A stretch of 64,000 bases of DNA from Actinomycetales bacterium (GTDB lineage: Bacteria > Actinomycetota > Actinomycetes > Actinomycetales > JAHECE01). Made by a program: the position numbers and the translations under genes. This document shows, piece after piece, positions 1 to 64,000 of the stretch. The notes beneath the pieces are model-generated. The model was not told the DNA's origin. It did not search any database and saw only the letters and a list, made by a program, of their open reading frames with translations. Within the stretch, counting starts at the first letter, position 1. Each line of letters opens with the position of its first letter. Location: the NCBI GenBank assembly GCA_029975645.1, contig JARKOU010000002.1, positions 2,987 through 66,986 on the forward strand. The letters run 5' to 3'.

Positions 1-4
1 CGTA

Positions 5-1724
5 GAGCCTGTTGCAGATTCGCGCGTCCCGGACGGCCGCGGTCGGCTCGGCGGTGAGGATGGCTCATGGCCAAGGGTTACCGTCCGGTGCTGCGGGATC
101 AGCCGATGCTGCTGCCGGTGGATATGCGCGAGTGGCTGCCGTCGGATCATCTGGTGTGGTTCGTGCTGGAGGTCGTGGAGCAGCTCGACATCACGGACCT
201 GGAGCGGCAGCGGCGCCTGGGCGGTGCCGGCGCCGCGGGGTATGACCCGCGGATGCTGCTCGGGCTGCTGGTGTACGCGTACTGCCGGGGGGTGCGGTCC
301 TCGCGGCGGATCGAGGCGTTGTGCCACACCGATGTCGCGTTCCGGGTGCTGTGCGCTCAGGACGTCCCGGACCACGTCACGATCGCGAGGTTCCGGGCGC
401 AGTCGGTGGAGGTGTTCGCCGGGTTGTTCGCCCAGGTCCTGACGATCGCGGCGCGGGCGGGTCTGGCCCGGTTCGGGACGGTGGCGATCGATGGCACGAA
501 GATCGCGGCGAACGCCTCGATCGATGCCAACCGTGCCCAGGAGTGGCTGCAGCAGCAGGTCGCGGGCATGATCGAGGACGCCCGGCGCACCGACGCCGCG
601 GAGGACGCGGCTGGCACCCTGGACGGGGAGCGGGTCCCGGCCGGCCTGCGGGACGCGACGAGCCGGTCCGCGCGGATCCGGGCCGCCGCGGCCGAGGTGG
701 CGGAGCGGGGACGCCGTCAGGACGCCCGCGAGCAGGATCGTCTGGCCTCGGCGCGGGCCCGTCAGGAGCGGGCCGAGGCCGGGCAGGCGGTGGTCGGGCG
801 GATCCCGAACGGCCCGCACCGCCTGGCAGAGGCCCGGGCGCACCTGGCCCTGCAGGTCGCCGGTCAGCAGGCCAAGCTGGATCGTCGCGCCGCGATCATC
901 GCCTCGGGCCGCACCCCCGCGGGGCGGGTGCCGCGACCGGTCGAGGAGCACTCCTCGGTGATCCGCGCCCGGCGCGCGGTCCAGGCGGCCGAGCAGGCCG
1001 AGCAGGAGGCCGAACGAGCCGGGCCCGCCGGGCCCGGTCCCGCCGCGGGGCGGGTCGCGAACATCACCGACCCGGCCTCGCGGGTGATGCCGACCCGTCG
1101 CGGGTTCGTGCAGGGCTACAACGTCCAGGTCGCGGTCACCAGTGACCAGGTCATCGTCGCCCTGGACGTCGTGCAGGACACCAACGACCAGCACCACCTC
1201 GTGCCGATGATGGCCGCCGCCGGCGCCGCTGCCCGCCACCTGCACGCGGTCACCGGCCAGGACGAGCACCGCATCGGCGTCGTCCTGGCCGATGCCGGCT
1301 ACGCCAGCGACGCCAACCTCACCGCTCCCGGACCCGACCGCCTGATCGCCCTGGCCAAGTCCCGCGACCACGCCCACGCCGTCAGGCGAGACCCGGCCAA
1401 CGGCCCACCACCGCCGGGGTCCACACCCCGTCAGGCGATGGCCCACCGGCTACGGACCCCCGACGGGCACACCCTCTACAAACGCCGAGGCGCGACCGTC
1501 GAACCAGCGATCGGCAACCTCAAGAAGATCATCGACCGATTCGCCCGACGAGGCCTCGAACCCGTCCGATCCGAGATCCACCTCGCAGCCACCGCCTTCA
1601 ACATCACCAAGCTCCACCGCGCAGCAGCAGCCTGACCCGGGGCCACCCGGCGCCCCACCAGCCAGCGACCACCCCGGGCGACCGACCACGGGGCCTCCGG
1701 CCCGAGCCAATGCGCAACAGGCTC
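5..1724 (+). mobile_element. IS1182-family insertion sequence, inserted into an IS256-family transposase gene
   Basis: There are 11-bp terminal inverted repeats: GAGCCTGTTGC at 5-15 and its reverse complement GCAACAGGCTC at 1714-1724. Both ends are flanked by CGTA (1-4 and 1725-1728), consistent with a target-site duplication of at least 4 bp. The left flank is cut by the window edge. Confidence 0.75.
67..1635 (+). CDS. IS1182-family (IS5-like DDE) transposase
   Basis: 522-aa ORF. The N-terminus MAKGYRPVLRDQPMLLPVDMREWLPSDHLVWFVLEVVEQLD...YDPRMLLGLLVYAYCRGVRSSRRIE is typical of IS1182 transposases. The C-terminal part contains DAGYAS and a KRRGATVEPAIGNLK motif. Confidence 0.85.
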   Translation: MAKGYRPVLRDQPMLLPVDMREWLPSDHLVWFVLEVVEQLDITDLERQRRLGGAGAAGYDPRMLLGLLVYAYCRGVRSSRRIEALCHTDVAFRVLCAQDVPDHVTIARFRAQSVEVFAGLFAQVLTIAARAGLARFGTVAIDGTKIAANASIDANRAQEWLQQQVAGMIEDARRTDAAEDAAGTLDGERVPAGLRDATSRSARIRAAAAEVAERGRRQDAREQDRLASARARQERAEAGQAVVGRIPNGPHRLAEARAHLALQVAGQQAKLDRRAAIIASGRTPAGRVPRPVEEHSSVIRARRAVQAAEQAEQEAERAGPAGPGPAAGRVANITDPASRVMPTRRGFVQGYNVQVAVTSDQVIVALDVVQDTNDQHHLVPMMAAAGAAARHLHAVTGQDEHRIGVVLADAGYASDANLTAPGPDRLIALAKSRDHAHAVRRDPANGPPPPGSTPRQAMAHRLRTPDGHTLYKRRGATVEPAIGNLKKIIDRFARRGLEPVRSEIHLAATAFNITKLHRAAAA

Positions 1725-2742
1725 CGTAGTCGAGGAAGGGGATGAACTCCTCCCAGGCGGTGCGCCAGAGCTTGACGGCGGCCGGGTACTTGGAGCCCCA
1801 GCGTTCGGCGAACTCCTCGAACCGTTCGGCCGCGACGGTGTCCTTGACCGCGGTGTAGATCGGGCGCAGGTCCCGAGCGATGGCGTCCCAGTCCTGACGG
1901 GCGGCGTAGCGGAAGGTGTTGCGGATCAGGTGGACCACGCACGTCTGGACCTGGGTCTCCTTCCAGACCGTCGTGATCGCCTCGGGCAGGCCCTTGAGGC
2001 CGTCGCAGACCGCGATGCACACGTCGGCGACGCCGCGGTTCTTGATCTCGGTCAGGACGTTCAGCCAGTACTTCGCGCCCTCGCCGCCGTCGCCGGCCCA
2101 GATCCCCAGGATGTCCCGCTCACCGGCGGTCGTGACGCCGATGACGACGTAGAACGGCCGGTTAGTGACCTGACCGTCGCGGACCTTGACCATCAGAGCG
2201 TCGATGAAGATCACCGGGTACACGCCGTCCAACGGGCGGTGCTGCCACTCGCTCATCTCGGCCGTCACCTTCTCGGTGATCCGGCTGATCGTGTCCTTGC
2301 TCACCGAGGCGCTGTAGACCTCCATGAGGTGGGCGCAGATCTCCCCGGTGGTCAGACCCCGCGCGGTCAACGACAAGACGAGCTGGTCGACGCCGTCCAG
2401 GCGGCGCTGCCGCTTCTTGACGATCGCCGGCTCGAACGTCCCCTCACGATCCCGCGGCACCGCGACCTCGACCGGGCCGATCTCGGTCAGGACCGTCTTG
2501 ACCCGCGAGCCGTTGCGCTCATTCGTGCCCGCCTTGGCGTCCCGGTCACCGTGGTCGTACCTGAGGTGGTCGCTGAGCTCCTCCTCCAACGCGGTCTCCA
2601 GGACCTGCTTCGTCAAGCTCGTCAACAACCCTCCCGGGCCGACGAGGTCGACCCCCTGCTCCCGCGCCTGGTCCACCAACCGGTGCGCCAGCGCATGCCT
2701 CGCATCCTCCTCGAGCGTCATGGACTCGATCGTCTCGGTCAT
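1725..2742 (-). pseudogene. IS256-family transposase, 3'-truncated by the IS1182 insertion
   Basis: Translation from ATG 2742 (MTETIESMTLEED...) aligns by eye with the full-length IS256 transposase at 8376-9761, for example DREGTFEPAIVKK, YPVIFIDALMVKVRDG and VQTCVVHLIRN. Homology stops at ...WEEFIPFLDY, exactly at the IS1182 right inverted repeat; the intact copy continues FIPFLEFPPEVRR. Confidence 0.85.
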
Positions 2743-2951
2743 CTCGCCTGCTTCCCCGCCAGGCACCCACCCGGCGTGTCAGGCCAGACCCCCTACCCAC
2801 CGTTTGTCTGACAGTCCCGGGTCGGCGGCCCGACTGCCAACAGCGCGCGGTCATGCCGATGAGGGCGAACCCGACGGGCTGGGTCTGAACGAACAGGGCT
2901 CTCGTTGGAGCGACCGCGCGCCGAGGCCCGCCTCCGAAGTGTCGCCGATCT

Positions 2952-3827
2952 TCAGACGTATTTGGGCAAGCGGTCGTATCGCTGATAATGATCGCGGTCG
3001 TAGTGGTCGCTCAAGCTCGCGTTGTAGTGCTCAATGTCGAAGTAGTGCGGTTGCCCGTCTTCCCTAGTGATGCCGTTCTTGAGTAGTCCGAGTACGTGAT
3101 CAGGATTCGGTAGCGCTGCACCGTGCGGCGAGATGCAGTCCACATACCACGTGTAGCCGTGTCCATGCGTATCGTTGTGCCAAACGGCGCGGAGCCGCAT
3201 ATCGAAACCCAGCGCGGTCGCCGCGGCCTCGATCTCATTGATTCGTTGTTCGAGAGACTCGAGGTCGTGTCGCATGCCGCCGGCAGTCCGGGAGCTGAGA
3301 TGGAAGTAGTACCCGCGGTGTACCGCGACCCACCGGTTGGGGCTGCTCGTGGCGAAGATCCTCCACGCATCGGTGCTGGCAGGCATGAACCGCTGGGCGA
3401 TCGCCCAACCGCGCGGCGTCGACAGCATTCGTTCGAGCACCACGCCATCCCAGTAGTGGACGACAAGGTCCCCCCCGCGCCCGCGTTCAAGCCCCTCAAG
3501 CCGCTCAACGAGGGCGGATGTCGGGTGGGTCGTGCACACCAGTAGGAACCCCTGTGCACCGTGATGGTTCACCTGCTCGAGGACTCCGTTCGCCTCGTCC
3601 ACCCCGACAGCCCGGCCTGACGCTGAGAAGTCCTTGCAGGACACCAACCACTTCCGCGGCTTCGATCCGAGCAAGTCGCTGCCTCGCTCGACGAACGTCA
3701 GGTCTCGATCGCCGTCGGGCCCCTCGCCGCTCCATTGTGGATCGAATCCGAGTTGCAGCAGGAGTTCACGCACCAACGGCTCAAGCCTTCGGCCTGAGCC
3801 GCCGAGTTCCGTGAAGTCAAGCACCAT
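2952..3827 (-). CDS. Mrr-type (PD-(D/E)xK) restriction-endonuclease-domain protein with an unrecognised C-terminal domain (protein A of the divergent pair)
   Basis: The N-terminal half carries the Mrr_cat-like pattern LEPLVRELLLQLGF...GPDGDRDLTF...WLVSCKDF...GFLLVCTTHPTSALVERL...YWDGVVLERML. The last roughly 150 aa (His/Tyr/Asp-rich, ...HYFDIEHYNASLSDHYDRDHYQRYDRL) match nothing I recognise. The start is uncertain: ATG 3827 is chosen, with in-frame ATG 3860 and GTG 3902 as alternatives. The DNA is visibly AT-richer than its surroundings. Confidence 0.55.
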   Translation of the reverse strand: MVLDFTELGGSGRRLEPLVRELLLQLGFDPQWSGEGPDGDRDLTFVERGSDLLGSKPRKWLVSCKDFSASGRAVGVDEANGVLEQVNHHGAQGFLLVCTTHPTSALVERLEGLERGRGGDLVVHYWDGVVLERMLSTPRGWAIAQRFMPASTDAWRIFATSSPNRWVAVHRGYYFHLSSRTAGGMRHDLESLEQRINEIEAAATALGFDMRLRAVWHNDTHGHGYTWYVDCISPHGAALPNPDHVLGLLKNGITREDGQPHYFDIEHYNASLSDHYDRDHYQRYDRLPKYV

Positions 3828-4085
3828 CGAAGTATGCTCGACGCACAGCCCCCGCGGCATATCGAGTGCGAGGAGCGAGACCTTCACGACGTCCGAGCGC
3901 ACCGGGCGCCCGAGACCGCAGCAGCGGCGACACCCGGGAATGCCTGTGCTGCCGCACCTCGTGCCGAGCGTCTCGCGTGGAGGCGGCGACCGACTGCATC
4001 ACGGTCGGTCCTGCAGCACTGGACCCTAGGGGTGTGCAAGACCATCCTCCCTTCGTCGTGCAACGCTGCTGAAGGAGATCCGACC
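3828..4085. promoter_or_regulatory. Shared divergent control region of the nuclease-domain gene pair
   Basis: A 258-bp gap lies between divergent starts. SD GAAGGAG at 4071-4077 sits 8 nt before GTG 4086. A 7-bp inverted repeat is GACCGAC at 3988-3994 and GTCGGTC at 4004-4010. No promoter hexamers are confidently assignable. Confidence 0.3.
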
Positions 4086-5831
4086 GTGCCGACCATTGAC
4101 AGCGTCCCGTGGCTGCACCTGACCCAGCCGAAGTTCGACGAGATCGTCGAGGCCCTGCTGATCCACTACCACCAAGACCTGGCCGATGGCTCGCGCGCCG
4201 AGGCGCTCGACGGACGCGGCGGGGACGGCGGCCGGGACGTGGACGTGCACGTCGGGGAGAACTTCGACGTTCTCGATACCGTCTATCAGCTGAAGTACTT
4301 CCCCGAGGGGTTTTCAGGCGGTCATGCGAAATCTCGCAAGCCACAGATCAGACGTTCGTTCGAGGCCGCGATGAAGGACTCCCCTCGAGTCTGGGTGCTC
4401 GTGGTTCCACGCAACGTCGCCAAGTCCGAGCGCTCGTGGATTCGAGCCCTCGCCGGGAAGCGAAAGGTGAGGATCGAGATCTGGGGGCAGAGCAGGCTCA
4501 ACACCGAACTGGCCAAACGCCCGACGCTGCTGGCCTGGGCAACGCGGGACGCGCTTGTAGACACTCTCAAGTCGATTGGGCAGGCGCGAGCGGCCTTGAT
4601 CGGACCGACCGACCTGTCGGACCGGGTGCGCGATCTCCACGCGCTCGCAAACGCTCGAAGCCCGTTTTGGGGTACCGCCTTCACGGTGAACGCACGCGGC
4701 GGCGTCACGGAAGCGCTTTACGCAAAGGTGCCGGACGCGCACCTCAAGGAGCCGATCAGCTTCTCGTTTGCCATCACCCCCGACGTACTCGATGACGATG
4801 CGCGGACCGCCGCCGAGTTGTTCCGCGACTATGGAATCGGCACGGTACGCCTGCCGGGAGAGGCGCTTAGCGACTTCACAACGACAGGTCCAGAGTGGCT
4901 AGATATTGTCCCCGGTCCAGGCGACGTTATCCAGTTGGGGCCCGTACCGAGAAAGAGCGAGCCTGTCACGCTGTGCACTCTTGACGAGGACGGCATCACC
5001 AAGCGGGCCGTGCGTGGGCACGTCACCGCTTACGGACGTGGCCGAGTCGGGCGCGGGCTGTCGCTGGCGTGCACCGGTGGGCTCGAGGTGACGTTCCTCC
5101 TCAACGACGACGGCGCCGGCGTCAAGACAACCGTCGTTCAGCAGCTTGCGGGCGAGAACGCAACGGACGTGGTGGCATCCATCGAACTCGTGGAATCCTT
5201 GCCGCAAGCGGCTGCCGTGAAGGTGATGCGCGGCCCGACACCGTTACTAGGTCTCCGGCCACGGCCCGGGATGGACGTGTTGGAGACCCCGATTCCCGCG
5301 TACGAGCGGCAACTCGTTGACGACCTTGCTGTCATCGCCGCATTCACTCGAATTCCGTTCGACGTGCCGGAGGAGTTGACGGCCCACGAGCGCCAGGAGA
5401 TCCGCCGGCTGCGGTTGATTCTCGACGGACACGCGGTCCTCGAGCCCGCGTTTGGCCGACTGACCGCGGCACTGCGCCCGGACGTTCCGGAAGCCGAACT
5501 TGAAAGGTTCGCTGGCGTGTTTGCCGTGGCGGTCACGACTGCCGTTGCCTACGAGGTACTCGGACACGTCGTGCCGCTTAAGAACTCCGTCATCTACCAT
5601 CCACGAGCCTCCCTCAAGGCTCCCGGGTCGTGGAACGAGGTGGAGACAGCTAGAGAAGCCCGCAAGCCCGTCGACGTAGTTATCACCGGCGGTGACCACG
5701 GTCCCTTCTGGGTATACGTTCCCGAGCGTTCTGCGCCGGGCGAGCGGGCGGCCCTCACGCGGCTACAGATCCCCGGCTTTGATGAACCGCCATTGCCTAA
5801 CTTCCCGTCCGCGAGCGACCCCGCAGCATGA
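4086..5831 (+). CDS. Protein with an N-terminal Mrr-like (PD-(D/E)xK) nuclease module and a roughly 390-aa unrecognised C-terminal region (protein B of the divergent pair)
   Basis: GTG 4086 is preceded by a strong SD. The N-terminus reads FDEIVEALL...GRGGDGGRDVDV...VYQLKYF...RKPQIRRSFEAA...WVLVVPRN...IEIWGQSRL, i.e. a DGGxD...QxK nuclease core. No Walker A, HTH or methyltransferase motif is seen in the remainder. The 3834 start in the ORF track is probably an upstream over-extension. Confidence 0.55.
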   Translation: MPTIDSVPWLHLTQPKFDEIVEALLIHYHQDLADGSRAEALDGRGGDGGRDVDVHVGENFDVLDTVYQLKYFPEGFSGGHAKSRKPQIRRSFEAAMKDSPRVWVLVVPRNVAKSERSWIRALAGKRKVRIEIWGQSRLNTELAKRPTLLAWATRDALVDTLKSIGQARAALIGPTDLSDRVRDLHALANARSPFWGTAFTVNARGGVTEALYAKVPDAHLKEPISFSFAITPDVLDDDARTAAELFRDYGIGTVRLPGEALSDFTTTGPEWLDIVPGPGDVIQLGPVPRKSEPVTLCTLDEDGITKRAVRGHVTAYGRGRVGRGLSLACTGGLEVTFLLNDDGAGVKTTVVQQLAGENATDVVASIELVESLPQAAAVKVMRGPTPLLGLRPRPGMDVLETPIPAYERQLVDDLAVIAAFTRIPFDVPEELTAHERQEIRRLRLILDGHAVLEPAFGRLTAALRPDVPEAELERFAGVFAVAVTTAVAYEVLGHVVPLKNSVIYHPRASLKAPGSWNEVETAREARKPVDVVITGGDHGPFWVYVPERSAPGERAALTRLQIPGFDEPPLPNFPSASDPAA

Positions 5832-6109
5832 GGCTGCCGACTCACGAGCTTTCGCCCGGTGGACGCAGGCCTTGTGCAAGGAGGCAGCCCGTTCCTACGT
5901 TCCTCAGCCTGGTCTGATCAACTCGGCGCAGACCTCGAACTGTCGTCCTTGAAAGCCCGAGCACAGGCGTCCATCCGTACATCGGCGGAGCCGATCCTGC
6001 GTACGGAAACGGGACGATCCCCACTGCCGCCCGGTCATGCAGCCGCTGTCCGGTGCGGCATGGCGTTACGCGCTCACTGGGCCACCCTTCTCCCAGGCTT
6101 CGACAGTTC

Positions 6110-7594
6110 CTAGGGACACGGGTGCCTGGTTCTGGGCGTTGAGCAGCGCAAACGCTCGGTTGCGTGGCGGGGTCGTGTTACTAGGCGGTGCGGCGCGGGG
6201 CTGTGACCTGGGGCGATAGGTCGTGGTCCGAGCAGGATCGCGGGTTCGGGGATGTTCAGGGCGCGCAGGATGATGCGTTGCTCGGGGGTGGTCTCGGTGC
6301 GTTGGGTGACGCGCCCGGCAGGGCCGGTGAACTGTCCGGCGTGCATCCGGTCCATCGTGCGGGCGATCACCGGCCAGGGCAGGCTCGTGGCGTTCTCGGC
6401 GACCCGGATCAGCATCAGGGCGAGGTAGCACAAGGTGATGTGGGCGCGGATCCGCTGCTCGAGGCGGTGGTAGACGGGGCGGAGCTCGAGGACGCCCTTG
6501 AGGTCGCGGAACGAGCGTTCGGCCTCGAGGAGGCTCTTGTAGAGCTGGCGGCGTCGGCGGCGCCGATGTTTCGTCGGTGCAGGACAGCAGGTACTTCCCG
6601 TCGAGCTTCTCCTCCGCCTTGACGGCCTTGGTGTCGGTGGTCAGCGTGCCGTGGCGTCGGGTCAGGTAGCGGCGCAGCACCAGGTGCGCGAGCAGGACAC
6701 CTTCAGCGGCCAGGCGGGCGTCACCCGTCTTGCCGGTCAGGGCAGCGAGCTCGTGCTTGAGCCGCTCGAGGTGGCGGGTGCGGGTGGCGAGGTCGCGGGC
6801 GGCTTCGGAGAGGTTGCGGGCGATGATGAACCGCCGCCGGGACGGGCCGTCGCCGACCCAGACCTCCTTGACGTGCAGGCTGTCGGACACGACCCGGTAG
6901 CGGCCGGCCCGGGCCAGGGCGATCTGGTTGTCGGTGACGCCGCGCAGCTTCTCGGGGAACAGCACGTGCCCCCCGGCGCGCTGCGGGTGCACCCGGTTCT
7001 GTTCGGAGGCGAAGCCGCGGTCCCCGACCCACAGGACCCGGTGCAGCGAGGCCTCCCGCAGCTCGTCGTGGACCTGGCGGATGACGGTGGTGTCGGCGGC
7101 GTTGCCGGGCCACGACCAGACCCGCACCGGGATCCCCTCCCGTGTCACGGCGAGCCCGATCACGGTCTGCGGCCGGTCGGGGCGGTGGTCCTTGGACGCC
7201 CCGTAGCGGCGGAACTCGTCGTCGTCCTCGGTCTCGAAGTACGTGCTCGTGGTGTCGAACAGCAGCACGTCCACGTGCAGTTTGGCAGGTTCGCGACGGC
7301 GAAGAACACGCTCTCCTGGATCTTCGTGTCGGCATGCAGGAGGAAGTCCATCGCCCGGTAGAACACCTGCGGGTCCTCACCCAGGTCCGTCGCGCCGGGC
7401 AGGTGGACGTCCTGGCGGGCCCACTCCAGAGCGGCGAGCTTCGAGGTGGGGGCCAGGGCCCGGTTCGCGACCAGGGTGAACAGCACCCGCTGCGCCGAGC
7501 CGTCGAACGACAGCGACCTGTTCGGGTCGACGGCACGGCGCTGCTCGACGCCCTGGACCCGCTGGCGCCGTACGCCGCCCGGGTCGCCTCGCAC
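6110..7594 (-). pseudogene. IS1634-family (IS4-like DDE) transposase, disrupted by at least two frameshifts
   Basis: Three minus-strand frames carry consecutive parts of one transposase. The N-terminal part is in ORF 7160-7594 (SFDGSAQRVLFTLVANRALAPTSKLAALEW...FYRAMDFLL). The middle part is in ORF 6066-7274 (DVLLFDTTSTYFE...SKDHRPDRPQ...WVGDRGFAS...GKYLLSCTDE). The C-terminal part is in the frame of ORF 6110-6433 (QLYKSLLEAERSFRDLKGVLELRPVYHRLEQRIRAHITLCYLALMLIRV). The frame changes lie near 7285 and 6570. Confidence 0.7.
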
Positions 7595-7620
7595 CGGCCG
7601 TTGATCGAGTCCGTGCAGTT

Positions 7621-7797
7621 CGAGATCGACCTGTTCGCGGGCCTCGTCCGCGGACGACTGGCCCGTGACCCGGGTACGTCGAAGTGCAGACCATCCCCGG
7701 GATCGGCGCGGTCCTGGGCGCCGCCGTCATGGTCGCCGAGATGGGCGACGTCACCCGGGGCAGAGACTGCTGCTGGCGATGGCTCGGTTCCCGCTGA
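7621..7797 (+). pseudogene. IS110-family transposase C-terminal fragment (remnant)
   Basis: Frame starting at 7681 reads EVQTIPGIGAVLGAAVMVAEMGDVTR. This resembles the conserved IPGIG...A..L.AE.GD motif of IS110 transposases. It is followed quickly by a stop at 7795-7797. There is no N-terminal catalytic part and the upstream frame is broken. Confidence 0.4.
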
Positions 7798-7899
7798 ACG
7801 GTGCGTTCCGGTGAGCCAGAACGATTGTGAGTCAACTCGCAGCAGGTCGCGATTTAATCCGACAAATCTGGTACGCAACGGCGGAGCGGCGCGCACCGT

Positions 7900-8355
7900 C
7901 TAGATTGCGGCGATGCCCAACTCGCGTCGAACCGCGGCGTAGTAGCGCTCCCGTGCACCCTGTGCCTCGGCGTAGGCAGCCTCGACCTCCGATGCTGTCG
8001 TCGAAACGGAGCCAGACGCCCAATGATGGAATTGCCAGGCGATACGATGCCACTCACGCGCTGCTGCGATCGTGTCGTCCGTCGCTAGAAGCATGACCGC
8101 CTCTAGCTTGGCCGTCCTACTGTTCTCGTCGGCGGCCAGAAGCGGTAAGCCTTGTTCAGGAGGAAGTGGTGTGAGTGTCGGGCTGAGGCCACGGTGCCCG
8201 AGAATGCTCCGGCTACGAATTATCGCCAACTTGACCGCAGTCGCGTAGTCGGTGTACGCCTCGAGCCGGCGCGCATCCCAGCGCGCCTGTTGGTCCCGGC
8301 GCCACTTCGTGCGGTCAACGAGCTGGGTAGTTGCGAGGGAGAGCTTGTCAAGTTT
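7900..8355 (-). pseudogene. Hypothetical protein, apparently 5'-truncated by the IS256-family insertion
   Basis: The lower-G+C stretch reads ...LSLATTQLVDRTKWRRDQQARWDARRLEAYTDYATAVKLAIIRSRS...AAVRRELGIAAI. No start codon lies in the plausible part. The reading frame runs straight into the IS256 end at about 8356, and the 357-aa ORF in the track is an artefact of that read-through. Confidence 0.35.
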
Positions 8356-9797
8356 TCTGTGTGTGTCGGTCCGGGTTAGTTGATGTGGGTGGTGAGTCGG
8401 TCGGGGAAGGCGATGAGCAGGGCGCCGAGGGCGCCGCGCCAGCCTTGGGTGACGGCGCCTTCGACGAGGCGTCCGGGGGCGGTGCGTTGGTTGGCGGATT
8501 TGCCGGCTTCTTTGGCGCGTTCGCGGGCTCTCTTGTCCTCGATATCGCGGATCGCGAGCCAGAGCAGTTTCACGACGGCCTCGTCCGAGGGGAAATGGCC
8601 CCGGTTCTTGATGATCTTCCGCAGCTGGTAGTTCAGTGATTCGATCGCGTTCGTGGTGTAGATGATCCTCCTGACCTCGGGCGGGAATTCCAGGAACGGG
8701 ATGAACCGTTCCCAGGCGTTCTCCCACGTCGCCACGGCGGCGGGGTACTTGCGGCCGAGGTCGCCGGCGGCGAAGTCCAGCAGCGCGGTCTCGGCGGCCT
8801 CCACGCTCGGGGCGGTGTAGATCGGCTTGAGCGCGGCGGCGACCTTCTTGCGGTCGGCGTAGGAGACGAACCGCATCGCAGCCCGGATCAGGTGCACCGT
8901 GCACGTTTGGACGATCGCCGCGGGCCAGGTCGCCTCGATCGCCTCGGGGAAGCCGCTGAGCCCGTCGCAGCACACGATCAGGGCGTCCTGGACGCCGCGG
9001 TTGCGCAGCTCGGCCAGGACGGTGGCCCAGAACTTCGCCCCCTCGCTGGTTTGCACCCAGATGCCCAGGACGTGCTTGATCCCGTCCAGGTCGATGCCCA
9101 CCGCGATGTGCGCGGCCTTGTTGCGCACCGCGGCGCCGTCCTTGACCTTGACCACGATCGCGTCGAGGTAGATCACCGGGTAGATCGGATCCAGCGGGCG
9201 GGACTGCCAGGCCTTGACCTCCTCCAGCACCGCGTCGGTGATCTTGGAGATCGTGTCCGGGGACAGGTCCGTGCCGATCGTGCGGGCCAGGTGGTGACGG
9301 ATGTCCCGCACGGTCATCCCACCCGCGTACAGGCTGATGATCATCTCGTCGAGGCCGCCGATCCGCCGACCACCCTTGGGCACCAGTCGCGGCTCGAACG
9401 TCCCGTCCCGGTCCCGGGGCACGTCCAGGCCGATGCTGCCGACCTCCGAATGCACCGTCTTCGGCGTGCTCCCGGTCCGCGAATTCGGCAGGTACCGCCC
9501 GATCGGGTCACCCTTGTCATACCCCAGGTGCGCGGACAGCTCCGCCGCCAGGCCACGCTCGAGAACCGCTTTGATCATTTCCGGGATGAAACCGCCGTCC
9601 CCGGTCAATTGCAGCGTCCCGTCATCGATCCGGGCCATCACCTCATCCAGCAAACCCGCACCGATCGCGTCCTGGATCGCCTCCCGCGCACTCGGCACCG
9701 GCGTCGGGCGACCGAACGCCGGATGCTCCGCAGCGAACGTCTCAACAGCAGTCATGGTCATCACTCCGTCAGAGTCGGGGACCCCCACCCACACAGA
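8356..9797 (-). mobile_element. IS256-family insertion sequence (minimal extent)
   Basis: There are imperfect terminal inverted repeats. TCTGTGTGTGTCGG starts at 8356. Its partner is CACACAGA at 9790-9797, which reads TCTGTGTGGGTGGG on the other strand. No clear target duplication was found, so the exact ends are uncertain. Confidence 0.45.
8376..9761 (-). CDS. IS256-family transposase (apparently intact)
   Basis: MTMTAVETF...DRDGTFEPRLVPKGGRR...YPVIYLDAIVVKVKDG...IVQTCTVHLIRAAMRF...FIPFLEFPPEVRRIIYTTNAIESLNYQLRKIIKNRGHFPSDEA is the full mutator-type IS256 signature. The start is ATG 9761 or ATG 9755. Confidence 0.9.
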   Translation of the reverse strand: MTMTAVETFAAEHPAFGRPTPVPSAREAIQDAIGAGLLDEVMARIDDGTLQLTGDGGFIPEMIKAVLERGLAAELSAHLGYDKGDPIGRYLPNSRTGSTPKTVHSEVGSIGLDVPRDRDGTFEPRLVPKGGRRIGGLDEMIISLYAGGMTVRDIRHHLARTIGTDLSPDTISKITDAVLEEVKAWQSRPLDPIYPVIYLDAIVVKVKDGAAVRNKAAHIAVGIDLDGIKHVLGIWVQTSEGAKFWATVLAELRNRGVQDALIVCCDGLSGFPEAIEATWPAAIVQTCTVHLIRAAMRFVSYADRKKVAAALKPIYTAPSVEAAETALLDFAAGDLGRKYPAAVATWENAWERFIPFLEFPPEVRRIIYTTNAIESLNYQLRKIIKNRGHFPSDEAVVKLLWLAIRDIEDKRARERAKEAGKSANQRTAPGRLVEGAVTQGWRGALGALLIAFPDRLTTHIN

Positions 9798-10409
9798 CCA
9801 TCAGACACGCCCGCGAGGGAGCCGGCGGCGCCGAGCGTCACAGCCAGGAGCGCAAACAGACCCTGCGCGAGGCTCTCCGACATCGTATTCCCCTTTACCC
9901 CTGTGCGTTCGCCGTCCACCCAAATCAATGTTGCTTCGAACCGGGCAACGTGGCCACGGAGGTGGCGACCTCGTCAGGCACCTGGTGTCGACCGGGCACA
10001 ACACCTAGCACGACGGCCTACGAAACCGCGACCAAGGCCACCCTAACCGGGCTTCGATCGCACCGCTGCACCGCCGCGGATTCGAGTCCGTGCGCTGTCA
10101 GGTCGCTAATGGCACGGCCCGATCTGCTAGGTGATTCTTGGCTTGGTCGATCCGTCGTACGCCACCGTCGAGGACCACGGCACCATCCGCCCGCGTTGGC
10201 TCGCCGGCCAACTCGGCGACACCATCATCAACCGGGGCCACCAGGCTTACCGCCGAACCGACGGCATCGCCGTCCGCCCCGTCGGCCCGGTCCTGCCCGC
10301 CCAGGCGCGCGAACCACAGCACACCCCACCCCTTGCCCTGCACCCCCATGTCCTGAATGCACGTATGCTACCTTCGATAGTTGCAGGTACACGACAGCGG
10401 GGAGGCGGC

Positions 10410-13400
10410 GTGCACGGCGGGGTGATCCTGTTCCGGGGGACGGGTGCCGCCGCGCGCCGGTACCTGGAGTCGGATCGCTCGCGGGCGGACGAGTACTACC
10501 TGGACGCCGGGGCCTCGCCGGCAGAGCTGTCCGTCGTCGACCATGCCGGGACGGTGGCCGAGGAGGCGTCGCTGTCGCCGGTGGAGTACGCGGGCTGGGT
10601 GGACTGGGTGAACCCGGTCACCGGGGAGTCGATGGGCAGGGCCCGGCAGGGCGGGGACGGGCGGCGGGGCTCGCCGCGGTTCGCGGAGATGGTGGTGAAC
10701 ACCCCGAAGTCGTTGTCGATCGCCGCCGCGCTGCACCCGGAGGTGTCCGAGGCGCTGGATGTCGCGCAGCGGGACGCCGTGGCTGAGATCCGGTCGTGGC
10801 TCGGGGCGCACTCGGTGACCCGGGTCGGTCCGCGCGGGCGGCAGGAGGTCGTGCCGGTGGAGCGGCTCGCGACGGTCGCGATCGTGCACCGGACCTCGCG
10901 GGCGGGTGACCCGCACCGGCACATCCACCTGCAGGTCGGCACCCGGGTGTGGGCCGCGGGGGCGTGGCGCGGGCTGGACACGGCGGCGCTGTTCCGTCAG
11001 CAGGGCGCGATCCGGGCGCTCGGCACCGCGGTGCTGGCGGCCCACCCCCGCCTCGCCGCGGTGCTGGACGCCCACGGGCTGACGCTCGACCCGGTCACCG
11101 GGGAGGTGGCCGAGCTGGTGCCGTTCAACGCGGTGCTGAGCAAGCGCGCCGAGCAGGTCGCGCGCAACCTCGCCGCGCTGGAGGCGCGGTGGGAGGCCGC
11201 CCACCCCGGCGTCGAGCCCGGCCGGACCGTCCGAGCCCGCTGGCAGGCCCAGGCGTGGGATCACGAGCGTCCGCACAAGAAGCCCTCCCACCTGGGCAGC
11301 GAGTCCGGCTGGTTGCGCGAGCTGGACGCGGCCGGGTACACCCCCGGCCTGCCCCGCGCCCCTCGTCCCTCCCCCGTGGCGCTGGAGGATCTGCGGGTGC
11401 AGGAGGTCGCGAACCGGGCGTTGGACCGGTGCAGCTCGGCGGCGTCGACGTGGACCGTGCACGACATCCAGGAGCACGTCACCCGCCTGCTCACCGAGGT
11501 AGGGGTCCGCGCCGAACGCCACGAGCTGCGCGAGGTCATCGCGATGACGACCCGACTCGCCGCGCAGGACTGCTTCTCGGTGCTGCCACCCGGGACGGCC
11601 CGCCCGGAGCACGTCGCGCACCTGACCACCCTGCGCGTCATCGACGTCGACACCCAGCTGCGGGACCTGCTGACCGCCCGCGCCGCCCAGCCAGCCGCGG
11701 GCGCGCCCGACGTCGACGCCTTGGCGCGTGACCGCGGTCTGGATGACGAGCAGGCGCAGGCCGCGGCGGCGGTCGCATCGGCCGACCCGCTGGTCGTCAT
11801 CGAGGGTGCCGCCGGTGCCGGCAAGACCACGATGCTCGGCGCGGCGATCCACGCCGCCGCGCTCCAGGGCCGCGCGACCAGGATCGTGACGCCGACGAAG
11901 AAGGCCGCCGACGTCGCCGCCCGCGAGCTCGGCGTCCCGGCCGACTCGGTGGCCAAGCTCGTGCACGAGCACGGGTGGCGGTGGAACACCGACGGCGTCT
12001 GGACCCGCCTGGGCGTCGGGGAGGCCGACCCCGACACCGGCCGCCCCTACACCGGCCCAGGCGCGGCCGCGCGCCTGCGCCGCGGGGAGCGGATCGTCGT
12101 GGACGAGGCCGGGATGCTCGACCAGGACACCGCCCTGGCCCTGCTGCGCCTGGCCGACGAGGCCGGCGCGAGCCTGGCCCTGATCGGAGACCGCGCCCAG
12201 CTGCCCTCCGTCGGTCGGGGCGGCGTCCTCGAGATCGCCGCCCAGGTCTGCCCGCGCACGTTCGACATGGCCACGGTCCACCGGTTCACCGACCCCGAGT
12301 ACGCCGACCTGAGCGTGCGGATGCGCCGCGGCGAGGACCCAACGGCGCTGTTCGACCGACTGCACGCCCTCGGCCTCGTCGTGCTGCACCCGAGCACCGA
12401 GGACGCGCACGCGGCCATCGCGCGCAGCGCAGGGGTGGGTGATGCGGTCACCGTCGCCACGAACGACGACGCCCGGGCCCTGAACACGACCATCCGCCGC
12501 CGGCGCGTCCAGCGGGGTGACGTCGACGACGCCCGCACCGCCCGCGGCAGCGACGCCCTGCCGATCGGCGCCGGCGACGTGATCCAGACCCGCCGCAACG
12601 CCGCCGACCTGCGCGTGGCGAACCGCCAGACCTGGACCGTCCAGCACGTCACCGACACCGGCGAGGTCTGGGCCCGCCAGGCGGGCCCCGGGCGAGCGGA
12701 CCGGGCCAGCGTGCGCCTGCCGGCCGCCTACGTCGCCGAGCACACCCACCTCGCCTACGCCGCGACCGCGTACGGCGTGCAGGGGGCGACCACGCCCGCC
12801 GCGCACACCCTCCTGAGCGACGCCCTGGACGCCTCCGGGCTGTACGTCGCCATGACCCGCGGACGGCACACCAACACCCTGCACGTCATCGCCGCGGACC
12901 TGGCCGACGCCCGCGAGCAGTTCACCACCGCCCTGCAGCGCGACCGCGCCGACCGCGGCCTGAGCGCCGCGACCCGCACCGCCACCCACGCCGTCGCCGG
13001 CCTGGTCGAGGACGGGCCCGTCGCGCTCGTCAACGCCGAACGCGCCCGACTCCTGCACCGGATCCAGACCGCCGAGCAGGAGGCCACCCGGTGCGAGGAC
13101 GCCCTCGGCGCGCTCGCCCGGCAGAACGAGCAGCACCGCACCGCCCGCGAGGAGCAGACCCAGACCGTCGCGGTCGCCGACGCCCACCTCGCCCGCGCGC
13201 GGGCCGTCGCCGCCGCCCCCCTGCTCGAGCGGGACAGCGCCGACGGCGCCGACTACCTCGCCATGCAGCAGCGGATGTGGCAGGCGAACCGCGCCCAGAC
13301 CGCCGTAGGTCGGTTCGGGCGGCGGGCCGCGGCTCGCACCGCGCGCGACGCCATCGGGGCCTACCGCACCACCGAGGAGACCGTGCGACGGCGCTGGGGC

Positions 13401-13847
13401 GACGTCCCGCTCACCACGGACCACCTCCCCCACTGGGCGCAGGCCGTCGCCGACCACCACGCCGACGCCGACCCGCGCGTCATCGCCGCGTCGCGGGCCG
13501 CCGACCACGCCCACCAGCAGCTGCGCGACCTCACCGCCCAGCACGCCGACGCCCGCGCCGCGCTGTGGCACAGCATCGGCGCCGGTCAACGACCCAGCGA
13601 CCTCCAGGTCAACGCCACCCAGTCCCGCGCCCGCGCCGACCACGCCCGCCGCGCCCTCGCCCAGATCGACGCCCTCCCCGTGACCGACGCCGCCCAGCTC
13701 ATCCGCGACCGACAGGCACAGGCCCCCACCGAGCGCATCGCCGTCGAGGCCGCGAACCGGGCAAGAGCGGCCGAACCCGCCCGCTGGCGCTCACCCGCCC
13801 CCGGTCACCAGCCCGACCCCGACCGCGGCATCGGTCCGAGCCTGTAG
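10410..13847 (+). CDS. MobF-family conjugative relaxase (TrwC/TraA-like) fused to a RecD/TraA-type helicase
   Basis: GTG 10410 follows SD GGGGAGG. The relaxase histidine motif is HRTSRAGDPHRHIHLQVG. Helicase motifs are Walker A VIEGAAGAGKTTMLG, Walker B IVVDEAGMLD, then LIGDRAQLPSVGRGG, ATVHRF and YAATAYGVQGAT...LYVAMTRGRHTNTLHV. The region 10131-10409 of the ORF track is probably non-coding leader. Confidence 0.85.
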   Translation: MHGGVILFRGTGAAARRYLESDRSRADEYYLDAGASPAELSVVDHAGTVAEEASLSPVEYAGWVDWVNPVTGESMGRARQGGDGRRGSPRFAEMVVNTPKSLSIAAALHPEVSEALDVAQRDAVAEIRSWLGAHSVTRVGPRGRQEVVPVERLATVAIVHRTSRAGDPHRHIHLQVGTRVWAAGAWRGLDTAALFRQQGAIRALGTAVLAAHPRLAAVLDAHGLTLDPVTGEVAELVPFNAVLSKRAEQVARNLAALEARWEAAHPGVEPGRTVRARWQAQAWDHERPHKKPSHLGSESGWLRELDAAGYTPGLPRAPRPSPVALEDLRVQEVANRALDRCSSAASTWTVHDIQEHVTRLLTEVGVRAERHELREVIAMTTRLAAQDCFSVLPPGTARPEHVAHLTTLRVIDVDTQLRDLLTARAAQPAAGAPDVDALARDRGLDDEQAQAAAAVASADPLVVIEGAAGAGKTTMLGAAIHAAALQGRATRIVTPTKKAADVAARELGVPADSVAKLVHEHGWRWNTDGVWTRLGVGEADPDTGRPYTGPGAAARLRRGERIVVDEAGMLDQDTALALLRLADEAGASLALIGDRAQLPSVGRGGVLEIAAQVCPRTFDMATVHRFTDPEYADLSVRMRRGEDPTALFDRLHALGLVVLHPSTEDAHAAIARSAGVGDAVTVATNDDARALNTTIRRRRVQRGDVDDARTARGSDALPIGAGDVIQTRRNAADLRVANRQTWTVQHVTDTGEVWARQAGPGRADRASVRLPAAYVAEHTHLAYAATAYGVQGATTPAAHTLLSDALDASGLYVAMTRGRHTNTLHVIAADLADAREQFTTALQRDRADRGLSAATRTATHAVAGLVEDGPVALVNAERARLLHRIQTAEQEATRCEDALGALARQNEQHRTAREEQTQTVAVADAHLARARAVAAAPLLERDSADGADYLAMQQRMWQANRAQTAVGRFGRRAAARTARDAIGAYRTTEETVRRRWGDVPLTTDHLPHWAQAVADHHADADPRVIAASRAADHAHQQLRDLTAQHADARAALWHSIGAGQRPSDLQVNATQSRARADHARRALAQIDALPVTDAAQLIRDRQAQAPTERIAVEAANRARAAEPARWRSPAPGHQPDPDRGIGPSL

Positions 13848-13855
13848 ACCGGCCG

Positions 13856-13873
13856 CCGTCGGGGACGAAGAGG
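13856..13873 (+). repeat. Direct repeat copy 1 (CCGTCGGGGACGAAGAGG), left of the higBA cassette
   Basis: It is identical to 14841-14859 except for one inserted A in copy 2. Confidence 0.85.
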
Positions 13874-14127
13874 GTTGCCTTGGGGCGCCGGAGGCGGCGA
13901 AGCCCGTCGCGGTGGCCGGACGGGACCCGGGCCCGCCGTGACTCCTCGCCTGGCGGCTCGCCGACCTGCTCGTCGCCCAGTCGGTGACCAATGCCGGGAG
14001 CGCTCCGTCAGGACCTCGGCGTCTCGCCGCCGGCCGCTTCGAGCATCCGGGTCGGCGGGGGCCCCACCACCCAGGCTGCGGAGCGTCCCTTTCCCCGCAA
14101 AAAGAGAGACCGAATCGAGCCACTCTT

Positions 14128-14151
14128 GTATCGCGTATCGCTACGCGATAC
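14128..14151. promoter_or_regulatory. Perfect 10-4-10 palindrome, candidate HigA operator overlapping the higBA promoter
   Basis: GTATCGCGTA at 14128-14137, spacer TCGC, then TACGCGATAC at 14142-14151. It ends 10 nt before the higB GTG at 14162. It is flanked by a TTGTA -35-like element and a TACGGT -10-like element. Confidence 0.5.
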
Positions 14152-14161
14152 GGTTTGTCGC

Positions 14162-14440
14162 GTGATCGTCGGCTTTCGGCACAAGGGTCTGGAGCAGCTG
14201 TACCGCGACGGGTCGAAGCGGGGCGTCCAGGCCGCCCACGTGCCGAAGCTGCTGCGCATCCTGTCCGCGCTCGACGTAGCGCAGGCGCCGGAAGACCTGG
14301 CGATCCCGTCGTTTCGGACGCACCCGCTGAAGGGCGACCTCACGGGGCTCTGGTCGATCTGGGTGAACGGCAACTGGCGAGTGACGTTCAGGTTCGTCGA
14401 GAACGACGTCGAGCTCGTCGACTATCAGGACTACCACTGA
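14162..14440 (+). CDS. higB: HigB-type toxin (RelE/ParE superfamily, plasmid maintenance killer)
   Basis: VIVGFRHKGLEQLYRDGSKRGVQAAHVPKLLRILSALDVA...HPLKGDLTGLWSIWVNGNWRVTFRFVENDVELVDYQDYH matches the HigB/killer-protein pattern (HxLkGdl.g.wsi.v.gnwRi.F). The toxin-first gene order is typical of higBA. Confidence 0.8.
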   Translation: MIVGFRHKGLEQLYRDGSKRGVQAAHVPKLLRILSALDVAQAPEDLAIPSFRTHPLKGDLTGLWSIWVNGNWRVTFRFVENDVELVDYQDYH

Positions 14441-14462
14441 GTGCGAGGTGAGGATCGTGGCG

Positions 14463-14744
14463 ATGAAGAACCCGGTGCACCCGGGCGAGATCCTGCGGGA
14501 AGACGTGCTGGCCGACCTCGGTCTGGGCGTCGGTGAGACCGCGTCGCGGCTTGGGATCTCGCGCGTGGCCCTGAGCAGGGTCTTGCACGGTCACGCCCGG
14601 ATCAGCCCGAACCTCGCGGTGCGGCTCGAGGCAGCCGGCGTGGGTACCGCCCGCGCGTGGCTGGCGATGCAGGCGGCCTACGATCTGGCCACGGAGCGGG
14701 CATCCGGCGCACCCACGGTTCGCCGCCTCAGCGACGTCGCCTGA
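14463..14744 (+). CDS. higA: HigA-type antitoxin (XRE-family HTH)
   Basis: MKNPVHPGEILREDVLADLGLGVGETASRLGISRVALSRVLHGHARISPNLAVRLEAA is the canonical HigA N-terminus and HTH. An AGGA SD lies 8 nt upstream of ATG 14463. Confidence 0.85.
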   Translation: MKNPVHPGEILREDVLADLGLGVGETASRLGISRVALSRVLHGHARISPNLAVRLEAAGVGTARAWLAMQAAYDLATERASGAPTVRRLSDVA

Positions 14745-14840
14745 GGACCGGGAGTCGCGCTGGTCCTCGGGGCGACGGGCCCTGACGACTCGGCACCCAT
14801 TTCACGGCGCGACGCGACCAGCGGAACGCTCCACTCGGGC

Positions 14841-14859
14841 CCGTACGGGGACGAAGAGG
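14841..14859 (+). repeat. Direct repeat copy 2 (CCGTACGGGGACGAAGAGG), right of the higBA cassette
   Basis: This is the partner of 13856-13873. It is immediately followed by the tRNA-like T-arm/acceptor remnant. Confidence 0.85.
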
Positions 14860-14861
14860 TC

Positions 14862-14888
14862 GTGGGTTCAACTCCCCCTCGCGCACCA
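14862..14888 (+). other. tRNA-like 3' remnant (T-arm, acceptor 3' strand, CCA) without a tRNA body; possible att-site relic
   Basis: GTGGGTTCAACTCCCCCTCGCGCACCA has the G-TTCAACT-C T-loop signature followed by 7 nt and CCA. Upstream sequence cannot be folded into D or anticodon arms, and the T-stem has one mismatch. Confidence 0.4.
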
Positions 14889-14949
14889 AGAAAGTGGCTT
14901 TGGCCAGCGGGGCAAGTACCGGCTCACGACAGTGGCGGGGAGCGCTCGT

Positions 14950-15675
14950 TCAGATCTCAGGGGCGGCGCTCGGGCCGTCTCGACCGTCGACGATGAAGTC
15001 GACGCTGAGGGCGTAGCGGTCGGGGACGTAGCAGCTGGAGGTGTGCTCGATCGCACCGCGGTGGGAGTCGCGTACCGTTCTGGTCTCGACCAGGAGTGCC
15101 GTGTCCGGTGTCACGCCGAGGTCTACGGCGTGTTCGCCAGCCGCGCGGGCGCCGAGCACGGAGTGTCCAGACGTGGGGTCGAAACCCCACCGGCGGATGG
15201 CGGCGTGCACGGAGTCGTGCTCGAGGTCGATGTCCAGGAGCCCACGCAGGGCGGGCACGAACGCCGCTTCTTCAAGGGCGATGGGTACGTCGTCGAAGCA
15301 GCGCACACGCGTGATTGCGACGACCTCGTGCGCGTCGAGCGTGTTCAGTTCCTCGCCGGTCGGTTCGCGTATCAATGCGCTGAGTACCCGGGAGCGAGCC
15401 TGCTTGCCCAGGGACGTTGCCTCGTCGTGGAAGCTCATCAACCGGGCGACACGACGCGTAGTGGTGGAGCGGCGCACGAAGGTCCCCTTGCCGGGGATGC
15501 GCTCCAGCAGGCCGTCGCGCTCAAGGATGCCCACGGCTTGACGCGCGGTCATCCGCGAGACGCCGAACTCCTCCGCGAGTTGAGTCTCTGAGGCAATCCG
15601 CGAACCCTCCTCAAGGCTCCCGATGCGTCGTCGCAGGTCGCGCTCGATGCGCTCGTAGATCGGCTGGTGGCCCAT
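14950..15675 (-). CDS. GntR-family (HutC/UTRA subfamily) transcriptional regulator
   Basis: The N-terminal winged HTH is IYERIERDLRRRIGSLEEGSRIASETQLAEEFGVSRMTARQAVGILERDGLLERIPGKGTFV. It is followed by a UTRA-like effector domain. Confidence 0.85.
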   Translation of the reverse strand: MGHQPIYERIERDLRRRIGSLEEGSRIASETQLAEEFGVSRMTARQAVGILERDGLLERIPGKGTFVRRSTTTRRVARLMSFHDEATSLGKQARSRVLSALIREPTGEELNTLDAHEVVAITRVRCFDDVPIALEEAAFVPALRGLLDIDLEHDSVHAAIRRWGFDPTSGHSVLGARAAGEHAVDLGVTPDTALLVETRTVRDSHRGAIEHTSSCYVPDRYALSVDFIVDGRDGPSAAPEI

Positions 15676-15716
15676 GACCCCTCCGAGGTGCGCTTGTCTG
15701 ACTGTCGCTCGTCAGC

Positions 15717-15729
15717 ATAGACTGTCTAT
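15717..15729. promoter_or_regulatory. Perfect palindrome ATAGAC-T-GTCTAT plus extra half-sites, candidate GntR/HutC operator
   Basis: It lies in the 75-84 bp divergent gap between the GntR and HAD genes. An additional TAGACA sits at 15736-15741 and a GTCTGAC/GTCAG pair at about 15696-15715. The GTCTA/TAGAC core resembles HutC-family boxes such as the DasR GGTCTAGACC core. Confidence 0.5.
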
Positions 15730-15759
15730 ACAGCCTAGACAGCGTGAGAGGTGGGAGAC

Positions 15760-16446
15760 GTGGGACAAATCGAGGCGGCGTTGTTCGACTGCGACGGACT
15801 GCTGGTGGCTACCGAGGCGCTGTTCACGGTGGCCGAGGCAGAGATCTTCGCCTCGCGGGGCAGGACGTTCGGGCCCGAGCACAAGCAGCAGGTCCTGGGC
15901 CACCCCGTGCGTGAGGTCGGCCGGCGACTTGCCGAGATGCTCGGCGAACCGGGGGTCGGTGACCGCCTCGCCGCGGAGCTGCTGGCGCGGGTCGAGGAGC
16001 TCGTCGCCGAGCCGCTGGAGCCTCTCCCCGGCGTGCTCGATGTCCTGGAGGCCTGCCGTGGCCGGGTGGCGACGGTCGTGGTGAGCAACAGTCCGCGCGT
16101 CCTGGTCGAGACCACGTTGCGCTCGGCGGGCCTGGACGGGCGGTTCGACGCAGTGGTCACCCTGGAGGATGCCGAGCACCCCAAACCGGCCCCCGACCTC
16201 TACCTCCATGGCGCCCGACGTGCCGGCGCCACCCCCGGGGCCTGCATCGCGTTCGAGGACTCACCCACCGGTGTTCGGGCAGCACGCGCCGCCAACATCC
16301 GCGTCATCGGTGTGCCTGCCCATGCCGGCCATGACATCGGCGCTACCTGGCAGCTGCCCTCGCTCGCGTCCCCATCTGCACGGCAACTTCTCGCCGACCT
16401 GCTCGGCCTCGAGCTCGCAGCATCGGCAGCCGAGCTCACCGCGTAG
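15760..16446 (+). CDS. HAD-superfamily hydrolase (subfamily IA, beta-phosphoglucomutase/phosphatase-like)
   Basis: Motif I is AALFDCDGLLV, followed by VVSNSPR and FEDSPTGVRAARAANIRVIGVP. The start is GTG 15760 (SD GAGAGG upstream) or GTG 15751. Confidence 0.8.
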   Translation: MGQIEAALFDCDGLLVATEALFTVAEAEIFASRGRTFGPEHKQQVLGHPVREVGRRLAEMLGEPGVGDRLAAELLARVEELVAEPLEPLPGVLDVLEACRGRVATVVVSNSPRVLVETTLRSAGLDGRFDAVVTLEDAEHPKPAPDLYLHGARRAGATPGACIAFEDSPTGVRAARAANIRVIGVPAHAGHDIGATWQLPSLASPSARQLLADLLGLELAASAAELTA

Positions 16447-16641
16447 GGGAAGCTGCGGCTCCCGGTGCTCGAGTCGCCGATGATCAACGACTCCTCCATC
16501 TCGGCCCTGCCCTCGACGATCCGGCCGTCAGCAAGGACGACGACCCGCTCCCGACACCGGCCCCGCAACCGAACCCGAACGGGCCACGATCACCACGCCG
16601 CGGCGGTGCCCCCGCTCATCGAGCCTGCCCAGGAGACCTCC

Positions 16642-18294
16642 ATGAATCCGCGCCCGATCCCACCAGCCATCGCCGGCGACGAACTCGTCGCCTTGGCAGA
16701 ACGGGACCCGCACCGCCCCCGCTACCACGTGGTAGCACCCGCCGGCTGGCTCAACGACCCGAACGGGGTCGGCAGGTGGAACGGGCGGTACCACCTCTTC
16801 TACCAGTACAACCCCCACGCGGCCGTCCACCACAAGATCAGCTGGGGCCACCTCGTCTCCGACGACCTCGTGCGGTGGACCGACCTGCCCGTCGCTCTCG
16901 TTCCCGACGACGACGGACCCGACCGCGACGGCTGCTACTCCGGAGTCCTCGTCGACGACGACGGCACGCCGACACTTCTCTACTCCGGCCATTGCGACGA
17001 CGACCCGCTGGAGACCTGCTGCCTGGCCGTCGGCACACCCGACCTCACCCACTGGACCAAGGAGCCCGGCAACCCGGTGCTCGCCACCCCGGACGGCCTG
17101 GACCTCGTCGCCCTACGCGACCACTGCGTCTGGCGCGAAGGTGGGCGGTGGCGCCAGCTCATCGGCGCCGGACTTCGCGGCGTCGGCGGCACCGCGCTGC
17201 TCTTCGAGTCCGACAACCTTCGAGCGTGGCGTTACCTCGGCCCCCTCGTCGTCGGTGACCCGAGCGGCGCGACGCTGGGCGGCGCCCCGGGTGAGCCGGA
17301 CTGGTCAGCGGACATGTGGGAGTGCGTGGACTTCTTCCGGCTCGCCCCGGAGGGGACTTCGGCGCCGCCCGGTGCACCACTGCCGCACGGCGGGTGTGAC
17401 GTGCTCATGTTCTCGGCGTGGAGCGACGACATCACGCTCCATTCGCTGTGCCTCACCGGCAGATACGCCGGGGACCGGTTCGAGCCCGCCGCCCTGCACC
17501 GCGTCGACCTCGGCGAGAACGCCTACTACGCCCCGCAATCCTTCGCTGACAGGGACGGGCGCCGAGTCGTCCACGGCTGGCTCCAGGAGGAGCGCGACCA
17601 GCAGGCAGCAGCGGACGCCGGCTGGTCAGGGGCGATGGCGATCCCCCGAACGCTGAGTCTCGACGCCCACGGCGCACCCCGCTGGGAACCCATCCTCGAG
17701 CTTCTGACTCTGCGGCGAGAGCAGCTCCTCGCCATCGCCCACGCCGCACCGCTCCGCCCCGGTGCGAGCGTGGGATGTGGGGGCGGCCTCCAACTCGACG
17801 CCGAGATCGACCTGGTTCTGGCCCGCGGCACTCGGGCGCAACTGATCCTCCGCGCGTCCGACGACGACACCGAACGCACCGTCCTTGAGGTAGGACGCTC
17901 CGACGATCCAGACCGGGGCTGGATGCACCTGGACCGGTCCACGAGCAGCCTCGATCCGACGGCGCACACGACACCACGTGGCGGCACGATCCCGATCGGA
18001 GACGACGGCCACATCAGTCTGCGCGTGCTCGTCGACCACTCGGTACTTGAGATCTTCGCCAACGGTCACCCCCTCAGCGCTCGGGTCTACCCGACGCTCT
18101 CCACCGCAGTGCGCATGGAGGTCGCAGCACCCGCGGACCAGCCCGACGCCCCGGATGGCGCCGTCGTTCTCGCGCGCTTCGACGTGTGGCGGATGGCCGA
18201 CGCTTGGGACGGACCGCGACCTCTGTGGCCCCGATCGCACCCGAACGCACCGACCGGGGAGTCCGATGGACGTCTAGCCACCCCGGAGACGTAA
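16642..18294 (+). CDS. Glycoside hydrolase family 32 (beta-fructofuranosidase / sucrose-6-phosphate hydrolase-like), cytoplasmic
   Basis: ATG 16642 follows SD AGGAGA. GH32 signatures are RPRYHVVAPAGWLNDPNG, YHLFYQYNP, YSGVLV, RDHCVW and MWECVDFF. No signal peptide is present. Confidence 0.85.
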   Translation: MNPRPIPPAIAGDELVALAERDPHRPRYHVVAPAGWLNDPNGVGRWNGRYHLFYQYNPHAAVHHKISWGHLVSDDLVRWTDLPVALVPDDDGPDRDGCYSGVLVDDDGTPTLLYSGHCDDDPLETCCLAVGTPDLTHWTKEPGNPVLATPDGLDLVALRDHCVWREGGRWRQLIGAGLRGVGGTALLFESDNLRAWRYLGPLVVGDPSGATLGGAPGEPDWSADMWECVDFFRLAPEGTSAPPGAPLPHGGCDVLMFSAWSDDITLHSLCLTGRYAGDRFEPAALHRVDLGENAYYAPQSFADRDGRRVVHGWLQEERDQQAAADAGWSGAMAIPRTLSLDAHGAPRWEPILELLTLRREQLLAIAHAAPLRPGASVGCGGGLQLDAEIDLVLARGTRAQLILRASDDDTERTVLEVGRSDDPDRGWMHLDRSTSSLDPTAHTTPRGGTIPIGDDGHISLRVLVDHSVLEIFANGHPLSARVYPTLSTAVRMEVAAPADQPDAPDGAVVLARFDVWRMADAWDGPRPLWPRSHPNAPTGESDGRLATPET

Positions 18295-18665
18295 CCCGCG
18301 GCCGTGAACCGACGTGTCGACCAACCCGAGGTCGGCGATGGCACGCCTCGAGCTCAACTTCGACGCGGCGCAGCGCCAACCGGGAGCCCGGTCGGGCTGA
18401 GGTGTGCTCGGTGAGGCGTGCGGTCCGGCGTCGCGTCCTCCCGAGGCGCCGCAGGGAAGCTGACGGTGGACGAGGGCGGTGCAGCTTCGGAGCGAGCCGC
18501 GCCCGGCACGGCGAGGCCCCGCCCGCCATGCACAACTGGACGCGCATCTGGGTGCTTCTCGACGTCTGTCGATGCAGGTCGACGGCGCGAACGGCCTGAT
18601 CAGGAACTGTTTCGGATACCACGTACACCCGCGCGCAGGTCCTCGTGCCGGAGTTTCGAGCCCCC

Positions 18666-19583
18666 TCAGAGGTCGCCGAGGCCAAGAGCGCGCGCCTCGT
18701 TGGCCGCCCGCTCGGCCGCCCTCGCACGGGTGTAGCGCATGAGCATGTCGGGCTGAGACCAGCCGGCGATCGCCATGAGGCCACCCTCCGAGCCTCCGGC
18801 GGCGAGCCACCGGTGCGCGGCCGTGTGCCGAAGCAGGTGCGGGTGAAACCCCACGATCCCGGCGCGCAGGGCGCGCTCCCGCAGGGTCTTGTGCAGGGCG
18901 TCGTAGGAGAACTCCTTGCCCCGGTCCCCCAGCCACAAGGCCGCGGAAGCAGCGAGGCGGTGCGACGCGCGAGCCCGCTTGTACCTGTCGATCGCGCGGG
19001 CGGTGTGCGGTCCGAACGGGACGACCCGCCCCTTGCCGCCCTTGCCGCGGCGCACGATCGCGGTCCCGGCGCCGAGGTCGACGTCCGCGAGCCCCAGCGC
19101 GACGACCTCCCCCGCGCGTGCGCCGGTCTCCACCATGAACCGCACGAGCGCCTCATCGCGGCGCTCGCGCATGTCGTTCCCGGCGCAGGCCTTGAGCAGC
19201 GCCCGGATCTGGTCGTCGCTCAGCGGTTCGATCACCTTGGCGTCGAGCTTCGGCGCCTTCACTCCGAGGAGCGGGTCGGCCGCGATCTCACCCTCCTCCG
19301 CGAGCCACGCGGAGAACCGGCGGACACCGAGCTGGCGTGAGCGCACCGTCGAAGCCTCGCGCCCGGCCTCGAGCAGGCCGGCCGTGAAGCCGTTGAGCGT
19401 CGGCTTGTCGATGACGGCCGGCACGCCCTCGACTCGGCACCACTCGATGAACGCACGCACCCCGTCGCCGTAGGACTTCACCGTCGCCGGCGACTTCCGC
19501 TCAGCACGCAGGGCGAGCTCCCACGAGGGCAGCAGCGCGCCGAGATCGAGCGGCGCCTTGGGTCGGCGAGGCACGCAGCCCAC
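18666..19583 (-). CDS. Tyrosine-type site-specific recombinase/integrase
   Basis: The N-terminal SAM-like domain is SPATVKSYGDGVRAFIEWC. The catalytic domain has ETGARAGEV...RRGKGGKGRVVPF...HLLRHTAAH...GWSQPDMLMRYT, i.e. the R..HxxR..Y pattern. Confidence 0.85.
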   Translation of the reverse strand: MGCVPRRPKAPLDLGALLPSWELALRAERKSPATVKSYGDGVRAFIEWCRVEGVPAVIDKPTLNGFTAGLLEAGREASTVRSRQLGVRRFSAWLAEEGEIAADPLLGVKAPKLDAKVIEPLSDDQIRALLKACAGNDMRERRDEALVRFMVETGARAGEVVALGLADVDLGAGTAIVRRGKGGKGRVVPFGPHTARAIDRYKRARASHRLAASAALWLGDRGKEFSYDALHKTLRERALRAGIVGFHPHLLRHTAAHRWLAAGGSEGGLMAIAGWSQPDMLMRYTRARAAERAANEARALGLGDL

Positions 19584-19689
19584 CCTAGCCGATATCTGGA
19601 CTAGGAACGGTGTGCGCCGCTCGTTCCGGCGCGCCTAGGACCAGATGCGGCCTTTGAACTGCGCGAATACCAGTGGCTGCGGCCTTCGC

Positions 19690-21360
19690 TCAGTCCAGGT
19701 AGTCGCGCAGGACCTGAGACCGGCTGGGGTGGCGCAACTTGGACATGGTCTTGGACTCGATCTGCCGGATCCGCTCGCGCGTGACCCCGTAGACCTTGCC
19801 GATCTCGTCCAGCGTCTTGGGCTGGCCGTCCGTGAGGCCGAAGCGCATGGAGACCACGCCGGCCTCGCGCTCCGAGAGGGTGTCGAGCACCGCGTGCAGC
19901 TGCTCCTGGAGGAGCGTGAAACTCACGGCGTCCGCCGGGACCACGGCCTCGGAGTCCTCGATGAGGTCACCGAACTCGGAGTCGCCGTCCTCGCCCAGCG
20001 GCGTGTGCAGGGAGATCGGCTCGCGGCCGTACTTCTGGACCTCGACCACCTTCTCGGGGGTCATGTCCAGCTCCTTCGCCAACTCCTCGGGGGTGGGCTC
20101 GCGCCCAAGGTCCTGGAGCATCTGCCGCTGCACACGGGCCAACTTGTTGATGACCTCGACCATGTGGACCGGGATGCGGATGGTCCGCGCCTGGTCCGCC
20201 ATCGCGCGCGTGATCGCCTGGCGGATCCACCACGTGGCGTACGTCGAGAACTTGTAGCCCTTGGTGTAGTCGAACTTCTCGACGGCGCGGATGAGGCCGA
20301 GGTTCCCCTCCTGGATCAGATCGAGGAACAGCATCCCGCGGCCGGTGTAGCGCTTGGCCAGCGAGACGACGAGACGAAGGTTCGCCTCGAGCAGGTGGTT
20401 CTTCGCCCGGCGCCCGTCCGAGGCGATCCACTCCAGTTCGCGGCGGAGCTTCGGCTCGAGGACGACGCCCGCGTTCAACTTCTCCTCGGCGAACAGACCC
20501 GCCTCGATCCGCTTGGCGAGTTCCACCTCTTGCTCGGCGTTGAGGAGTGCGACCTTGCCGATCTGCTTGAGGTAGTCCTTGACGGGGTCCGCGGTGGCCC
20601 CGGCGGTCACCACCTGCTGCGCGGGTGCGTCGTCGTCATCCGTCTCGGAGTAGACGAAGCCCTTGTCGTCGCCGGACTCCTCGCTGCTCGCCTCGGCGGC
20701 AGGGGCCGGGGTCTCGCTCTCCTCGGCGTCCTCCTCCTCGACGTCTTCCGCCACACCCTCGCCCACGGCCACCGCCGCGTCATCGGAGAGCTCGGCGTCC
20801 ACGGCGTCGACCGTGACCACCTCGGCGTCCTCGAGAAGGTCGTCGGCAGCGGACTCGAGGACGTCTGCGACGTCGTCCAGCGTCTCGTCCTCGTCCGGCG
20901 AGACCGCCGTGCCCGGTGCAGCCTGTGCCGGCGCCTTCGCCGCCGTCGCGGCCGACTTCACCGCCGCAGCCTTCACCGGCGTCGCCTTCGCCCGGGTTGG
21001 CCGAGCCGGCCTCGCCGGTGGCGTGACCGGCTCCGCCACGGCGGCCGTTGCCACGGCGCTCGGGCCCGCCTCGCTCGCGGCGGCGGACTTCGCCGGGGCC
21101 CGACGTGCACGGGAGGGCCTCGCCGGAGACTTGGTTGCCGGCGGAGGGGCGACGTCGGTCCGCACGGAGATCTCGATCTCCTGCAGGGCTCGCACCACGA
21201 CCTTCAGACGGTCGTCAGCCACCTCGGCCGCCTCGCACGCCGAGCGCAGCTGCTCCGCGGTGACCTCGCCGTGGATCCGACCGACACGAACGAGGTCCTG
21301 AAGAGCGGCGTGCTCGAACTCGCTGGGCAGGGCAGGGGGGTTTGAGACTGCTGACGACAC
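19690..21360 (-). CDS. sigA: Principal RNA polymerase sigma factor (RpoD/SigA/HrdB type)
   Basis: Regions 1.2-4.2 are fully conserved: [70 protein letters not shown] and [30 protein letters not shown] long Ala/Pro/acidic low-complexity N-terminal region is present. The start is taken as GTG 21360; the ORF extends to 21435. Confidence 0.9.
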
Positions 21361-21537
21361 AGAGGACCTTTCGGCGAGGATCGGGGCCGGCGCTGTGGAA
21401 GTCGCAGCGCGCTCAATTATACCGTCGGGCACCACGGGACCTGGGCCCGTGCCGACGGCCCGGAGGATGTCAACGCTCGAGGCGTCCGGCCTGTTCCGAG
21501 CTGTCCGGGGCGGCTCGGCGGACGCGGCGCCCCCGCC

Positions 21538-24450
21538 CTACGGCGAGGCCCCCGGCGCACCGCTCCCCTCGGCGAAGGACTCGACCGGCGGGCACGCGCA
21601 CACCAGGTGCCGGTCACCGTAGGCGGCGTCGATCCGGCCTACCGGCGGCCAGTACTTCGCCGCCGCGACCGCCGCCGACGGGAAGGCGGCCAGGTCCCGG
21701 GGATACGCCCGGCCCCAAGGCCCGACCACCGCCCGCGCGGTGTGCGGGGCCCGCACCAGGGGGTTGTCGTCGCGCGGCCAGTCGCCCCGCCCCACGGCGA
21801 GGGCCTCGGCGTGGATCGAGCGCATCGCGTCGCAGAATCGGTCGATCTCGGCGAGGTCCTCGCTCTCGGTCGGCTCCACCATCAGGGTGCCCGCCACCGG
21901 GAAACTCATGGTCGGGGCGTGGAAGCCGTAGTCCATGAGGCGCTTGGCGACGTCGTCCACCGTGATGCCGGTGCTCGCCGTGAGCGCACGCACGTCCAGG
22001 ATGCACTCGTGGGCCACGAGCCCCCGCGGCCCCTTGTAGAGGACCGGGAAGACGTCGTCCAGGCGCGCCGCCACGTAGTTCGCCGCAAGCACCGCCGAGG
22101 CGGTCGCCGCCTGGAGGCCCGCCGCCCCCATGAGGTGGACGTAGGCCCAGCTGATGGGCAGGATCGACGCCGAACCGTAGGGGGCCGCCGAGACCGGGCC
22201 CGCCCGACGGTCCGCCTCGGCGGACCCACCCTCCCTCGGAGGACGGGCGTGTCCCGGGGTTCGGGGGTGCCCCGGGAGAAACGGCACCAGGTGGGCGGCG
22301 ACTGCAACCGGACCAACGCCCGGCCCGCCACCGCCGTGCGGGATGCAGAACGTCTTGTGGAGGTTGAGGTGGCTCACGTCGCCGCCGAAGCGACCGGGGC
22401 GCGCGGCTCCGACGAGCGCGTTGAGGTTGGCGCCGTCGATGTAGACCTGGCCGCCCGCCCGGTGGACCTCGGAGCAGATCTCCCGGATCGCCTCCTCGTA
22501 CACGCCGTGCGTCGACGGGTAGGTCACCATGATCGCCGCGAGGTCGGCGCCGTGCCGGGCGAGGAGCCGCCGCAGGTCCGCGACGTCCACGTTGCCCTCG
22601 TCGTCGCAGGCCACGACCACCACGCGCATCCCGGCGAGCACGGCCGACGCCGCGTTCGTGCCGTGAGCGCTCGCGGGCACCAGGCAGACCGTCCGGCCAT
22701 GCTCACCCCGGGAGTCGAGGTAGCCCCGGATCGCGAGGAGGCCGGCGAGTTCACCCTGCGACCCGGCGTTCGGCTGGACGCTGACGGCGGCATAGCCGGT
22801 CACCGCGGCGAGCCATCCCTGGAGGTCGTCGATGAGCTCGAGGTACCCGGCGACGTCGGCGGCGGGCGCGAACGGGTGGATGCGCGCGAACTCGGGCCAG
22901 GTGATCGCCGCCATCTCCACCGCGGCGTTGAGCTTCATGGTGCACGAGCCCAGGGGAATCATCCCGCGGTCCAGGGCGTAGTCCTTGTCCGCGAGCCGGC
23001 GCAGGTAGCGCATCATCGCCGTCTCCGTGCGGTGCTCGGTGAAGACGGGGTGCGTCAGGTAGGGCGACGTGCGGTGCAACGCCGGCGGGATCGCGGCGCC
23101 GATCAGATGCTCGTCCGCGGTCACCGGCGCTGCACCCGGACCGCCGGCGCCCGCGACGACGGCGTCGACCACCTCCGCGACGATCTCGGCGGTCGTCACC
23201 TCGTCACAGGCGATCGCAACGGTGTGGTCGTCCTCGGCCCACACCAGCACGTCGCGCCGGAGCGCCTCCGCCAGCACCTGCTGCGCCTGTCCCGGCACAC
23301 GCACGAGCACGGTGTCGAAGAAGTGGGGGTGGACCACCTCCACCCCTCGGGCGCCGAGTGCGGCGGCCAGCGAGACGGCGTGCTGGTGGACGGATCGTGC
23401 GATCGCGCGAAGGCCCTCGGGCCCGTGGTAGACGGCGTACATCGCCGCCATGACGGCAAGCAGCACCTGCGCCGTGCAGATGTTGGAGGTCGCCTTCTCG
23501 CGCCTGATGTGCTGCTCGCGGGTCTGCAGCGCCAGCCGCAACGCGGGCTCGCCGTGGGCGTCGCGCGAGACGCCAACGAGGCGCCCGGGCAGCTGACGCC
23601 GCAGGTCGTCCCGGACGGCCAGGTACGCGGCGTGCGGACCACCGAACCCCATGGGGACGCCGAAGCGCTGCGTGGTCCCGGCGGCGACGTCCGCGCCGAG
23701 CTCGCCTGGTGGGGTGAGCAGGGCCAGGGCGAGGATGTCGGTCGCCATGACCACGAGCGCCCCCGCGGCGTGCGCCGCCGCGATGACGTCGCGTGGGTCC
23801 AGGATCCGCCCGCTCGCCCCCGGGTATTGGAGGACGACGCCGAAGGCGCCCTCGAGCTGCTCCCTCGTCAGTCCCTCGGCGGGGTCGAACGTCACCACCT
23901 CGAGGCCCAGGGGCGCGGCTCGCGTCTCGAGGACGGCCCGCGTCTGCGCGAGCACGTCGCCGTCCACGAGCACGCGGCGCCCCCGGCCCACCGCCCGTCG
24001 GGCGAGGAGGACGCCCTCGACCACGGCCGTGGCCTCGTCCAGGAGAGAGGCGCCGGCGACTGGGAGCCCGGTGAGGTCCGAGACCATCGTCTGGAACGTG
24101 AGCAGGGCCTCGAGGCGTCCCTGCGAGATCTCCGGTTGGTAGGGCGTATAGGCCGTGTACCAGGCGGGGTTCTCGAGCACGTTCCGGCCGATCACGGCCG
24201 GGGTCACCGTGTCGTGGTAGCCCTGGCCGATCATCGAGATGCGCACGGTGTTGCGGCGTGCCATCGCCCGCAAGCGGGCCAGGACGTCCGACTCGGAGGC
24301 GGCGGCAGGGAGCCCCTCCGGAAGGTCGTCGCGGATGCCCGCGGGCAACGCCGCGGTCAGCAGCTCCTCGCGCGAGTCCCAGCCGAGCAGGGCGAGCATG
24401 GCCGCCTGCTCCGCCGGACCGGTGCCGATGTGCCGCGACGCGAACGTCAT
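21538..24450 (-). CDS. gcvP: Glycine dehydrogenase (decarboxylating), glycine cleavage P protein
   Basis: This 970-aa single-chain P protein reads [11 protein letters not shown]...[17 protein letters not shown]...[16 protein letters not shown]. Its start overlaps the gcvH stop (ATGA). Confidence 0.95.
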
Positions 24451-24830
24451 CGATCGCCTGCGCCGCGGACGAGGCGGTCGTACTCGGCGGCGACGAGCAG
24501 GTCAGGGACGGCCTCGACCCGAATGGTGAACAACCAGCCGGCACCGAACGGGTCGGTGTTGACCACCTCCGGGGTGTCGGACAGCGTCTCGTTCACCTCG
24601 AGGACCTCGCCGTCCGCGGGGGCGAAGATCTCGCTCACCGACTTGGTCGACTCGATCTCCCCGCACGCACTCCCCCCGACCACTCGGCTCCCCACGCGCG
24701 GGACCTCGACGTAGACGACGTCACCCAGGGCGTCCGCCGCGTAGTCGGTGATCCCGACGCGGGCTACGTCGCCCTCGCGGGCGAACCACTCGTGCTCCGC
24801 GGTGTACAGGCGGTCCTCGGGTACGGACAT
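24447..24830 (-). CDS. gcvH: Glycine cleavage system H protein (lipoyl carrier)
   Basis: [16 protein letters not shown]...[19 protein letters not shown]...[15 protein letters not shown] carries the lipoyl-lysine motif ESTK. Confidence 0.9.
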
Positions 24831-24876
24831 CTCGTGCTTCCTCTCGGTGGTTCGAGTGCGATGGCAGCCCGTGCGG

Positions 24877-25995
24877 CTAACGCGGACGTCGGTAGAACGG
24901 CAGCGGGACCACACGCATGGCCTGCCCGGTCCCGCGGACGTCGACCGTGACCTCGGTTCCGACTCCCGCGCAGGCCCGGTCGACGAGGGCGAGCGCGATC
25001 GGATAGCCGAGCGTGGGCGAGAGCGCGCCGGACGTCACGGCACCGGCCGTCGCGCCGTCGCGCGTCACGCCGCATCCGGCCCGGGCCGCCCGCCGGCCGT
25101 CACCGCGGAGGCCAACCAGGGTCACGCCGACCGACTCGCTCGAGCGGCGTGCCAGCGCTGCCCGTCCGACGAATTCGTGGTCGAGGTCTACGAGCCGGGC
25201 GAGCCCGGCCTCGTAGGGCGTGATCGACGTGGTGAGCTCGTGCCCGTACAGCGGCATCCCGGCCTCGAGCCGAAGGGTGTCCCGGGAGGCGAGGCCGCAC
25301 GGGACCACCCCGAGGGGCGCGCCGGCCTCCGCGATCGCACGCCACACCGTGCGGGCGGCCCAGGCCGGCACGCCGATCTCGAAGCCGTCCTCACCCGTGT
25401 ACCCGGTCCGAGCCACGATGGCCGGCACACCTGCCACGTCGCCGCCCAGGACGCCGTAGTAGCGCAAGCTCGAGAGATCGGCGCTGGTGAGACCGGACAG
25501 AACGGCCTCCGACCGCGGGCCCTGGAGGGCGATCAGAGCACGGTGAACGGTTCGGTCCACGACGGCCGTGCGCGGGCGGGCGCGCTGCGTCAGCCCGTCC
25601 AGGACCGCCAGGCGGTTGCCGGCGTTGGCGATGACGAGGAAGTCGTCCGGAGCGAGCCGGTAGACGATCACGTCGTCCACCACGCCCCCGTCCTCATCGG
25701 TCATCACGGTGTAGCGCGCGCGGCCCGGTGCGAGCCGAGAGACCAGGCTGACGAAGGCGACGTCGAGGCTCTCCGCGGCGCCCGGGCCGGTCACCTCGAG
25801 CTGCGCCATGTGTGAGAGGTCGAAGATGCCGCCGGTCGTCCGGACGGCCCGGTGCTCGGCAAGGTCGCTCCCGAAGCGCAACGGCATGCGCCACCCCGCA
25901 AACCACGTGAGGACGGCGCCCCGCTCGAGGTGCTCGCCCAGGAGGGGCGACTCTGGGTTCTCGTCCCGGGGCTCCGGGGCCGACGTCGAGGTCAT
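24877..25995 (-). CDS. gcvT: Aminomethyltransferase, glycine cleavage T protein
   Basis: [26 protein letters not shown]...[24 protein letters not shown]...[12 protein letters not shown]. The start is ATG 25995. Confidence 0.9.
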
Positions 25996-26076
25996 GCCGC
26001 TCCGTCTGAGGTCGAATGCCGTACGGACGTCTCCCACCCGCGGCGACCCGGTCGGTGCCTCGGACGAGGCCGCACG

Positions 26077-27204
26077 CTACCACCGCGCCTGTCTCGGACC
26101 AGGTCCCACCTCACGACGACCCCGCCTCCCGCCGAGGCCCGTCGCGGGACCCCCGCGGTCTGACTCCACCCAGCCGGGCGGAACCCCGAACCGGACCAGG
26201 TCGTCAACCAGGCGTCCCAGACCGTGCGTCGAGTCCTCGGCGAGGCACTGACCGGCCAGCACGCCCGCCCGGGCACCCTCGCCGCTCCACCACGCCAGCC
26301 ACGCGAGCACGGCCAGCGGCGCCGCGCGCGCTCCTTCGGGGGCCAGACGGACCACCGCCTCGAGCACCTCACGGGCGCGCTCGACCACCGTGCGAGTTGG
26401 GCGGTACCGGTCCGGCCGGCCCGAGCCGCCCGGCCCGAAGACCCGCTCGCCCGACCCGGCGGTCAGCGACGCGATCACCTCGTCGCGAACCAGAACGTCC
26501 TCGAGCGCCACAAGGAACCGCCCCGACGAGGCGGGGTCCCCGCCGGACCCGTCCCACAAGCCGCGCCAGGTCTCGATCATCTCGTCCGCCCACGAGGCGA
26601 GGTCGTCCGGCGCTCGCCCGGCGGCCGCCCGACGCACCCGCTCCGCGGCGTAGGCCATGTGGGTGCTGCGCCGATCCGCCTCGGGCGCCCGCCCGACGAC
26701 CCCGAGCGAGTCCCGGTCGGGCTGAACGGCCGAACCTGCCAGCACCATGTGCGCTCCGACCTGGGTGGACTCCAGGTCGGTCAGCGGGCGGCCTCCGGGC
26801 GGGAAATGCTGCTCGTCCTCGCAGGCGAACGGCGCGTAGGCATCCGGGGTCACCACCCACTCGTCGGACCGCCACGCGTGCGGCAGGGCCGAGCGCATGC
26901 GGTCGAGCGCCTGCCGTCCTGCGCCGCGACCGGCCCGGGCCTCCCGCAGGTCGTCCGAGGTATACAGGACCAGCACCACCCGCCTGGCCCCATCGGCTCG
27001 GAGATGCTCGACGAGGTTTCCGGCGATCCCGGGTCCGTGCTCGGGATGGACCAGGTCGGCGACGTCGACCCGAGCGACGAGACCCAGGCGACGGCCCCGC
27101 AGAGAGACCGCGACAACGGACTCCCGGGGCCGAAAGCCGAGACAGTGCGGGATGAAGGCGAGGATCTCCCGGGGTTCGCTGACCCGGAGCACCGTGGGGT
27201 TCAT
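26077..27204 (-). CDS. DUF4192-family protein (conserved actinobacterial, unknown function)
   Basis: MNPTVLRVSEPREILAFIPHCLGFRPRESVVAVSLRG... is the characteristic DUF4192 N-terminus. The start is ATG 27204. Confidence 0.7.
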   Translation of the reverse strand: MNPTVLRVSEPREILAFIPHCLGFRPRESVVAVSLRGRRLGLVARVDVADLVHPEHGPGIAGNLVEHLRADGARRVVLVLYTSDDLREARAGRGAGRQALDRMRSALPHAWRSDEWVVTPDAYAPFACEDEQHFPPGGRPLTDLESTQVGAHMVLAGSAVQPDRDSLGVVGRAPEADRRSTHMAYAAERVRRAAAGRAPDDLASWADEMIETWRGLWDGSGGDPASSGRFLVALEDVLVRDEVIASLTAGSGERVFGPGGSGRPDRYRPTRTVVERAREVLEAVVRLAPEGARAAPLAVLAWLAWWSGEGARAGVLAGQCLAEDSTHGLGRLVDDLVRFGVPPGWVESDRGGPATGLGGRRGRREVGPGPRQARW

Positions 27205-27325
27205 GGACCCCAGCCCAGCAGCGGCGCCCCCGTCCCTGCTCGCAGCACCATCGCCGCGGTGGACAGCCCTGCGCCGGCGCCGTCTGGGGAGAAGGCTCGG
27301 AACCCGAACCCGTAGGCTGAGACGC

Positions 27326-28426
27326 GTGCAGCAGCTCCTCAGCTCCCTCGAGAGCACGCGACGCCTCGTCAGCGAGCGCCTGCGCTCGGCGGTGAGCGAG
27401 GCCGAGCGGCGCCTCGCCCATGTCGGTCCCGAGGCACAGGATCTCACCCGGGAGAGCGAGGACCTCCTGCGGGGAGGCAAGCGACTTCGGGCAGCCTTCG
27501 CGCTGGCCGGCTGGTCCGCATGCGGAGGGCCCGAGCCCTCGTCCTCCGAGTCTCCGGCGATAGCCGCGGGCGCAAGCCTCGAGCTCTTCCAGGCGGCGGC
27601 GCTGGTCCACGACGACGTGATGGACGGCTCGCTCACGCGGCGCGGCTGGCCGTCCGCGCACCGGCATCACGCCGCCCTCCACAGCGACCGGGGCTGGCTC
27701 GGATCGGCGGACCGCTTCGGTGAAGCCTCCGCGATCCTCCTCGGCGACCTCTTGCTCGTCATGAGCTTCCGCGAGATGTCCTGGGCAACCGCCCGCGTCG
27801 AGGACGTCGCAGCACAGCGCGCGCAGGACGTGTACGACCTCATGACCGCCGAGGTCACGCTCGGCCAGTACCTCGACATGGTCGCCCAGGCGGTCCCCTG
27901 GGCAGACGACCCGGCTCAGGACCGCGACCGCGCGGAACGGGTGGTGCGCAGCAAGTCCGCCCGCTACAGCGTGGAGCATCCGATCGTCCTGGGTGCCGCG
28001 CTTGCCGGCGCAGACGACGACACGCTCGCCGCCCTCTCCAGGTTCGGGCTCCCGATCGGTGAGGCCTTCCAGTTGCGCGACGACCTCCTGGGCACGTTCG
28101 GCGAGCCGTCCGTGACCGGGAAGCCGGCCGGCGACGACCTGCGCGAGGGCAAGCGCACGCTCCTCGTCGCCCATGCCCTCGACCACGCGACGCCACAGGA
28201 CCGCGCCGTGCTGACGGCCGACCTGGGCCGAACGGACCTGGACGACGCCGGCATCGACCGGCTGCGCGGAATCCTCGTCTCCACCGGGGCGGTCGAACAC
28301 GTCGAAGCCCTGATCGAGGAGCGCACGGCAACCGGATTCGCCGCCCTCGCCGAGGCCGGGCTCTCCGAGCGCGCGACCTTCGAGCTGCGCACCCTGGCGC
28401 GGCTCGCCGTCGAACGCACCGCCTGA
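27326..28426 (+). CDS. Polyprenyl (geranylgeranyl) diphosphate synthase, IdsA2/Rv2173-like
   Basis: Two aspartate-rich motifs are present: LVHDDVMD and FQLRDDLLG, plus GKPAGDDLREGK. The start is GTG 27326, divergent from the DUF4192 gene. Confidence 0.8.
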   Translation: MQQLLSSLESTRRLVSERLRSAVSEAERRLAHVGPEAQDLTRESEDLLRGGKRLRAAFALAGWSACGGPEPSSSESPAIAAGASLELFQAAALVHDDVMDGSLTRRGWPSAHRHHAALHSDRGWLGSADRFGEASAILLGDLLLVMSFREMSWATARVEDVAAQRAQDVYDLMTAEVTLGQYLDMVAQAVPWADDPAQDRDRAERVVRSKSARYSVEHPIVLGAALAGADDDTLAALSRFGLPIGEAFQLRDDLLGTFGEPSVTGKPAGDDLREGKRTLLVAHALDHATPQDRAVLTADLGRTDLDDAGIDRLRGILVSTGAVEHVEALIEERTATGFAALAEAGLSERATFELRTLARLAVERTA

Positions 28427-28441
28427 GCTCTCCCCGATTCG

Positions 28442-28465
28442 ACCGACCCGGTGGATCACCGGTCG
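28442..28465 (+). terminator. Stem-loop directly after the polyprenyl synthase stop (possible intrinsic terminator without a U-tract)
   Basis: CCGACCCGGTG-GAT-CACCGGTCGG forms a 10-bp stem with one bulged C and a 3-nt loop. No T-run follows, as is common in high-G+C actinobacteria. Confidence 0.35.
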
Positions 28466-28516
28466 GACAACCGAAACGTTGGCGCGACGCTCCTCCGAAC
28501 CCCTATCGTCGGGTTC

Positions 28517-28547
28517 GTCCCATTTGTCACATCGCTCCCATTCGTCA
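28517..28547 (+). promoter_or_regulatory. Direct repeat TCCCATTTGTCAC / TCCCATTCGTCAC in the leader of the LysM-SLT gene (GTCACA-type, MtrA-box-like)
   Basis: Two 13-nt units at 28517-28529 and 28535-28547 match at 12 of 13 positions, with a period of 18 nt. The first unit contains GTCACATCG, an 8/9 match to the mycobacterial MtrA motif GTCACAgcg as I recall it. Confidence 0.3.
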
Positions 28548-28619
28548 CTTACGCCACCATCGCGGCAGTCGGCGGCGGGAGGACCCGAGGACGCCCGTGC
28601 ACACGACCGGAGGTTCCCG

Positions 28620-29933
28620 ATGACGAGGCCCGCACCACGCCGAGCCCGTGCCGCCCGTGCCGTGCCCTCCGCCGGCATCGGCCTGGCGGTCATGGCCGTG
28701 TCGAGCGTGGTCGCCCCCGCGAGTGCCACCGCGGCTCCCGCGCCGGCCTCGCGAGCGATCCCGGCGACGACCTCCACCTCGGGTGCCCTGGCCACGCTCG
28801 CTGCCCCGCGGCTCGCACCGACCGTCAAGGCGCCCGCGCTCGTCCCGGCCACGACCCCGGAGATGACCTACGTGGTGGTCGCAGGCGACACGGTCAGCGC
28901 CATCGCCCGGCGCACGGGGACCACGGTCGAAGCGATCATCGCGGCGAACGGTCTCGGTCCTCGCGCGCTCATCCGGATCGGCCAGGTGTTGCGTATCCCG
29001 TCACCGGCGGGCGAATCCGCCCCGGTGAGCGTGGCACCGTCGCCGTCGGGCGTCCAGTACGTCGTTGCCGCCGGGGACACCGTCTGGAGTCTGGCCGCCC
29101 GCTACGGAACCACGGTCCCGGCGATCGTCGCCGCCAACGGCCTGGACTCCCGCGCCCTCATCCGCGTGGGCCAAACGCTCACCATCCCCGGCACGGCGAG
29201 CGCGCCCACCCCCGCCGCAGCCCCATCGCCTACCCCCGCCGTAGCGCCCACCCCCGCCGCTCCGGCCTCCGGCACCAGCTACGTCGTGGTCGCCGGCGAC
29301 ACCGTGTCCGGCATCGCCGCCCGCTACGGCACCACGGTCGCCGCCATCATCGCCGCCAACGGCCTGGACTCCCGCGCCCTCATCCGCGTGGGCCAAACCC
29401 TCACCATCCCCGGCGCCTCGGCCTCGGCCTCGGCACCAGCGCAGCAAGTTGTCCCCGACACCTTCGCGGGGCGCACCTACCCCGAGGCGACCGTCGCCTC
29501 GGCGAACCAGAACAAGGCGACCCTGCTGGCTCGCTCGGTCCCGAGCCGCGCGGAGATGCAGCAGATCGTCCGCTCCACCGCGCTCGCCATGGGCGTGGAT
29601 CCCGCGCTCGCGCAGGCGATCGCCTACCAGGAGTCCGGCTTCGACCAGCGAGCCGTGTCCCCTGCGAACGCGATCGGGACCATGCAGGTGATTCCGAGCT
29701 CCGGTGTCTGGGCCTCCCAGCTGGTCGGCCGGCCCCTGGACCTCCTGGACCCGCACGACAACGCCACGGCCGGCGTCGCGATCCTGCGCGCCCTCGTCCG
29801 TACCGCGCCGGACCTCCCGACGGCGATCGCGGGCTACTACCAAGGGCTCGGCTCGGTCACCCGCAACGGGATGTACGCGGACACGCGCCGCTACGTCGCG
29901 AACGTGCAGACCCTCATGACACGGTTCTCCTGA
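28620..29933 (+). CDS. Secreted peptidoglycan lytic transglycosylase with three LysM domains (LysMx3-SLT)
   Basis: ATG 28620 follows SD GGAGG. A signal-like N-terminus is present. There are three LysM repeats (Y.V..GDT...IA.RYGTTV..I.AANGL....LIR.GQ.L.IP). The C-terminal SLT domain has AYQESGFDQRAVSPANAIGTMQV...AGYYQG. Confidence 0.8.
   Translation: MTRPAPRRARAARAVPSAGIGLAVMAVSSVVAPASATAAPAPASRAIPATTSTSGALATLAAPRLAPTVKAPALVPATTPEMTYVVVAGDTVSAIARRTGTTVEAIIAANGLGPRALIRIGQVLRIPSPAGESAPVSVAPSPSGVQYVVAAGDTVWSLAARYGTTVPAIVAANGLDSRALIRVGQTLTIPGTASAPTPAAAPSPTPAVAPTPAAPASGTSYVVVAGDTVSGIAARYGTTVAAIIAANGLDSRALIRVGQTLTIPGASASASAPAQQVVPDTFAGRTYPEATVASANQNKATLLARSVPSRAEMQQIVRSTALAMGVDPALAQAIAYQESGFDQRAVSPANAIGTMQVIPSSGVWASQLVGRPLDLLDPHDNATAGVAILRALVRTAPDLPTAIAGYYQGLGSVTRNGMYADTRRYVANVQTLMTRFS
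29094..29192 (+). repeat. Intragenic 99-nt repeat, copy 1 (LysM module 2)
   Basis: It is nearly identical to 29316-29414, including an uninterrupted identical run TCGCCGCCAACGGCCTGGACTCCCGCGCCCTCATCCGCGTGGGCCAAAC. Confidence 0.85.
29316..29414 (+). repeat. Intragenic 99-nt repeat, copy 2 (LysM module 3)
   Basis: This is the partner of 29094-29192. Confidence 0.85.
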
Positions 29934-29970
29934 CCCGAGGGGCATCCCAGGGCGACCGTAGACTCCCCAC

Positions 29971-31908
29971 GTGGGAGCGACCGTCACCGATCCTCTCGTC
30001 GGTCACGTTGTCGACGAGCGGTACGAGATCACCGCGCGCATCGCGCGCGGTGGCATGGCCACGGTGTACCGCGCCGTGGACCGACGCCTCGAACGCGAGG
30101 TCGCGCTCAAGATCATGCACCCTCACCTCGCGGAAGGGGCCGACGTCGTCGCGCGCTTCCAACGCGAGGCGCGGGCGTCCGCCCGGCTCTCCCACCCCGG
30201 CATCGTCGGCGTGTACGACCAGGGCAGCGACGGCGACACCGCCTACCTCGCGCTCGAGCACGTAGCCGGGCCGGACCTGCGCGCCGTGCTCCGCGAGCGC
30301 GGAACGCTCCCCCTCGGCGAGGCGCTCGATGTGGTCGAGGCCGTGCTCGACGCCCTCGCTGCGGCCCACGCGGCGGGTCTGGTGCACCGCGACGTCAAGC
30401 CGGAGAACGTGCTCATCGCCGCCGACGGCCGCGTGAAGGTCGCCGACTTCGGGCTCGCCCGGGCCGTGACCGAGGCGACGGCGGCTACGACCGGGACGGT
30501 CCTCGGGACGGTCGCCTACCTCCCCCCGGAGGTGGTCACGTCCGGCGCCGCGGACGCCCGCGCGGATGTGTACGCCTGCGGCGTCATGCTCTACGAGCTC
30601 CTCACGGGGCGCCAGCCCCTCGCCGGCGAGACCGCCATCCGCACGGCGTACCGCCACGTGCACGAGGACGTCCCCGCGCCGTCGCTGCTCATGCCCTGGC
30701 TGCCGGTCGAGATCGACGACGCCGTCGCCGCCTTCTGCGCACGGGACCCCCAGGAGCGACCGCTCGACGCCGGGGCCGCGCTCGTCCTCCTGCGCCGGGC
30801 CCACCTGGCCATCGACGAGGCGACGCTCAGCCGGCAGGCCGCTCCCCCGGCCACGCCCGCACCCGCCGACGACGAATCGGCTCTCGCACCCTCCCCCGAC
30901 CACGAACCGACCCAGTCGATCGGACTCGCCTCGAGCACGGGGACGGCGGCCCTCCCGCTGGGTGCGCTCGCGGCCCCCTCGCTCGACGAGGCGCCGGACG
31001 CCGGAGCCCCCGGTGGACCGGCCCGGCGGCGGCGGACGGTCCGCGTGCTCCTGGTCGCGGGAATCCTGGCGCTTCTGGGCGCCGGCTCCTGGTGGTGGTT
31101 CGCACTCGGGCCGGGCGCCTACACCCGGGTCCCTGACGTGACCGGGCTGGCGGCCGACGCGGCGCTCACCGAGATCGAGGACGCGGGCCTGCGAGCCGAC
31201 GTGACCCAGGCGCACGACGACGTCGTACCCGAGGGCCTCGTGGTGAATACGTCACCGGGCCCCGGCGAGCCGGTCCTGAAGGACGGCGCGGTGGGTGTGG
31301 TGGTCTCGCTCGGGATCCTCATGCTCGAGGTCCCGGAGATCGCGGGGGTGGCCGAGTCCGACGCGCTCACGACGCTGACGGACGCCGGCCTCGTCGTGGG
31401 CACGGTGAGCCGGCCCTACGACATGACGGTCCCGCTCGGAGTCGTGATCTCGACGAACCCGGGCGCCGGTGAGGTCATCCCGCACAACCGTCCCGTGGAC
31501 GTGGTGGTCTCGAACGGACGCGAGCCGGTGACGATCCCGTCGGTGGCCGGTGCGCAGCAGGCCGACGCCGAGCAGGCGCTCACCGATGCCGGCCTGGTTC
31601 CGCAGGTGCTCACGGACTACTCCGACGACGTCCCGACGGGCCAGGTCATCGGCCAGGACCCCGCGCCGGGCCCGGCCCTGCGCGGTGACACGGTCCGCCT
31701 CACCGTCTCCCTGGGGCCGCGCCTCGTCGCCGTCCCGGCCGTGGTCGGCAAGCAGGTGGACGACGCGACGCGCATCCTCGAGGACGCCGGGTTCGTCGTG
31801 CGCGTCGAGCGGGTGCTCGGCGGGTTCTTCGGGACCGTTCGTGCGTCCGACCCCACCGCGGGAACCGCGATCCCCCGCGGCTCGACCGTCACGTTGACGA
31901 TCGTCTGA
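29971..31908 (+). CDS. Transmembrane Ser/Thr protein kinase with four extracellular PASTA domains (PknB-like)
   Basis: The Hanks kinase motifs are RGGMATVYRA, VALKIM, HRDVKPENVLI, DFGLAR and GTVAYLPPE. A TM helix VLLVAGILALLGAGSWWWFAL follows, then four PASTA units such as VPDVTGL...AL..I.DAGL. Confidence 0.85.
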   Translation: MGATVTDPLVGHVVDERYEITARIARGGMATVYRAVDRRLEREVALKIMHPHLAEGADVVARFQREARASARLSHPGIVGVYDQGSDGDTAYLALEHVAGPDLRAVLRERGTLPLGEALDVVEAVLDALAAAHAAGLVHRDVKPENVLIAADGRVKVADFGLARAVTEATAATTGTVLGTVAYLPPEVVTSGAADARADVYACGVMLYELLTGRQPLAGETAIRTAYRHVHEDVPAPSLLMPWLPVEIDDAVAAFCARDPQERPLDAGAALVLLRRAHLAIDEATLSRQAAPPATPAPADDESALAPSPDHEPTQSIGLASSTGTAALPLGALAAPSLDEAPDAGAPGGPARRRRTVRVLLVAGILALLGAGSWWWFALGPGAYTRVPDVTGLAADAALTEIEDAGLRADVTQAHDDVVPEGLVVNTSPGPGEPVLKDGAVGVVVSLGILMLEVPEIAGVAESDALTTLTDAGLVVGTVSRPYDMTVPLGVVISTNPGAGEVIPHNRPVDVVVSNGREPVTIPSVAGAQQADAEQALTDAGLVPQVLTDYSDDVPTGQVIGQDPAPGPALRGDTVRLTVSLGPRLVAVPAVVGKQVDDATRILEDAGFVVRVERVLGGFFGTVRASDPTAGTAIPRGSTVTLTIV

Positions 31909-31912
31909 CGCG

Positions 31913-32518
31913 CTACTCCTGGTAGGCGTACCGCTCCTCGCGCCACGCGTCGCCGTGCATGTGGTAGCCGCGTTCCTCCCAGAACCCCCGGACCGGCGTG
32001 GTCAGGTAGTTCCAGCCGCGCACCCACTTGGGGCCCTTCCAGCTGTAGAGGTGCGGGATGACCAGGCGCAGCGGCGCACCCCGCTCGGGGGTCAGGGCCT
32101 CACCGCCGAGGTGCGTCGCGAGGATCGCCCGCCCGGAGTCCAGGTCCTCGAGGCGGACCGTCGCGGCGTACCCGTACTCCGCGAAGACGAGCACGTGCTC
32201 CACGTCCGGCGCGGGCGGGGCAAGGGCGATGACGTCGCGCGCCGGGACGCCCGACCACCGCAGGTCCAGCACGCTCCAATGCGTCGCACAGTGCAGGTCG
32301 GCCACGACGTCGAGCCGCGGCAGCCCGAGGATGGTCTCGAGGTCGAAGGCGCGTTCCGCGCCGTCGGCGGTGGCCCCGCCGATCGTGAAGCGCCAGCGCT
32401 CCGGCCGTGGCTTAGGCACCGGTCCGTAGTGCATGATCGGCAGCCGACCGACCAGGCGCTGGCCCGGCGGGAGGCTCCGGTCCGGGGGGACGTCGAGGAT
32501 GCCGCCGGGAATCGGCAT
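31913..32518 (-). CDS. Sulfite-oxidase-fold molybdopterin-dependent oxidoreductase (small, YedY/MsrP-like)
   Basis: MPIPGGILDV...RWRFTIGG...LHCATHWSVLDLRWSGVPARDV...LRLVIPHLYSWKGPKWVRGW. The start is ATG 32518. The rest of the 475-aa ORF is read-through. Confidence 0.65.
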   Translation of the reverse strand: MPIPGGILDVPPDRSLPPGQRLVGRLPIMHYGPVPKPRPERWRFTIGGATADGAERAFDLETILGLPRLDVVADLHCATHWSVLDLRWSGVPARDVIALAPPAPDVEHVLVFAEYGYAATVRLEDLDSGRAILATHLGGEALTPERGAPLRLVIPHLYSWKGPKWVRGWNYLTTPVRGFWEERGYHMHGDAWREERYAYQE

Positions 32519-32556
32519 GGCGAGATGATCAGCCCGACCCCCTGCGTCGGTCACGA

Positions 32557-33909
32557 TCAGCGCTCCCGCAGCATCTCCGCGACCTGGAAGGCCATCTCCA
32601 GGGACTGCTGGTGGTTCAGTCGAGGGTCCACGAGCGTCTCGTACCGACGGCTGAGGCCGATGTCGTCGATCTCCTCGCTGCCACCCATCACCTCGGTGAC
32701 GTCGTCGCCCGTCAACTCGACGTGCAGGCCACCCGGCACCGTCCCGAGCGCGGAGTGGACCTCGAAGAAGCCCTTCACCTCGTCGAGCACCACGCCGAAG
32801 TCCCGGGTCTTGTACCCGCTCGGGGCGGCGAACGTGTTCCCGTGCATCGGGTCGCACACCCACGTGACCGGGTTGCCGCCCGCCTCGACCTTCTCGACGA
32901 GCGAGGGCAGGACGTCGCGGATCCGTCCGGCGCCCATCCGGGTGATGAAGGTCAGCCGGCCGGGCACGCCGTCGGGGTTGAGCTTGTCCTGCAGCGCGAG
33001 CGCGGTCTCCGCGGACGTGGACGGCCCCAACTTCACCCCGATCGGGTTCGTGACCCGGGAGAGGAAGTCCACGTGGGCGCCGTCGATCTCGCGGGTGCGC
33101 TCGCCGATCCATAGGAAGTGGGCCGAGCAGTCGTACGGGTGCCCGGTCCGGGAGTCGAATCGGGTCAGAGCCCGTTCGTAGTCCAGGAGGAGCGCCTCGT
33201 GACTCGAGAAGAACTCCACCGTGCGCAGCCCGTCGAAGTCGGCGCCGGCCGCAGCCATGAAGCGGATCGCCCGGTCGATCTCCGCGGCCAGGGCCTCGTA
33301 GCGCGCGTAAGCGGGGTTCGCCATGAACCCGCGGTTCCACTCGTGCACACGGCGCATGTCGGCGAAACCGCCCGCGGTGAACGCCCGGATGAGGTTCAGC
33401 GTCGCGGCCGAGGTGTGGTAGGCCCGCACCATCCGCTGCGGGTCCGGGCGACGCGACTCGGGAGTGAAGTCGTGTGCGTTGACGGCGTCCCCCCGGTACG
33501 CGGGGAGGACGACGCCGTCGCGCGCCTCGTCGTCGCTGGAACGCGGCTTGGCGTACTGGCCCGCCATCCTGCCCATCTTGATGACGGGCAGGCTCGCGCC
33601 GTAGGTGAGGACGATCGCCATCTGGAGGATCGTCTTGATCTTGTTGCGGATCCGGTCGGCGGTGGCCTCGGCGAAGGTCTCGGCGCAGTCCCCGCCCTGG
33701 AGCAGGAACGCCTCTCCTCGGCCCGCCCTGCCGAGGAGGTCGCGGAGTCGGTCGGCCTCGCCCGCGAAGACGAGCGGCGGGGACGCGGCGAGCTCGGCCG
33801 TCGCGACGGCGAGTGCGTCCGGATCGGGCCAGGTCGGTTGCTGTCCGGCGTGCAGGGTGCGCCAGTGGTCGAGCCCGGCGACGACGTCAGGATCGGGGAG
33901 GACGGTCAC
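32557..33909 (-). CDS. aroG: Class II 3-deoxy-7-phosphoheptulonate (DAHP) synthase
   Basis: The 450-aa protein reads QQPTWPD...FLLQGGDCAETF...KMGRMAGQYAKPRS...WIGERTR...CDPMHGNT, the class II (plant/actinobacterial) DAHPS pattern. It sits in the syntenic position of Mtb aroG (Rv2178c). Confidence 0.9.
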   Translation of the reverse strand: MTVLPDPDVVAGLDHWRTLHAGQQPTWPDPDALAVATAELAASPPLVFAGEADRLRDLLGRAGRGEAFLLQGGDCAETFAEATADRIRNKIKTILQMAIVLTYGASLPVIKMGRMAGQYAKPRSSDDEARDGVVLPAYRGDAVNAHDFTPESRRPDPQRMVRAYHTSAATLNLIRAFTAGGFADMRRVHEWNRGFMANPAYARYEALAAEIDRAIRFMAAAGADFDGLRTVEFFSSHEALLLDYERALTRFDSRTGHPYDCSAHFLWIGERTREIDGAHVDFLSRVTNPIGVKLGPSTSAETALALQDKLNPDGVPGRLTFITRMGAGRIRDVLPSLVEKVEAGGNPVTWVCDPMHGNTFAAPSGYKTRDFGVVLDEVKGFFEVHSALGTVPGGLHVELTGDDVTEVMGGSEEIDDIGLSRRYETLVDPRLNHQQSLEMAFQVAEMLRER

Positions 33910-33992
33910 GGCGATCAGGATAGAGGTCGCGAGGCAGGGCCCTTGCGCAGCGTGCGCTGAGCCCCGCCCGACGACCGGTGTGTCGCGCCGGC

Positions 33993-35222
33993 TCAGACGT
34001 GACCGACGACGTCCGCCGGCTTCAGCGTCTGCCCGATCTCCGCCAGCAACTCGACGAACCAGCGTTCGTTGACATCGAACGCCTTGCCGCCGGCGATCCG
34101 GTGGAAGGGGATGGCCTTCAGCGTGTCGTCGTCCTGCTCGTCGTGCCCGATCACGCCGGACTCCCCACGCAGGGCGCAGTCCACCGCGAGGTCGGTCATC
34201 GTCCGGATCAGCGCGAGGTCACGGGCGTTGGCCGCCGCGGACCGCGAGAAGTACCCGCTCTTCTGGACCATGACCTTCTCGGCACCGATGCGCTCGGAGA
34301 ACTGCCGGGCGAACCACTGACCGGGGTTGATCAGGTCCAGCTTGACGTGCCCGAAGGGGTCGCGCTGGACCTCCTCGCCGTTCGCCTCCATCTCCGCGAT
34401 GATCTCGGGCACCCCGGCACCCTCCGAGAGGAAGATGTTGACGTTCCCCACCTCGTCCATCACGGCGCCCAACCGCTCGGCCTCGCCGTCGAGGTCGATG
34501 GCGAGTTCGGGGAGGAACACGGCGTGGACGTCCCACCGCTCGCGCCGCAGTCCGATCGTCGGGTTCCACTCGCGCGAGTCCAGCCACGTGCGGTACTCCT
34601 TCGCCGTGGCTGCCGCGAGCCACCCGCAGTGGCGGCCCATGATCTCGTGGACGATGAGCATCCGTGGGTTCGACGCGTGCTCGCCGATGATCCGCTGGGC
34701 GAACTGGCTGCCCTGATCGGCCGCGGTCCAGGCGCCGAGCGACTGCCGGATCGGGATGATGTCGTTGTCGATGGTCTTCGGCAGCCCGACCACGGTGAGG
34801 TCGTACTGGTTCTCCAGGAGGTAGCGGGCGAGGTCCGCCGCCGTCGTGTTGGTGTCGTCGCCGCCGATCGTGTGGAGGATGTCGACGCCGTCCTTGCGGA
34901 GCTGCTCGGCGGCGACGGCGAGCGGGTCCTCACCCGGCTTGATCAGTCCCCGGTGGAGGAGGTTCTTGATGTTGGTCAACTTCACCCGGCTGTTCCCGAT
35001 CGGGCTGCCGCCGAACTGGTGGAGGAGGTGCGCCTGGGCACGGGCGTCGTCGTCGATGAGCACGCTGTGCCCCGAGAGCAGACCGTGGTAGCCGTAGGTG
35101 TAGGCCAGGATCTCGACCTCCGGGGCCACCTCGGTGTAGCGCTCGATCAAGCCACCGACCGCTGAGGAGAGGCACGGGGCGAAGCCACCGGCGGTGAGCA
35201 GGGCGACACGGCGAACCGACAT
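33993..35222 (-). CDS. pfp: Pyrophosphate-dependent 6-phosphofructokinase
   Basis: The PFK fold shows GGDDTN and PKTIDND. ATP-dependent enzymes have GGDGS and PGTIDND, so these residues indicate PPi dependence. The N-terminus is VALLTAGGFAPCLSS. Confidence 0.8.
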   Translation of the reverse strand: MSVRRVALLTAGGFAPCLSSAVGGLIERYTEVAPEVEILAYTYGYHGLLSGHSVLIDDDARAQAHLLHQFGGSPIGNSRVKLTNIKNLLHRGLIKPGEDPLAVAAEQLRKDGVDILHTIGGDDTNTTAADLARYLLENQYDLTVVGLPKTIDNDIIPIRQSLGAWTAADQGSQFAQRIIGEHASNPRMLIVHEIMGRHCGWLAAATAKEYRTWLDSREWNPTIGLRRERWDVHAVFLPELAIDLDGEAERLGAVMDEVGNVNIFLSEGAGVPEIIAEMEANGEEVQRDPFGHVKLDLINPGQWFARQFSERIGAEKVMVQKSGYFSRSAAANARDLALIRTMTDLAVDCALRGESGVIGHDEQDDDTLKAIPFHRIAGGKAFDVNERWFVELLAEIGQTLKPADVVGHV

Positions 35223-35335
35223 GTTCGTACAGACCTTCCGTTGCGGGATGCGACCGCGAAACCCTGGGCGATCATCTCCATGCTAGCGAAGGGGATGGGC
35301 GCCGGATCGGGCCGATGGCCCGCCGATTCGCGGGA

Positions 35336-36136
35336 TCAGCGACGTACGGACGCGGGCGGCGTGGTGCCCGACTCACCCTCTGCCGGCCCGGGGACCCCGG
35401 TCTCGGGGGCGCGGCGCCCGCCCGGGGCTGCCGCCCGTCCGGCAGCCGAGGCGGCGTCGCCGCCCGCGAGCCGGGCCTTCATGGTCGCCGCATACATGTC
35501 GACGTACTCCTGGCCCGAGAGGGTCATGATCGCGTACATGATCTCGTCGGTGACCGAGCGCAGGACGAACCGGTCGTTCTCCATGCCCCGGTAGCGGCTG
35601 AAGTCCATCGGTTCGCCGATCACGATGCCGATGCGGTGGAACTTGGGGATCCGCTTCCCGATCGGCTGCGCGATGTTGGTCTCGATCATCGCGACCGGGA
35701 TCACCGGGGCACCGGACTCGAGCGCGAGCCGGGCGACGCCGGTCTTGCCTCGGTAGAGCCTGCCGTCCGGGCTCCGCGTCCCCTCGGGGTAGATGCCGAA
35801 CAACTGGTTCTCGCGCAGAACCTTCAGGCCGGTGTTCAGCGCCGCCTCGCTGGCCTTCCCGCCCGAGCGGTCCACCGGGATCGTGCCGACCCCCCGCATG
35901 AATCCGGCGACGAACCGCCCACGGAAGCCCGTGCCCGTGAAGTAGTCCTGCTTGCCGAGGAACACCAAGCGGCGAGACATCATCAACGGCAGGAAGAACG
36001 AGTCGATGACCGCGAGGTGGTTGCTCGCGAGGATCGCCGGCCCCTCGTCCGGGATGTGCTCCGCGCCCCGGATCCAGGGTTGGTAGAAAACGCGCAGGAT
36101 GGTTCCCAGCGTCGCCTTCATGAGCCGGTAGAACAA
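35336..36136 (-). CDS. Lysophospholipid (1-acyl-sn-glycerol-3-phosphate) acyltransferase family protein
   Basis: The catalytic motifs are NHLAVIDSFF (HX4D) and IYPEGTRSPDG. The start is TTG 36136, 6 nt after SD GGAGG; ATG 36121 is an alternative. Confidence 0.8.
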   Translation of the reverse strand: MFYRLMKATLGTILRVFYQPWIRGAEHIPDEGPAILASNHLAVIDSFFLPLMMSRRLVFLGKQDYFTGTGFRGRFVAGFMRGVGTIPVDRSGGKASEAALNTGLKVLRENQLFGIYPEGTRSPDGRLYRGKTGVARLALESGAPVIPVAMIETNIAQPIGKRIPKFHRIGIVIGEPMDFSRYRGMENDRFVLRSVTDEIMYAIMTLSGQEYVDMYAATMKARLAGGDAASAAGRAAAPGGRRAPETGVPGPAEGESGTTPPASVRR

Positions 36137-36205
36137 GGAGCACCTCCGCGCTGCCGCTGAAGTCGTCGCCTGCGGCTGCGTCCGCCCGCACCACCGCACT
36201 CTAGA

Positions 36206-36697
36206 GTGCCGACCATGGCTGGCCGCACACCCGAGCCCGATGACGATCGCGAGCCGACGCCGGACGCAGATGACGTCGACCTCAAGTTCGCGGAGATCAC
36301 CGCAGCCCTGGGCGACCTCACGTTACCGCCCGACGAGCCCGACGAGGGGCGCGTTGAGGACGAGCCGGAGGAGGCGCGACCTCCGGTGGCCCCACACCCC
36401 GGTCCGCGCGACTTCGCCTTGGGCCCAGATGTCGACGTCGAGGACGACGACGAGCCCGGCTACCAGCCGCCGGAACCGCCGTCGATCACCGGCGCCGACC
36501 CCCTGTTGACACTCGGCTGGGTGGGCGTCGTCGCCCCGGTCGTCCTCGTGTTCCTCTACCTCATGCTGTGGCGAGACATGCCCGTCGGGCTTCTGGTGCT
36601 CGGCGGATTCGCCTTCGTCCTCTCGGTGGGACTGCTGGTCTGGCGCATGCCCTCGCGCCGCGAACCGGACGACCACGACGACGGCGCCGTCGTCTAG
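36206..36697 (+). CDS. Hypothetical membrane protein (acidic N-terminal tail, two TM helices)
   Basis: An Asp/Glu/Pro-rich N-terminus is followed by LLTLGWVGVVAPVVLVFLYLML and LLVLGGFAFVLSVGLLVW. No recognisable family was identified. Confidence 0.5.
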   Translation: MPTMAGRTPEPDDDREPTPDADDVDLKFAEITAALGDLTLPPDEPDEGRVEDEPEEARPPVAPHPGPRDFALGPDVDVEDDDEPGYQPPEPPSITGADPLLTLGWVGVVAPVVLVFLYLMLWRDMPVGLLVLGGFAFVLSVGLLVWRMPSRREPDDHDDGAVV

Positions 36698-36763
36698 CCT
36701 CCGGGCGCGGGCCCTCGGGTAGGGGCCCTGGCGTGCGCCGTCACCCCGTCCCGGTGAGGACCG

Positions 36764-37702
36764 TCAGGTGCGTGCGAGGTCCGCGGCGCCCACGATCCCG
36801 GCGTCGTTCTGCATCTCGGCCAGCAGGATCCGCGGCTCGGGACGGTGACCCCGCGCGGAGAGGGCGTTCCCGAACGCCTCGCGGATGGGGTCGAGGAGCA
36901 GGTCGCCCGCCGCGCACACACCGCCACCGACCACGATCGCCGCTGGGTCGAGCACCGCGGTCAGGGAGGCCGCGCCCACCCCGATCCACTCACCCAGCTC
37001 GGCGAGCAACTCGATTCCCAGCTCGTCTCCGGCCTGCGCCACCTCGGTCACATAGGGTCCCTTGATCTTCTTGGGCTCCCCACCTGCGAGGGCAAGCAGG
37101 GCGGCCGCGCGTTCGGGGTTGGCGACCGCGGCGGCGCGCGCCTGGCGGGTCAGCGCCCTACCGGAGGCGTACTGCTCCCAGCACCCCTCGTGCCCGCACC
37201 CGCACATGTGACCGTCCGGCACCATCCGCACGTGACCGATCTCGGCCGCCACGCCGTGCGCGCCGCGCAGGAGCTGCCCACCCACCACGATCGCCCCGCC
37301 CAAGCCGGTGCCGATCGTGAGCATCACCATGTCCTGCACGCCCCGGCCGGCGCCGTACCGGAACTCGGCCCAGCCGGCCGCGTTCGCATCGTTCTCCACC
37401 ACGACCGGCACGTCGATGAAGGGGGCGACCCGCTCGCGCAGGGGGTAGTCCCGCCACGCGATGTTCGGGGCGAACATCACGGTCGCCCGGTCGCTCGAGA
37501 CGAAGCCCGCGGCCGCCACGCCCACGGCCGCCACCTCGAAGTCCCGCCGCAACTCGCCGACGAGTTCCACCACCGCGCGCTCGATCTGACCCGGCTCGTC
37601 CGGATCGGTGTCCCGACGGAGCTTCGCGAGGATCGCGCCGTCGTCGTCCACCACGCCGGCAGCAATCTTCGTCCCGCCGATGTCCACACCGATCGCGTGC
37701 AT
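36764..37702 (-). CDS. glk: ROK-family glucokinase
   Basis: MHAIGVDIGGTKIAAG...ENDANAAGWAE...GTGLGGAIV...GHMCGCGHEGCWEQYASG carries the ROK zinc motif. The start is ATG 37702. Confidence 0.85.
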   Translation of the reverse strand: MHAIGVDIGGTKIAAGVVDDDGAILAKLRRDTDPDEPGQIERAVVELVGELRRDFEVAAVGVAAAGFVSSDRATVMFAPNIAWRDYPLRERVAPFIDVPVVVENDANAAGWAEFRYGAGRGVQDMVMLTIGTGLGGAIVVGGQLLRGAHGVAAEIGHVRMVPDGHMCGCGHEGCWEQYASGRALTRQARAAAVANPERAAALLALAGGEPKKIKGPYVTEVAQAGDELGIELLAELGEWIGVGAASLTAVLDPAAIVVGGGVCAAGDLLLDPIREAFGNALSARGHRPEPRILLAEMQNDAGIVGAADLART

Positions 37703-37817
37703 GTTCCCGTCCTTGGGGTCCGCTGGAAGTCCCCGTCCGGGGGTGCGCCGGTCCACCGCAGTGCCCCACCGGGCCTCGATACAGTGGGGCGCCACGTCCC
37801 CTGACGACGGAGCCAGT

Positions 37818-39632
37818 ATGGACGAGTTCCACACGCCTCGGCTGGTTTCCACCGACCCGGCCACGAGCATCAGCGACCTCCTCGTCGAGCACGCGCATGC
37901 GCGCCCGGACGCGGTCCTCCTGCGGCGCCGCATCGGTGACGCGTGGGTCGACCGAACTGCCCGGCAGATGCTCGCCGAGGTCACCTCGGTCGCCAAGGGG
38001 CTCGTCGCGGCCGGGCTGCGCCCCGGTGACCGCCTCGGGATCATGTCCCGGACGCGCTATGAGTGGACGATCCTGGATTTCGCGGCCTGGCACGCCGGCC
38101 TCGTGCCGGTGCCGGTCTACGAGACGTCCTCGCCCAGCCAGGTGGAATGGATCCTTGCGGACTCCGGTGCCCGGGCCCTCGTGGTCGAGTCCGCGGTACT
38201 CGCCGAGGTGGTCGCCTCCGTGCGGGAGGCACTGCCCGCGTTGGAGCACGTCTGGGTCATCGACGACGGCGCCCTGGAGACGCTCACCTCGCTCGGAGCG
38301 ACGGTTGACGACGCCGAGGTGGACGCTCGCCGTCGGGCCTGCGGCCTCGACACCCTCGCGACGATCATCTACACGTCGGGAACCACGGGTCGTCCCAAGG
38401 GCGCGGAACTGACCCACGGCAACTTCGTGGACCTCAGTCTCAATGCGATCGAGCGCCTCCACGTGATCCTCGAGGACCCGGGGGCGTCCACTCTGCTCTT
38501 CCTCCCCCTCGCGCACGTGTTCGCCCGGTTCATCGAGGTCCTGGTGATCGCCGCGGGAGCGACCCTGGGCCACGCGCCTGACGCCCGCCAGATCGTCGCC
38601 GACTTCGGCACGTTCCGGCCCACCTTCCTCCTCGCGGTCCCGCGGGTGTTCGAGAAGGTCTACAACTCCGCCGAGCAGAAGGCGACGGCCGCCGGGCGGG
38701 TGAAGGTGTTCCACTTCGCCGCGCGCGTCGCGATCGCCTACTCCCGGGCGTTGGACTCCGGGCGGCCCGGACTGCGCCTCCGGCTCCAGCACCGCCTCGC
38801 CGACCTCCTGGTGCTCCGCAAGCTCCGAGCGGCCCTCGGCGGTCGCGTGAACTGGGCCATCTCGGGCGGGGCGCCGCTGGGCGAACGACTGGGTCACTTC
38901 TACCGAGGGCTCGGCCTGACGGTCCTCGAAGGCTACGGACTCACCGAGACGACGGCGCCGGCCACCGTCAACGTGCCGGACAGGGTGAAGATCGGTTCGG
39001 TAGGCCCACCGTTGCCGGGAACCGGTGTCCGCATCGCCGACGACGGCGAGGTCCTCGTCACCGGCGTCCCGGTGTTCCGCGGGTACTGGAGCAACCCGGA
39101 GGCCACGGTCGAGGCGTTCACCGGAGAGTGGTTCCACACCGGTGACCTGGGCAGCCTCGATGCGGACGGGTTCCTGCGCATCACCGGCCGCAAGAAGGAG
39201 ATCATCGTCACGGCGGCGGGCAAGAACGTGGTCCCCGCCGTGCTCGAGGACCGCGTGCGGTCCCACCCGCTGGTGAGCCAGTGCGTCGTCGTCGGCGACG
39301 CACGGCCCTTCGTCGGGGCCCTCATCACCCTGGACCCCGAGATGCTGCCGCTCTGGCTGAGCGGCCACGGGAAGCCGGCGATGTCCGTCAGTCAGGCGGC
39401 GACAGATCCTTTCGTCCGAGAGCACCTGGACCGCGCCGTCGAGCGCGCGAACGAGGCGGTCTCGCGTGCCGAGTCCATCCGCACCTACATGGTGCTGGAC
39501 GGCGACTTCACGGTCGACAACGGCTACCTCACACCGTCGCTCAAGGTGAAGCGCCACCTGGTGCTCGCCGACTTCGCGGCCGACGTCGACCGCATCTACG
39601 GCACCGCGGCCGAGGCAGCGCCGCCGTCCTGA
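37818..39632 (+). CDS. Long-chain fatty-acid-CoA ligase (AMP-forming, FadD15-like)
   Basis: The AMP-binding motif IIYTSGTTGRPKGAELTHGNF is present, along with EGYGLTETT, FHTGDLG and GRKKEIIVTAAGKNV. The start is ATG 37818. Confidence 0.85.
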   Translation: MDEFHTPRLVSTDPATSISDLLVEHAHARPDAVLLRRRIGDAWVDRTARQMLAEVTSVAKGLVAAGLRPGDRLGIMSRTRYEWTILDFAAWHAGLVPVPVYETSSPSQVEWILADSGARALVVESAVLAEVVASVREALPALEHVWVIDDGALETLTSLGATVDDAEVDARRRACGLDTLATIIYTSGTTGRPKGAELTHGNFVDLSLNAIERLHVILEDPGASTLLFLPLAHVFARFIEVLVIAAGATLGHAPDARQIVADFGTFRPTFLLAVPRVFEKVYNSAEQKATAAGRVKVFHFAARVAIAYSRALDSGRPGLRLRLQHRLADLLVLRKLRAALGGRVNWAISGGAPLGERLGHFYRGLGLTVLEGYGLTETTAPATVNVPDRVKIGSVGPPLPGTGVRIADDGEVLVTGVPVFRGYWSNPEATVEAFTGEWFHTGDLGSLDADGFLRITGRKKEIIVTAAGKNVVPAVLEDRVRSHPLVSQCVVVGDARPFVGALITLDPEMLPLWLSGHGKPAMSVSQAATDPFVREHLDRAVERANEAVSRAESIRTYMVLDGDFTVDNGYLTPSLKVKRHLVLADFAADVDRIYGTAAEAAPPS

Positions 39633-39739
39633 CGCGCCGCCATCGGTCGCTCCGGCGCAGCGGTCGACCAGGCCGGCGGGTCGCGGCGTTCGCGGGCGGC
39701 GGCTCGACCCGAGGGCGCCGCTCACCCCGAGCGCGCTGC

Positions 39740-39961
39740 TCAACCCGTTCGCGCCGACTCACTGCGCAACCGAAGCGGTGGAACGAGCCCGGAGTGCGCG
39801 AGCACCGCGATCGCACGGCTCTCGGCCTCGCTCAGGTCGGGTGTACCCGGTCCCGCCGGGCGTACCCGGTCCCCGCTTCGCACGCAGATCGTGAGGAAGG
39901 AGACGACGCAGTCGGTGCAGGCGACGTCGCGCATCGTGCAGGTGTCGCAGTCGATGACCAT
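39740..39961 (-). CDS. Small (73 aa) four-cysteine protein, conserved-hypothetical type
   Basis: MVIDCDTCTMRDVACTDCVVSFL...AESRAIAVLAHSGLVPPLRL has two CxxC pairs in the first 18 residues. It is hidden in the 3' end of a 370-aa shadow ORF and is divergent from the DEDDh/GIY-YIG gene. Confidence 0.5.
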   Translation of the reverse strand: MVIDCDTCTMRDVACTDCVVSFLTICVRSGDRVRPAGPGTPDLSEAESRAIAVLAHSGLVPPLRLRSESARTG

Positions 39962-40118
39962 GCCTCGGACGGTAACCAGGACCACTGACATCGACCGCCC
40001 GGCGCCGCCGCCCAGCGCCCGCCGCCCGGCGTACCGCGTCCGCCATGACCAGCACCGCCAGCGGTCGCCCGTGGACGCACCAGCTCGACGCACGCCCTCG
40101 CGGGGCGTCATCGCGACG

Positions 40119-41939
40119 ATGTCGGTGGGTCCTCCTAGCGTGTCGGGCGTGCCCGAGAACGCGCTCCTACCCACCCGCCCCGGCCGTCGCCTGGACCTCC
40201 TGGACCGCACGCGGTCGGAGCACGGCACACCTCGCCAACTGGGACTCGACGAGGTCGGCCTGCCCTTGGCGGAGACCACGTTCGTGGTGGTGGACCTCGA
40301 GACCACCGGTGGATCGCCGGCAAGTTGCGCGATCACCGAGATCGGTGCCGTGAAGGTGCGCGGGGGCGAGGTGCTCGGCGAGTTCCAGACGCTCGTGGAC
40401 CCCGGGACGTCCGTCCCCCCGATGATCACCGTCCTCACGGGGATCACGGACGCCATGCTCGTGGGTGCACCTCGGATCGCCGAGGTCCTCCCGTCCTTCC
40501 TCGAGTTCGCCCGCGGTGCTGTTCTCGTGGCGCACAACGCGGCGTTCGACGTCGGGTTCCTGCGCGCCGCCGCGACGCGTCTGGACATGCCGTGGCCGCG
40601 GCCGGTCGTCGTCGACACGGTCGCGCTCGCGCGGCGCGTGGTGACGCGCGACGAGGCCCCCAACAACAAGTTGTCGTCGCTGGCCGCTCTGTTCCGGGCG
40701 ACCACCACCCCGAACCACCGAGCCCTGGACGACGCCCGCGCCACCGTCGACGTCCTCCACGGCCTCCTCGGCCGGATGGCGCCGCTCGGCGTCACCCACC
40801 TCGAGGACCTCGTCACAGCGTCCGACCCGGTCCCGCACGCGCGCCGGCGCAAGGCCGGCCTCGCCGACGGCCTGCCATCAGGCCCCGGCGTCTACATGTT
40901 CGTCGGCGCCGCGGAGGAGGTGCTGTACGTCGGGACCGCCGTCGACATCCGCCGGCGCGTCCGCAGCTACTTCACGGCAGCCGAGAAGCGGTCGCGCATG
41001 GGAGAGATGCTGCGACTGGCGGATCACGTGCGGCCGGTGCCGTGCGAGACAGTTCTTGAGGCACGGGTCCGCGAACTGCGCCTCATCGCCGAGCACAAGC
41101 CCTCCTACAACAGGCGCTCGCGGCTGCCGGAACGCGAGCCGTGGCTCGTGCTGACGGACGAACCGTTCCCTCGGCTCTCGGTGGTGCGCTCGATCCCGTT
41201 CAGCGCCGCCCCGATCGGCATCGGGCCGTTTCCCTCCCGGTCCGCCGCGGAGGCGGCCGCGGCGGCCGTCACCGCCGCCTTCCCGCTGCGCCGGTGCACA
41301 CCACGACTCCCCCGGAACCCGCGCCCCGATGCGCACGCCTGTGCCCTCGCGGAGATGGGTCGGTGCGGGGCGCCCTGCACGGGGGCGCAGGGTCACGGTG
41401 ACTACCGGGCACTCGTCGAGCAGGTGGCCCGGGCATTGACCGAGGACGTGACGGAGGTCGTCCGCGCGATCGGTGGCCGGATCGAACGGCTGGCCTCGGA
41501 AGAGCGCTACGAGGAGGCAGCCGAGACCCGGGACAACCTGAGGGCCTTCCTGCGCGCCGGTGCACGGACGCAGCGCCTGCTCCCGCTGGTCACCTGCCCA
41601 CGAGTCGTCGCCGCCCGCCGCGCCGAGGCGGGACGCTGGGAGGTCGTCCTCGCTCGGTACGGCCGGTTGGCCGGGACCGCAACCGTGCCCCGCGGCGTCG
41701 ATCCGTGGTCCACGATCCGGGCCCTGGAGGAGTCCGCGGAGGCCGTTCCTCGACCGGATCGGCTCTGCGGCGCCGCGACGGCCGAGGAGAGCGACCTGAT
41801 CGCGGCGTGGCTCGAGGAACCAGGCACACGGATCGTGGAGGCCGACCACCCCTGGACGTGGGCGTGGCCGGTGGCGGGGGCAGCCGCATCTCTCGCCGCG
41901 CTCCCGGGCGCCCACTCCAGGGCCGTTGGCGCGGCATGA
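40119..41939 (+). CDS. DEDDh 3'-5' exonuclease (DnaQ-like) fused to a GIY-YIG (UvrC/Cho-like) nuclease domain, Rv2191-like
   Basis: The exonuclease motifs are FVVVDLETTG, LVAHNAAFDVGFL and HRALDDARATVDVL. The GIY-YIG motifs are GPGVYMFVGAAEEVLYVGTAVDIRRRVRSYF...ELRLIAEHKPSYN. The start is uncertain; ATG 40119 is chosen and the ORF opens at 39891. Confidence 0.8.
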   Translation: MSVGPPSVSGVPENALLPTRPGRRLDLLDRTRSEHGTPRQLGLDEVGLPLAETTFVVVDLETTGGSPASCAITEIGAVKVRGGEVLGEFQTLVDPGTSVPPMITVLTGITDAMLVGAPRIAEVLPSFLEFARGAVLVAHNAAFDVGFLRAAATRLDMPWPRPVVVDTVALARRVVTRDEAPNNKLSSLAALFRATTTPNHRALDDARATVDVLHGLLGRMAPLGVTHLEDLVTASDPVPHARRRKAGLADGLPSGPGVYMFVGAAEEVLYVGTAVDIRRRVRSYFTAAEKRSRMGEMLRLADHVRPVPCETVLEARVRELRLIAEHKPSYNRRSRLPEREPWLVLTDEPFPRLSVVRSIPFSAAPIGIGPFPSRSAAEAAAAAVTAAFPLRRCTPRLPRNPRPDAHACALAEMGRCGAPCTGAQGHGDYRALVEQVARALTEDVTEVVRAIGGRIERLASEERYEEAAETRDNLRAFLRAGARTQRLLPLVTCPRVVAARRAEAGRWEVVLARYGRLAGTATVPRGVDPWSTIRALEESAEAVPRPDRLCGAATAEESDLIAAWLEEPGTRIVEADHPWTWAWPVAGAAASLAALPGAHSRAVGAA

Positions 41940-42015
41940 TGCGGACAACGGACGGCAGGCCCGGCAGCACCGGAGCCGACCGCCCCTCGACCAGGACTAC
42001 CCGCCGGAGGACACC

Positions 42016-42297
42016 ATGCTCACCGCGATCGTGCTCATCGACGCCGACGTCGCCCGTATCCCCGAGGTCGCAGCCGCCGTCGCCGACCTCGACGGGATCA
42101 GCGAGGTGTACTCGGTGACCGGGGACGTCGACCTCATCGCGATCGCCCGCGTCCGCCACCACGAGGAACTCGCCTCCGTGGTCGCCGACCGCCTGGGGAA
42201 GGTCGACGGCGTCCGGGGCACCCGCACGTACATCGCGTTCCAGGCGTACTCGCACCACGACCTCGAGGCCGCGTTCGCCATCGGGCTCGACGACTGA
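42016..42297 (+). CDS. Lrp/AsnC ligand-binding-domain-only protein (no HTH)
   Basis: MLTAIVLIDADVARIPEVAAAVADLDGISEVYSVTGDVDLIAIARV...TRTYIAF shows the AsnC_trans_reg fold pattern. ATG 42016 follows SD GGAGG. Confidence 0.7.
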   Translation: MLTAIVLIDADVARIPEVAAAVADLDGISEVYSVTGDVDLIAIARVRHHEELASVVADRLGKVDGVRGTRTYIAFQAYSHHDLEAAFAIGLDD

Positions 42298-42331
42298 CCG
42301 CAGGCAGCGAGAAGCGGGCGGCCCTCCATCC

Positions 42332-43384
42332 TCAGCGGTCGACGGCGACCCAGGAGTCGAGCACCCGCCCCGCCGCCCCGGAGTCCACCGAGTGCGCCGC
42401 AGCCACGAGGCCGGCCCGCAGGCGGTCCTCGAGCGATCCCGAGGCGGTCCCCGGCGTCGAGCCGTCCGCGACGAGCGCCGCCGCAGCGTTGAGCAGCACG
42501 GCGTCGCGCACCGGACCACGCTCGCCACTGAGCATCGCGCGGACCACACGGGCGTTGTGCGCGGCGTCCGCACCGCGCAGGTCCTCCAGGCTCGCGGGCG
42601 CCATGCCGAACGCCTCGCGCGCGTCCAGCACGTGGTGCGTCACCTCGCCGCCGGAGACCTCCCACACGTCCGCGGGCGCCGTCGTCGCCAGTTCGTCGAG
42701 ACCGTCATGGCTGCGGAAGACGAGCGCGGAGGTGCCGCGTACGGCAAGTACCCCGGCCATGAGCGGAGCCATCCGGCGGTCCGCGACGCCGATCGCCGCG
42801 GCCCGTGGCCGGGCCGGGTTGGTCAGGGGCCCGAGGAAGTTGAAGGTCGTCGGAATGCCCAGGTCACGGCGCGTGGGTCCGGCGAAGCGGAAGGACGGGT
42901 GGAACACCTGGGCGAAGCAGAACGTGATGCCCACCGACGTCGCGGTCTGCGCGACCCTCTCGGCCGGCATGTCGAGCCGCACCCCGAGCGCCTCGAGCAC
43001 GTCGGCGGACCCGCTCGCCGAGGTCGCCGCCCGATTGCCGTGCTTGACCACCGTGGGACCGGCGCCTGCGACAACGAGAGCGGCCATGGTCGAGACGTTG
43101 ACGCTCCGGTGCCGGTCTCCGCCCGTCCCGACGACGTCCACGGCATTGCCGGGCACGTCGATCGGCACGGCGTGCGCGAGCATCGAGTCGGCGAGCCCCG
43201 CGAGCTCGTCGACCGTCTCGCCTTTCGCCCGCAGCGCGACGAGGAAGCCGGCCAGGACCACCGGGCTCGTCTCGCCCGACATCACCTGGTCCATGGCCCA
43301 TGACGTCCGCGCGGCGGGCAGGTCCTCACCCGCGATGAGGCTCGTCAGCAGTGCGGGCCAGGTGGGCGCTCCGACGTCGCTCAT
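42332..43384 (-). CDS. trpD: Anthranilate phosphoribosyltransferase
   Basis: [20 protein letters not shown]...[18 protein letters not shown]...[22 protein letters not shown]. Confidence 0.9.
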
Positions 43385-43812
43385 GCAGCGGCCTCCCGCA
43401 GCTGACCGGCGATCACGTCACGCACCTCGAGCGGGTTCAAGGGTGCGCTGATCACGGCGTCGGCCTCGGACCAGGCGGCGAGCCAGGCATCCTGCGGGCG
43501 CGCGATCAGGACCACGATCCGCGGGCACTCGTAGATCTCCGCCTTGAGCTGCCGGCAGATGCCGAGGCCACCGGCCTTGGCCGCTTCACCGTCGAGGACC
43601 AGGAGCGTGAAGCGGCCGGACTCCGCATGCTCGACGACGGCGGCATGGGTGGCCGTCTCGGTCCACGCGATCTGCGGGAGGTCGGCGCCGGCGCGACGGC
43701 CGACCGCCTGGCGCACCTCGGCCCGCGTGGACGAGTCGTCGCTGTAGATCAGCACCTCGACCTGGCCAGTGGCGGCATCGTGGCGGCAGGGAACGGCCTG
43801 CGTGCTGGTCAT
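43381..43812 (-). CDS. Stand-alone receiver-like (CheY-fold) protein, probably a pseudo-receiver
   Basis: [11 protein letters not shown] (acidic pair) and TLLVLDGEA (phospho-acceptor-like Asp) are present. The conserved Lys position reads SAPLNP rather than KP. There is no output domain. Its stop overlaps the trpD start (ATGA). Confidence 0.5.
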
Positions 43813-44038
43813 CGCGTCCTCCGGATCGGCTGAGACTGACGAGCATGGTAGTGCGGCGTCCGCTCTCCGCCGCGCCTGCTGGGGAGAGGGCTGGGAGAAG
43901 TCGGCACCACAGCCCGGGGCCGCGCTCAGGTCACGATTCGGTCACGGCCTCCGGTGGCGGTGGCAACTTGGGACTTTCGTCCGACGCATTCGCCACGTGA
44001 GTAGCCTCGAAGCGCCCTGATCAGGCAATAATGACGCT

Positions 44039-44671
44039 GTGTCTGCATCGGCCGCACTGCGCACCCCTCATCTGAGCGTCAACCGCCCGAACACGGTCTC
44101 GGTCGGCACCATCGTGTGGCTCTCGAGCGAGCTCATGTTCTTCGCAGGCCTCTTCGCGATGTACTTCACGCACCGCGCCGTGGATCCCGAGCTCTTCGCG
44201 ACGGAGTCCTCGCTGCTCAACGTGAGGTTCTCGCTGGTCAACACGATCGTGCTGGTCGCGAGCTCGGTCACCTGCCAGATGGGCGTGTTCGCAGCCGAGC
44301 GGTTCCAGGCACGGCGCACCGGATCCCTGCTGGACCTGCGCCGGTGGGGCATGCAGGAGTGGTTCGTCCTCACGTACCTCATGGGCGCCTACTTCATCGC
44401 CGGTCAGATCACGGAGTACTCCGAACTGGTCCACGAGGGCCTCACCCTCTCCTCCAGCGCCTACGGCTCCGTGTTCTACCTCGCCACCGGGTTCCACGGG
44501 CTCCACGTGATCGGTGGCCTCATCGCCTTCCTCTTCGTGATCGGCCGGTCCTTCGCAGCACGGCGCTTCGGCCACCACGAAGCCACCAGCGCGATCGTCG
44601 TCTCGTACTACTGGCACTTCGTCGACGTGGTCTGGATCGCCTTGTTCTCCGTGATCTACCTCTTGCGCTGA
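44039..44671 (+). CDS. ctaE: Cytochrome c oxidase (aa3) subunit III
   Basis: [17 protein letters not shown]...[17 protein letters not shown]...[20 protein letters not shown]. Confidence 0.9.
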
Positions 44672-44750
44672 CCCATCCCTGGCGCCGGGCCGTCTCTGCG
44701 CCAGGCACCGCTTCTCGCCCCCGCCCCGACTCCAGACGAGGAACGCCGAC

Positions 44751-45530
44751 GTGAAGGCACTCGCCGCCCGCAGACGCCATCGGTTCGCGCCGGTGGTGCT
44801 CGTCTCGCTGGCCCTGCTCGTGATCGGCGGCGCCTACGCGGCGCTGGCTCCTCAACCGGCGGCGGCGGCTCCGGCGTCGGCTGACCAGATCGCCCTGGGG
44901 AAGGAGATCTTCCAGGCGAACTGCGCCACGTGCCACGGCGTCAATGCCGAGGGCACCCAGAACGGTCCCTCCCTGATAGGCGTCGGCGCCGCAGCCGTGG
45001 ACTTCCAGGTGAGCACGGGCCGCATGCCCATGGCGGCCAACGCCCCGCAGGCCGAGGTCAAGCCGCCCCAGCTCGACGCCGAGCAGATCGCCGCACTGGC
45101 TGCCTACGTCGCGAGCCTCGGAGCCGGGCCGTCCATCCCGAGCGATGAGATGGTCGACCCGGCGCTGGGCAACGCCGCCCGCGGCATGGAGCTCTTCCGC
45201 ACGAACTGCGCTCAGTGCCACAACGCGGTCGGCGCCGGCGGGGCGCTCTCGCAGGGCAAGTACGCTCCCCCGCTCGACGAGGTTGAGCCCAGGAACATCT
45301 ACCAGGCCATGCTGACGGGCCCGCAGTCGATGCCGGTCTTCAACGACGCCAACCTCACGCCCGACGAGAAGCGCGACATCATCGCCTACCTCGTCGCGCA
45401 GCGGGATGGCAACACCAGTGCCCTCGACCTCGGCTCGCTCGGCCCGGTGAGCGAGGGTCTCTGGGCCTGGGTGGTCGGCATCGGCCTCCTCATCGCGACG
45501 ACCGTGTGGTTTGGAGTCAAGTCCTCATGA
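44751..45530 (+). CDS. qcrC: Cytochrome bc1 complex dihaem cytochrome c subunit
   Basis: Two CxxCH motifs are present: CATCHG and CAQCHN. A C-terminal TM anchor is also present. Confidence 0.9.
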   Translation: MKALAARRRHRFAPVVLVSLALLVIGGAYAALAPQPAAAAPASADQIALGKEIFQANCATCHGVNAEGTQNGPSLIGVGAAAVDFQVSTGRMPMAANAPQAEVKPPQLDAEQIAALAAYVASLGAGPSIPSDEMVDPALGNAARGMELFRTNCAQCHNAVGAGGALSQGKYAPPLDEVEPRNIYQAMLTGPQSMPVFNDANLTPDEKRDIIAYLVAQRDGNTSALDLGSLGPVSEGLWAWVVGIGLLIATTVWFGVKSS

Positions 45531-46567
45531 GCACCCAGCAGTCGCCGCACGGCCACGGCACCGTGGCTCCGCGCGGGCACGCGACCGGCGAGGTCGCCGA
45601 GCGGTTCGAGAACCCCGGACTTCCCCCGCACCGGCACCGCCGCGCCGACTCCGACCCGGACGCCGCCAAGCGCGCGGAACGCCAGGTCGCGGTCCTCTTC
45701 GGGATCTCCATCCTCGGCACCATCGCCGCGCTCTGGGCCTACTTCGCCCTCCCTCTCGAAGGCACCATCGCCTCGGTGCGCACCTCCAACCTGGTCCTCG
45801 GCGTCGGTCTCGCCCTCGGGATGACCGGCATCGGCCTCGCGGCGATCCACTGGGCGAAGACGCTCATGAGCGACGTCGAACGCGTCGACGAGAGGCACCC
45901 GATCCGAAGCGACGACGACGTTCGCGAGACCGCCGTGCAGATGCTCAAGGACGGCGCCGCGGACTCGGGAATCGGGCGGAGGCCTCTCCTGAAGGGGGCC
46001 CTCGTCGGCGCCGTCGCCTTGGCTCCTCTGCCCTTCGTGGTGCCGCTCGTCGGCAACCTCGGCGGAAGCTGGGACGTGGGCGCCCTCAAGCAGACGGCGT
46101 GGCGCGCCGGTCGCCGGCTCGCCATCGACCCCACCGACGTCCCCATCAAGGCATCCGACGTCACGATCGGTTCCATCTTCAGCGTCATGCCCGAGGGCCT
46201 GCCGGACGAGCCGCACTACCTGGAGGAGAAGGCGAAGGCGGTGGTCATCCTCCTGCGCCTCGATCCCCGCGACCTCACGGAGGCGGAGGACCGCAAGGGC
46301 TGGTCGTACGAGGGAATCATCGCCTACTCGAAGATCTGCACGCACGTCGGTTGCCCCGTCGCGCTCTACGAGCAGCAAACGCACCACCTGCTGTGCCCCT
46401 GCCACCAGTCGACCTTCGACGTGGCCGACGGCGCCAAGGTCCTCTTCGGCCCCGCGAAGCGCCCGCTGCCGCAGTTGCCGATCACCGTGGACGACGAGGG
46501 TTACCTGATCGCCCAGAGCGACTTCACCGAACCCGTCGGACCTAGTTTCTGGGAGCGTCTGAAGTGA
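45527..46567 (+). CDS. qcrA: Cytochrome bc1 complex Rieske iron-sulfur subunit
   Basis: The Rieske motifs are CTHVGCPV and CPCHQSTF. The start ATG 45527 overlaps the qcrC stop (ATGA). Confidence 0.9.
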   Translation: MSTQQSPHGHGTVAPRGHATGEVAERFENPGLPPHRHRRADSDPDAAKRAERQVAVLFGISILGTIAALWAYFALPLEGTIASVRTSNLVLGVGLALGMTGIGLAAIHWAKTLMSDVERVDERHPIRSDDDVRETAVQMLKDGAADSGIGRRPLLKGALVGAVALAPLPFVVPLVGNLGGSWDVGALKQTAWRAGRRLAIDPTDVPIKASDVTIGSIFSVMPEGLPDEPHYLEEKAKAVVILLRLDPRDLTEAEDRKGWSYEGIIAYSKICTHVGCPVALYEQQTHHLLCPCHQSTFDVADGAKVLFGPAKRPLPQLPITVDDEGYLIAQSDFTEPVGPSFWERLK

Positions 46568-48243
46568 GCACCTCGACGGTAGGCCGCGCCGCAGGGGCGA
46601 CCGGCGACTTCCTCGACACCCGTGTCGGCGCCGCCAAGGCGGTGAAGGAGTTCGCCCGCAAGGTCTTCCCGGACCACTGGTCGTTCGAACTCGGGCAGAT
46701 GGCTCTCTGGAGCTTCGTCGTCCTCCTGCTCTCGGGCACGTTCCTCACGATGTTCTTCGTCCCATCGATGACGTTGGTGACCTACCCCGACGACGCCCTC
46801 CCCGTGGCGATGCAGGGTGTCACGATGTCCGAGGCCTTCGCCTCGACGCTGCACCTCTCGTTCGAGGTGCGTGGCGGCCTCCTCATGCGCCAGATCCACC
46901 ACTGGGCAGCCCTGGTCTTCATGGCAGCGATCGTGGTTCACATGATGCGCGTCTTCTTCACCGGCGCCTTCCGGAAACCTCGAGAGCTCAACTGGCTCAT
47001 CGGCTTCACCCTCATGGTGCTCGGCCTCGTCGCCGGCTTCTCCGGCTACTCGCTCCCGGACGACGTGCTCTCGGGGAACGGCCTGCGCATCACCGACGGC
47101 ATCACCAAAGCCGTGCCCGTCATCGGCAGCTACGCCTCGTTCCTCATCTTCGGCGGGGAATTCCCGGGCGAGGTCCTGATCCCGCGGCTCTTCACGGCAC
47201 ACGTGCTCCTCATCCCCGGCCTGATCCTCGCCCTCGTCGCCGCCCACCTCATGCTCGTCGTGGTGCACAAGCACACCCAGTACCCCGGTCCTGGCCGGTC
47301 GAACACCAACGTGGTCGGCCTCCCGCTGTTCCCGATCTACATGGCCAAGGCCGGCGGGTTCTTCTTCGTGGTCTTCGGCGTCCTGGCCCTCATGGGCGCC
47401 ACGATGTCCATCAACCCGATCTGGAACTACGGCCCCTACGACCCGTCCCCCGTCTCGGCCGGCGCACAGCCCGACTGGTACATGCTCTTCATGGACGGCG
47501 CGGTCCGGATCATGCCCGGGGCCGCCGAAGTGGTCATCGCCGGCTTCACGATCCCGTTCAACGTCATCGTCCCGGCCATGGTCCTCCCGGGCATCCTGCT
47601 CGGCGGCTTCGCGCTGTACCCCTTCATCGAGGCCTTCGCGACCGGGGACAAGAACGAGCACCACGTACTCGACCGTCCTCGTAACCGGCCCGTCCGCACA
47701 GGCATCGGTGTCGCGTTCCTGTCCGCCATGGTCGTGCTGGCCGTGGCCGGAGCGAACGACATCGTCGCGACCCACTTCAGACTCTCCATCAACCTCATCA
47801 CCAACGTGATCCGGGTGCTGCTCTTCGTCCTGCCCGTCGTGGCGTTCTGGGCAACCAAGCGCATCTGCCTCGGACTCCAGCGCCGCGACCGCGAGATCGT
47901 CCTTCACGGACGCGAGACCGGAACGATTGTCCGGTTCGCCTCAGGCGAGTACATCGAGGTCCACAAGCCACTCGACGAGTACGAGCGCTGGGTCCTGGTC
48001 TCCTACGACTCGCCCACGATCCGCGAGATCGCACCCGCCACGGACGCCCGCGGGGTTCGGCGCAAGGGCTACCGGCTGGACCGCCTGCGACGCGCGGTGT
48101 CCCGCTTCTTCTACCAGGACCGCATCGCCCCGGTGACGCCGGCCGAACTCGCCGCCGCACAGTCCCACGGGGAGCACGACGCCATCACCGGAGCCGGCGA
48201 AGCACCGGCACTCACGACGTCCGGCACACCCGGCAACGGGTGA
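46564..48243 (+). CDS. qcrB: Cytochrome bc1 complex cytochrome b subunit
   Basis: This long actinobacterial cytochrome b reads WSFELGQMALWSF...RQIHHWAALVFMAAIVVHM...PDWYMLF. The start GTG overlaps the qcrA stop. Confidence 0.9.
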   Translation: MSTSTVGRAAGATGDFLDTRVGAAKAVKEFARKVFPDHWSFELGQMALWSFVVLLLSGTFLTMFFVPSMTLVTYPDDALPVAMQGVTMSEAFASTLHLSFEVRGGLLMRQIHHWAALVFMAAIVVHMMRVFFTGAFRKPRELNWLIGFTLMVLGLVAGFSGYSLPDDVLSGNGLRITDGITKAVPVIGSYASFLIFGGEFPGEVLIPRLFTAHVLLIPGLILALVAAHLMLVVVHKHTQYPGPGRSNTNVVGLPLFPIYMAKAGGFFFVVFGVLALMGATMSINPIWNYGPYDPSPVSAGAQPDWYMLFMDGAVRIMPGAAEVVIAGFTIPFNVIVPAMVLPGILLGGFALYPFIEAFATGDKNEHHVLDRPRNRPVRTGIGVAFLSAMVVLAVAGANDIVATHFRLSINLITNVIRVLLFVLPVVAFWATKRICLGLQRRDREIVLHGRETGTIVRFASGEYIEVHKPLDEYERWVLVSYDSPTIREIAPATDARGVRRKGYRLDRLRRAVSRFFYQDRIAPVTPAELAAAQSHGEHDAITGAGEAPALTTSGTPGNG

Positions 48244-48395
48244 CGCCGGCCCACCGGGTGCCCGAGCCATCAGGAGGGCTCAGACACCCGACCTGGGGTA
48301 CCCGGTGACATCACCGCGCTACGCTCCGCGGTCGCCGCGTGCCTCGACCGGTGGCCCGCACCGGGCGGACCACCCTCCGAACGGAGGAAACCCAC

Positions 48396-49022
48396 ATGGC
48401 CGACTACACGCTCCCCGACCTGCCGTACGACTACGGGGCACTCGAGCCCCACATCTCCGGCAAGATCATGGAACTGCACCACGGCAAGCACCACGCCGCG
48501 TACGTGGCCGGCGCGAACGCCGCACTGGCGCGCCTCGCGGAGGCCCGGGAGAAGGGCGCTTTCGACGCCGTCAACATGCTCGAGAAGAACCTTGCGTTTA
48601 ACTTGGGCGGCCACGTCAACCACTCCGTCTTCTGGCGGAACCTCTCACCCGAGGGCGGCGAGCGACCGGACGGCGAACTCGCCGCGGCTATCGATGAGCA
48701 CTTCGGTTCCTTCGAGGGCTTCACCGCGCACTTCTCCGCCGTGGCCAACGGCGTTCAGGGATCCGGCTGGGCCATCCTCGCCTGGGAGTCCATCGGCCAG
48801 AAGCTCGTCGTGGTCCAGCTGTACGACCAGCAGGCCAACCTCGCGATCGGCCTGGTCCCGCTCCTGATGCTCGACATGTGGGAGCACGCGTTCTACCTGC
48901 AGTACCTCAACGTCAAGGCCAACTACGTGACCGCGTTCTGGAACGTGGTCAACTGGTCCGACGTCAGCGCTCGCTTCGAGGCCGCCCGCACCCGCACGAC
49001 CGGCCTCATCGTGCCCGCCTAG
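48396..49022 (+). CDS. sodA: Fe/Mn superoxide dismutase
   Basis: [33 protein letters not shown]...[26 protein letters not shown] lies 8 nt before ATG 48396. Confidence 0.9.
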
Positions 49023-49055
49023 GACGTATGCCGGGTCCGCCTGCCCGCACAATTC

Positions 49056-49094
49056 GATGGCCCTGGCAACCCGTTCACGGGTGCCAGGGCCATC
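49056..49094. terminator. Bidirectional intrinsic terminator hairpin between convergent sodA and ctaF
   Basis: A perfect 13-bp stem pairs GATGGCCCTGGCA (49056-49068) with TGCCAGGGCCATC (49082-49094) around a 13-nt loop. It is followed by the T-rich GCCTTGTGATTCTTTCTGTG. Confidence 0.6.
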
Positions 49095-49178
49095 GCCTTG
49101 TGATTCTTTCTGTGCTAGCTGTGCAGACCGACGTCGAGGGCGTCAGCACCCTTCGAGGGTGCAGCCGGCGGCCGTCGC

Positions 49179-49625
49179 CTAGTGAGCGTGCTGGCCGCGA
49201 GAGAACTCGAAGAGGAGACCGACCAGGCCGATCACGGCGAGCACGGCTCCCACTCCGCTGATCCAGAAGCCGAGCGCGAGTCCTAGGAAGACCAGGGCCA
49301 CGGCGATGCCCAGGACCAACGGCCACCAGCTCCAGGGGCTGAACACCCCGACCTCTCCGGCGCCTTCCTCGATCTCCCCGAGAGGGTTGTCCTCCGGGCG
49401 CGGATCCACCCGGTTGCCGAGGACCCAGAGGTACGCCCCGACGAGACCACCCAGGCCACCGAGGAGAAGCAGCGCGACCATGCCGACCGGTTCGATCTGA
49501 TCGCGGTAGGTCCAGGTCAGGTAGGCGTAGATCGCTCCCAGCACCAGGAAGATGCCCGCGCTGCCGGCGAAGAGGTAGGCCTCGGTACGCAGCGGCTTGC
49601 GCGCCGTCGTGGGTTCGGTGCTCAT
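49179..49625 (-). CDS. ctaF: Cytochrome c oxidase subunit IV (actinobacterial CtaF)
   Basis: This 148-aa four-TM protein lies immediately downstream of ctaD with an overlapping stop/start, as in actinobacterial ctaD-ctaF. It contains [10 protein letters not shown]. Confidence 0.8.
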
Positions 49626-51325
49626 CGGGAACCTCCGGCGAACTGGTCGAGCAGCTGGCGATCGGGCTCAGCGTGGTCGAGCGCCGCGACCTCGGGATGG
49701 TGCAGGTCGAATGCGGGGCGCTCCGACCGGATACGAGGAAGCGAGACGAAGTTGTGGCGCGGCGGCGGGCAGGATGTGGCCCACTCCAGCGACATCCCGT
49801 ACCCCCACGGGTCGTCGACCGTCACCTTGGGCGCGGAGCGCCAGGTGATGTAGACGTTCCACAGGAACGGCAGCGTGGAGGCGGCCAGGACGATCGAGCC
49901 GACCGTCGAGACCTGGTTGCCGAGGGTGAAGCCGTCCTCCGCCAGGTAGTCGGCGTACCGCCGGGGCATACCGATCACGCCGAGCCAGTGCTGCACGAGG
50001 AACGTCGTGTGGAAACCGATGAACAGCAGCCAGAAGTGGACCTTGCCGAGGCGGTCGTTGAGCATCTTTCCGGTGAACTTGGGCCACCAGAAGTAGAAGC
50101 CGGCGAACATCGCGAAAACCACCGTGCCGAACACCACGTAGTGGAAGTGCGCCACCACGAAGTAGCTGTCGGAGAGGTGGAAGTCGAGGGCGGGGCTCGA
50201 GAGGATCACCCCGGTCAGGCCACCGAAGAGGAACGTCACCAGGAAGCCGATGGACCAGAGCATCGGCGACTCGAAGGTCAGCTTCCCGCGCCACATGGTG
50301 CCGATCCAGTTGAAGAACTTCACTCCGGTCGGCACAGCGATGAGCATCGTCATGAGCGCGAAGAAGGAGAGCATCACCGCGCCCGTCGTGTACATGTGGT
50401 GCGCCCACACCGAGACGGAGAGCGCCCCGATGGCGATGGTCGCGAAGATCAGGCACTTGTAGCCGAAGATCGGCTTGCGGGAGAACACCGGGAGGATCTC
50501 GGAGACGATCCCGAAGAACGGCAGCGCGATGATGTAGACCTCGGGGTGGCCGAAGAACCAGAAGAGGTGCTGCCAGAGGATGGCACCGCCGGTAGCCGGG
50601 TCAAAGATGTGCGCCCCGAACATGCGGTCCGCCGCAAGTCCGAAGAAGGCCGCGGCCAGCACGGGGAACGCCATCAGCACGAGGATCGATGTGATGAGGA
50701 TGTTCCAGGTGAAGATGGGCATCCGGAACATCGTCATGCCCGGTGCGCGCATCGTGATGATCGTGGTGATGAAGTTGACGGCACCGAAGATCGTGCCGAA
50801 GCCGGTCATCGCGAGGCCGACCACCCAGAGATCCCCCCCGACGCCCGGTGAGAAGGTGGTCGAGGACAGCGGCGCGTAGGCGAACCAGCCGAAGCTCGCG
50901 GCGCCCTTCGGCGTGAAGAAGCCCGCGCACGCGATGAGGCCGCCGAAGAGGTATAGCCAGTACGCGAACATGTTCATCCGCGGGAAGGCCACATCCGGCG
51001 CGCCGATCTGCAACGGGACGAGCACGTTCGCGAACCCGGCGAAGAGCGGGGTCGCGAAGAGCAGCAGCATGATCGTGCCGTGCATCGTGAAGAACTGGTT
51101 GTACTGCTCTTTGCTCTGCAGGACCTGCATCCCCGGCTCGAAGAGCTCGGCCCGGATGACCAGGGCCATCAGGCCACCGATGCAGAAGAACACGAACGAC
51201 GAGATCAGGTACATGTACCCGATCGTCTTGTGGTCGGTGGAGGTGATCCACTTCACCACCGTGCGGCCGAAGTTCTGCCGCGACGGCTCCAGGCCCGGGA
51301 TGGTGGGCGTCGTCGTCGTAGCCAT
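49622..51325 (-). CDS. ctaD: Cytochrome c oxidase subunit I
   Basis: [15 protein letters not shown]...GGDLW...[10 protein letters not shown]...HHMYTTG...VAHFHYV shows the canonical haem-copper oxidase motifs. Confidence 0.95.
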
Positions 51326-52185
51326 CAGCCCTTCGCCTCCTCGGCGCTCATGCCCCGGTCGAGTTCCGCACCGAGTTCGCCGGTCTGCCCCAGTGCTCGG
51401 AGTTCGTCCATGTGCGCGTCGAACTCCTCACGCGAGACCACGGCGACGTTGAACAGCATGTCCGAGTGGTACTCGCCGCAGAGCTCTGCGCACTTGCCCT
51501 GGTAGAGCCCCTCGCGTTCCGGAACCACCTGGAACACGTTGGTCCTCCCCGGGATCACGCCCATCTTGAACAGGAACGCCGGAACCCAGAACGAGTGGAT
51601 GACGTCTCGCGAGTTGAGGGTGAACTCGACACGCTCACCCACCGGCAGGTAGAGCGTCGGGAGGGTCTCCTCGACGCCCGGTTCGCCGTTGTTGGTCGCC
51701 TGGACGCCGGACTCCCAGACCCCCTCGTCCAGGTAGTTGAAGTCCCAGCTCCACATCTTCCCGTAGACGCCAACTTGCACGTCAGGCTCCGCGGACGTGT
51801 CCACGATCGCGCCCATGTCCCGCTGCGTGTAGAAGAAGAGCACGCCGATCATGAGGATCGGGACCACGGTGTACATCAGTTCCAGCGGAACGTGGTAGCG
51901 CAGCTGGACGGGAAGCGTCTCGTCACCCTTGCGCTTGCGGTACACCACCACGCACCAGACGGTGAGGCCCCACACGAGAACACCGACGGCGAGCGCCGCG
52001 ATCCATGACCCGGTCCACAAGGTCACGATCCGGTCGGTCTGGTTAGTCACGCCGGGTTCGCCGGGCAGGAAGCCCCGCTCGACGTTCTCGACGGCGCAAC
52101 CTGCGCTGAGGAGCGCCACGGCGAGCGCGAGGACTCCGGTGCGCGCGAACGTCCTTCGCCTCGTGCGATGGGGGGGCGTGGGCAC
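51325..52185 (-). CDS. ctaC: Cytochrome c oxidase subunit II (lipoprotein-type signal)
   Basis: The CuA site is [11 protein letters not shown]...[12 protein letters not shown]. The lipobox LSAGC lies in the N-terminus. The stop overlaps the ctaD start by 1 nt. Confidence 0.9.
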
Positions 52186-52403
52186 GGATGCGGCCTTTCG
52201 ACGACGTCGTGCGCGGCTCGGTGCCGGGTAGCGGCCACCGAACGCCTAGGACCTTTGTCCTGTAACCCCACACACTAGCGCTCAACAGGCGGTTCGTGCC
52301 TCACCGACGTCGTATCCACCGGGGCGTTCACCGAGTGCCGACCTGGCACTCTCGGCACCTGCCGCACTCTCATCGGGAACGGCGGCGGACCTAGGGTGTC
52401 AGC

Positions 52404-53588
52404 ATGACGGACGGCGCACCGCCACTCACCTTCGCGGACAGACGGACCTACCTCGACGCGGGTGGACGGGCGCCGCTCCATCCTCGGGGACGCGCCGCGC
52501 TGGACGCCGCCCTCTCGGAGGGTTGGGCCGACCCACGACGGCTCCACTCCGAGGGACGTCGCGCACGACTTCTGCTCGACGGCGCTCGGGAGTCCCTCGC
52601 CGCCGCCGTCGGTGCCCGCACGGAGGAAGTCCACTTCGCGCCATCGCTCACCCAGGCGCTGCACCACGCCGTGCTCGGCGTGGCTGCCGGCCGCCGACGC
52701 GTGGGCGGGACGGTCGCCGTGAGCGCTGTCGAACGTGCCGCGGTGCTCCACGCGGCGACGCTCGCCACGAGGCGGCACGCCGAGGGGCGCGTCGACGTGG
52801 TCCCGGTGGACGCCACCGGGCGAGTGGACGTCCACGCCCTGAACCGCACCATCGCCGGGCCCGGCTGCGCGCTCGCCGCCCTGCAGCACGCAAACGGGGA
52901 GGTCGGCACCCGCCAGCCCGTGGCCGAGGTCCTCGCGGCGGCGCGGGCAGCCGGGGTGCCGCTCCTGGTCGACGCCGGGGCGAGCCTCGGACACGTGGCG
53001 GTCGGCCCGGACTGGGACGTGCTCGCGGCCGATCCGGCGGACTGGGGCGGACCCTCGGGGGTCGCGCTGCTTGCGGTCCGCCGCCGCGTGCGGTGGTCGC
53101 GGGCATGGCCGGAGGACGACGCCGAGGCCGGTTGGTTCCCCGGTGGCGTGAGCGTCCCGCTCGCGTTGGCGGCGGCCGCGGCCCTGGAGGCCGCACTCGC
53201 CGAGCGCGCGACCGAGGACGCCCGACGGCGGGCGCTGGTGGACGTGATGCGCGCGCGGATCGCGCAGGAGGTGCCCGACGTGGTCGTCGTCGGGGATCCC
53301 GAGGACCGGCTCCCCCACGTCGTGACCTTCTCCTGCCTGTTCGTGGACGGCGAGGCCCTGGTCACCGAGTTGGACCGCCTCGGTTTCGCGGTCGGCTCGG
53401 GCTCGGCGTGCACGTCGTCCACGCTCGAGCCCAGCCACGTCCTCACCGCCATGGGCGTGCTCACCCACGGGAACGTGCGGGTGGTCCTTCCTGCGGGGAC
53501 CGAGGCGGCGTCGGTCCACCGGTTCTGCGACGTCCTGCCCGGTGCCGTGGCGCGGGTTCGCGCCCTCCTCGGCGTGGAGGGCCTGTGA
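52404..53588 (+). CDS. Cysteine desulfurase family protein (class V aminotransferase, NifS/IscS-like)
   Basis: The fold pattern includes LDAGGRAPLHP...ANGEVGT...GSGSACTSS (active-site Cys loop). It overlaps the downstream TusA-like gene (GTGA). Confidence 0.75.
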   Translation: MTDGAPPLTFADRRTYLDAGGRAPLHPRGRAALDAALSEGWADPRRLHSEGRRARLLLDGARESLAAAVGARTEEVHFAPSLTQALHHAVLGVAAGRRRVGGTVAVSAVERAAVLHAATLATRRHAEGRVDVVPVDATGRVDVHALNRTIAGPGCALAALQHANGEVGTRQPVAEVLAAARAAGVPLLVDAGASLGHVAVGPDWDVLAADPADWGGPSGVALLAVRRRVRWSRAWPEDDAEAGWFPGGVSVPLALAAAAALEAALAERATEDARRRALVDVMRARIAQEVPDVVVVGDPEDRLPHVVTFSCLFVDGEALVTELDRLGFAVGSGSACTSSTLEPSHVLTAMGVLTHGNVRVVLPAGTEAASVHRFCDVLPGAVARVRALLGVEGL

Positions 53589-53851
53589 CGATCAGCACGC
53601 CCGACGGCGCGGGCGCCGTCCTCCTGGACGCCACCGGGCAGCGCTGCCCGCTCCCGGTCATCGCGCTGGCCAAGGTGGCCCGGGGGCTTGCCCCTGGGGC
53701 CCTCGTGGTGGTCATCGCGACAGATCCCGCGGCTCGGCACGACATCCCGGCGTGGGCCCGCCTACGCGGGCACGAGGTGCTGGAGATCACCGAATCCGAG
53801 CCCGGAACCTGGCGCCTGGCCGTGCGTATCGTCGCGCCGCGCACCGCCTGA
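53585..53851 (+). CDS. TusA-family sulfurtransferase (sulfur carrier)
   Basis: The 88-aa product reads LLDATGQRCPLPVIALAK with the CPxP active-site motif. GTG 53585 overlaps the desulfurase stop. The gene is not separately listed in the ORF track; it lies in the frame of ORF 52523-53851. Confidence 0.75.
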   Translation: MTISTPDGAGAVLLDATGQRCPLPVIALAKVARGLAPGALVVVIATDPAARHDIPAWARLRGHEVLEITESEPGTWRLAVRIVAPRTA

Positions 53852-53877
53852 ACAGACGCGTCTCCCGCGCTTCGCGG

Positions 53878-54819
53878 TCAGCCGGCCGTGGTCGAGATCT
53901 GGGCCACGATGTCCAAGACGACGGCGATCGCCTGCGTCTCACCCTCGGCGGGGAGCTCGATGAGAACTCGGCTACCCACCGGAACTCCGACGAGTCTGTC
54001 CAAGACGCCACCGGTCCCGATCTCGGGCGCGGCCGGAGAGCCCATGACCCAGGTCGACTGCTGGTTCGTGTTGTCCCAGAACGTCAAGGCGTACTGGACC
54101 ACGAGTTGTCCCGGCTGGGCGGGAGCGCCGGCCGCGGTGGCGAGCACCGTGGTCGAACTCTCGGTGGGCCCCGGGGCGCCCTCCGGAATCGAGATGGTCG
54201 CCGGCTGACCGAGGTTGCCCTCGATGACCGGGGTCACGCTCGCGGCCTCCGGCGTCGGCACGGCGTCGGGCGAGCCGGCCACGTCCGGGTGGTACGTGTC
54301 GATGATGTCGACCACGAAGGTGAGGGTGTCCGTGCCGGCAATCCCCGCCGCGGAGTTGCCTGCGGAGCCGTAGCCGTACTCGGGCGGGATCGTCATGACC
54401 ACCCGGCTGCCCGTCTGCTGCCCCACGAGAACGGCGTCCCAGCCTTGGATGGCTCGACCGATGCCGATCTGGAACGGGGCGGGGTAGCCCCGGTCATAGG
54501 AGTTGTCGAACACGTCGCCATCCCAGACCTGACCGAGGTAGTTGACCACGATCAGGTCGCCGGGCCCGACTACGTCGCCGTCTCCAGGAACGAGCACCTC
54601 GGCCTGCAGCCCGCCCGAAGGCTCCGCGTCCGGGAACACCAGACTCGGCTTTTCCCCGAACGCTCCGCTCACCTCAGGAAACGGCCCCTCGTTGCCGACC
54701 TCCACCGTCTGGGTGGTGGGGGTTGCCGACGGGGTGTCCTCGACCTCGCCGCCTGTGGTGCCGCACCCGGTGAGCCCCAGGGCGGCAGCGAGGAGGAGAG
54801 GGAGAACTAGACGACGCAC
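53878..54819 (-). CDS. FKBP-type peptidyl-prolyl cis-trans isomerase lipoprotein
   Basis: The lipobox is LLLAAALGLTGC. The FKBP core is VVNYLGQVWDGDVFDNSYDRGYPAPFQIGIGRAIQGWDAVLVGQ..GSRV...IPPEYGYG. A second degenerate FKBP-like unit follows. The start is GTG 54819. Confidence 0.8.
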   Translation of the reverse strand: MRRLVLPLLLAAALGLTGCGTTGGEVEDTPSATPTTQTVEVGNEGPFPEVSGAFGEKPSLVFPDAEPSGGLQAEVLVPGDGDVVGPGDLIVVNYLGQVWDGDVFDNSYDRGYPAPFQIGIGRAIQGWDAVLVGQQTGSRVVMTIPPEYGYGSAGNSAAGIAGTDTLTFVVDIIDTYHPDVAGSPDAVPTPEAASVTPVIEGNLGQPATISIPEGAPGPTESSTTVLATAAGAPAQPGQLVVQYALTFWDNTNQQSTWVMGSPAAPEIGTGGVLDRLVGVPVGSRVLIELPAEGETQAIAVVLDIVAQISTTAG

Positions 54820-54965
54820 GCGTGGCTCCGGTTCACGAGAGGTAGGCACCGCCCCTGGCGGCGCCCTCAGCATGCCACGGGCACCTGTGCGCCACCCCGA
54901 CGCCGCCGGGCCGGTGGCCCGGCGGGTCGATGTCCTCAGGGCGTCCGGGCGAACCGGCGCGGCTG

Positions 54966-55319
54966 TCAGTGGAACGAGTCGCCGCAGGCGCAGGAGCCCT
55001 GCGCGTTCGGGTTGTCGATCGTGAAGCCCTGCTTCTCGATGGTGTCGGCGAAGTCGATGGTGGCCCCAGCGAGGTACGGCACGCTCATCCGGTCCACAAC
55101 CACCTCCACGCCGCCGAACTCGCGCAGGGCGTCGCCGTCCAGGAGGCGCTCGTCGAAGTAGAGCTGGTAGATCAGGCCGGAGCAGCCGCCGGGCTGGACC
55201 GCCACGCGCAGGCGCAGGTCGTCGCGACCCTCCTGCTCGAGGAGTCCCTTCACCTTCGCGGCGGCGACGTCGGTCAGGACCACGTCGTGGGTGGCGGCGT
55301 GGGTGCTCGTCTCGGTCAT
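54966..55319 (-). CDS. erpA: HesB/IscA-family iron-sulfur cluster insertion protein
   Basis: LRVAVQPGGCSGLIYQLYFD...FTIDNPNAQGSCACGDSF carries the CGCG-type C-terminal motif. The start is ATG 55319. Confidence 0.85.
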   Translation of the reverse strand: MTETSTHAATHDVVLTDVAAAKVKGLLEQEGRDDLRLRVAVQPGGCSGLIYQLYFDERLLDGDALREFGGVEVVVDRMSVPYLAGATIDFADTIEKQGFTIDNPNAQGSCACGDSFH

Positions 55320-55546
55320 CGGTGGTCTCCAGGCTGCTGGCGCGGGCGTGTGCAGGACGGCGGGACGCTGCCCCGGTGCGGGATCGGGGGACGTCGAGGC
55401 AATGGTCTCGATCCCCTCAACCCGCGGGGACTCGGCGATGTTCCCCGGATCGTCGATGTTCTTCCCATCAGGGTACGACGTCGCGGCTCGCACTCCGCGC
55501 GGGGTCGCGCTCGCGGACGGGCCGGCCCCGGTGAGGCGTTGTACCC

Positions 55547-56767
55547 GTGTGGGACCATGGAGACGTGACCACGACCGCTGTCCCCGAAGCGTTCACCGAG
55601 CCGGCACCGAGTGCCCTGTTCCTCCTCGGCCGCGGCGTCGACCTTGCCTCCGAGCGCGGCGTGGAGTGCGTCGGCGCACTCCCGTCGCCGTCGGACCCCG
55701 ATCTGGTCGAGCGCGCACGGACGGCCCGCGCCGCCCTCGGGGGGCGCGCCGTCGTCCTCGGGCACCACTACCAGCGCGACGAGATCATCCAGTTCGCGGA
55801 CGTCACCGGGGACTCGTTCAAGCTCGCGCAGAACGCCGCAGCGCGACCCGAGGCGGAGTTCATCGTCTTCTGCGGCGTGCACTTCATGGCCGAGAGCGCG
55901 GACATCCTCACCTCCGACGCGCAGCAGGTGGTCCTGCCCGACCTCGCCGCGGGATGCTCGATGGCGGACATGGCGACCATCCACCAGGTCGACGAGGGCT
56001 GGGACGTCCTCACGGACGTCGGCGTGGCCGAGCGGACCGTGCCGGTGACGTACATGAACTCCAGCGCGGCCATCAAGGCCTTCACCGGACGCCACGGCGG
56101 CACGGTGTGCACCTCATCCAACGCCGAGGTCGCGCTGCGCTGGGCGTTCGACCAGGTGGGCGGCGTCGACGGCGACGGCAAGGTGTTCTTCCTCCCGGAC
56201 CAGCACCTGGGGCGCAACACCGCCGTCGAGCGCCTGGGGCTGTCGCTCGAGGACTGCGTGGTCTTCGACCCCCACAAGCCCGCGGGCGGGCTCACCGAGG
56301 AGCAGCTCGAGCGCGCGCGCATGATCCTCTGGCGCGGCCACTGCTCCGTCCACGGTCGTTTCTCGGCGAAGAACGTCGCGGACGTCCGCGCCAGGGTTCC
56401 CGGCGTCACCGTGCTGGTCCACCCCGAGTGCAAGCATGAGGTGGTCGACGCCGCAGACATGGTGGGCTCCACCGAGTACATCATCCGGGCGCTCGACGCC
56501 GCCGAACCGGGCTCCGCCTGGGCGATCGGAACCGAGTTGAACCTCGTCCGCCGGCTCGCCGCGGCCCACCCGGACAAGACGATCCACTACCTCGACTCGA
56601 CCGTCTGCTTCTGCTCGACCATGAACCGGATCGACCTGCCGCACCTCGTCTGGGCGATGGAGTCCCTGGTCGAGGGGCGGGTGGTCAACCGCATCGTGGT
56701 CGACGCCGACGACGCCCACTGGGCCCGCGTCGCCCTCGACCAGATGCTCGCCCTCCCCGGGCTCTGA
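55547..56767 (+). CDS. nadA: Quinolinate synthase
   Basis: VVLGHHYQRDEIIQFADVTGDSFKLA...FCGVHFMAESADIL...PDLAAGCSMADM...VHPEC...CSTMNRI. The start is GTG 55547 or GTG 55565. Confidence 0.9.
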   Translation: MWDHGDVTTTAVPEAFTEPAPSALFLLGRGVDLASERGVECVGALPSPSDPDLVERARTARAALGGRAVVLGHHYQRDEIIQFADVTGDSFKLAQNAAARPEAEFIVFCGVHFMAESADILTSDAQQVVLPDLAAGCSMADMATIHQVDEGWDVLTDVGVAERTVPVTYMNSSAAIKAFTGRHGGTVCTSSNAEVALRWAFDQVGGVDGDGKVFFLPDQHLGRNTAVERLGLSLEDCVVFDPHKPAGGLTEEQLERARMILWRGHCSVHGRFSAKNVADVRARVPGVTVLVHPECKHEVVDAADMVGSTEYIIRALDAAEPGSAWAIGTELNLVRRLAAAHPDKTIHYLDSTVCFCSTMNRIDLPHLVWAMESLVEGRVVNRIVVDADDAHWARVALDQMLALPGL

Positions 56768-56786
56768 GGCCGACGGGGGGCGCAGC

Positions 56787-57386
56787 GTGGGCACCGACGG
56801 GCCGATCCGGATCGGCATCGTCGTGTTCGACGACGTCGAAGAACTGGACGTGGTCGGGCCGTACGAGGTGCTCGCGTGGTGGGCCGCTGACTCCCCCCTG
56901 CGGCCCCGGGTGGTGACGTTCAGCCGCGACGGCGCCGGCGTGCGGTGCGCGAAGGGCCTGCGCATCCTGCCCGACCACGACGTCGACGGCGCCGGGAAGT
57001 TGCACGTCCTGGTCCACCCCGGGGGTGACGGGACGCGCCGCCTGGCCCGCGACCCGGAACACCTCGCCTGGGTGCGCCACGCCCGGGCGACCACTCCCCT
57101 GCTGACCAGCGTGTGCACGGGTGCGCTGGTGTACGCCGCGGCCGGGCTCCTCGCCGGCCGCGCGGTGACCACCTACCGGGACGCGATCGACGAACTCGTG
57201 GAACTCGAGCCGAGCGCCCTCGTGGACGCCGAGGCGCGGTTCGTGGACGACGGCGACCTCGTCACCTCCGCCGGCGTCTCCGCAGGCATCGACATGGCCC
57301 TCCACCTCGTGGCGCGGTTGGAGTCGGTCGACGCCGCCCGCGCGACCCGGCGGGGCATTCAGTACGACCCCGCGCCCCCGGTCTGA
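56787..57386 (+). CDS. DJ-1/PfpI-family protein
   Basis: IGIVVFDDVEELDVVGPYEVL...SVCTGALVYAAAGLL (nucleophile-elbow Cys)...SAGVSAGIDMALHLV. Confidence 0.8.
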   Translation: MGTDGPIRIGIVVFDDVEELDVVGPYEVLAWWAADSPLRPRVVTFSRDGAGVRCAKGLRILPDHDVDGAGKLHVLVHPGGDGTRRLARDPEHLAWVRHARATTPLLTSVCTGALVYAAAGLLAGRAVTTYRDAIDELVELEPSALVDAEARFVDDGDLVTSAGVSAGIDMALHLVARLESVDAARATRRGIQYDPAPPV

Positions 57387-57445
57387 CGCGTCGCCCGCGG
57401 CCGGGTGCGCCAGCGGGCCGGGCGGGTCAACTACCCTGAGTCCTC

Positions 57446-58036
57446 GTGGCGAAGCAGCAGAACGACCCCCAGCCCCCGGCAGACTCGGTCAACGGTCCGC
57501 AGGACTCCTCGGCCGGCGAGACCGGCAAGGGGCGGCCGACGCCCAAGCGCCGCGAGGCGGAGGCAGCGAACAAGCGGCCCCTCGTCCCCACCGACCGCAA
57601 GGCAGCCGCGGCGTCGGACAAGGCGAAGACCCGCGCGGAGCGCGCCCGCGCCCAGGCGGGTCTCGCGGCCGGCGACGAGCGCTACCTGCCCGCCCGGGAC
57701 CGCGGCCCGGTCCGGCGGTTCGTCCGGGACTACATCGACGCCCGGTGGAACCTCGGAGAGTTCTTCCTCCCGGCGTCGTTCGTGGTGGTGCTCGGCGTCC
57801 TGTTCGCCGGGCGGAACGCGAACATTGCGCTCGCCTCGATCGTGCTGCTCTACGTGCTCGTCTTCGCCAGCCTAATCGACGCCTACATCGCCTCGCGCGG
57901 GCTCAAGAAGCGGGTCCTCGAGCGGTTCGGCGAGGTGCCCAAGGGGACCGTCTCCTACGGCCTGATGCGCGCCTTCCAGATCCGGCCGTCCCGGCTCCCG
58001 AAGCCCCAGGTCAAGCACGGCGGCCTTCCCTCCTGA
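57446..58036 (+). CDS. DUF3043-family membrane protein
   Basis: GKGRPTPKRREAEAANKRPLVP...RDRGPVRRFVRDYIDARWNLGEFF followed by two TM helices is the typical DUF3043 layout. Confidence 0.75.
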   Translation: MAKQQNDPQPPADSVNGPQDSSAGETGKGRPTPKRREAEAANKRPLVPTDRKAAAASDKAKTRAERARAQAGLAAGDERYLPARDRGPVRRFVRDYIDARWNLGEFFLPASFVVVLGVLFAGRNANIALASIVLLYVLVFASLIDAYIASRGLKKRVLERFGEVPKGTVSYGLMRAFQIRPSRLPKPQVKHGGLPS

Positions 58037-58085
58037 CGGGCGGGACGGGCTCCCTGCCGGCCCGGGGGGTCAGAAAGCGCGGGCG

Positions 58086-58304
58086 TCACCAGGCGAACGG
58101 CCGCAGGTCGACCGCAACTCCGACGGCGTCCCCGTCGCGCAGGAGCACCGCCTGCGCCACGCCCTCGCCCTCGAGTCGCCGCCAGTGCGCGCCGAGCCAT
58201 GCCTCCGCATCGAACCGGCCCGAGGCGCCCGGCGTCGCCTCGGAGGCGAGCCGCCCCTCGCGGTCGAGCAGGCGCCACGTCCAGGCCTGGCGCACGGTGC
58301 TCAT
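58086..58304 (-). CDS. Small hypothetical protein (72 aa) translationally coupled to pyrD
   Basis: ATG 58304 overlaps the pyrD stop (ATGA). The product MSTVRQAWTWRLLDREGRL... has no recognisable family. Confidence 0.4.
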   Translation of the reverse strand: MSTVRQAWTWRLLDREGRLASEATPGASGRFDAEAWLGAHWRRLEGEGVAQAVLLRDGDAVGVAVDLRPFAW

Positions 58305-59314
58305 GCCGCCAGCGCCCGGTTCAGACGGCCCACCCACGCGGGGCCGTGGTAGATGAAGGCCGTGTAGGCCTGCAGGAGCGTGGCGCCGGCCGCCAGGTAC
58401 GCCCGGGCGTCGTCAGCGGTCGTGATTCCCCCCACCCCGATGATCACGGGTTCGGGACCGACGCGCTCCCGCAGGCGCCGCACCACTTCGACCCCCCGCC
58501 GGCGCAGCGGCGGGCCCGAGAGCCCCCCGGCGCCGTACGGGTGCGCGATGGTCGTGTTCACGGCGACCACTCCGGCCAACGCCAGGTCGAGGGCCAGGTC
58601 CGCCACGGCGTCGACGTCCTCGTCGGAGAGGTCCGGAGCGATCTTGACCAGAAGCGGGACGTGGTGACCCGCGGCCCGGTCCGCGGCCTCCTGGACCGCA
58701 GCCAGGATGGGCCGCAGGTGCTCCACCGCCTGGAGGTCCCGCAATCCGGGGGTGTTCGGTGAGGAGACGTTCACCACGAGGTAGTCCGCCCACGGCGCCA
58801 CCTCGCGAGCACTCGCCTCGTAGTCCGCAACGGCGTCCTCGGCCGGAACCACCTTGGTCTTGCCGATGTTCGCGCCGACCACGAGCCGCCGGCCCGAAGC
58901 GCTCTCCCGCAGGCGGCGCAGCCGCTCACCCGCTGCGCGCGCGCCCCTGTTGTTGAAGCCCATGCGGTTGACCAGCGCCTCGTCCTCGAGGACGCGCCGC
59001 AGCCGCGGTCGCTCGTTGCCCGGCTGGGCCTGCGCCGTGACGGTGCCGACCTCCACGTGGGAGAACCCGAGCATCGCAAGACCATGGACCGCGGTGGCGT
59101 CCTTGTCGAACCCGGCCGCGATGCCCACGTACCCGGGCACCTCGCGGCCGAAGACCTGCACGGTCGAGGGCGGCCTCCCACCGGCGAGGACGCGATGGAC
59201 CACGGCGGACACGCCGGGCATGCGCCCCACCACGCGGATGGCGCCGATCCCCAGGTGGTGGGCCCGTTCGGGATCGACATGGCAGAACACGTGGCGGAAG
59301 ACGAACCGGTACAC
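58301..59314 (-). CDS. pyrD: Dihydroorotate dehydrogenase (quinone), class 2
   Basis: DPERAHHL...GIAAGFDKDA...GFSHVEVGTVT...NRMGFNNRGA...VNVSSPNTPGLR...GVGGI. Confidence 0.9.
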   Translation of the reverse strand: MYRFVFRHVFCHVDPERAHHLGIGAIRVVGRMPGVSAVVHRVLAGGRPPSTVQVFGREVPGYVGIAAGFDKDATAVHGLAMLGFSHVEVGTVTAQAQPGNERPRLRRVLEDEALVNRMGFNNRGARAAGERLRRLRESASGRRLVVGANIGKTKVVPAEDAVADYEASAREVAPWADYLVVNVSSPNTPGLRDLQAVEHLRPILAAVQEAADRAAGHHVPLLVKIAPDLSDEDVDAVADLALDLALAGVVAVNTTIAHPYGAGGLSGPPLRRRGVEVVRRLRERVGPEPVIIGVGGITTADDARAYLAAGATLLQAYTAFIYHGPAWVGRLNRALAA

Positions 59315-59373
59315 GAGGCGTCAGGCTATCCGGGCGGAAGGACGGGAGCCGGGACGTGGGTCAGGGGTCCGCG

Positions 59374-59832
59374 TCACGTCGCCGCGCGCCCCGGCCTCGT
59401 CCGGCTCAGGTAGACCAACCCCAGAACGGGCAGGACCAGCGGCACGAAGCCGTACCCCACGCCGAACACCGACCACACGGTCTCGTCCGGGAAGTCCTGC
59501 GGCGCGCCGAGGCTCAGCGCCCCCACCGCCAGGACGCCGACGAGTTCGACCGAGACCGCCACCCAGGCGACCACCCGCGCGCGGGGCCCGTTGTGCGCCA
59601 ACGCGAGCGTGGCCACCACGTACACGACCGCGGCGAACGCGGACAGGCCGTACGCGAGGGGCGCCTCGGCCGCCCGGGTCGCCAGCTGCACCACCGATCG
59701 CGCCGTCGCGGCCAGCGCCATGACCGCGTACACCGCGATGAGCACCCGGCCGGGCCCGAGCGAGCGCGGACGGTCGTCCAGCTCCGGTGTCCCGCGGCTC
59801 TCCGGGATCTCCGGAGGCACGGCGGCAGTCAC
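59374..59832 (-). CDS. Hypothetical integral membrane protein
   Basis: About four TM helices are present (VLIAVYAVMALAATA, AFAAVVYVVATLALA, VVAWVAVSVELVGVLAVGAL, GFVPLVLPVLGLVYL). GTG 59832 overlaps the stop of the upstream membrane gene (GTGA). Confidence 0.5.
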   Translation of the reverse strand: MTAAVPPEIPESRGTPELDDRPRSLGPGRVLIAVYAVMALAATARSVVQLATRAAEAPLAYGLSAFAAVVYVVATLALAHNGPRARVVAWVAVSVELVGVLAVGALSLGAPQDFPDETVWSVFGVGYGFVPLVLPVLGLVYLSRTRPGRAAT

Positions 59833-60194
59833 GACGCACCCGTTTGCGACCAGACCTGCACCATCCGAACCTCCATGACTGCCAGGGTGACGCAGCCCAC
59901 CACGAGGACCACCGAGCTCCAGCGGGTGCGCTCGACCAGGGCCCAGACGGCCGCACCGGGAAGGACGAGCAGCGCGAACACGAGGTAGCCCCAGAACGTG
60001 GCGGCCTCGGCGAGGTCGTGACCGCCGAGGACCGCCACCGCGGCCACGACCGCCTGGACCACCAGCGCGGCCTCGACCACGCCGGCAGCCACCAGTTGCC
60101 GCAGGATCACGGGCTGGTCTCGCAGGGCCCGCACGCCCGCCCAGGCACCCAGGGCGAGGGCGAGGACGGCGACGACGATGGCGGTGACGGGCAC
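59829..60194 (-). CDS. Hypothetical integral membrane protein
   Basis: Four TM helices are present (VTAIVVAVLALALGAWAG, AGVVEAALVVQAVVAAVAVL, FWGYLVFALLVLPGAAVWAL, VVLVVGCVTLAVMEV). The start GTG 60194 is tentative. Confidence 0.45.
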   Translation of the reverse strand: MPVTAIVVAVLALALGAWAGVRALRDQPVILRQLVAAGVVEAALVVQAVVAAVAVLGGHDLAEAATFWGYLVFALLVLPGAAVWALVERTRWSSVVLVVGCVTLAVMEVRMVQVWSQTGAS

Positions 60195-60262
60195 GCCGGG
60201 AGGGTACTCGTCCCACCGGGCGGGCGCCGCTCCTCCCCGGACGGGCTCCGGCGGCGGGTACC

Positions 60263-61759
60263 GTGAGGCGCGTGACCGACCTCGCTCTCTCCGCGGCAGA
60301 CCCCGCCCGGCTCGACGTCGACGCGCTCGTGGTCGCCGTCGCCGATCGCGATGGCTCACCGGCGCTCCTGGACGACGGCGCGCTCCCCCCGGCGCTCGCA
60401 TCGCGCCTCGTCGCGGTCCTCTCCCCCCTCGGCGTACGCGGTGCCATCGACGAGGTGGTGCGGATCCCAGCCGGCGACGACGTCGCCGCCGACCTCGTGG
60501 TCCTCACCGGCGTCGGGTCGACGGCGCACGGGGGCATGGGCGCCGAGACCCTGCGCCGGGCCGCGGGCGCGGCCATCCGTAGTCTCGACGGCGCTCACAG
60601 CGCAGCACTCCTGCTCCCCGCGGAGACGGTCGAAGAGGTCGCCGCCGTCGCCGAGGGCGCGCTCCTCGGTGCCTACCGGGTGGCCCGCTACCGCACGGAC
60701 GGGCCACACCCGGTCACCGAGATCACGGTCGTGACCGACCTCGCGCGGGATCGTGGCGCCCGCGCGGCGGTCCGCCGGGCGGAGATCCTCGCGCGGGCGG
60801 TCCACGGCACGCGCGACCTCGTCAACGCCTCTCCCGCCGAGATCTTCCCGGCCTCCTTCGCCGACGCCGCTGTCGAGGCCGCGAAGGGGACCAAAGCCAA
60901 GGTCACGGTGCTGGACGAGGTGGCCCTGCGCGAGGGGGGCTTCGGCGGGCTGGTCGGCGTCGGGCAGGGATCGACCAGGCCCCCGCGGCTGGTGAAGGTC
61001 TCCTACGCCCCGGCTCGGGCCCACGCCCACGTAGCCCTCGTCGGAAAGGGGATCACGTTCGACTCCGGCGGCCTGTCCATCAAGCCCGCGAAGTCGATGG
61101 AGACCATGAAGTGCGACATGGCCGGAGCCGCGGCGGTGCTGCACGCCGTCCTGGCCGCGGCCGCCCTCGAGATCGGGGTGCGTGTCACCGGCTGGCTGGC
61201 CCTGGCGGAGAACATGCCCTCGGGGAGCGCGCAGCGCCCGTCGGACGTGATCACCATCCGTGGGGGGTCCACGGTCGAGGTGCTCAACACCGACGCCGAG
61301 GGTCGGCTCGTGCTCGCCGACGCGCTGGTCGCCGCGGTCGAGGAGGGTCCCGACGTCGTCGTCGACGTCGCGACGCTCACCGGCGCCCAGATGATCGCGC
61401 TCGGCAGCCGGGTGAGCGCCGTCATGGGAACGGAGTCCGTGCGCGAGGAGGTGGTCGACGCCGCACGCGAGGCCGGCGAGGCGTTCTGGCCCATGCCCCT
61501 CCCGGACGAACTCGAGGCGTCGCTGAAGTCCCCGGTCGCGGACATCGCCAACATGGGCGAGAAGCACGGCGGCATGCTCGTGGCCGGTGTGTTCCTGCGG
61601 CGGTTCGCGGGCTCCGTACCGTGGGCGCACCTGGACATCGCCGGCCCGGCGTTCAACGAGGGCCAGGCCTTCGGGTACACCCCCCGCGGCGGCACGGGCG
61701 TGTCCGTCCGGACCCTCGTGGAGTTCCTCGAACGACGGGCCGCCGGTCACCGCGCATGA
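60263..61759 (+). CDS. pepA: Leucyl aminopeptidase (M17)
   Basis: VGKGITFDSGGLSIKP...MKCDMAGAAAV...NTDAEGRLVLADAL...ATLTGA. The start is GTG 60263 or GTG 60272. Confidence 0.9.
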   Translation: MRRVTDLALSAADPARLDVDALVVAVADRDGSPALLDDGALPPALASRLVAVLSPLGVRGAIDEVVRIPAGDDVAADLVVLTGVGSTAHGGMGAETLRRAAGAAIRSLDGAHSAALLLPAETVEEVAAVAEGALLGAYRVARYRTDGPHPVTEITVVTDLARDRGARAAVRRAEILARAVHGTRDLVNASPAEIFPASFADAAVEAAKGTKAKVTVLDEVALREGGFGGLVGVGQGSTRPPRLVKVSYAPARAHAHVALVGKGITFDSGGLSIKPAKSMETMKCDMAGAAAVLHAVLAAAALEIGVRVTGWLALAENMPSGSAQRPSDVITIRGGSTVEVLNTDAEGRLVLADALVAAVEEGPDVVVDVATLTGAQMIALGSRVSAVMGTESVREEVVDAAREAGEAFWPMPLPDELEASLKSPVADIANMGEKHGGMLVAGVFLRRFAGSVPWAHLDIAGPAFNEGQAFGYTPRGGTGVSVRTLVEFLERRAAGHRA

Positions 61760-61781
61760 CGCCCGGAGGCAGGCTCCGACG

Positions 61782-62126
61782 TCAGCGGCGCTTGGCCGCC
61801 CGCTGCGCTGACGTCCACTCCCGCATGCGGGACGGGTAGCCGGTCAGCTGCACGTCGTAGACCGGCATGCCGAGTTCCCGAGCCAGGTCTCGGGCGGCGG
61901 CCGCGTCGGGCACCTTGCGCCGGGTCCACTCACCCGAGCGGGCGACGAGCACCATGGTGGTCTGGTCGAAGCGCGTCGCCGGTTCGATGTACGCCTCCAC
62001 GCCAGGCCTCGTGGCCTGGAAGTCCCGGAAGTGGGCGAGCGTGGCGGCTCGTGCCTTGCTCGGGGATACGGAAGGCTCGGCGGCACCGGTCCCCGAGCGT
62101 CGTCCCCGCCGTCTGAACAGGCCCAT
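61782..62126 (-). CDS. Hypothetical protein (114 aa)
   Basis: MGLFRRRGRRSG...VEAYIEPATRFDQTTMVLVARSGEWTRRKV...PVYDVQLTGYPSRMREW. Codon usage is consistent with coding. No family was recognised. Confidence 0.45.
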   Translation of the reverse strand: MGLFRRRGRRSGTGAAEPSVSPSKARAATLAHFRDFQATRPGVEAYIEPATRFDQTTMVLVARSGEWTRRKVPDAAAARDLARELGMPVYDVQLTGYPSRMREWTSAQRAAKRR

Positions 62127-62272
62127 GCGTCCAGGGTACGGTCCCCATCCGAGGACACCTCTGCGTGGCCCACGGACGCCAATTGGGCATACCGCATCCA
62201 CGTGCCAGGATGTGGAATCTGGAAGACTCCCCCCGACATCCCTGCCCGGCTATCGGCCCAGAGGAGAGGTAC

Positions 62273-63664
62273 GTGACACAGACGTCTGCGACCCCCGACC
62301 TGTTCGACATCGTGATCCTTGGGGGCGGGAGCGGAGGCTACGCCACGGCGCTGCGTGCCTCCGGCCTCGGCCTGACCGTCGCCCTCATCGAGGCCGAAAA
62401 GGTCGGCGGCACCTGCCTCCACAAGGGATGCATCCCGACCAAGGCACTCCTGCACGCCGCGGAGGTCGCCGACGTCACGCGGGAGTCGGAGGAGTTCGGC
62501 GTCCACGCCACCTTCAACGGCATCGACATGACCAAGGTCAACGCCTACAAGGACCAGGTCATCGGGAAGTTGTACAAGGGCCTGCAGGGCTTGGTGCACC
62601 ACCACGGCATCACCTACGTGGAGGGCTGGGGCACGCTCGTCGCCCAGGACGCCGTCCAGGTCAACGGCCAGATCTACCGCGGCAGGAACGTGGTCCTCGC
62701 GTCCGGTTCCTACGCCCGCTCGCTGCCCGGGCTCGAGATCGGCGGCCGGGTCATGACCAGCGACCAGGCGCTGCAGATGGACTGGATCCCGTCGAGCGCC
62801 ATCGTGCTCGGCGGCGGCGTCATCGGCGTCGAGTTCGCCAGCGTGTGGAAGTCGTTCGGCGTCGACGTGACCATCGTCGAAGGCCTGCCGCACCTGGTCC
62901 CGAACGAGGACGAGTCCCTCTGCAAGGCGCTCGAGCGGGCCTTCCGCAAGCGGAAGATCAACTTCAAGCTCGGCGCTCGCTTCTCGGGCGTCCAGCAGAA
63001 CGACTCGGGCGTGGTCGTCTCCCTCGAGGACGGGTCCACGCTCTCCGCTGACGTCCTGCTCGTCGCCGTCGGGCGCGGTCCGGCGACCGCAAACCTCGGC
63101 TATGAGGCCCAGGGCATCCCGATGGAGCGCGGATTCGTCCTCGCGAACGAGCGGCTGCACACGGGCGTCGGCAACATCTACGCCGTCGGCGACATCGTGC
63201 CCGGCCTGCAACTGGCTCACCGGGGCTTCCAGCAGGGCATCTTCGTGGCCGAGGAGATCGCCGGCCTCAACCCGCCCGCCATCGTCGAGTCCGGGATCCC
63301 GCGCGTCACCTACTGCGAGCCCGAGGTGGCCTCGGTCGGCCTCACCGAGAAGCAGGCACGGGAAAAGTTCGGCACCGAGCACGTCACGGTCAGCGAGGTC
63401 AACCTCGCTGCGAACGGCAAGAGCGGGATCCTCAAGACGGCGGGCTTCATCAAGCTCGTCCGTCAGACGGACGGTCCCATCGTGGGTGTCCACATGATCG
63501 GCGCCCGGCTGGGCGAGCAGATCGGTGAGGCACAGCTCATGGTGAACTGGGAGGCGTACCCCGACGACGTCGCCTCCCTCGTGCACGCCCACCCCACCCA
63601 GAACGAGGCGATCGGTGAGGCGGCGCTCGCGCTGGCCGGCAAGCCGCTCCACGCCCACAACTGA
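62273..63664 (+). CDS. lpdA: Dihydrolipoyl dehydrogenase (E3)
   Basis: GTG 62273 follows SD GAGGAGAGG. The FAD site is FDIVILGGGSGGYATA. The redox-active disulfide is GGTCLHKGCIPTK. The C-terminal motif is HAHPTQNEA. Confidence 0.9.
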   Translation: MTQTSATPDLFDIVILGGGSGGYATALRASGLGLTVALIEAEKVGGTCLHKGCIPTKALLHAAEVADVTRESEEFGVHATFNGIDMTKVNAYKDQVIGKLYKGLQGLVHHHGITYVEGWGTLVAQDAVQVNGQIYRGRNVVLASGSYARSLPGLEIGGRVMTSDQALQMDWIPSSAIVLGGGVIGVEFASVWKSFGVDVTIVEGLPHLVPNEDESLCKALERAFRKRKINFKLGARFSGVQQNDSGVVVSLEDGSTLSADVLLVAVGRGPATANLGYEAQGIPMERGFVLANERLHTGVGNIYAVGDIVPGLQLAHRGFQQGIFVAEEIAGLNPPAIVESGIPRVTYCEPEVASVGLTEKQAREKFGTEHVTVSEVNLAANGKSGILKTAGFIKLVRQTDGPIVGVHMIGARLGEQIGEAQLMVNWEAYPDDVASLVHAHPTQNEAIGEAALALAGKPLHAHN

Positions 63665-63691
63665 CACCTGGTCGAAGGAGACAACAAGGTC

Positions 63692-64000
63692 ATGTCCGAC
63701 TCCGTGAAGATGCCGGCCCTGGGCGAGAGCGTCACCGAAGGCACCGTCACCCGCTGGCTCAAGGCCGTGGGCGAGACCGTCGAGGTGGACGAACCCCTCC
63801 TCGAGGTCGCCACCGACAAGGTCGACACCGAGATCCCCTCGCCGTTCGCCGGCGTGCTCGAGCAGATCCTGGTGGGTGAGGACGAGACGGTCGCCGTCGG
63901 CACCGAACTCGCTGTCATCGGCTCCGGCGCCGCCGTTGCGGCCCCGGCGGCCCCGGCGGCCGCTCCCGCTCCGGCTCCTGCGCCCGCCCCGGCGGCCGCT
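63692..64000 (+). CDS. sucB: 2-oxoacid dehydrogenase E2 (dihydrolipoamide acyl/succinyl-transferase), N-terminal lipoyl domain; 3' end outside the window
   Basis: ATG 63692 follows [60 protein letters not shown] carries the lipoyl-Lys motif TDKV, followed by an Ala/Pro linker. It is not in the ORF track because it runs off the window end. Confidence 0.8.

Follow-up and report, generated by a model that had tools for sequence, protein, structure and literature searches.

Two divergent Mrr-type nuclease-fusion genes in an actinobacterial IS-rich region are likely to be separate single-gene cassettes

The gene pair and its surroundings

The window, that is, the whole stretch of 64,000 nucleotides of Actinomycetales DNA that was analysed, contains two genes, A and B, which are transcribed away from each other and which both encode an N-terminal nuclease domain followed by a C-terminal region of a different kind. 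The open reading frames of the pair in an ORF scan cover 2952-3902 on the minus strand and 3834-5831 on the plus strand. Alignment to relatives (41 for A, 34 for B) places the start codon of A at ATG 3827 and that of B at GTG 4086, and confirms the predicted divergent arrangement with a 258-bp spacer. The peptide strings quoted in the original prediction are all present in the translations of A and B, and the DNA string quoted there was located, with its first base at 2958. The features of the region are as follows.

67-1635: IS1182-like transposase (Pfam DUF772/DDE_Tnp_1_6 matches on 67-1632)
1450..2766, minus strand: IS256-type transposase, left flank (Pfam Transposase_mut, E=5.6e-102)
2952..3827, minus strand: gene A, solitary, Mrr_cat nuclease plus Hfx_cass1-like domain, 291 aa (ORF, aligned relatives, Pfam, AlphaFold)
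2955..3422, minus strand: C-terminal domain of A, approximately residues 136-291, homologous to Hfx_cass1 (PDB 3FUY)
3423..3827, minus strand: nuclease domain of A, approximately residues 1-135, with E21, D38, D42, E47 and S63-C64-K65 (Foldseek, AspBHI)
3828..4085, no strand: spacer between A and B, 258 bp (blastn block ends)
4086..5831, plus strand: gene B, solitary, divergent Mrr-like nuclease plus orphan region of about 390 aa, 581 aa in all (ORF, aligned relatives, AlphaFold)
4086..4535, plus strand: nuclease domain of B, approximately residues 1-150, with E22, D47, D51 and Q68-L69-K70 (Foldseek, hhalign)
4641..5828, plus strand: C-terminal region of B, residues 186-581, acidic, evolving faster than the nuclease domain, with about three sub-domains of beta-rich and alpha/beta type
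6066..7274, minus strand: degraded remnant of a DDE (IS4-type) transposase, right flank (Pfam DDE_Tnp_1, residues 2-111 only)
8376-9794: IS256-type transposase (Pfam scan of the window)
10131-13847: TrwC relaxase (Pfam scan of the window)
13988-14741: HigB and an HTH protein, a HigBA module (Pfam scan of the window)

The IS256-type gene on the left flank has its 3' end cut off by the IS1182-like element, and its Transposase_mut match stops at profile position 324 of 379. IS elements, a relaxase and a toxin-antitoxin module (HigBA) do lie near the pair, as had been proposed; the integrase placed beside them does not, since the sole integrase-like sequence detected lies some 13 kb off, at approximately 18.7-19.6 kb. 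The earlier statement that no methylase adjoins the pair is correct, and there is no NTPase gene beside it either. The segment was also described as lower in G+C than its flanks, and this is borne out: the G+C fraction of A is 0.624 and that of B 0.648, whereas the window as a whole has 0.71. Both genes have a GC3 of 0.76, below the 0.79-0.95 of the other likely genes of the window.

A sigma-70-like promoter, a terminator and an Rfam match were looked for in the spacer and none was found. DNA homology to a relative of A (L004) stops at 3859 and homology to a relative of B (L002) starts at 4014 (blastn). The intervening 154 bp (3860-4013) are absent from the closest relatives of A and of B, and by this alignment would mark the junction between two cassettes.

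Nuclease domains and C-terminal regions

Protein A passes the Pfam Mrr_cat model (PF04471) over residues 11-106, with E=1.4e-7 and a score of 32.1 bits at a gathering cut-off of 21 bits, and its relatives carry the public-database name 'restriction endonuclease'. The AlphaFold model of A (pLDDT 91.1, pTM 0.87) matches the nuclease of AspBHI (4oc8) with a Foldseek probability of 1.00 and EcoT38I with 0.94. Among the 41 aligned relatives D38, D42, E47, C64 and K65 are invariant and E21 is nearly so. Position 63, which departs from the canonical (E/Q)xK, is Ser in the majority of the family and Gln in some members. This Ser had been taken as a sign that A is a catalytically altered partner of B, a suggestion that we abandon because Ser63 is the majority state of the A family and D38, D42, E47 and K65 do not vary.

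Protein B itself has no Pfam hit and does not reach the Mrr_cat gathering score. Two of its 34 relatives match Mrr_cat at E<=0.05, and the relative P0244 clears the cut-off (21.9 vs 21 bits). The N-terminus of the AlphaFold model (pLDDT 86.4) is matched by Foldseek to EcoT38I and to the Avs4 nuclease with probability 1.00 and to MspJI with 0.99, and hhalign aligns it to the nuclease profile of A over 131 columns (E=1.2e-3). G45, G46, D47, G49, D51 and K70 are invariant among the 34 relatives, and Q68 and E22 are nearly so. By fold match, profile-profile alignment and its D...QxK residues, we assign the N-terminus of B as an Mrr-type PD-(D/E)xK domain. The original prediction of an Mrr-type N-terminal module in both proteins thus holds, for A through Pfam Mrr_cat and for B through fold, profile alignment and invariant residues, and alignment finds the nuclease core residues conserved in both families. 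Both models are confident and resemble solved restriction endonucleases, whose core has the order alpha-beta-beta-beta-alpha-beta, and the catalytic set of this fold (Glu in helix 1, Asp before strand 2, (E/Q)xK in strand 3) is present in both families, position 63 of A excepted. Two observations on these domains count against the explanation that we favor below: Ser63 in A in place of the usual Gln/Glu, and the nuclease of B falling below the Pfam threshold.

The C-terminal domain of A resembles Hfx_cass1, an orphan integron-cassette protein from a salt-marsh metagenome, which crystallised as a flat trimer with acidic surface clusters and with a polar, acid-lined crevice as its proposed binding site, and which was reported without homologues in 2013 (PMC3548836). 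In a search of PDB sequences (hmmsearch) the A-family profile retrieved 3fuy_A with E=9.7e-9 at profile positions 208-288, and Foldseek aligned the model of A to 3fuy_A over 159 columns (E=1.9e-7, TM 0.69 on the target). Residues ~136-291 of A thus share both the fold and the sequence profile. Residues D274, D279, H280 and Y284 are nearly invariant in the tail of A, and its Asp/His/Tyr-rich C-terminal motif aligns just ahead of the C-terminus of Hfx_cass1; we infer that this segment corresponds to the acidic loop at the proposed binding crevice. Hfx_cass1 is a stand-alone protein of 150-180 aa, whereas in A the domain sits behind a nuclease. The structure prediction for A is of a monomer, and the trimer comes from the Hfx_cass1 crystal alone.

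The tail of B has no match in Pfam, PHROGs, PDB sequences, PDB folds or BFVD folds. Mean pairwise identity in the B family is 20-30% in the tail, compared with 46% in the nuclease domain. The C-terminal regions had been described as free of Walker A, HTH, methyltransferase, helicase and protease motifs, and Pfam and NCBIfam agree, reporting neither an NTPase family nor any HTH, methyltransferase, helicase or protease family in A or B. Among the 34 relatives of B the sole trace of a STAND module was one marginal iSTAND match (E=0.039). The tails of A and B are acidic to neutral (pI 4.9-6.8), and their acidity speaks against direct reading of DNA by these proteins.

The architecture of B recurs among the best 150 of 1569 representative hits, and 143 further representatives keep it. 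The family, annotated 'hypothetical protein', was seen in 136 GTDB species, is mainly actinobacterial, and falls into 310 or more clusters when grouped at 50% identity. Relatives were found on 17 actinobacterial plasmids, and many loci are chromosomal and lie outside recognisable elements. Comparison with relatives gave dN/dS values of 0.10-0.13 for A and 0.16-0.17 for B, the overall range of 0.10-0.17 covering both domains of each protein; A and B are both under purifying selection.

Relatives and their neighbourhoods

The original prediction had treated A and B as one undescribed defence system. We surveyed the loci of B relatives over ±10 kb where the contig permitted, and none of the 80 genomic loci had an A-family hit nearby; likewise, no B-family member was found near A relatives at 94 loci. 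Among the nearest relatives, those of B (84% and 56% identity) lack an A gene close by, and those of A (82%, 80% and 77%) lack a B gene close by. Every other occurrence of the pair is on a contig of a single run series; these contigs are 100% identical, and the five with the pair therefore represent the same strain. Neither family has a conserved neighbour gene, which includes the conserved cyclase or signal-generating neighbour of CBASS/CRISPR-type effectors such as Cap4, NucC and Can2. In each scan the 25 most frequent neighbour families that were listed include no cyclase, and no second Mrr-like gene lies beside B relatives.

The immediate neighbours of B relatives include resolvases (8), integrases (5) and transposases, along with one gene each of type I RM, type IIG RM, GajA and JetA. 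Those of A relatives include IetS, PDC-S73 and mad2 (2 each), Avs2, PDC-S01, AbiGii and AbiEii, as well as a type I methylase and phage integrases, and A relatives also occur in prophage-like IMG/VR contigs. Defence neighbours number approximately 4 of 150 for B and 11 of 122 for A; these counts are small, come from crude gene calls with no matched background, and likewise tell against the explanation that we favor. The expected share is about 1.5% of genes (PMC13434031).

Because their relatives never co-occur elsewhere, we read A and B as two separate single-gene cassettes and not as a new two-gene system. The locus most likely consists of two unrelated, independently mobile cassettes, each a stand-alone nuclease fusion. 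Both genes tend to lie next to mobile-element or defence genes, and both are probably defence-related. Accretion in a stretch full of IS elements, next to the conjugative-element genes for TrwC relaxase and HigBA, would have brought the cassettes back-to-back, in which case their divergent layout and common spacer would be functionally meaningless. Each protein would act alone, a methylase, an NTPase and a partner gene all being dispensable. From the architecture and the pattern of conservation, the C-terminal module of each may fix the oligomeric state, recognise a trigger, or both; candidate triggers are foreign proteins, small ligands and features of the DNA. Once the trigger is recognised, the N-terminal nuclease would be licensed to cut DNA, resulting in type IV-like restriction or in a defence of the abortive-infection type that protects the host or the carrier mobile element.

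It is possible, and we put it forward only tentatively, that B is an undescribed single-protein immune receptor-nuclease, whose tail directly senses a phage component without an NTPase, and that A is regulated by its Hfx_cass1 part as a trimerising, ligand-binding regulator. If so, the receptor would be widespread in Actinomycetota, with a structurally novel, fast-evolving tail of about 390 aa switching on an Mrr-like nuclease, and A would provide the first functional context for the orphan Hfx_cass1 fold.

We think it unlikely that both proteins are ordinary solitary type IV enzymes, in which the tails read modified bases and the Mrr domain cuts nearby. As solitary Mrr-type nucleases without a methylase they would fit this description, as would the public name of the A relatives and the similarity of the nuclease domains to those of the modification-dependent AspBHI and MspJI. 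However, the searches showed no SRA, winged-helix, EVE/YTH or other known DNA-reader fold or family in the tails, the pI range of the tails is acidic to neutral, Hfx_cass1 bears acidic clusters on its surface (PMC3548836), and the tail of B evolves fast, unlike typical base-reading domains.

Rather improbable, in our estimate, is a role in the maintenance or competition of mobile elements and not against phages, where the genes could be addiction-type toxic, act in anti-plasmid defence or entry exclusion, or supply the element's recombination/repair nucleases. The setting among IS elements, resolvases, integrases and relaxases, the presence of B on plasmids and the lack of a steady link to any one known defence system are what such genes would show, but a conserved antitoxin-like or immunity partner was not found, defence genes are over-represented beside A relative to the expected share given above, and many B loci are chromosomal and not within recognisable elements. 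There is very little to commend the idea that A and B are decaying, non-functional cargo of an IS graveyard: the adjoining transposase genes are truncated or degraded and the composition of A and B is atypical for the window, but both ORFs are intact and full-length against their families, every conserved catalytic residue is present, and dN/dS is low in both domains of both genes. Least credible of all is a two-component defence system with a shared regulatory region and A as the altered partner of B, which adjacency, divergence across 258 bp, similarly low G+C and recurrence in five contigs might suggest but which we reject on the single strain behind those contigs, the absence of co-occurrence in either survey, the solitary closest relatives, the break of homology within the spacer and the invariant catalytic residues of A in its own family.

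With the proposed two-gene system absent, a false lead is removed, and two uncharacterised single-gene families of Mrr-type nuclease fusions are left, of a class for which anti-phage activity is being demonstrated more and more often, as in integron cassettes. Solitary genes joining a nuclease to an unknown domain are common in variable regions, and neither family would surprise a specialist. Family B is sizeable and would reasonably be included in defence screens that use Streptomyces, Mycobacterium or Micrococcales hosts, and family A ties the orphan crystal structure of 2009, Hfx_cass1, to a nuclease effector, a testable hint on the role of this fold.

Comparison with known systems

PADLOC 2.0 matches of A and B are partial and at the level of domains only (E=5.8e-5 to 0.014). 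A resembles PDC-S02 (E=5.8e-5), and B resembles PDC-M58A (E=4.7e-4) and LmuA of Lamassu (E=0.012), in each case weakly, within the nuclease domain and over just 65-100 residues of its core; in PDC-S02, moreover, the nuclease is C-terminal (profile 206-290 of 346). Membership of A or B in any of the three was rejected for want of full-length correspondence. The claim that no named system fits stands in so far as there is no full-length PADLOC 2.0 match, but the novelty of an effector-first order was overstated, given Avs proteins and Mrr_cat fusions.

With Mrr and type IV enzymes (AspBHI 4oc8, MspJI 4f0p, EcoT38I 7edb) A and B share the PD-(D/E)xK core, the DGGxD...(Q/S)xK signature and a solitary state with neither cognate methylase nor NTPase. 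They differ in that their nuclease is N-terminal, the Mrr_N winged helix and an SRA-like reader are missing, and the tails are acidic and unrelated to known DNA-binding domains. Classical Mrr of the E. coli type has a winged-helix DNA-binding domain at the N-terminus and its catalytic domain at the C-terminus; the opposite order, as stated in the original prediction, is correct for both proteins, and neither Pfam nor NCBIfam reports Mrr_N or another DNA-binding family in them. Avs proteins also have N-terminal Mrr-type nucleases, for example Avs4 (8dgf), and B is like Avs4 and PADLOC PDC-S73 (Mrr_cat plus nSTAND3) in being effector-first with a large, variable C-terminal region, but it has no STAND/P-loop NTPase between effector and tail and is much shorter than Avs (581 vs ~1500 aa).

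Epona (Mrr_cat plus a holin-like TM domain) and Divona (DUF4365, an Mrr-subfamily nuclease, plus a crr6 domain) are validated single-gene anti-phage systems of Vibrio chromosomal integrons (10.1101/2024.07.02.601686). Their partner domains are other than those of A and B, and the anti-phage phenotype is theirs, A and B being known from sequence and models. Compared by description, all four are one small gene in a mobile cassette that joins an Mrr-type nuclease to an unrelated second domain, and the tail of A, too, is homologous to an integron-cassette protein.

Gene pair and surroundings

The two genes considered here are A, on the minus strand, and B, on the plus strand. They lie among the following genes, all identified with Pfam.

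Mobile-element and toxin-related genes around the A-B pair
67-1635, plus strand: IS1182-like transposase
1450-2766, minus strand: IS256-type transposase (match ends at profile position 324/379)
6066-7274: degraded DDE transposase
8376-9794: second IS256-type transposase
10131-13847: TrwC/AAA_30 relaxase
13988-14741: HigB and HTH protein

The original prediction of a divergent gene pair of low G+C in an IS-rich setting was confirmed by ORFs, composition and Pfam. In the six-frame list the reading frames span 2952-3902 (minus strand) and 3834-5831 (plus strand). Alignment with relatives, which open with MLDFxEL in the A family and M-P-x-I in the B family, places the start of A at ATG 3827 (291 aa) and that of B at GTG 4086 (581 aa), and these starts reproduce the predicted 258-bp spacer, 3828-4085. 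All of the peptides originally quoted were found in the translations, and the quoted DNA string was located with its first base at 2958. The G+C content is 0.624 in A and 0.648 in B, compared with 0.71 in the window, as expected for the AT-richer islet; GC3 is 0.76 in both genes and 0.79-0.95 in the window's other likely genes.

The IS1182-like gene overlaps the 3' end of the first IS256-type gene, and the segment 67-2766 has the appearance of an IS insertion within a second IS, with the IS1182-like element within the 3' end of the IS256-type gene. Ordinary metabolic genes are found beyond the HigB/HTH protein. While the predicted IS elements, relaxase and HigB/HTH protein are present, the integrase placed next to the pair is not, the sole integrase-like sequence found being at ~18.7-19.6 kb. 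Searches of the spacer for sigma-70-type promoters, intrinsic terminators and Rfam families found none, and its repeats are all short and weak. A weak 24-nt inverted repeat (3885-3908 / 5853-5876, 71% complementary) roughly flanks the B cassette (homology block 4014-5877); the DNA being G+C-rich, this repeat is probably due to chance.

Nuclease domains and C-terminal regions

Pfam places Mrr_cat above threshold at residues 11-106 of A (E=1.4e-7), and W32, G34, G36, D38, D42, E47, R58, W60, C64, and K65 are invariant in its family (41 relatives). B has no match in Pfam, NCBIfam, or PHROGs. Among the N-terminal 150 residues of the B family (34 relatives), G45, G46, D47, G49, D51, and K70 are invariant and E22 and Q68 nearly so, and these conserved residues correspond to the Mrr signature DGGxD...QxK. 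A Foldseek search with the AlphaFold model of B (pLDDT 86.4) matched EcoT38I and the Avs4 nuclease domain with probability 1.00 and MspJI with probability 0.99, and phage "restriction endonuclease" models were matched in BFVD. The nuclease domains of A and B align motif for motif over 131 columns (hhalign, E=1.2e-3), and one relative of B, P0244, exceeds the Pfam Mrr_cat threshold. Therefore, both proteins begin with an Mrr-type PD-(D/E)xK nuclease, as had been proposed, and the catalytic residues are invariant or nearly invariant within each family. The suggestion that A is a catalytically altered partner is not borne out. The residue two before the Lys, at position 63, is mostly Ser and in some of the 41 relatives Gln; because Ser is the majority state, it is a family trait and not a sign of degeneration.

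In the AlphaFold model of A (pLDDT 91.1, pTM 0.87) a second domain starts at about residue 136. This tail matches the integron-cassette protein Hfx_cass1 (3FUY) in a profile search of PDB sequences (E=9.7e-9) and the complete 3FUY chain by Foldseek (E=1.9e-7, TM 0.69), and it belongs to the Hfx_cass1 fold family. According to the 2013 paper on its structure, Hfx_cass1 forms a flat homotrimer, has a polar crevice lined with acidic residues from loops and features reminiscent of nucleotide-cofactor sites, and had no known homologues at that date (PMC3548836). Homologues of this orphan fold now exist, and A ties the fold to a nuclease effector, a modest point. The nearly invariant D274, D279, H280, and Y284 of A lie in the segment SDxxDxDHY aligned with Hfx_cass1. 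The likewise nearly invariant motif SDHxDxDHYxxY (residues 274-284, ~2976-3008 on the minus strand) aligns just ahead of the Hfx_cass1 C-terminus; its richness in Asp and His would suit putative metal or nucleotide binding.

A profile search with the A tail retrieved chiefly fragments of this nuclease-fused architecture that are truncated at the N-terminus, together with one apparent stand-alone protein, P0106. Two proteins with an A-type nuclease, P0065 (470 aa, Corallococcus), with an additional ~170-aa C-terminal extension, and P0089 (421 aa), whose C-terminus weakly resembles pP_pnuc_2 (pPIWI-associated nuclease; E=7e-4), hint at modular exchange of tails behind one A-type nuclease head.

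The tail of B (~residues 186-575) is confidently predicted by AlphaFold to consist of about three beta-rich or alpha/beta sub-domains. Nothing was found for it in Pfam (B and 34 relatives), in PHROGs, or in PDB sequences (full-length and tail-only profiles), nor by Foldseek against PDB and BFVD, in keeping with the original description of a motif-less region. The tail is acidic (pI 4.9-6.8), and its mean pairwise identity in the family is 20-30%, compared with 46% for the nuclease domain. An exhaustive tail-only profile search gave 1569 representatives with E<=1e-3, of which 310 reached E<=1e-30; the best 150 of the 1569 all have the same ~580-aa architecture, with no domain-swapped relatives among them. 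Relatives of B occur in 136 GTDB species, almost all Actinomycetota (scan of one genome per species). B represents a sizeable, mainly actinobacterial family with a tail for which neither structural nor sequence relatives could be detected, again a modest point. One member, P0229 (707 aa), has an additional ~150-aa N-terminal segment with "DSCFSG" and a degenerate nuclease motif; by eye the segment resembles a caspase, but Pfam finds nothing there.

A and B as separate genes

The proposal that A and B form one novel two-gene system is refuted by the distribution of their relatives. There is no A close to the nearest relatives of B (84% and 56% identity) and no B close to those of A (82%, 80%, and 77%). 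The A-family profile had zero matches in 80 retrieved B loci (up to 10 kb on either side), and zero B-family members were found in 94 metagenomic or viral-contig loci of A relatives. N-terminal profiles of both families found no second Mrr-like gene beside B in the B loci. The only other contigs carrying both genes show 100% identity over as much as 3.9 kb and all come from one run series, and they are therefore the same strain. What is more, homology breaks in the spacer: DNA homology covers 2952-3859 with the A-relative locus L004 and 4014-5877 with the B-relative locus L002, and 154 bp of the spacer is common to neither. A and B arrived separately. The sole weak B-profile match in the 94 A loci, adjoining the A relative in L167, is a PDC-S73 protein (Mrr_cat and nSTAND3) and no relative of B.

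When every ORF within 4-5 kb was clustered for the 80 B loci and the 94 A loci, no conserved neighbour gene emerged for either family. The recurrent neighbours of B were serine recombinases only (11 loci), and the neighbour clusters of A came solely from near-identical contigs of a single organism. We therefore conclude that A and B each act alone. At this mobile hot spot lie two genes of a known kind, each a stand-alone fusion of a nuclease with an unknown domain.

The immediate neighbours of A (122) include IetS (2), PDC-S73 (2), mad2 (2), Avs2, PDC-S01, AbiGii, AbiEii, a type I methylase, and phage integrases. With ~9% defence genes, against a predicted anti-phage share of ~1.5% of bacterial genes (PMC13434031), they look defence-enriched, albeit with small counts and crude gene calls. 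The immediate neighbours of B (150) are enriched in mobile-element recombinases (8 resolvases and 5 phage integrases, plus transposases) and include one each of type I R-M, type IIG R-M, GajA, and JetA; at ~3% against the same ~1.5% they are only mildly defence-enriched, with the same small counts and crude gene calls. The PADLOC matches to PD-T4-6 and MADS among them were discounted, since these proteins (2 with Pkinase) are probably Ser/Thr kinases of a generic sort. Relatives of B are found on 17 actinobacterial plasmids, and full-length relatives of A in five IMG/VR contigs.

PDC-S73 proteins (Mrr_cat with nSTAND3; E as low as 2e-161) directly adjoin A relatives in L167 (1453-3804) and L124 (11404-13752), where distinct Mrr-nuclease immune genes neighbour each other in defence islands. 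In L005 (6390-11655) and L006 (6370-10013), the direct neighbours of the 77%-identical A relatives are a tyrosine integrase and a gene for a relaxase-type helicase; L005 also has NERD and NB-ARC genes at a greater distance. Since the window has its own TrwC relaxase with HigB and an HTH protein (10131-14741), integrative conjugative elements of a similar type may carry A-type cassettes as cargo. In L002 (3268-6906) the genes after the nearest B relative (84%) encode an 83-aa Cap15_CD_rec-like protein and a 637-aa AAA_15/AAA_21 ATPase, a defence-island-like neighbourhood unlike that in the window.

Mode of action and known systems

Both domains of both genes are under purifying selection (dN/dS 0.10-0.17). 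For the single-gene Mrr_cat fusions Epona and Divona, experiments have demonstrated protection against phages (10.1101/2024.07.02.601686), and because of these we propose a single-protein nuclease mechanism for A and B. Each would be a self-contained nuclease, with a C-terminal module that may govern oligomerisation, detect a trigger, or both, and so license DNA cleavage. In B, conservation of the effector together with rapid evolution of the acidic tail would point to recognition of a foreign protein rather than to reading of DNA. The putative trimer-forming ligand-pocket domain of A suggests control by assembly or by a ligand. A classical type IV mechanism dependent on modified DNA is a live alternative for both proteins.

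A and B are not members of the known systems with which we compared them. They differ from classical Mrr in having the wrong domain order and no Mrr_N, from Avs/STAND proteins in having no NTPase, and from CBASS-type effectors in having no cyclase neighbour, and they match PADLOC 2.0 models in the nuclease core domain only. The claim that they match no named system holds for PADLOC 2.0 membership; stand-alone nuclease fusions, however, are a known kind. In their way of working, A and B would be like solitary Mrr-type/type IV nucleases and single-gene nuclease-fusion defence proteins.
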